Source: an uncultured virus (IMG/VR IMGVR_UViG_3300009785_000024)
Taxonomy: Duplodnaviria > Heunggongvirae > Uroviricota > Caudoviricetes
IMG/VR virus record: IMGVR_UViG_3300009785_000024
Direction: 5' to 3' (one strand)
DNA: 20,000 nucleotides
Under the pieces are notes generated by a model. It did no database searches, was not told the origin of the DNA, and was given only the letters and a program-made list of their open reading frames with translations. This document shows, in pieces, positions 1 through 20,000 of the stretch; the first letter of the stretch is position 1, and each line of letters starts with the position of its first letter. Position numbers and translations under genes: made by a program.

Positions 1-82
1 ATAGTTGTCTTGCTTCGTATCTAGTGTGTGATTGGATTTCTTCTTTTAATCTGGAAATCCATAAGATTGTTTGTTCGTCCAT
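1..82 (-). CDS. Hypothetical protein, 5' part only (MDEQTILWISRLKEEIQSHTRYEARQL...), runs off the window edge
   Basis: Not in the ORF track. ATG at 80-82 (minus) with a strong SD (AAGGAGA, 89-95) overlapping the stop of the upstream gene; frame stays open to position 1. Confidence 0.7.
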   Translation of the reverse strand, partial: MDEQTILWISRLKEEIQSHTRYEARQL

Positions 83-93
83 AATATATCTCC

Positions 94-1395
94 TTATTTA
101 CCAACAACAGCTTCTATAACTCTCTCTTCGTTAGAATCGTCATTGACTAAACTTTTTCCAATTAATGCACCGTTTCTTGGTTCTGCTTCAGCTCTAGCAC
201 ATCCTGCAATACTACAAGATACTAACATATCGCCTTTTCTTACAGGACCACATACTCTTACTGGTACTCTTCCTGTCATTGCTACCGTAGCGGTAACACC
301 TTCTAAACTGCCATTCATAATAAAGGCAGGTTTTTCTGATTGAACACCAATAACTTTTGTGCAATGGTTTTCTGTACATATAGTTACCTCAGCTGTGCCA
401 CCTATACATAAGACGGTACCTACTGGATATTCTCTATCAGATTTATACTTTTCTGCCAAGTCAGCATATCTTGCTGATGTAGCAGTTGTTGTTAAAATAT
501 TTGTTGATGGATTGTAATATAATCCTGAATCTGCTTTTAGAACATTTGAACCTGAAGTACTATCAGCAAAAGTTAAATATCTTGTTGCGTTTTGAGTATT
601 TTCAGTAGTTAAATCTACGGCACTTGATAATGAAGCAGTACCTGTAATAGTATTTGCAACTAAAGTGTCAACCGTTAATGTTGCAGAATTAAATCCTGAT
701 AGTTTTGCAATCGTAACCGAGTTATCAGCAATTTGTGAAGTACTTACAGCATTATCTGCTATCATAGTTTGTGTAACCGTATTCGTATCACCAGAAGTAA
801 TAAGAGTACCACTAGCGTCAGGTAGTGTAATTACATTATCTTGTGATGGGTCGTCTACTCGTAATGTAGTTTCAAAACTATTAGGAGTAGCACCTTCAAA
901 TTGCATTGAAGCACCATTGATTGTTAATCCAGCACCAACAAGTGTACCACCGGCAGATATACCACCTGTTGTGTTTAATTGTTCGTTACCAAAATCAATT
1001 GTACCACTTGCAGAAGTAATTGAAGAAGTACCAATCTGTATGTTCGCAATCTCAGCTGTTGTTGCAACATCAATTGTTGATAGACCAGTTAAGTTTGTAT
1101 TTAATCCGATTGTTAATGTATCTGGATTTGATACCGTTGCAGTAAGACCTGTACCACTCGCTACGGTTAATGTGTTACCAGAGGCAATACCTTGTACATT
1201 CGTTCCATCTGTTAATGTGAAACCAGCAGCTGCAATTGCAATACCATTGATTTCGTTAACAGCACCAATTACAGAAGTAGCAGATAAAGTAGCATCCAGA
1301 GTGGCAATATCACCAAAATCTGAGGACGCTAATGCGTTAAATTCTATTCGTAATTTATCTAAACTATCTGTTTCTGTTACCTGTCTTACAGCCAT
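94..1395 (-). CDS. Tail-fibre/appendage-like virion protein with C-terminal intramolecular chaperone/autocleavage domain
   Basis: 433 aa; Thr/Ser/Gly/Ala-rich beta-repeat body. C-terminal TATSARYADLAEKY...GTVLCIGG...VIGV.SEKPAF.MN...VAMTGRVPV.V.GPV.KGD.LVS resembles the chaperone domains of phage fibres and appendages. SD AAGGA upstream. Confidence 0.75.
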   Translation of the reverse strand: MAVRQVTETDSLDKLRIEFNALASSDFGDIATLDATLSATSVIGAVNEINGIAIAAAGFTLTDGTNVQGIASGNTLTVASGTGLTATVSNPDTLTIGLNTNLTGLSTIDVATTAEIANIQIGTSSITSASGTIDFGNEQLNTTGGISAGGTLVGAGLTINGASMQFEGATPNSFETTLRVDDPSQDNVITLPDASGTLITSGDTNTVTQTMIADNAVSTSQIADNSVTIAKLSGFNSATLTVDTLVANTITGTASLSSAVDLTTENTQNATRYLTFADSTSGSNVLKADSGLYYNPSTNILTTTATSARYADLAEKYKSDREYPVGTVLCIGGTAEVTICTENHCTKVIGVQSEKPAFIMNGSLEGVTATVAMTGRVPVRVCGPVRKGDMLVSCSIAGCARAEAEPRNGALIGKSLVNDDSNEERVIEAVVGK

Positions 1396-1397
1396 TT

Positions 1398-1625
1398 TTA
1401 TTTATCCTTACACATATTTTTTATTAAATCTTTTATTTCAAACAACTCTTGCTTTAAACTATTTATCTCTCTACACATTGACTTCATTTGGTTAAGATTA
1501 CCTTTTCGCATTTGTATTCTTTTCATATACAACTCATATTCGCTTGAGTTTGTATTAATGATACCACCTGATTCCGTATCTCTTATTAAAAATTCTTGTT
1601 GTTCAACTTTCAGAAATCTTGTCAT
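1398..1625 (-). CDS. Small conserved hypothetical protein with C-terminal coiled coil, of the type that follows the VrlC-like gene in marine T4-like phages
   Basis: 75 aa; tightly packed between neighbours (2-4 nt gaps); LKVE...LIRD..SGGIINTN.SEY motif; heptad-like C-terminus. Confidence 0.75.
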   Translation of the reverse strand: MTRFLKVEQQEFLIRDTESGGIINTNSSEYELYMKRIQMRKGNLNQMKSMCREINSLKQELFEIKDLIKNMCKDK

Positions 1626-1629
1626 AATT

Positions 1630-4600
1630 TTAAATCGCTAATGCGATACCTCTCATGTCTCGTAAGATTGGTGGGTAACTAGTATTAGTTCCTTTTAGTA
1701 CAATCTTAATCTGAAACGCAGTAAAGGCGTTCAATTGTTCTTGTGAATATTGATATTCTTTAAAATCAAAATCATCTTTAGATTTTGAAACTGAATTATC
1801 TTCAACACCACCAGCATTGAAAGGTGTCCAGTCAATGTCTCCGATAGTTCTAACTTCATCAGCACTTGTTGTTCTAAAGTAAACTTCAACTTTAGAAGTA
1901 TCTCTAATAACTTGTGTTAATCTAATATCTAATGCAGTTGAGTTATTAATAAGTGTAACCGGTTTCGTAATATATTGAGACGCAGTTGATGAACCTTTTG
2001 CAGTAGTTTCAGGAACATAGTTAGGTGTATTACCACTAGTTGGATTATTTAATCTATTTGCAACACAGAAAGCACTACTTCTATCTAAATCAATTACTGG
2101 AGACAACTTATTATTTGTCGTTGATAATTTCATAATAGTATAGAAAGATTTTTGTCCTGCCATTCTAGTTGTTTCATTTGGTCCAGACATAACAGCCTGT
2201 GGCGCAGTAAAGTAAATATCGTCTACTAATGTAACCGATTGTCTATTACTTTCAGAAACTAATGAATATGGTGTTTGAGCACCGTGAAGTGACTTACTAG
2301 ATGTTGTTCTAATAAACGGTTCAATGTTTGTACCAGGAACGGTCATAGTTTGTAGACCACCTAGATTTAATACATCAAATTGTTTATTACCGGTAACAAG
2401 TATTGTTGTGCCTCCGATATCACCATCAGTATTTGCAGTTCCTGATGTTGTAATATCAAAACTATCTAATGTAATATTAGAAATAGAAGTATATGTTCCG
2501 TTTATATCTGTCGAAGCAATACCGTTAAGAGTTCCTGAAGGAACACCAGATATAGTAACCACAGAATTAGTATCGTGCATATTGTGATTTGAATAGAAAA
2601 CTCTAATTACACCTGAACCGTTTGTAGTTCTTAATCCGTTTTGTTTAATATTTTGTGCCGGTAGTTCTTTACTTCCTAAGTGAACCGTACCTACGACATT
2701 ACTAAACTCACATCTTTTCATTGTGAATTTCATATCTTCGTTTTGTTCAGCAGTCCAAGTTGAACCGTTTTGAGATTTGAACATAACACCAGCATATGGT
2801 TGTTTAGATATTGTTCTATTAGAACCAATATTTGTTTCTCCTAATCTACCCACATACATATTGTAATCATTTGAGTTAGACAATACCGTCATTGCATATT
2901 CAACTTTATCTTGTATGTATATTGGTGCAGGGAATGTAAATGTTGTTTTAACTGAACCGTCTGTACTTGTATTTACAGCAGTTGGATTTAATGAAACTTC
3001 ACCAAATGGTAATAATTTACTTCCAGGATAACCATTAACCGTATTTCTAATTTGAACGGTTACAGGAATGTTTGCGTCTTTTGTTGAAAAGAATAAATCA
3101 ACAGAAGATATGAATACTCCACCAGGTTCATCTGTCATAAATGTTTGAGATAATGGATCAACCCAACCAACAATTTGCGTACCTGCTCTTGTAGATGTTT
3201 GTAAAATGGTTTGTGAATCTGTAACCGTTTGTTGTACACCTCTAAATTCTCTTGTAGAAACAATTGTGTCTCTAACGGTATTTAATAATCCTCTTGCAAT
3301 ATATTCAGCATTAGCCGCAGTAGCAACAGCAGCTGCGTCTTGCGAGTTAGTAGAAGAAGAAGTTAATCTAAATGTTCTTTCTCCAGTTCTCCATCTAGGA
3401 TTTGTATTTACTTTAGGATCCGGTATTGTGAATACTCCTTCAACAGCACCAGCACCGTCAGTAATTAAGTTACCACCAACTGAACCACCGTCTGGTGTAC
3501 AATAAGTAGCAATATTTACATTATCAAAGAATGGAAATACTCTTGTATTTGGTTTTAATCTTGTAGCTTTAAATGCAACATCACGGCTTCTGATAAATGG
3601 TACAAATGCAACACTAACAACTCTATCTCCCATAGATGTTCTTATCGTTTGAGGTACGGCAGTTGTTGTAATACCTGACCTACTTTGGTTAACTTGGTTG
3701 ATAGAAGTAGTTTCTGTTCTTTGTACAATAGCACGACCACGCATAAATCTTCCACCTGAAGCTGTAGTTGAAGATGTTAATGCTCTTCCAGTCCAGTTAG
3801 TTTGCCATTCATTCCATACCGTTCCAAGTGAGATTTCATCTTGGTCTGTAATACCACTTTGTCTTTGTAATTGGTCCCACGCACCTGTAGTTGAGTTAAC
3901 TACTAAATCAGGAGTTCTTTGTGTTTCTCTCCATTCATCACTTGATGGTGTTAAATCTATTGTTCCCATCCAACTGAAAATTGCAAATGGGTTAACATTA
4001 ATTGCTTTAGAAGCAAAAGGTTGATTTATTAAATCTATTTCTGTAAATGGTAATGTTAGTACATCACCAGACTTTTGATAGTTTGCAGCCGCTCTGTCAG
4101 TAGCAACTAATGTTGTACCGTCTTCGTCAATCTCTTCTAGTTTTACAGCGTCTTGGTTAAACAAAGGTCTTAATTCGCCTTTTGCATAATCAATCGAACA
4201 TCTGTATGAACCGTTGGTTACTTCACCGATACCGTGACCGTTAAAGTTGTCTACAACAAATCCATTTTTAAATCTATCGAAACCATCAGCGTCTTGTATC
4301 TGTAAAGATTGAGCCGCAGTTTCTAATAGAGACAATTGAGTGTAATATTCAATTCTATCAATCTTCTTATCAATAGCACCAATATCTCTCATTGTATATC
4401 TTCTATTTTCTACCGTCTCGTATGATACATCATCTGGTGACAATGTGTACGGTGGTAAAGAAAGAGTGTATAGGTGCATTGCGTTATCAATAGAACCTGG
4501 CTCTTGTGGTACATTTGCTTCAGCACCTTTAAGTACTTCAAAGGCACCTTCTTTATTTAAGAATAGTTTATCAACTCTTCCTTTGTAAAATTCGTGGTCT

Positions 4601-7600
4601 GTGGTCACATTTGTTTTAAACTTAACAACTTCAATTGAAGCTGTTGCAGGATAAGTTCTATCTTGTGTACCAGAGTTAATTGTACTTGCGTCATCTACTC
4701 TAGGTCTAAAGTCTAATGTGTCTCTTAATTGATAAGTTTCTCCTGAAGTATCAGAAGTATAACTAGGTATTGCTGTGTAATCAATAATACCAGAATAACT
4801 ATCTACACTAAAGAAGTCACCAGAACCGTGTGTGAAATAATTAAATGTAATTAATAATTGTCCACTTGGTGCCAAGCTACCTTCTTTTCTTACTAGTCTA
4901 GCAATATCATAGAAGTTATCTCTTTGTCCACTATCAAGTGTAAATCTTGTTGTGATGTCTGTATCACTTGCAGTTGGTGTTGTACTAAAGTCAGCCGCCA
5001 TTTTAACAGATACTAATTGATATCCGTCAGCAACACCTAATGAAATATGATTTGCAGTTGCAGCTGCTGAAGTTGTAATAGTTGCTGTCGAGTTTGATAC
5101 TAAATTTTTTGATTTTTCGTTTTGTGCAGATTTAGATATAGTCGCAATAATTTTTACTTCGTGGTCAGAGTGATTAGCACCAAAATCTAAAGTTAATGAA
5201 CGACCTACTGGAGAACCACCTAATGTGAAACAAGCATTACCTTCATGGTTATTACCTGTTGTAGATATCTTGTCACCAGCTGTACCAGCAGAAGATGAAC
5301 CACCTGCTGACATAATAGTTACCGAATAATCTTGTTCTTGTTGTGCAACAAAAGTTTCGCCTGTGTTTGCAGTAATTGTAATATCACCAGTTGAAGATAA
5401 AGAACCTACAAATGTTTTTCTTACAATAAATGATGTATCAGAAATACCAGAGTTGTTTGCTGTTTTTAATGTTTTAATTGTTGTGTAAGGTAAAGAGAAC
5501 AACGAAATGTTTTTACTTGCGTCTTGTAATTTTCCTCTTCTTCTTATAATCAATGAGTTTGAAACGGCAGTTGTTGAAATTGCACTATCAAGTCTGATTG
5601 AAGATGAATTGACAATGTTAATTACCGTTCTAGTTAAAATAGTACCAGTCGTTGTTGCAAACTGAACACTATCTCCTACTTTTAATTCTGTTAAAAATTG
5701 TGTGTTGAAACCGGTTACATCCGAAGTTGAAGCACTAATTGAAATATTACCAGATAGTGTTTTATTTTCTCCATATGTTGCAGATAAATCAGCTTGTGCA
5801 GTATATACTGGACTTCCTGCCATGGTAACTTCTTTTACATCACTTGAACCGTAATGTGTGAAACCTTGATTGCCAAATACATTTGCTTTTACTACAGCAG
5901 TATTAGATGAAGTACCACCAGTGATTGTTTCACCTTGAATAAATTGACCTTGTACACTTGATAATACTACACAAGATGTTGTGATAGTACCACCGGAACC
6001 AGCACCTGTATGTCCTGTACCGTCAATGGCAACATCATCAGCGTTATACAATTCAAATTCTCTTTTTGCAACACCACCAACTTTTTGTCTTACATAGAAA
6101 ACAATGTCGTTTAATTCTGTTTGAGTTGCGACACCTGCTATCGTAATTGCGTCACCATCAGAAACTTCTAAATCAGCAGACATTGTGATAACTACTGGAT
6201 TTGCAGCTGTTGATGTAGCGATTGCCGAAGTTGTATTTGTTGAAACACTTTCTTTAATACCGTTAGCACCTGAAGTAGTACCAGTGATTGTTTCACCATT
6301 TGTAAATACTACATTTGTTGGAATTTTTATATGACTAAACATTTCTACATCAAACAGATAATGTTTGAATATATTACTTGAAGACGGAGATATGTTTGAA
6401 GCAGTTGAAATGCCAGCACCTGTCGTTGCGTTAAATTCATAACCTTTAGATTTAGCACGACCGATGTCTTTTACTCTGTTTTGAACATTTGTTGGTATGT
6501 TACCAGCAGTATATGCTTCACTAGCAAGTTTTAGTTGTAATCCTTTAAACGCTTCTGTCTTACCGGTTACAAAGTTAATGTCCGGAGAGTTATAAGCATT
6601 TGATACATTGAGAAAGTTACCAACATCAAAGATAGTATTGAAACCATTTTCATTTCCAAAACTTCTAGGTTTTTCTACAGGAACAAAAGTTGTTCCAATT
6701 TTATCAACTTCATAACCTTTTACATATGCTTTACCAGGAGATAAACCTAATGCAAGTTTGTTAGCGTCACCACCAGCGGCAGCAGTAAAGATACCTCTAT
6801 TGCCAGCAGTATCATCTAAATGTTCTCTAATATCTAAATCAAATGGTCTGATTGTGTAATCGCCACTTTCGTCACTAGTTCTTCTTGCTAGTGTATCTTC
6901 CAAAATAGAGTATTCAGTTGTTCTAACTCTATTCTGGAGAGTACCTTTTTCTAATCTTAATAACTCTATGAAGCTTGAATCTTCAACAGAAGTCGTTGTA
7001 AGTTTAGATAAAGTTAAATCTATTTTAAATCTGTGAGCACCTGGAGCATTTGCGTTTGATGAACCGGCTGCATTGTCTACAAGTGAGACATCTAAGTTAG
7101 GGGTTACAATACTATCAGTAACCGTTAGACCTACTCTGTAAGATGGTGTGTTTGTATACTTGTCTAATACAATTGTTTGTTTTGAAACATTAACAGCATA
7201 ACCATTAATGTAGTAAGTACCAGAAGCAACTGAAGCAGCAGAACCGGTTTCAGCACTTGTAACCACTCCACTAATATTTGTACTTCCATTAATTACACCT
7301 AAAATTGTTTCGCCAGCAACAAAGTCTGGTGTTTGATTTCCAGTTCCTGTTTTAGTGTATTTTACATAAAGAGTTGCAGGGTCAGTAGAAGTTGCGACAT
7401 CTGAATTAATTACTTTCGCAACAACACCAGATGTTTGACCGGTTACTTCTATTCCAACAAAGTCTGTTAGATTACTTGTACCTGTAAATGATGTTAACTT
7501 AATCGCATAGTATTGTAAATCGTAAGTAATCTCACCAGGAATCATTTGAGCACCTTGCTCAAAGATATGGTTACCCATCTTTTCAATTTGGTTCTGTAGT

Positions 7601-7731
7601 ATCGTTTGCGATTGTGTTAGTTCTCTAGCCTGTACAGCAAATGCTGGTCTAAACAATATTCTATGGAAGGCTTTATCTTCCGAGAAATCGTCATAGTACG
7701 GCGAGAGGTTAAAGTCAGTTGGACTTGGCAT
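1630..7731 (-). CDS. Large virion structural protein, VrlC-like / DUF4815 family
   Basis: 2033 aa. N-terminus FNLSPYYDDF...FHRILFRP..AVQARELTQ.Q.ILQNQIE and the motifs LARRT.DESGDY, RRYTMRDIG, DRFKNGF.VDNF and DPLSQTF are typical of this family. Lies directly downstream of gp8; SD AGAGGA upstream. Confidence 0.85.
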   Translation of the reverse strand: MPSPTDFNLSPYYDDFSEDKAFHRILFRPAFAVQARELTQSQTILQNQIEKMGNHIFEQGAQMIPGEITYDLQYYAIKLTSFTGTSNLTDFVGIEVTGQTSGVVAKVINSDVATSTDPATLYVKYTKTGTGNQTPDFVAGETILGVINGSTNISGVVTSAETGSAASVASGTYYINGYAVNVSKQTIVLDKYTNTPSYRVGLTVTDSIVTPNLDVSLVDNAAGSSNANAPGAHRFKIDLTLSKLTTTSVEDSSFIELLRLEKGTLQNRVRTTEYSILEDTLARRTSDESGDYTIRPFDLDIREHLDDTAGNRGIFTAAAGGDANKLALGLSPGKAYVKGYEVDKIGTTFVPVEKPRSFGNENGFNTIFDVGNFLNVSNAYNSPDINFVTGKTEAFKGLQLKLASEAYTAGNIPTNVQNRVKDIGRAKSKGYEFNATTGAGISTASNISPSSSNIFKHYLFDVEMFSHIKIPTNVVFTNGETITGTTSGANGIKESVSTNTTSAIATSTAANPVVITMSADLEVSDGDAITIAGVATQTELNDIVFYVRQKVGGVAKREFELYNADDVAIDGTGHTGAGSGGTITTSCVVLSSVQGQFIQGETITGGTSSNTAVVKANVFGNQGFTHYGSSDVKEVTMAGSPVYTAQADLSATYGENKTLSGNISISASTSDVTGFNTQFLTELKVGDSVQFATTTGTILTRTVINIVNSSSIRLDSAISTTAVSNSLIIRRRGKLQDASKNISLFSLPYTTIKTLKTANNSGISDTSFIVRKTFVGSLSSTGDITITANTGETFVAQQEQDYSVTIMSAGGSSSAGTAGDKISTTGNNHEGNACFTLGGSPVGRSLTLDFGANHSDHEVKIIATISKSAQNEKSKNLVSNSTATITTSAAATANHISLGVADGYQLVSVKMAADFSTTPTASDTDITTRFTLDSGQRDNFYDIARLVRKEGSLAPSGQLLITFNYFTHGSGDFFSVDSYSGIIDYTAIPSYTSDTSGETYQLRDTLDFRPRVDDASTINSGTQDRTYPATASIEVVKFKTNVTTDHEFYKGRVDKLFLNKEGAFEVLKGAEANVPQEPGSIDNAMHLYTLSLPPYTLSPDDVSYETVENRRYTMRDIGAIDKKIDRIEYYTQLSLLETAAQSLQIQDADGFDRFKNGFVVDNFNGHGIGEVTNGSYRCSIDYAKGELRPLFNQDAVKLEEIDEDGTTLVATDRAAANYQKSGDVLTLPFTEIDLINQPFASKAINVNPFAIFSWMGTIDLTPSSDEWRETQRTPDLVVNSTTGAWDQLQRQSGITDQDEISLGTVWNEWQTNWTGRALTSSTTASGGRFMRGRAIVQRTETTSINQVNQSRSGITTTAVPQTIRTSMGDRVVSVAFVPFIRSRDVAFKATRLKPNTRVFPFFDNVNIATYCTPDGGSVGGNLITDGAGAVEGVFTIPDPKVNTNPRWRTGERTFRLTSSSTNSQDAAAVATAANAEYIARGLLNTVRDTIVSTREFRGVQQTVTDSQTILQTSTRAGTQIVGWVDPLSQTFMTDEPGGVFISSVDLFFSTKDANIPVTVQIRNTVNGYPGSKLLPFGEVSLNPTAVNTSTDGSVKTTFTFPAPIYIQDKVEYAMTVLSNSNDYNMYVGRLGETNIGSNRTISKQPYAGVMFKSQNGSTWTAEQNEDMKFTMKRCEFSNVVGTVHLGSKELPAQNIKQNGLRTTNGSGVIRVFYSNHNMHDTNSVVTISGVPSGTLNGIASTDINGTYTSISNITLDSFDITTSGTANTDGDIGGTTILVTGNKQFDVLNLGGLQTMTVPGTNIEPFIRTTSSKSLHGAQTPYSLVSESNRQSVTLVDDIYFTAPQAVMSGPNETTRMAGQKSFYTIMKLSTTNNKLSPVIDLDRSSAFCVANRLNNPTSGNTPNYVPETTAKGSSTASQYITKPVTLINNSTALDIRLTQVIRDTSKVEVYFRTTSADEVRTIGDIDWTPFNAGGVEDNSVSKSKDDFDFKEYQYSQEQLNAFTAFQIKIVLKGTNTSYPPILRDMRGIALAI

Positions 7732-7743
7732 TTATTTTCCTCT

Positions 7744-9204
7744 TTAAAATTCTATGATTAACTTAACATTCTCCGTTTGGTCAACACTTCTATTAACCGG
7801 TGCTCTGTTTTCAATGTACATTATATCGCCAGAGTCTTGGTCAAGTTCAGAAGTTGCATAACCAGAAACTAGAGAGACATTGTTAACCGTTTCAGTATTT
7901 CCAGTTGGTGTTCCTGTGCTACTAGAAGTCGAACCTGTAATCACATTTATTCCACTAAATGCAGTTCCATTTCCAGTTGCGTCAACACCTTCATTATTAT
8001 ATCTTGTTTGTGTGTAGAACAATAAATTGTTTGCAGTATCAAATTGTACTACTTTACCTACAGCACCTGTACTCGTTTGTGTAATTATTTCATCTGATTG
8101 AAATACACCAGCACCAGAATCTAATCTGATAGCTTTTGTTGCTCTTAATGTTGTTGTATTCACAGCAGCACCAGCAGATTTTGGGTCTCTAATTAATGCA
8201 ACTCTTCTAAAATCGTTTGCAGTTGTAAAGTCACCAGAGTTTGCTGTTTCAGCACCTTCAAATGAAGTATTAAGAATTACAAAGAAACCACCTAGTTCTT
8301 CGTGTGGGTCAAATCCGTGACCACCTTTTGGACCAATAATGCAATCTAGTTCAGCACCAGTTAAGGAACCACCTGAAGTAGCATTAATATCTGATACTCT
8401 TACATTTGCAAAAGAATATCCTAACGGTGTTCCTGTTGGAAGAACAGCAGTAACCGAACCACTTGAAATCGTAACCGTACAAGTTCCGTTTGCACCATCT
8501 CCTCTTATAGGAATACTAGTAAATGTTCCGTCTGTACCACCTGTACCAGCAGTTTTAATTTTAATGATATCTATTGCACCATCTTTAGCATTAGTCGTTG
8601 TTGTACTATTTGTTGAGATACCCATAAAGTCTGTTGATAAAAAGTTTGCTTGTTGAGCAGCAGACATAGTGTACATATATTTCCACTTGTAACCATCAGA
8701 AGTTTCTAAAATAAGAATAGAAGCGCCAGTAGGTTCTATCGTTGATGGTGTATTGTTATCGTTATCTAAACATTTGTAAACTTCAAAGTTGGAATTAAGA
8801 ACATAGAAGTTTGCGTCATATAAATTTGTTGCACCACTATGAGCAGCTTGTGCTGTAGTAGTTCCTGTAATTCTGTTGCCATAGTCATGTCTGTACATAT
8901 CGTAAGTTGTACCTGTTGTCCAGTTAATTCTTGGACACGCAAAAGACACATCTGAGCTTGTTACCCTCTTAGCAGCAAGTAAATCATCAAATACATCATA
9001 TTCGTCTTGTACTGAATCTGCTGGGGTTACTGGAGCACTATCTGTTCCAATGTTTTCTGTTCTACCGTCTGGTCTAGTTTTAGTACCATATTCAGTAGGT
9101 TTACCAATACCTAGATAATAGATATTAGGAGTTGCTTCACCAAACGATTCCTCGAATTGCTGAGCATTATTTCTTCTAAATTTGCTTGTTATAATTGCTG
9201 GCAT
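7744..9204 (-). CDS. gp8: Baseplate wedge subunit, T4 gp8-like
   Basis: 486 aa. MPAIITSKFR..NA..F; PRINWTTGT.YDMYRHDY; FYVLNSNF.VYKCLDN; TSDGYKWKYMYT; C-terminal GDIMYIENR.PV.RS.DQTENVKLIIEF. Preceded by a late promoter. Confidence 0.9.
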   Translation of the reverse strand: MPAIITSKFRRNNAQQFEESFGEATPNIYYLGIGKPTEYGTKTRPDGRTENIGTDSAPVTPADSVQDEYDVFDDLLAAKRVTSSDVSFACPRINWTTGTTYDMYRHDYGNRITGTTTAQAAHSGATNLYDANFYVLNSNFEVYKCLDNDNNTPSTIEPTGASILILETSDGYKWKYMYTMSAAQQANFLSTDFMGISTNSTTTTNAKDGAIDIIKIKTAGTGGTDGTFTSIPIRGDGANGTCTVTISSGSVTAVLPTGTPLGYSFANVRVSDINATSGGSLTGAELDCIIGPKGGHGFDPHEELGGFFVILNTSFEGAETANSGDFTTANDFRRVALIRDPKSAGAAVNTTTLRATKAIRLDSGAGVFQSDEIITQTSTGAVGKVVQFDTANNLLFYTQTRYNNEGVDATGNGTAFSGINVITGSTSSSTGTPTGNTETVNNVSLVSGYATSELDQDSGDIMYIENRAPVNRSVDQTENVKLIIEF

Positions 9205-9229
9205 TGTTTAATTCCTATGTTCTTTGATA

Positions 9230-9237
9230 TATTTATA
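9230..9237 (-). promoter_or_regulatory. T4-type late promoter (TATAAATA) for gp8
   Basis: Exact TATAAATA on the minus strand in the intergenic gap, 26 nt upstream of the gp8 ATG. Confidence 0.8.
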
Positions 9238-9247
9238 CATCTTCTTG

Positions 9248-10867
9248 TTATGCTATATTAATTACTCCACCCATACCGGAATGTGCAGTACATTGATAAT
9301 ATAAAGTAGAAGGTGCGTTCATTGGCACCGTAAATGTTATTGTTGCAACTGCTGACTCATTGTTGGTTACTCCAAAGCTGTATGCAGAACCACCTGACGC
9401 AGTTCTAATAGCAAATGGGTGACCAGAAGCATTTACTTCAAATTGATAAGTATGTGCTTTCTTTAAATAAAGCGTTGGGTCATTCTGTGCTGATGGAAAA
9501 CCATCACCATTAAATACATAATCAGTTGAACCATTTGGAGTTACCTGAAACTTTGCTGATACTCTAGTTGCCGGAGTATAATCATTAGGTTTCCATTGAC
9601 CACTACCACCTACATTTGTCCATACTAATACTTGTCCATATGCAGGAGCACTACTTGATGTGTCTACATCTGAAAGTAAATCAATTGAGTCATTTTCTGA
9701 TAATAAGTTAATCCAACCTGAAGCAGTAGCAAAGTATGCTTTTAGTGTACTTGTTGCAACAGCAAAAGCACCTGCACTATTTGAAGCATTTGGTAATGCA
9801 CCAGTGTTAGTAAAATCTGCCTTTACAATTGAACCAGAACCACTTAAACTTAATTTACCAGTTCCTTGAATTGTGAATCCTGAAGTATCTAGGTTTCCGC
9901 CAAGACTTGGTGCTGTATCTGTGACAACACTTGTCGTAATTGAACCAGGTCTAAATGCACTTGCACCAACATTCCATACTAATGCTTGTCCACTCGTAGG
10001 CGCTTGTGTAGTTGTATCAACATCACTTAAAGTGTCTATAGATGAAGTCGAAGCTAATATTTCGTTCCAAGCTCCGTTAGCTGCATAATAAGATTTGTAA
10101 GTTGATGTATCAACAGCAAATGCACCAGCGTAAGTTGTTGCATTTTCAAATCCTGCAAGAGCGTTACCGCCTTGTGCGATATAAGAACCAAGAGTTGAAG
10201 CTTTAATTTGAACATTACCAGAAGTTGTTCCAGTAAGTATAGCGTTGTCTATTGTTTTGTTTGATAAAGTTTGTGTATCTGCTAAAGTTATAACATCTGA
10301 ATTAATATCAAATTTAATTGTATCGTCTAAAACCGTTGAAGTTAATCCTGTACCACCTGTAAAGTTAAGAACATCACCTACCGTGTAATCGTCATTTGTT
10401 CCAACATCAGCAGATAAGTTAATTACAGAACCTACTTGTTTCCAATACATATCGGCAGCGCCGTCAGTTGCAAGTACATATGTTCCAGTACCAGCACCTG
10501 TAGGAAATCTTAAAGCACCGAATTTAATTCTACCGGTACCATTAGGAATAATATTAATATCACCACTTGATGTAGAAACAATATTGTTGTTATTAACATC
10601 TAAATCGCCGCCAAGTTGAGGAGTTGTATCTACAGATATATCACCAGCAGCCGCAGAAGCAGTTGGTTCAAATCTATTGTTTGATGTAGACCATTGGAGT
10701 ACTTGGTTAGATGTAGCACCAGTAGTTATTATCTGTAATGCAGAACCGTCACCTAAGGCTGTGTAGATTTCATTAAAGTTATCGTTAACTTTATCACCAC
10801 CAACACGCAGGTTATCACCTGTACCGTCATTTGCTGTACTACCTAATCCTATACTTTGTTTTGCCAT
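9248..10867 (-). CDS. Baseplate/tail-fibre connector-type protein (gp9/gp10-like N-terminus) with internal repeats and a C-terminal cupredoxin-like domain
   Basis: 539 aa. N-terminus MAKQSIGLGSTANDGTGDNLRVGGDKVNDNFNEIY..LGDG matches the T4 gp9/gp10 N-terminal motif. C-terminal NDPTLYL...GHPF...APSTLYYQCTAHSGMGG. Confidence 0.75.
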   Translation of the reverse strand: MAKQSIGLGSTANDGTGDNLRVGGDKVNDNFNEIYTALGDGSALQIITTGATSNQVLQWSTSNNRFEPTASAAAGDISVDTTPQLGGDLDVNNNNIVSTSSGDINIIPNGTGRIKFGALRFPTGAGTGTYVLATDGAADMYWKQVGSVINLSADVGTNDDYTVGDVLNFTGGTGLTSTVLDDTIKFDINSDVITLADTQTLSNKTIDNAILTGTTSGNVQIKASTLGSYIAQGGNALAGFENATTYAGAFAVDTSTYKSYYAANGAWNEILASTSSIDTLSDVDTTTQAPTSGQALVWNVGASAFRPGSITTSVVTDTAPSLGGNLDTSGFTIQGTGKLSLSGSGSIVKADFTNTGALPNASNSAGAFAVATSTLKAYFATASGWINLLSENDSIDLLSDVDTSSSAPAYGQVLVWTNVGGSGQWKPNDYTPATRVSAKFQVTPNGSTDYVFNGDGFPSAQNDPTLYLKKAHTYQFEVNASGHPFAIRTASGGSAYSFGVTNNESAVATITFTVPMNAPSTLYYQCTAHSGMGGVINIA

Positions 10868-10888
10868 ATTTTTATCTTCCTATCCTAA

Positions 10889-10896
10889 TATTTATA
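10889..10896 (-). promoter_or_regulatory. T4-type late promoter (TATAAATA)
   Basis: Exact TATAAATA on the minus strand in the intergenic gap, upstream of an SD (AGGA) and the ATG at 10867. Confidence 0.8.
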
Positions 10897-10903
10897 AGCG
10901 TTC

Positions 10904-13468
10904 TTATGTAGTTGAGCTAAACTTCGCCGTTGCACTACTAAATTTTTTCTGTGTATTACTAAATCTACCTTGAGGAACAAGTATTGCTGCCGGGTATGTA
11001 ATATAAGTCTTTGCAATAGTAGTTATATCTCCAAATTGCAAGTCTGTACCATCAGCTGCAGTATTTGTACCTATTGCCTTTAATTCCGATACTCTAGCCC
11101 AATTCATTGCAGAAGCAGACATAGATTGTTGAAAGTATTTATTGAAACTTCTTAATCGTGGTCCAGCATATACAGACCCAAAGTTTGTATTGACCGTTCT
11201 AAAGTTATAAAATGGTTTAAACTGAAACGAGAAAGCAATCTTTGTTCTATGTAAAGTTAAATCTCTTGTATCTGTTGCAAAAGGCGATTTTGCATTTTGT
11301 ACAACATCAGCTGCGACACCTAGTTGTAATGCGTTAGAACCACTTGCTCTTAATGAAGTACCATCATCTATAGTACCTAATCTTCTTCCAAAGATTGTAC
11401 CAAACAATGTATTCAATACAGAAATAAATGGACTTGCCTCAATACCAGTAACCCTACCAATAACAGGCATTCTATTTTTCGCATTAAGTCTACTTTCAAT
11501 GTTTACTTGTGCAGTAAAGTAGAAACCAGCAGGGTGCATTGTCTTTTTAAATGCGTCTCTCCATGTGTCAATAGTACGACCTACTTTAATTACATACGAG
11601 AAGTCCTGATAGTATAAACTATCTTGTACTTTCATAGTTGTTTCTGATAAGTGACCATCTTCTGAAATATATTTACCTTCACTTGTAGAAGTACCTACAA
11701 TTTCGACCGTTGCAGTTGCAACATCTGTTTTTGCCATTAGACCGGTAACACCTGAAATACTACCTGTCATTACTTCGTGTCCTACAAATGCACCTGTAAT
11801 ATTCTTTAATCTTAATAGACCTCTAGTAGAATCCCAAGATAAAACTACACCAGTATTACTTGATGTACCACCAGTGATTGTTTCACCGGCAACATAGTTA
11901 CCTGTATGACCTAATATAAGAATTGCTTGTGGTAATTTAACCGTTGGTGGAGATGGACTTAAATCGTGTTTAAGACCAGACTCGATAGTAGTAATACCTA
12001 GAAGTTTTCCAATTTCAGTTCCATATGCGTATATCTCAGCAGATAAACCATTATCAGTTGCAATCGTAACCGTAGGTAAACTTGTATAACCAGAACCACT
12101 TTTAATTAATCTAATATCTGTAATATCACCAAGACCACTTTCTAAAACTATTTTATCACCAGGGTTGATGTCATTCTTACTTGTTGCGTCTTCAAATATG
12201 ATATGGTCATAACCACTAGAAGCTTCTCCTGCTATTGCACCGTTAACTACAGCAACTTCTGCTACAGCACCGGCACCGTTTGTATTTGCATTATTGAAAA
12301 CTAGTTGGTCTCCAATTTGATATTGTGAACCGTTTGCATTAATATAAAATTCTGAAATACCACCAGCACCTATTTCACCGACTTGGCAGTTTGCACCACC
12401 ACCGCCACCTACTAAATCGACTTGTTCGTTATCTGTGAAGAGTGAACCATCATTAGTAATTGTAAACTTACCAGGTATACCGGTAACATCTGATTTAATA
12501 TATAAGTCATCTGTATCACTTGCAGTACCTCTAATTGTTTCACCAACTTGGAATGTACCTACAATACTTTCTTGGTTTAATAAAAATTCTGATACGACTT
12601 CACTTGATATTTGGAAACGAGATATGTTTTCTACAATTGCAGTTGCACCTGAAGTTATACCTGTAATTTGTCTACCAAGTAATTTACCTGTATCACCGAT
12701 TGAGTTAATACATCTTAATATTGTATTTGATGTAAACTCACCATCTGATACTCTAAGCATTTGTTCTTTAGGATAAAATGTTTCAGAAGAAATACCAAAT
12801 AGTAATCTAAAAAATAATTCGTGTCCTTTTGCAGTACCTTTAGTACGATATAAAGATTTTACTCTTTTAATTAATTCTCTTTTGTTTAGACCTTCTGTTA
12901 AATTTTCTGGTATTGTAGTTAGTACTTCATTTCTAAATTGACCTAAGAAATGTGAGATAACTTTATCAGGATCCCTAAACGATAATAAGTCTTGTATTGT
13001 TTTTACTGGATTAGGTCTATACTTTCCAGATACACCAGACGCACCAGAAGAAACTCCAGTGACCGTTTCACCTTCTATAAATTTATCTTCTGCTGTAATG
13101 AATAATCTTCCGTTTAATAAATCTTCTGTAAGTATTACTGCTGTCGCATTAGAAGTTTCGCCTTTAATAGTTTCACCATTTGTGAATTTACCAAATGATG
13201 ATTGTTCTTGTAAGATTTTAGAACCTGCGTCTATTTGAGTTGCTTCTGAACCAAGTCTACTTGCGTCTAATAATAAAGTATTAGATTGACCTGTTTCTGT
13301 TTCAAGTAATATACCGTCTGTTGATTGAGAAGATGAAATAGAAAGCTCAGCGGCTTCCATTAATTGGAAATAAGTTTTTACAAACTCTAAAAATTTAGGA
13401 TGCTCTTCAATTACAAAATCAGGTACTTGACCTTGTAAAAGGTTTGTAATCTTTTTATTAAACTTCAT
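10904..13468 (-). CDS. Baseplate wedge protein, gp7-like (wedge initiator position)
   Basis: 854 aa, directly downstream of gp6. Q.PDFV.EEHPKFLEF.K.YF; LIK..KSLYRTKGT.KGHELFFRLLFG; QDSLYYQDFSYVIK...W.DAFKK.MHPAGF, motifs seen in the gp7-type wedge proteins of marine T4-like phages. Confidence 0.7.
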   Translation of the reverse strand: MKFNKKITNLLQGQVPDFVIEEHPKFLEFVKTYFQLMEAAELSISSSQSTDGILLETETGQSNTLLLDASRLGSEATQIDAGSKILQEQSSFGKFTNGETIKGETSNATAVILTEDLLNGRLFITAEDKFIEGETVTGVSSGASGVSGKYRPNPVKTIQDLLSFRDPDKVISHFLGQFRNEVLTTIPENLTEGLNKRELIKRVKSLYRTKGTAKGHELFFRLLFGISSETFYPKEQMLRVSDGEFTSNTILRCINSIGDTGKLLGRQITGITSGATAIVENISRFQISSEVVSEFLLNQESIVGTFQVGETIRGTASDTDDLYIKSDVTGIPGKFTITNDGSLFTDNEQVDLVGGGGGANCQVGEIGAGGISEFYINANGSQYQIGDQLVFNNANTNGAGAVAEVAVVNGAIAGEASSGYDHIIFEDATSKNDINPGDKIVLESGLGDITDIRLIKSGSGYTSLPTVTIATDNGLSAEIYAYGTEIGKLLGITTIESGLKHDLSPSPPTVKLPQAILILGHTGNYVAGETITGGTSSNTGVVLSWDSTRGLLRLKNITGAFVGHEVMTGSISGVTGLMAKTDVATATVEIVGTSTSEGKYISEDGHLSETTMKVQDSLYYQDFSYVIKVGRTIDTWRDAFKKTMHPAGFYFTAQVNIESRLNAKNRMPVIGRVTGIEASPFISVLNTLFGTIFGRRLGTIDDGTSLRASGSNALQLGVAADVVQNAKSPFATDTRDLTLHRTKIAFSFQFKPFYNFRTVNTNFGSVYAGPRLRSFNKYFQQSMSASAMNWARVSELKAIGTNTAADGTDLQFGDITTIAKTYITYPAAILVPQGRFSNTQKKFSSATAKFSSTT

Positions 13469-13472
13469 TTAA

Positions 13473-15326
13473 TTAATATGCTGAAGTGGTAGTATAACCA
13501 ACACCGGCATCCGAGCTTCCACCGACAAAGGAATCCTTGTCAACCGAAATTGTTGAATTAGGAATATCTAACTCTAAAATTTGGTCTCTAACAGGAACAA
13601 TGTCATTTGAAGCAGGTTGCACGGTCAGTTCTATCACCGTTGAAGCACTCCCTCTTATATTTGAAATTTCTGTAATCTGTAGTGAGTTAATTGTAATCTC
13701 ACCAGTTGTGTAATCAATCGTGCCTTGTGTTGAGTTAGTATAAACTCTAGTCGCACCTGATAGATAATATCTTCTTATGTTACCATTACCGTCATCATCT
13801 AAAAGTTGTTCGTTAGTAGAACCTTGTATTTTAAAACCAGATGATGAAACAACACCACCAGCAGTTGAGTTATGACTAGTATGTGGATTGTAAACAGCAT
13901 TTCTAAAGAATACACTATACTTCAAAGATGAATTTAAAGTAGGTGTAAATGATTTTCTTATCTTTAGTGTTGTTGTGTTAGATAGTATACTATTGTCTGT
14001 ATCGTCAATTAGTTTAACGACTTTAGAATGTCTAAACATACTATCGAATTTTTGTAGTGTAGATACATTGTAAGTACCTAATAAAGTAATGATGTTTGCT
14101 TTAATTGTTGCAGAGTCTTTTGTTGTTGCTCTTTCGTCATACTTTGCAGTTGAAGTTAAAACAATACTTGTGATTTCAGGATCCACAATAACAGGTGAAA
14201 CTGAAGCAACATTATATTCTTTTAATTGTTTTATGATATCTGATTTAGATTGTGTTGTTAATGAAGAACCGCTCATAGGTTTGATTGCAATTTTTACAAT
14301 ACCATAAACTGGTGTCTCATCATCTTCTCCACCCCAAGCACTAACTGATTGTGCGTTAGGATAAATTGACATTACTTTTGTTTCGTAATCAGAAGTAGTA
14401 ACCGCTCTGTCTTGTGCTGTATATTGTAGAGGTGCATTGAAACGAATACTCTCTTTTGTTTCTGCTGATGAACCACCACCTGCAGCTGATACGGTTGTAA
14501 CCGTTATATTAGAGAAGCCACCGATACTCCCTGCAGGATTAAATAAGTTTGCACCGTTAGAGTCTGTTTTGTTGGTAACAATGTACTCCATAATAATAAT
14601 GTTACCACTTTCTAATTTCTTACCTATAATACCATCACCAAATTTAACTTCAAACTTACCTGTATCTGTTTCAGACAAGAAGTATATTTTACTTTTGTTA
14701 TTTAATTTTAACAATCCAGAAACACTTGTGTATGTTTCTGAATCTGTATTTGTTAAACTTTTTTGTACTTTAATTTTTAATGTTGTTGTATCAGCGTCAA
14801 TACTAGGTATTAGATATTTTTGGTCTGGGTCTAGTGTGTCAACCGTATATCTAAAGGTTACAGGTGTACCTTCGTAAACTGGTACACTAGAAAATTTGTA
14901 AATACCATCAACTGGTGAAGTTGTAGTATCTGTATTAGTAATAAAGTTATAAGTTGTTCCGTCTACAGAAGTTGTAAATACAGAACCTTTACTCATAGTT
15001 AGTGTTGTACCTCTTGCGTCATTAACTACAATGTCAATTGAAGCCATTGGTGCTTTTACCGAATGAGGAGTATAACCTAACATCTTTGCTAATGAAACAA
15101 TGTTTGCTCTAACATCAGCAGAATCCAAATACATTTCGTTTGCTAACATATTAGCATTGAAACCTAAATAGTGTGTATTGTAAGCAAGTAAGTCTAGTAG
15201 TACAGCAAAACCACTACCTTCAAAGTTGTAGTCTGAAAATTCAGGTTGTGCTTGTAAAAATACTTTTAAATTTGTTTTTATCTGGTCAAAATCCAGTTCA
15301 GTAATATCTAGTTTGGTACTTGCCAT
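13473..15326 (-). CDS. gp6: Baseplate wedge subunit, T4 gp6-like
   Basis: 617 aa. ELDFDQIK.NLK.FL..Q.EFSDYNFEGSG..VLLDLLAYNTHY..FNANM..NE.YLDSA; FGDGIIGKKL; ESIRFNAP..Y.AQDRAVT..DY. Confidence 0.93.
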   Translation of the reverse strand: MASTKLDITELDFDQIKTNLKVFLQAQPEFSDYNFEGSGFAVLLDLLAYNTHYLGFNANMLANEMYLDSADVRANIVSLAKMLGYTPHSVKAPMASIDIVVNDARGTTLTMSKGSVFTTSVDGTTYNFITNTDTTTSPVDGIYKFSSVPVYEGTPVTFRYTVDTLDPDQKYLIPSIDADTTTLKIKVQKSLTNTDSETYTSVSGLLKLNNKSKIYFLSETDTGKFEVKFGDGIIGKKLESGNIIIMEYIVTNKTDSNGANLFNPAGSIGGFSNITVTTVSAAGGGSSAETKESIRFNAPLQYTAQDRAVTTSDYETKVMSIYPNAQSVSAWGGEDDETPVYGIVKIAIKPMSGSSLTTQSKSDIIKQLKEYNVASVSPVIVDPEITSIVLTSTAKYDERATTKDSATIKANIITLLGTYNVSTLQKFDSMFRHSKVVKLIDDTDNSILSNTTTLKIRKSFTPTLNSSLKYSVFFRNAVYNPHTSHNSTAGGVVSSSGFKIQGSTNEQLLDDDGNGNIRRYYLSGATRVYTNSTQGTIDYTTGEITINSLQITEISNIRGSASTVIELTVQPASNDIVPVRDQILELDIPNSTISVDKDSFVGGSSDAGVGYTTTSAY

Positions 15327-15336
15327 TTTTTATTTC

Positions 15337-15570
15337 CTATTGTGCGTCATAGTAAGTTTTTGATAACTCACCACTCTCTTGTGTTTGACCTGTTTTTCTA
15401 CATCTAATATATGTTGCTACCGTACCGCCACCTGGTTTAGTATATGTTCTAATTCCGTTTGCGATTACTGAATTAGCGCCATCTGCTGAATCGGAATATG
15501 TATTTGCAGCCGTAGCTGTGTTTTCATATTGCCATAATGAATTACTTCCTGGTACCGTTACCCACGCCAT
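15337..15570 (-). CDS. Hypothetical protein (77 aa) between gp25 and gp6, probably a small virion component
   Basis: ATG overlaps the gp25 stop (TAATG), implying translational coupling; SD GAGG upstream; composition like the neighbouring structural genes. Confidence 0.7.
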   Translation of the reverse strand: MAWVTVPGSNSLWQYENTATAANTYSDSADGANSVIANGIRTYTKPGGGTVATYIRCRKTGQTQESGELSKTYYDAQ

Positions 15571-15995
15571 TATCTTAACCTCTGTAAAAATGTTTCAACA
15601 ATGATTGGTGATTGAATACCAACAACATAGAAACTGATTTGTAAATGATATCTATTTGCGTCAATGTCTGGAGCCGCAATGATACTTTCTATACTTGCTC
15701 TTGGTTCAAAATTAAGTAGAACCTCAGCAACTTTTCTTTCTAAATTAAGAGCAGTCAAAGGTGTCATAAGTTCAAACAACAATGCTCTTACATCACTTCC
15801 TATTTCTGGATGAAAAGGTCTCTCATAATGATTTGTCTGTATTAAATTCTTTACACTTCTTTTAACAGCGTCTACATCAACAAGTTTTACCACATCTCCT
15901 GTAACCGGATTTCTTGTGAAATCAAGGTCTAAATCAGAATAAATCCTGTTTACTCTTTTCTTACTTGTACTTGCTTTTGAATCGTAGAATGCCAT
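15570..15995 (-). CDS. gp25: Baseplate wedge subunit gp25 (GPW/gp25 family)
   Basis: 141 aa. YSDLDLDFTRNPVTGDV..L.DVDAVKRSVKNLI.TNHYERPFHPEIGS.VR.LLFE...FEPR; C-terminal FLQRLR. Confidence 0.93.
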   Translation of the reverse strand: MAFYDSKASTSKKRVNRIYSDLDLDFTRNPVTGDVVKLVDVDAVKRSVKNLIQTNHYERPFHPEIGSDVRALLFELMTPLTALNLERKVAEVLLNFEPRASIESIIAAPDIDANRYHLQISFYVVGIQSPIIVETFLQRLR

Positions 15996-16014
15996 AGTTT
16001 TTCCTTTGTACTAA

Positions 16015-16022
16015 TATTTATA
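16015..16022 (-). promoter_or_regulatory. T4-type late promoter (TATAAATA) for gp25-gp6-gp7
   Basis: Exact TATAAATA on the minus strand just after the PAAR stop, upstream of an SD (AAGGA) and the ATG at 15995. Confidence 0.8.
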
Positions 16023-16024
16023 CA

Positions 16025-16312
16025 CTAACCAGCAAAGACATTTGGACTTCCTGCGGCTACACTCGTACAACCTGAAATACCATCACCAACACGACCACAA
16101 CCTTTACCATTAATGAACACCGTACTACTACCACTCGCTATAGGGGCAGCATGGGCAGGACAAGGCACACCAGGTAGTAAGTGAGTTGTATTAACATCTC
16201 CCTGTCTACTAACTGCTATACCGTTAGCATTGACATTTGGACTACCGACTGCTCTTGACATTCCTGAACAATGAGCAACATCAGCGTCTCCTATCCTCGT
16301 AACCGCAGGCAT
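16025..16312 (-). CDS. PAAR-repeat spike-tip protein (T4 gp5.4-like)
   Basis: 95 aa. Three PAAR-type repeats (PAVTRIGD, IAVSRQGD, KGCGRVGD), GSPNV / GSSTVFING motifs, and His/Cys residues suitable for the tip metal site. Confidence 0.92.
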   Translation of the reverse strand: MPAVTRIGDADVAHCSGMSRAVGSPNVNANGIAVSRQGDVNTTHLLPGVPCPAHAAPIASGSSTVFINGKGCGRVGDGISGCTSVAAGSPNVFAG

Positions 16313-16500
16313 TCTCTCTCCATTAATTGTTTTAATTTGTTGTTAAAGGTTTCTATGTAATTATGTTCTTCTTCTGTATGTGGTGGAGTAGGATAATTAG
16401 GCTCAAAAGATATGACCGCACCTATCTCATTAGGAATTTCATCATATTGAGTATAGGTGTGGAGATTATTGTTAATTTTGACAACAAATTTACCTTCCAC
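16291..16500 (-). CDS. Hypothetical protein (69 aa)
   Basis: GTG start overlaps the upstream stop (TAGTG); 3' end overlaps the PAAR start by 22 nt; P-x-P-P-H-T-E-E-E-H motif. Confidence 0.7.
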   Translation of the reverse strand: MEGKFVVKINNNLHTYTQYDEIPNEIGAVISFEPNYPTPPHTEEEHNYIETFNNKLKQLMERECLRLRG

Positions 16501-16649
16501 TATTTTCCCTGACCGTTATACGCTTTCCAACTTCTTTTTTTACTCTTATTCATTGATGATTTCTTAATCATCTTTTTTCTAACCCCTTGGGAAGACTTTT
16601 TTCCCTTAGGTTTGTTATAGCCACTCGTACCGAGCTTCTGTAATGCCAT
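16500..16649 (-). CDS. Very basic 49-aa protein (MALQKLGTSGYNKPKGKKSSQGVRKKMIKKSSMNKSKKRSWKAYNGQGK)
   Basis: Not in the ORF track; translated by hand. SD AAGGA and a late-promoter variant (CTAAATA) upstream; stop coupled to the next start. The K-x-Y-x-G-Q-G end resembles small basic proteins found upstream of PAAR genes in marine T4-like phages. Confidence 0.8.
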   Translation of the reverse strand: MALQKLGTSGYNKPKGKKSSQGVRKKMIKKSSMNKSKKRSWKAYNGQGK

Positions 16650-16668
16650 AAAATCCTTTTGTTAAGTA

Positions 16669-16675
16669 TATTTAG
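16669..16675 (-). promoter_or_regulatory. Late promoter variant (CTAAATA)
   Basis: ACTAAATA on the minus strand, about 20 nt upstream of the ATG at 16649, at the head of the structural cluster. Confidence 0.6.
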
Positions 16676-16682
16676 TTGATTT

Positions 16683-16874
16683 TTAAAAAGGACACGCAAA
16701 ATTACCTGCTCTTACTTCAATTTCTCGGTCATTTCGTATTCCGTTTTCAATTGATTCGCTAATTTTTTTGTAATCTGGCGTAAATTTACATTTTTCTACC
16801 TGGATTGAGCAATTTGTAAGAACAAAAAGCGAACAAAGTAAAAAAAAGTAAGAAAAATGTGTTTTTTTTGGCAT
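16683..16874 (-). CDS. Putative small lipoprotein/membrane protein (63 aa from the ATG at 16874)
   Basis: MPKKTHFSYFFLLCSLFVLTNC: basic N-terminus, hydrophobic stretch, lipobox-like LTN-C, then two further Cys. The SD is weak, and the 5' part overlaps the A/T tracts of the divergent promoter. Confidence 0.45.
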   Translation of the reverse strand: MPKKTHFSYFFLLCSLFVLTNCSIQVEKCKFTPDYKKISESIENGIRNDREIEVRAGNFACPF

Positions 16875-16890
16875 TTTGCTCGTTTTTTGC

Positions 16891-16919
16891 TTGACATTGA
16901 TTGATAAGTGTTGTATTAT
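16891..16919 (+). promoter_or_regulatory. Sigma70-type early promoter 1 (TTGACA-17-TATTAT) with upstream A/T tracts
   Basis: TTGACA 16891-16896, 17-nt spacer, TATTAT 16914-16919; UP-element-like T/A tracts upstream; SD AGAGAGGA 16941-16948; ATG 16958. Confidence 0.8.
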
Positions 16920-16957
16920 GTATGTATAAGTTAACAAAAAAGAGAGGACAAAACACT

Positions 16958-17134
16958 ATGAGTACATTTTTTGCTATGATAACTATACTTTCTGCCATTA
17001 TGGCAGTTGGTTCAATTGAAGATTGCGGAGGTTCTTGTTTAGGACAAGAAAACTGGATTTTATTCGGATTTTGCTTGACATCAATGATAATATGTGGTAT
17101 AATAACTCTATTAACACAAAAAGAAGGACAATAA
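16958..17134 (+). CDS. Small membrane protein with two hydrophobic helices (58 aa)
   Basis: Start reassigned to ATG 16958, which follows the SD. MSTFFAMITILSAIMAVGSIEDCGGSCLGQENWILFGFCLTSMIICGIITLLTQKEGQ; hydrophobic segments flank a C-G-G-S-C loop. Confidence 0.6.
   Translation: MSTFFAMITILSAIMAVGSIEDCGGSCLGQENWILFGFCLTSMIICGIITLLTQKEGQ
17075..17103 (+). promoter_or_regulatory. Sigma70-type early promoter 2, perfect consensus with extended -10
   Basis: TTGACA 17075-17080, 17-nt spacer ending TGG, TATAAT 17098-17103. Lies inside the 58-aa ORF; followed by SD GAAGGA and ATG 17136. Confidence 0.85.
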
Positions 17135-17135
17135 T

Positions 17136-17495
17136 ATGACTATGATTACTAAAACTGCCGAAACACTACAAGACGGTATTAAGAATATGATGGCTGCTGC
17201 CAAAGAAGACTACAGCGGTTGGTCAACAAAAGGAGACGGTATGTCTTCTTGGGCTCAACAACAGCTTGATGAGTGGGATTCTAAAATTAAAGTTAAAGAA
17301 GGACCTAAGTACATTAAAATTGTACGAGAAAATTCTGTCTTTGCTTTTATCTGTAAAACAGATTTTAAACATTTTAAAAAAGGTGATGTATTGAAACCTG
17401 CCGGTTATAATGCACCTGCTTTAAATCAACCTAGAGGAAATGTCCTAGAGGGTAATTACCCAATCAGATGGACTGGTCCTTTATACTTAAAATAA
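17136..17495 (+). CDS. Conserved phage early hypothetical protein (119 aa)
   Basis: G.KYIKIV...SVFAFI.......KGDVLKPAGYNAPA...RGNV...WTGPLYL pattern, familiar from uncharacterised early proteins of marine myoviruses; good SD and its own promoter. Confidence 0.85.
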   Translation: MTMITKTAETLQDGIKNMMAAAKEDYSGWSTKGDGMSSWAQQQLDEWDSKIKVKEGPKYIKIVRENSVFAFICKTDFKHFKKGDVLKPAGYNAPALNQPRGNVLEGNYPIRWTGPLYLK

Positions 17496-17515
17496 ACCAA
17501 ACGGGAGACTATATT

Positions 17516-17794
17516 ATGAAAACTTTGAAATTTAACGATATGAATTTAATACTTGAATGGATACGAGAACCTTCTCACAAAGAACATCTATTCATCTTGG
17601 AAGCTGCGATTGCGAAAGCAAATCAAACTTCTTTAGACCAATTTAGTGTTGGTACTAAAGTTGTGTTTGGTCGTCCTAAAGGTGCAAAGCACTTTGGTGT
17701 GATTGTTAAATGCAATCCGAAGAAAGCAGTTGTTATGGAAGAAGGTCGTGGTAAATGGACCGTGCCTTACTCTTTAATGAAACTTGCCGCTTAA
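17516..17794 (+). CDS. Hypothetical protein (92 aa) with SH3/KOW-like C-terminal beta-barrel
   Basis: Start reassigned to ATG 17516 after SD GGGAGA. FSVGTKVVF....GVIVKCNPKKAVV.....KWTVPYSLMK pattern suggests an SH3-like fold. Confidence 0.75.
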   Translation: MKTLKFNDMNLILEWIREPSHKEHLFILEAAIAKANQTSLDQFSVGTKVVFGRPKGAKHFGVIVKCNPKKAVVMEEGRGKWTVPYSLMKLAA

Positions 17795-17795
17795 C

Positions 17796-18089
17796 TTATG
17801 CAAATGGTGTGTAACCTTGTTCAGCAGCTGTAGTATCATCTTCTGATATTATATTCAAAACTTCTGGACAATAATGTTTCATCATACTTTCAACTCCCTG
17901 TTTGAGAGTTAGTTGAGACATTGCACACCCAGCACAACTACCTGCCATTAATAACTTTAATGTGCCATCTTCATCAAACGAAATATACTCAATCTTACCA
18001 TTGTGAGCTGCAACACTAGGTGCTACTTTATCTGCTAGATGAAACTTAATTTTTCTAATTGTTTCTTCGTGTTCTTCTTTCGTAATCAT
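17796..18089 (-). CDS. nifU: NifU C-terminal domain (Nfu-type) Fe-S cluster carrier, stand-alone single domain
   Basis: Start reassigned to ATG 18089 (SD AGGA). KVAPSVAAHNGKIEYISF..GTLKLLMAGSCAGCAMSQLTLKQGVESMMKHYCPEV carries the Nfu G-S-C-x-x-C motif. Confidence 0.9.
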   Translation of the reverse strand: MITKEEHEETIRKIKFHLADKVAPSVAAHNGKIEYISFDEDGTLKLLMAGSCAGCAMSQLTLKQGVESMMKHYCPEVLNIISEDDTTAAEQGYTPFA

Positions 18090-18165
18090 AAAAACTTTCC
18101 TATAAATTTTAATAACCTGTTTAGTAATGCAAGACACACAAGACCAATTGTTTTTAAAGTTTCTT

Positions 18166-18963
18166 TCACTCTGTTGGGTCCTTCATTATCATGTTTGGTA
18201 TATTATCATCTTGTAAATCTAATTTAACAGGATTGACATTTTGTTTTTGTACATTTTGTTCTAGTACATAGTTACCACTTATACTAATTCTTTCAAAGTC
18301 TTTCCAATATGAACCAACCATATGTTCTAATGCAGCTGGGAAAACTAACATCAAACCTTTATATGGTTTAAGACCAAAACTATTCATTTGTAATTGAGAT
18401 ATCTTTTCGCCATAATGAAATACTATTTGACCAGCACTATTAGCGTTAGTCACAGGCACACCTTCTGTAAAGATGTCTTCATCTATATCACCAAAGATAA
18501 CAAAACTAAAAAGACCTGTATGGTCATGTAATGGATTATAATCACCTGCTTGTTGGAAGTTAATCCACAATTGTTGTAATCGTAATGCACCCATGCCACC
18601 AGATTGTCCCATCATCATATTTGATATGTTAGGCCAACCTTCGCCATAGTTAGATTGTAGTATCTCAAAAAATTCAAATACTTTTTGTACTATTGCTTGG
18701 TCTGCTTGATTTCTGATTTTGTTGTTACCGTTATTAAACGGATAAAGAATACTTGTGCCTTGTTTCATGTTGCCAGCAAGTTGGTCTCTGTGGTCTAGTT
18801 TTTTATCGTCTCTTGTACGCTGACCTTCTTCAATCAACATATCAACAATCTTCTCGTCTAGTTCACAACGATAGACTGGTGGACCAAATGGATATAAGAC
18901 CTCGCCATTAATAGACGGATGAACCATTTGTGGTAGTACGGTGTTTTCTCTATGTTTAGTCAT
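18166..18963 (-). CDS. Putative 2OG-Fe(II) oxygenase (phage TIGR02466 / 2OG-FeII_Oxy_5-like)
   Basis: 265 aa. WINFQQAGDYNPLHDHTG.FSFVIF; G.M.VFPA.LEH.V; ERISISGN: double-stranded beta-helix with HxH...H iron ligands and an R-x-S 2OG-binding motif. Confidence 0.85.
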   Translation of the reverse strand: MTKHRENTVLPQMVHPSINGEVLYPFGPPVYRCELDEKIVDMLIEEGQRTRDDKKLDHRDQLAGNMKQGTSILYPFNNGNNKIRNQADQAIVQKVFEFFEILQSNYGEGWPNISNMMMGQSGGMGALRLQQLWINFQQAGDYNPLHDHTGLFSFVIFGDIDEDIFTEGVPVTNANSAGQIVFHYGEKISQLQMNSFGLKPYKGLMLVFPAALEHMVGSYWKDFERISISGNYVLEQNVQKQNVNPVKLDLQDDNIPNMIMKDPTE

Positions 18964-18992
18964 TATCTAATTCTCTTTTCTTTAACACACTT

Positions 18993-19021
18993 ATTATAAC
19001 AAAGAATTAATCTAGTGTCAA
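18993..19021 (-). promoter_or_regulatory. Perfect sigma70 promoter with extended -10 for oxygenase-nifU
   Basis: Minus strand: TTGACA (19021-19016), 17-nt spacer ending TGT, TATAAT (18998-18993); 30 nt upstream of ATG 18963. The -35 lies in the last codons of the upstream ORF. Confidence 0.85.
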
Positions 19022-19252
19022 TATGCTGTGTTCTTTTAATGTGTCTAAAAGAAACTTGTTTTTAATTTGTAAAACAAGATTTTGTTTTTCTAATATTGCT
19101 ATCTTCTTATCTAAATCGTTAGGTCCTCGTTCATCATCTAATATCATTTGTAGTTGTTTCTTTAATAATTCCATTTGATACTGATAATCTTTATTCATAG
19201 GAACACGATTATAATAAAGCTCGTCTTCTGCTTTCAGTCTGTCTACATTCAT
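19007..19252 (-). CDS. Hypothetical coiled-coil protein (81 aa)
   Basis: Start reassigned to ATG 19252, 1 nt after the iscA stop, with SD GGAG in the iscA 3' end; heptad LDKKIAILEKQNLVLQIKNKFL. Confidence 0.7.
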   Translation of the reverse strand: MNVDRLKAEDELYYNRVPMNKDYQYQMELLKKQLQMILDDERGPNDLDKKIAILEKQNLVLQIKNKFLLDTLKEHSILTLD

Positions 19253-19253
19253 T

Positions 19254-19580
19254 TTATACTCCAAAACTTTCACCACAACCACAACTTGATGTTGCGTTGG
19301 GATTTTTTAATTCTAAAAATGACCCAAATATCTCTTTTCGATATTCTATGGTCATGCCACTTAAATAGAGTAAGTTAGATTTTGCAACAAGTAGTTTAAA
19401 GTTATCCTCTTCAAAGACGGTATCGTCTTCATCTGGAGAGTCTTCAAACTTCCAATCGTATTTAAAACCTGCACAACCACCACCTTTAACTTCTAAACGA
19501 ACATAATCTTTATTATGTGAAGAAGTCAATTCAGCAAGATGTGCTTTTGCGTTGTCTGTTAAATTAATTAAATTACTCAT
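19254..19580 (-). CDS. iscA: A-type Fe-S cluster carrier, IscA/HesB/ErpA family
   Basis: 108 aa. I.LTDNA..H; VRLEVKGGGCAGFKY; YL.GMTIEY....GS.....NPNATSSCGCGESF with all three conserved Cys. Confidence 0.95.
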   Translation of the reverse strand: MSNLINLTDNAKAHLAELTSSHNKDYVRLEVKGGGCAGFKYDWKFEDSPDEDDTVFEEDNFKLLVAKSNLLYLSGMTIEYRKEIFGSFLELKNPNATSSCGCGESFGV

Positions 19581-19585
19581 ACTAC

Positions 19586-19592
19586 TATTTAG
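19586..19592 (-). promoter_or_regulatory. Late promoter variant CTAAATA, 5 nt before the iscA ATG (probable leaderless mRNA)
   Basis: Minus strand reads CCTAAATA-GTAGT-ATG; no SD at normal spacing. Confidence 0.55.
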
Positions 19593-19612
19593 GGGAGACT
19601 TAACGCCTCCCC
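19592..19612 (-). terminator. GC-rich hairpin between the 64-aa ORF and iscA (terminator-like or 3'-stabilising)
   Basis: GGGGAGGC-GTTAA-GTCTCCCC: 8-bp stem with one G-U in an AT-rich context. There is no canonical U-tract after it. Confidence 0.5.
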
Positions 19613-19629
19613 AAAACTAGATTTTGCTA

Positions 19630-19824
19630 TCAAATCTTATTGTTTGATTTTACGATTTTATGTCCAAGTACTTTGCCTTTGTTCACACCATTGGAAATAG
19701 TGTAACCAGAAGTACCGTTACCATTTATATCCACTTCTTTACGAGAAGCACAAAGCGCTTTTTCCTTACGCTCTATTTCTTTCTTCTTGCTATAAGTGGA
19801 GAGTAAATAAGTATGTCTGTTCAT
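19630..19824 (-). CDS. Small basic protein (64 aa) under glutamine-riboswitch control; function unknown
   Basis: Strong SD GAGGAGGG (19836-19829), ATG 19824; Lys/Arg-rich; directly downstream of the riboswitch. Confidence 0.85.
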   Translation of the reverse strand: MNRHTYLLSTYSKKKEIERKEKALCASRKEVDINGNGTSGYTISNGVNKGKVLGHKIVKSNNKI

Positions 19825-19847
19825 AACACCCTCCTCTATTAAAGTTA

Positions 19848-19902
19848 GGTGCGTTCCTTCAGGCGATTGCCTTACTTCCGACCATTGTCTGGTTGAACGA
19901 AT
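19848..19902 (-). ncRNA. Glutamine riboswitch (glnA RNA motif / glutamine-I class)
   Basis: Minus strand: AUU-CGUUC-A-ACCA-GACAA-UGGU-CGGAAGUAA-GGC-AAUC-GCC-UGAAG-GAACG-CACC. Three-way junction with P1 CGUUC/GAACG, P2 ACCA/UGGU, P3 GGC/GCC and the GGAAGUA.../...GAAG E-loop junction characteristic of the glnA motif. Confidence 0.9.
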
Positions 19903-19907
19903 AGTAA

Positions 19908-19915
19908 TATTTATA
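19908..19915 (-). promoter_or_regulatory. T4-type late promoter (TATAAATA) directly upstream of the riboswitch
   Basis: Exact TATAAATA on the minus strand; predicted start near 19902, which would make the aptamer the extreme 5' end of the transcript. Confidence 0.8.
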
Positions 19916-20000
19916 CAAGAGACTTACATAAAACTAAACAAAGAGATATCATAGAGTATTCGCCCCTATAACTTCGATACAAAGAGTCGCCCTCTCCCTA

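Follow-up and report, generated by a model that had tools for sequence, protein, structure and literature searches.

Probably, the minus strand of a 20,000-nucleotide stretch of viral DNA (here called the window) carries a self-contained cassette of about 325 nt, in which a T4-type late promoter and a glutamine aptamer are followed by a translational ON switch that would sequester the Shine-Dalgarno (SD) sequence of a 64-aa ORF (Table 1). The case for this cassette is built on the observed identity of the aptamer, on the usage of the promoter motif and its fixed distance to helix P1, and on covariation in the sequestering helix. A first, sequence-only reading had proposed a complete, glutamine-gated late transcription unit of a little-characterised kind and had cited the gifB (IF17) switch as precedent. 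The aptamer, the position of the late promoter and the recurring linkage of the two with an ORF stood, whereas the completeness of the unit, its novelty and an extension of the IF17 analogy to the protein did not.

Table 1 Features of the cassette and of the gene that follows it (positions in the window)
Feature	Position	Strand	Basis
-10 element TATAAATA of predicted T4-type late promoter	19908..19915	-	Sequence read and motif search
Type-1 glutamine riboswitch aptamer (RF01739)	19848..19901	-	cmscan, full model
P1	CGUUC 19899-19895 / GAACG 19856-19852	-	Sequence read
P2	ACCA 19893-19890 / UGGU 19884-19881	-	Sequence read
J2/3	CGGAAGUA 19880-19873	-	Sequence read
P3	AGGC 19872-19869 / GCCU 19864-19861	-	Sequence read
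GAAG junction segment	19860-19857	-	Sequence read
Expression platform, predicted SD-sequestering hairpin	19826..19852	-	MFE and centroid folds, covariation
Platform outer helix	5' arm G19852-U19847 / 3' arm G19831-U19826	-	Fold
Platform inner helix	19844-19841 / 19837-19834	-	Fold
Shine-Dalgarno GAGGAGG	19836-19830	-	Sequence read; 5 nt ahead of ATG
64-aa basic protein (phrog_32989)	19630..19824	-	ORF list; ATG 19824, stop TGA 19632-19630
GC-rich 8-bp hairpin 3' of stop	19592..19612 (GGGGAGGC 19612-19605 / GUCUCCCC 19599-19592)	-	Fold
IscA/HesB-like Fe-S assembly gene	19254..19580	-	PF01521, E 1.2e-20; starts 11 nt past hairpin

The stems and junctions of the glnA motif, named in the sequence-only reading, are present, and the comparison with the Rfam covariance model that it had proposed was clear-cut. 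Using cmscan, RF01739 was found with 52.9 bits (gathering score 35; E 2.8e-09) over model positions 1-53 of 53. Across the 20 kb window, no other Rfam family passed its gathering score, and a scan of the whole virus record returned the same match. In its identity, this RNA is a genuine glutamine aptamer of the glnA type, which would be expected to bind L-glutamine. Its three helices meet in a junction with the conserved J2/3 sequence and a GAAGG segment ahead of the 3' strand of P1. In 84 related sequences among the matches listed, P2 was paired in 100 % and P3 in 92.1 %, and both helices covary. The survey pattern demanded an exact P1 and forces its invariance, which therefore carries no information; the survey counts hold among the matches listed. 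The C directly 3' of P1, C19851, is conserved in at least 90 % of the same 84 sequences among the matches listed. Its position suggests that it is the equivalent of C60, the partner of the J2/3 guanine in the ligand-dependent G23-C60 pair. According to the available parts of the published work, this pair forms upon glutamine binding and melts the helix attached to P1 (PMC6212724; PMC11477058).

Most of the strong SD sequence, which the sequence-only reading had located correctly, is paired inside a predicted hairpin whose 5' arm begins with the last base of P1 and C19851. The sequestering helix was found in both the MFE and the centroid fold. For the 84 related sequences among the matches listed, 79.9 % of the cells in alignment columns 57-62 and 99-104 were paired, and the covariation score of the whole structure was 0.306 versus 0.138 after shuffling, with none of 500 shuffles equalling it. 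Changes on both sides were observed at four of the five pairs of the sequestering helix, one pair occurring as C-G 45 times and as U-A 16 times among the matches listed. The 20 % of unpaired cells, counted in the fixed columns chosen, stem mostly from cassettes with another type of platform. An uninterrupted helix of 5 bp or more was present in 61 of the 88 distinct platforms among the matches listed, versus 39 % in a control with mismatched arms. As expected for platforms of the RF01739 class, a helix attached to P1 engages the ribosome-binding site; cyanobacterial leaders of the gifB type have a like design, with CGCCUC...GGAGGCG immediately 3' of P1. The aptamer is separated from the ATG by only 23 nt. 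Translational control is favoured because no terminator-like site was found between the two in a terminator scan of positions 19200-20000. The MFE fold also pairs the 5' strand of P1 with AUGAAC, but GAAC follows the AUG in just 5 of 22 loci of the window's peptide family (family 1) among the matches listed, and since it is not conserved in this family, the pairing was left out of the model.

The following mode of action is proposed. Late in infection, RNA polymerase directed by gp55 and gp33 would initiate from TATAAATA, some 3 nt ahead of P1, so that the mRNA would open with the type-1 glutamine aptamer. When glutamine is lacking, C19851-U19847 would pair with G19831-G19827 and, together with the inner helix, bury the SD sequence, so that the 64-aa ORF would be poorly translated. 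Upon binding of glutamine, the J2/3 guanine would insert at the base of P1 and pair with C19851; this linchpin pair would compete with the sequestering helix and open it, such that ribosomes could load. With a late promoter and an SD sequence opened by glutamine, the product would be made only late and only at high host glutamine. The ON direction is put forward by likeness to the gifB switch of Synechocystis.

P1 and the platform hairpin can coexist in an MFE-type model, and the linchpin pair takes away just the outermost one or two sequestering pairs. As four outer and four inner pairs could persist, the size and even the sign of the response are uncertain. The same aptamer might work with the opposite sign, glutamine-stabilised P1 stacking on the SD hairpin to turn translation OFF, or translation might be low independently of the ligand. 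Thermodynamic folds in which P1 and the SD hairpin adjoin and are compatible, and an overlap with the linchpin position that is limited to the hairpin's last pair or pairs, are in agreement with this. In the glutamine-II class, moreover, the SD sequence lies inside a ligand-stabilised pseudoknot. An OFF switch or a nonresponsive leader is nevertheless rather unlikely, as the design is retained across cyanobacterial and phage leaders and, in the available parts of the published work, the type-1 class activates gifB in vivo, with a helix that likewise starts at the conserved C (PMC6212724).

The GC hairpin that the sequence-only reading had placed after the ORF is present. With its flanks it folds at -20.9 kcal/mol (z -4.19), and none of 200 shuffles folds as well. 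It has the GC stem-loop of an intrinsic terminator, but its stem is followed by UAAAUAGUAGU. As this is not a U-tract, the hairpin is not a canonical terminator, and the terminator scan of 19200-20000 returned no site at all; it may act as a 3'-end stabiliser or as a weak terminator. Read-through is likely because of the missing U-tract and of a next gene only 11 nt on, and the IscA/HesB-like gene may be co-transcribed with the cassette, which is why the description as a complete transcription unit was abandoned. L072 and L112, the closest relatives, have the same hairpin, while in other members of the family this position is taken by a U-tract terminator (L013, L116) or by a new TATAAATA. Expression material consisted of assembled contigs from four metatranscriptome runs of three studies containing the stretch or near relatives, in which gaps in cover are meaningless. 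RNA-library contigs cover the ORF, the hairpin and the IscA-like gene, a cover that cannot prove a single transcript; carry-over of DNA is possible, and strand, levels, starts and ends are not readable from such assemblies. One exact contig starts 11 nt upstream of the predicted transcription start and others start further up, contig ends being no map of 5' ends.

Alternatively, the cassette could head a longer late operon, in which the riboswitch would tune a module of IscA-like, 2OG-Fe(II) oxygenase and NifU-like genes via coupling or mRNA stability. The hairpin without a U-tract, with an ATG 11 nt past it, is in line with such an operon, and so are the lack of TATAAATA ahead of the next four same-strand genes and the RNA-library contigs, which cover the whole stretch in two of the four runs, both from one study. 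These contigs do not demonstrate single transcripts, however, and sequestration of the SD sequence affects the first ORF only. Elsewhere in the family, what comes after the unit is a tRNA, a canonical terminator or a new late promoter, and the genes beyond differ. Because 3' elements and following genes vary in this way, the conserved entity is the short cassette, and regulation of a long operon is unlikely.

The sequence-only reading had also placed a late promoter ahead of the aptamer. The motif TATAAATA is indeed present there, the aptamer starting 8 nt downstream of it, and transcription presumably starts near 19902, which is where we would expect it from the geometry of T4 promoters. The phage encodes a gp55-like late sigma factor (phrog_234, E 2.3e-64) and a gp33-like late promoter regulator (phrog_254, E 1.9e-19), found by scanning 141 of the 164 listed ORFs. 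The aptamer would occupy the very start of a predicted late transcript of the T4 type. A sigma-70 scan returned zero sites on the minus strand ahead of the aptamer, and TATAAATA is without a -35 element. Immediately upstream there is no co-directional ORF; between the cassette and a gp5-like gene are two small ORFs on the opposite strand. The number of TATAAATA copies in the window, four versus 2.70 expected, is not above chance (four or more copies occur in 57 of 200 shuffles). Their placement is above chance: all four are intergenic, on the coding strand and 19-83 nt ahead of a start codon, which in three cases is that of a baseplate gene. The whole virus record has 30 copies, of which the main coding strand bears 28; 20 of these 28 (71 %) are intergenic, as compared with 22 % for the 55 remaining arrangements of its letters. 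The phage thus employs the motif in front of its late genes.

A survey of related phage genomes for the linkage of promoter, aptamer and ORF had been suggested in the sequence-only reading, and the linkage recurs with fixed spacing. In family 1, NATAAATA lies 7-9 nt before P1 in 17 of the 23 loci among the matches listed, and CTAAATA is at that place in five further loci; the remaining locus is without upstream sequence, and TAAATA is in position in all 22 loci that have it. Over the 116 viral cassettes among the matches listed, NATAAATA was found at most 30 nt upstream of P1 in 40 (0.012 expected per locus), an enrichment of about 30-fold over background, and the gap between motif and P1 was 6-9 nt in 36 of these 40. 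It is absent from the 37 cassettes of the YRG/ITDNPFYP group and the 14 of the Melnitz-like group among the matches listed, and part of the motif-less viral cassettes bear sigma-70-like hexamers. That TATAAATA is an AT-rich coincidence, with an early, middle or upstream promoter driving the unit and no late gating, would agree with its chance-level count in the window and with these motif-less groups, but is very improbable in view of the enrichment and constant spacing to P1, the TAAATA of the family-1 loci, the intergenic specificity throughout the genome and the late factors encoded. At least seven recurrent families of micro-proteins sit behind the glutamine switch in viral contigs. A tie of the riboswitch to the entire family of the 64-aa protein was ruled out by four aptamer-less pelagiphage loci encoding homologs (HTVC168P, 027P, 019P and 008M), in which Rfam returned no matches at E values up to 1.

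The 64-aa ORF, whose boundaries were given correctly in the sequence-only reading, belongs to a conserved protein family. Residues 3-52 match positions 2-52 of the 54-position profile phrog_32989 (E 3.9e-14), and 34 homologs and 177 representative clusters were found. Relatives occur in Pelagibacter phages, some of them fused to S-adenosylmethionine decarboxylase; this enzyme (PF02675) is absent from the virus record, which is 82 % complete. An N-terminal helix is followed by a conserved core, EVDINGNGTSGY...NKGKVLGH. AlphaFold2 predicted a helix at residues 3-27 with a mean pLDDT of 69.8; the model is confident solely for the N-terminal helix, and residues 32-37 are below 50. Pfam returned no family match for the window's protein, and NCBIfam none for the small proteins of the cassettes. 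The extension of the gifB/IF17 analogy to the protein failed: an IF17/IF7-type (DUF4278, PF14105) identity was rejected, with matches in none of the 22 distinct family-1 peptides among the matches listed and none of the 29 alignment members, and hhalign gave a probability of 0.7 % for the 64-aa family versus viral YRG/DUF4278-like peptides. DUF4278 was matched by 21 of the 104 cassette peptides among the matches listed. Kinship with the Mosig-type 51-aa family (hhalign probability 0.1 %) was rejected too, as was DUF7196, which matched 3 of the 22 distinct family-1 peptides among the matches listed with 17-19 bits versus a cut-off of 27 and was absent in 29 database homologs. The family profile found nothing in five marine genomes with the aptamer core, and nothing in 151 genomes from the order to which one of the five belongs; SAM-V, taken as a marker of SAR11, matched none of these five, and likewise none of the controls. 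At best guess, the product is small and partly disordered and would bind a nitrogen or polyamine enzyme of the host.

The source virus is marine and T4-like; it falls into the group of SAR11 phages and is pelagimyophage-like, the identity of its gp6-like protein being 63 % with Mosig and 52 % with Melnitz. The host group is that of SAR11-type heterotrophs, not of cyanobacteria. A distant-mode blastn search of 19400-20000 against 50,697 phage records gave zero matches. The claim of novelty had to be withdrawn: in the available parts of Buchholz et al. (2022, PMC9004378), glutamine riboswitches are published for Melnitz, Mosig and 10 pelagimyophage MAVGs, that is, for the same phage group, and they have been noted in print for T4-like cyanophages (PMC9964418). 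Glutamine switches in related phages are thus known already, whereas their controlled targets are not worked out in print, and no account of the late-promoter linkage and of riboswitch-regulated small ORFs was found in the literature searched.

If the model holds, a lytic phage would possess a two-input gate, combining a late sigma factor (time) with host glutamine (metabolite) and read by its own RNA without a regulatory protein. A more speculative and rather doubtful proposal is that the 64-aa protein acts late, under the gate of glutamine, as an effector docking on a host nitrogen or polyamine enzyme, and that marine phages repeatedly put unrelated micro-proteins behind one switch. Candidate docking partners would be S-adenosylmethionine decarboxylase, from the natural fusions, and glutamine synthetase, by functional analogy. 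In that case, the phage would tune its flux of polyamine or nitrogen for DNA packaging to the nitrogen status of its host and, more broadly, a viral 'nitrogen-status regulon' would exist with lineage-specific timing, through late promoters in some families and sigma-70-like ones in others. The surface ocean is dominated by SAR11-type hosts and their phages, which are often nitrogen-limited, and a phage-encoded sensor of nitrogen status would offer a concrete handle on the nutrient dependence of infection outcome. Sister cassettes are present in the cultured Mosig/HTCC1062 and Melnitz/H5P1 systems.

Among known systems, glutamine-II (Downstream-peptide, RF01704) of marine picocyanobacteria is likewise a glutamine-sensing leader before very small ORFs of marine microbes. 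From what is available of the published descriptions, it is a separate aptamer class with a pseudoknot, restricted to picocyanobacteria and preceding DUF4278-like ORFs (Weinberg et al. 2010, PMC2864571; Klahn 2018); the window matches RF01739 and not RF01704. The leader of gifB (IF17) in Synechocystis sp. PCC 6803 shares with the phage cassette both RF01739 and the conserved C directly 3' of P1. In this cyanobacterium, C68 and the following nucleotides pair with the ribosome-binding site and the switch activates gifB, as described in the available parts of Klahn et al. (2018, PMC6212724). In both leaders (in the phage, by prediction), the conserved C opens a short helix that engages the ribosome-binding site, and translational ON control over a small basic protein is proposed for both. 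The cellular promoter of gifB is NtcA-controlled, whereas that of the phage copy is predicted to be of the T4 late type, because of which the phage leader would begin right at P1. The regulated proteins differ as well: that of gifB is IF17, whereas the phage product is not DUF4278/IF17-like. The hosts are a cyanobacterium in the one case and SAR11-type heterotrophs in the other.

Pelagibacter phage Mosig and Methylophilales phage Melnitz belong to the same phage group and carry the same aptamer family (RF01739, 50.0 and 52.8 bits, respectively). In Mosig, the aptamer lies behind CATAAATA and precedes a 51-aa ORF. The Melnitz copy has a platform almost identical to that of the window. Neither the 32-aa peptide downstream of the Melnitz aptamer nor the 51-aa peptide of Mosig groups with the 64-aa family. 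In the available parts of Buchholz et al. (2022, PMC9004378), late promoters appear in the methods only and the Melnitz element is read as control of tmRNA that might affect lysis. The Melnitz record itself shows the aptamer at the 3' edge of ssrA and, downstream of it, a 32-aa ORF that is not annotated and lies behind the same SD hairpin. The published target assignment for Melnitz is corrected in this way, and the conserved, unannotated micro-proteins are indicated as the real regulated genes.

Judged from its sequence, the element studied here is a real, canonical glutamine riboswitch; it belongs to a late-promoter cassette that is conserved and is carried by a SAR11-type myophage. The sequence-only reading had described a complete transcription unit on the minus strand, comprising a late promoter, a glnA-motif RNA, a small basic protein and a hairpin, and this order was borne out when the sequence was reread. 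The RNA was recognized by cmscan as RF01739, the glutamine riboswitch (19848-19901, minus strand; 52.9 bits against a gathering score of 35; E = 2.8e-09; positions 1-53 of the 53 of the model). It was the sole family over its gathering score in the whole window, and RF01739 is matched exactly once in the whole virus record. The 3' hairpin fared less clearly: together with its flanks it folds at -20.9 kcal/mol (z = -4.19), far better than shuffled sequences, but it is not followed by a U-tract, and a terminator scan of 19200-20000 gave no site.

Features of the cassette and of the genes beside it (window positions)
Feature	Position	Strand	Basis or remark
Promoter motif TATAAATA	19915-19908	minus	sequence read; followed by an 8-nt spacer
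Aptamer P1	19899-19895/19856-19852	minus	sequence read
Aptamer P2	19893-19890/19884-19881	minus	sequence read
Aptamer J2/3 (P2-P3 junction), CGGAAGUA	19880-19873	minus	sequence read
Aptamer P3, followed by GAAG	19872-19869/19864-19861	minus	sequence read
Shine-Dalgarno (SD) GAGGAGG	19836-19830	minus	sequence read
64-codon ORF	19824-19630	minus	ORF listing
GC-rich hairpin, 8 bp	19612-19592	minus	sequence read
IscA/HesB-like gene	19254-19580	minus	adjoins cassette
2OG-Fe(II) oxygenase gene	18166-18963	minus	near cassette
NifU-like gene	17796-18137	minus	near cassette

The number of TATAAATA copies in the window is not above chance (four against 2.70 expected; four or more in 57 of 200 shuffles); what is informative is where they lie. 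Of the 30 copies in the whole record, 28 are found on the main coding strand; 21 are intergenic, in a sequence that is about 93 % coding, and 20 of the 30 are both intergenic and located at most 120 nt upstream of an ORF on the same strand. On the coding strand 71 % of the copies (20/28) are intergenic, versus 22 % (142/648) for the 55 further arrangements of these eight letters. When 141 of the 164 listed ORFs were scanned against PHROG, a late sigma factor resembling gp55 (phrog_234, E = 2.3e-64) and a late co-activator resembling gp33 (phrog_254, E = 1.9e-19) were found. By T4 promoter geometry, the transcript would start near 19902, 3 nt ahead of P1, and the aptamer would thus open the mRNA. 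The ORFs nearest upstream of the cassette are on the opposite strand, which fits its having a promoter of its own.

The source record (IMG/VR; 119,869 bp, estimated to be 82 % complete) carries baseplate genes of the T4 type in the window. Its gp6-like protein is 63.0 % identical to that of Pelagibacter phage Mosig, 53.3 % to that of HTVC008M and 51.8 % to that of OM43 phage Melnitz; for the cyanophages listed the value does not exceed 39.3 %. By these identities the virus is pelagimyophage-like, with streamlined marine heterotrophs as hosts, and a cyanophage identity was rejected on the same values. Four radical-SAM genes (phrog_1802) were observed elsewhere in the record (G000, the whole record, 66504-76032); together with these, the IscA/HesB-like, oxygenase and NifU-like genes look like an Fe-S supply module for the radical-SAM enzymes of the phage.

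The exact aptamer-core pattern was found in at least 119 viral stretches (at least 123 cores including that of the window); in at least 116 of these cores, in a search set that included the window, the 5' strand of P1 and an ATG ORF within 90 nt were present. Among the matches listed, 40 of 116 cassettes have NATAAATA in the 30 nt ahead of P1, where the remainder of the same loci predicts 0.012 per locus, and in 36 of these 40 it stands 6-9 nt from P1. The ORFs downstream belong, among the matches listed, to several unrelated small families. The linkage of promoter, aptamer and ORF recurs in the family of the window's peptide, family 1: of its 23 loci among the matches listed, the window included, 17 carry NATAAATA at 7-9 nt from P1 (16 have TATAAATA), five have CTAAATA at the place of the promoter and one is without upstream sequence. 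Within the same matches, the motif is present in 9/10 loci of the Mosig-like 51-aa family and in 7/7 of a 31-35-aa family, and in 0/37 of the YRG/ITDNPFYP group and 0/14 of the Melnitz-like group; some cassettes of other groups have sigma-70-like hexamers instead. By motif spacing and family distribution, late-promoter wiring is a conserved property of particular cassettes rather than an accident, and it is not common to all phage glutamine switches. YRG-type and 32-aa 'MKTKNNWQL' cassettes (L010, L023, L027, L038, L042, L054 and similar viral loci) are without TATAAATA and have a different SD hairpin, CUUUAC/GUAAAG. Their GTTACA-N17-TATAAT-like hexamers end right at P1, so the glutamine switch appears to be wired to sigma-70-type promoters as well in other phages.

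Directly 3' of P1, G19852-U19847 can pair with G19831-U19826, enclosing an inner helix of 19844-19841 with 19837-19834; the MFE fold and the centroid fold each contain the two helices, which jointly mask most of the SD. Of 88 distinct platforms, 61 have a contiguous helix of 5 bp or more that begins no further than 3 nt from P1, as compared to 39 % when arms were exchanged between platforms; in 55 of these 61 there is overlap between the 3' arm and an SD-like tetramer. In a MAFFT alignment of 84 distinct sequences, five fixed pairs of the sequestering helix are formed in 79.9 % of the cells and four of the five vary on both sides (one pair is C-G 45, U-A 16, U-G 4 and A-U 1 times). The covariation score of the whole structure, 0.306 versus 0.138 in shuffles, was reached by none of 500 and collapsed once partners were slid by 1-3 columns. 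P1 invariance was imposed by the search pattern and is uninformative; the C directly 3' of P1 is nearly invariant in the alignment.

Upon glutamine binding, guanine G23 of J2/3 is described as inserting at the base of P1, where it pairs with C60 (PMC11477058). According to Klahn et al., this ligand-driven transition melts a short P1-attached helix; in Synechocystis, the RBS is reported to be paired with C68 and the bases after it, and gifB to be activated by the switch (PMC6212724). Cyanobacterial leaders in our genome scan have the same layout as the window's platform, with CGCCUC...GGAGGCG after P1. Given the conserved P1-attached SD helix, the window's element would, by analogy with gifB, most likely be a translational ON switch, and the proposed mechanism has good support. 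The response to glutamine may instead be OFF or weak, because the linchpin position coincides with no more than the outer pair(s) of the SD hairpin. In the MFE fold, the 5' strand of P1 (19895-19899) pairs with UGAAC of the start-codon region (19819-19823) rather than with its P1 partner; this is probably incidental, since GAAC follows the AUG in only 5 of 22 family 1 loci.

As to the limits of the unit, the U-less hairpin and the IscA-like neighbour are both kept in the closest relatives, L072 and L112. At other family 1 loci the unit closes with a canonical U-tract terminator (L013 and L116), with a strong hairpin or with a fresh TATAAATA, and the neighbours are different. What is conserved and mobile is thus promoter-aptamer-ORF(-hairpin); within the window, transcripts probably read through into the IscA-like gene, which starts at 19580. 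The cassette stretch or close relatives were present in four metatranscriptome runs from three studies, as assembled contigs for which DNA carry-over is possible and which carry no information on transcript starts, ends, strand or level. In two RNA-library runs (X1 and X2), several contigs match only 39 nt (L254 16247-16285, equal to window 19822-19860), covering the 3' strand of P1, the platform and the start codon, and diverge on both sides; other cassettes with the window's platform therefore seem to co-occur in these samples, and one such contig runs on into a Melnitz-like peptide. In seven family 1 loci (L034, L035, L055, L084, L085, L092 and L102), a second TATAAATA directly after the ORF is followed by a conserved stretch with two strong hairpins, which may be an unclassified late-promoter-driven small RNA. 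The sole Rfam signal among the seven is a faint tmRNA-like match in L084 (12.2 bits, gathering score 47), and a tRNA-His lies nearby on the opposite strand in three.

The 64-aa protein matched no Pfam or NCBIfam family; it matches phrog_32989 (E = 3.9e-14). Relatives were found by tblastn in 25 phage records (24 Pelagibacter phages and one uncultured phage), and the riboswitch is absent at four phage loci encoding them, so the switch is no fixed companion of the family. All 34 homologs in a large protein collection are nameless or 'hypothetical', and a profile search gave 177 representative clusters at E ≤ 0.001. In the alignment the N-terminal part is basic and varies, and the core, EVDINGNGTSGY...NKGKVLGH, is strongly conserved; AlphaFold2 gave a confident helix for residues 3-27, the rest of the chain being poorly defined (mean pLDDT 69.8). 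An identity like that of IF17, the glutamine synthetase inactivating factor encoded by gifB, was ruled out: its DUF4278 domain is found in 0 of 22 distinct family peptides. DUF4278 is matched by 21 of 104 cassette peptides, three of them over Pfam's cut-off, and hhalign of the 64-aa family with viral YRG peptides gave a probability of 0.7 %. Four of 19 longer representatives scanned (metagenomic proteins P0041, P0077, P0068 and P0181) have an S-adenosylmethionine decarboxylase domain with the conserved core at its C-terminus, one of these fusions being found on nine contigs, the longest of 91 kb. The fusion may offer a lead towards polyamine metabolism; no such decarboxylase was found in the 82 % complete record of the window's virus. 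Four further long matches have truncated N-terminal pieces that come from unrelated enzymes (NTP transferase, HPPK, LpxD, GT2) and may be gene-calling artefacts or chimeras.

The same core pattern was found in at least 121 stretches of cellular genomes, one genome per species. Most are cyanobacterial, ahead of YRG/DUF4278-like ORFs, and the window's protein family is behind none of the 121 listed. The cores of marine Alpha- and Gammaproteobacteria (SAR116, SAR86 and single-cell genomes; loci L137-L249) precede nitrogen-gene-like ORFs, whose N-terminal sequences look like those of ammonium transporter, glutamine synthetase and glutamate synthase. The platforms of these loci are long, unlike that of the phage. 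Some of the cores are in tandem, in two or three copies, and one genome record, L231, has a phage-type platform and a Melnitz-like peptide.

The cassette had been put forward as a little-characterised regulatory system. Both the switch class and its occurrence in this group of phages are already known: Buchholz et al. (2022) report Melnitz, Mosig, 10 pelagimyophage MAVGs and five GOV2 contigs as carriers of glutamine riboswitches (PMC9004378), and the switch has been noted in T4-like cyanophages (PMC9964418). The wiring and the target were not in print in the openly available literature, where no description of late-promoter linkage or of the small regulated ORFs was found. In Mosig, the aptamer is preceded by CATAAATA and followed by the 51-aa Mosig_00116. 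The Melnitz switch was read by Buchholz et al. as controlling the tmRNA, with speculation on lysis timing (PMC9004378). In this region of Melnitz (L130 1499-1668; MZ577097.1 about 46398-46567), the aptamer sits at the 3' edge of ssrA as annotated and is followed by an unannotated 32-aa ORF (MTLYQQWCY...), the record annotating a 33-aa ORF on the opposite strand; the SD-sequestering platform of the 32-aa ORF is near-identical to that of the window.
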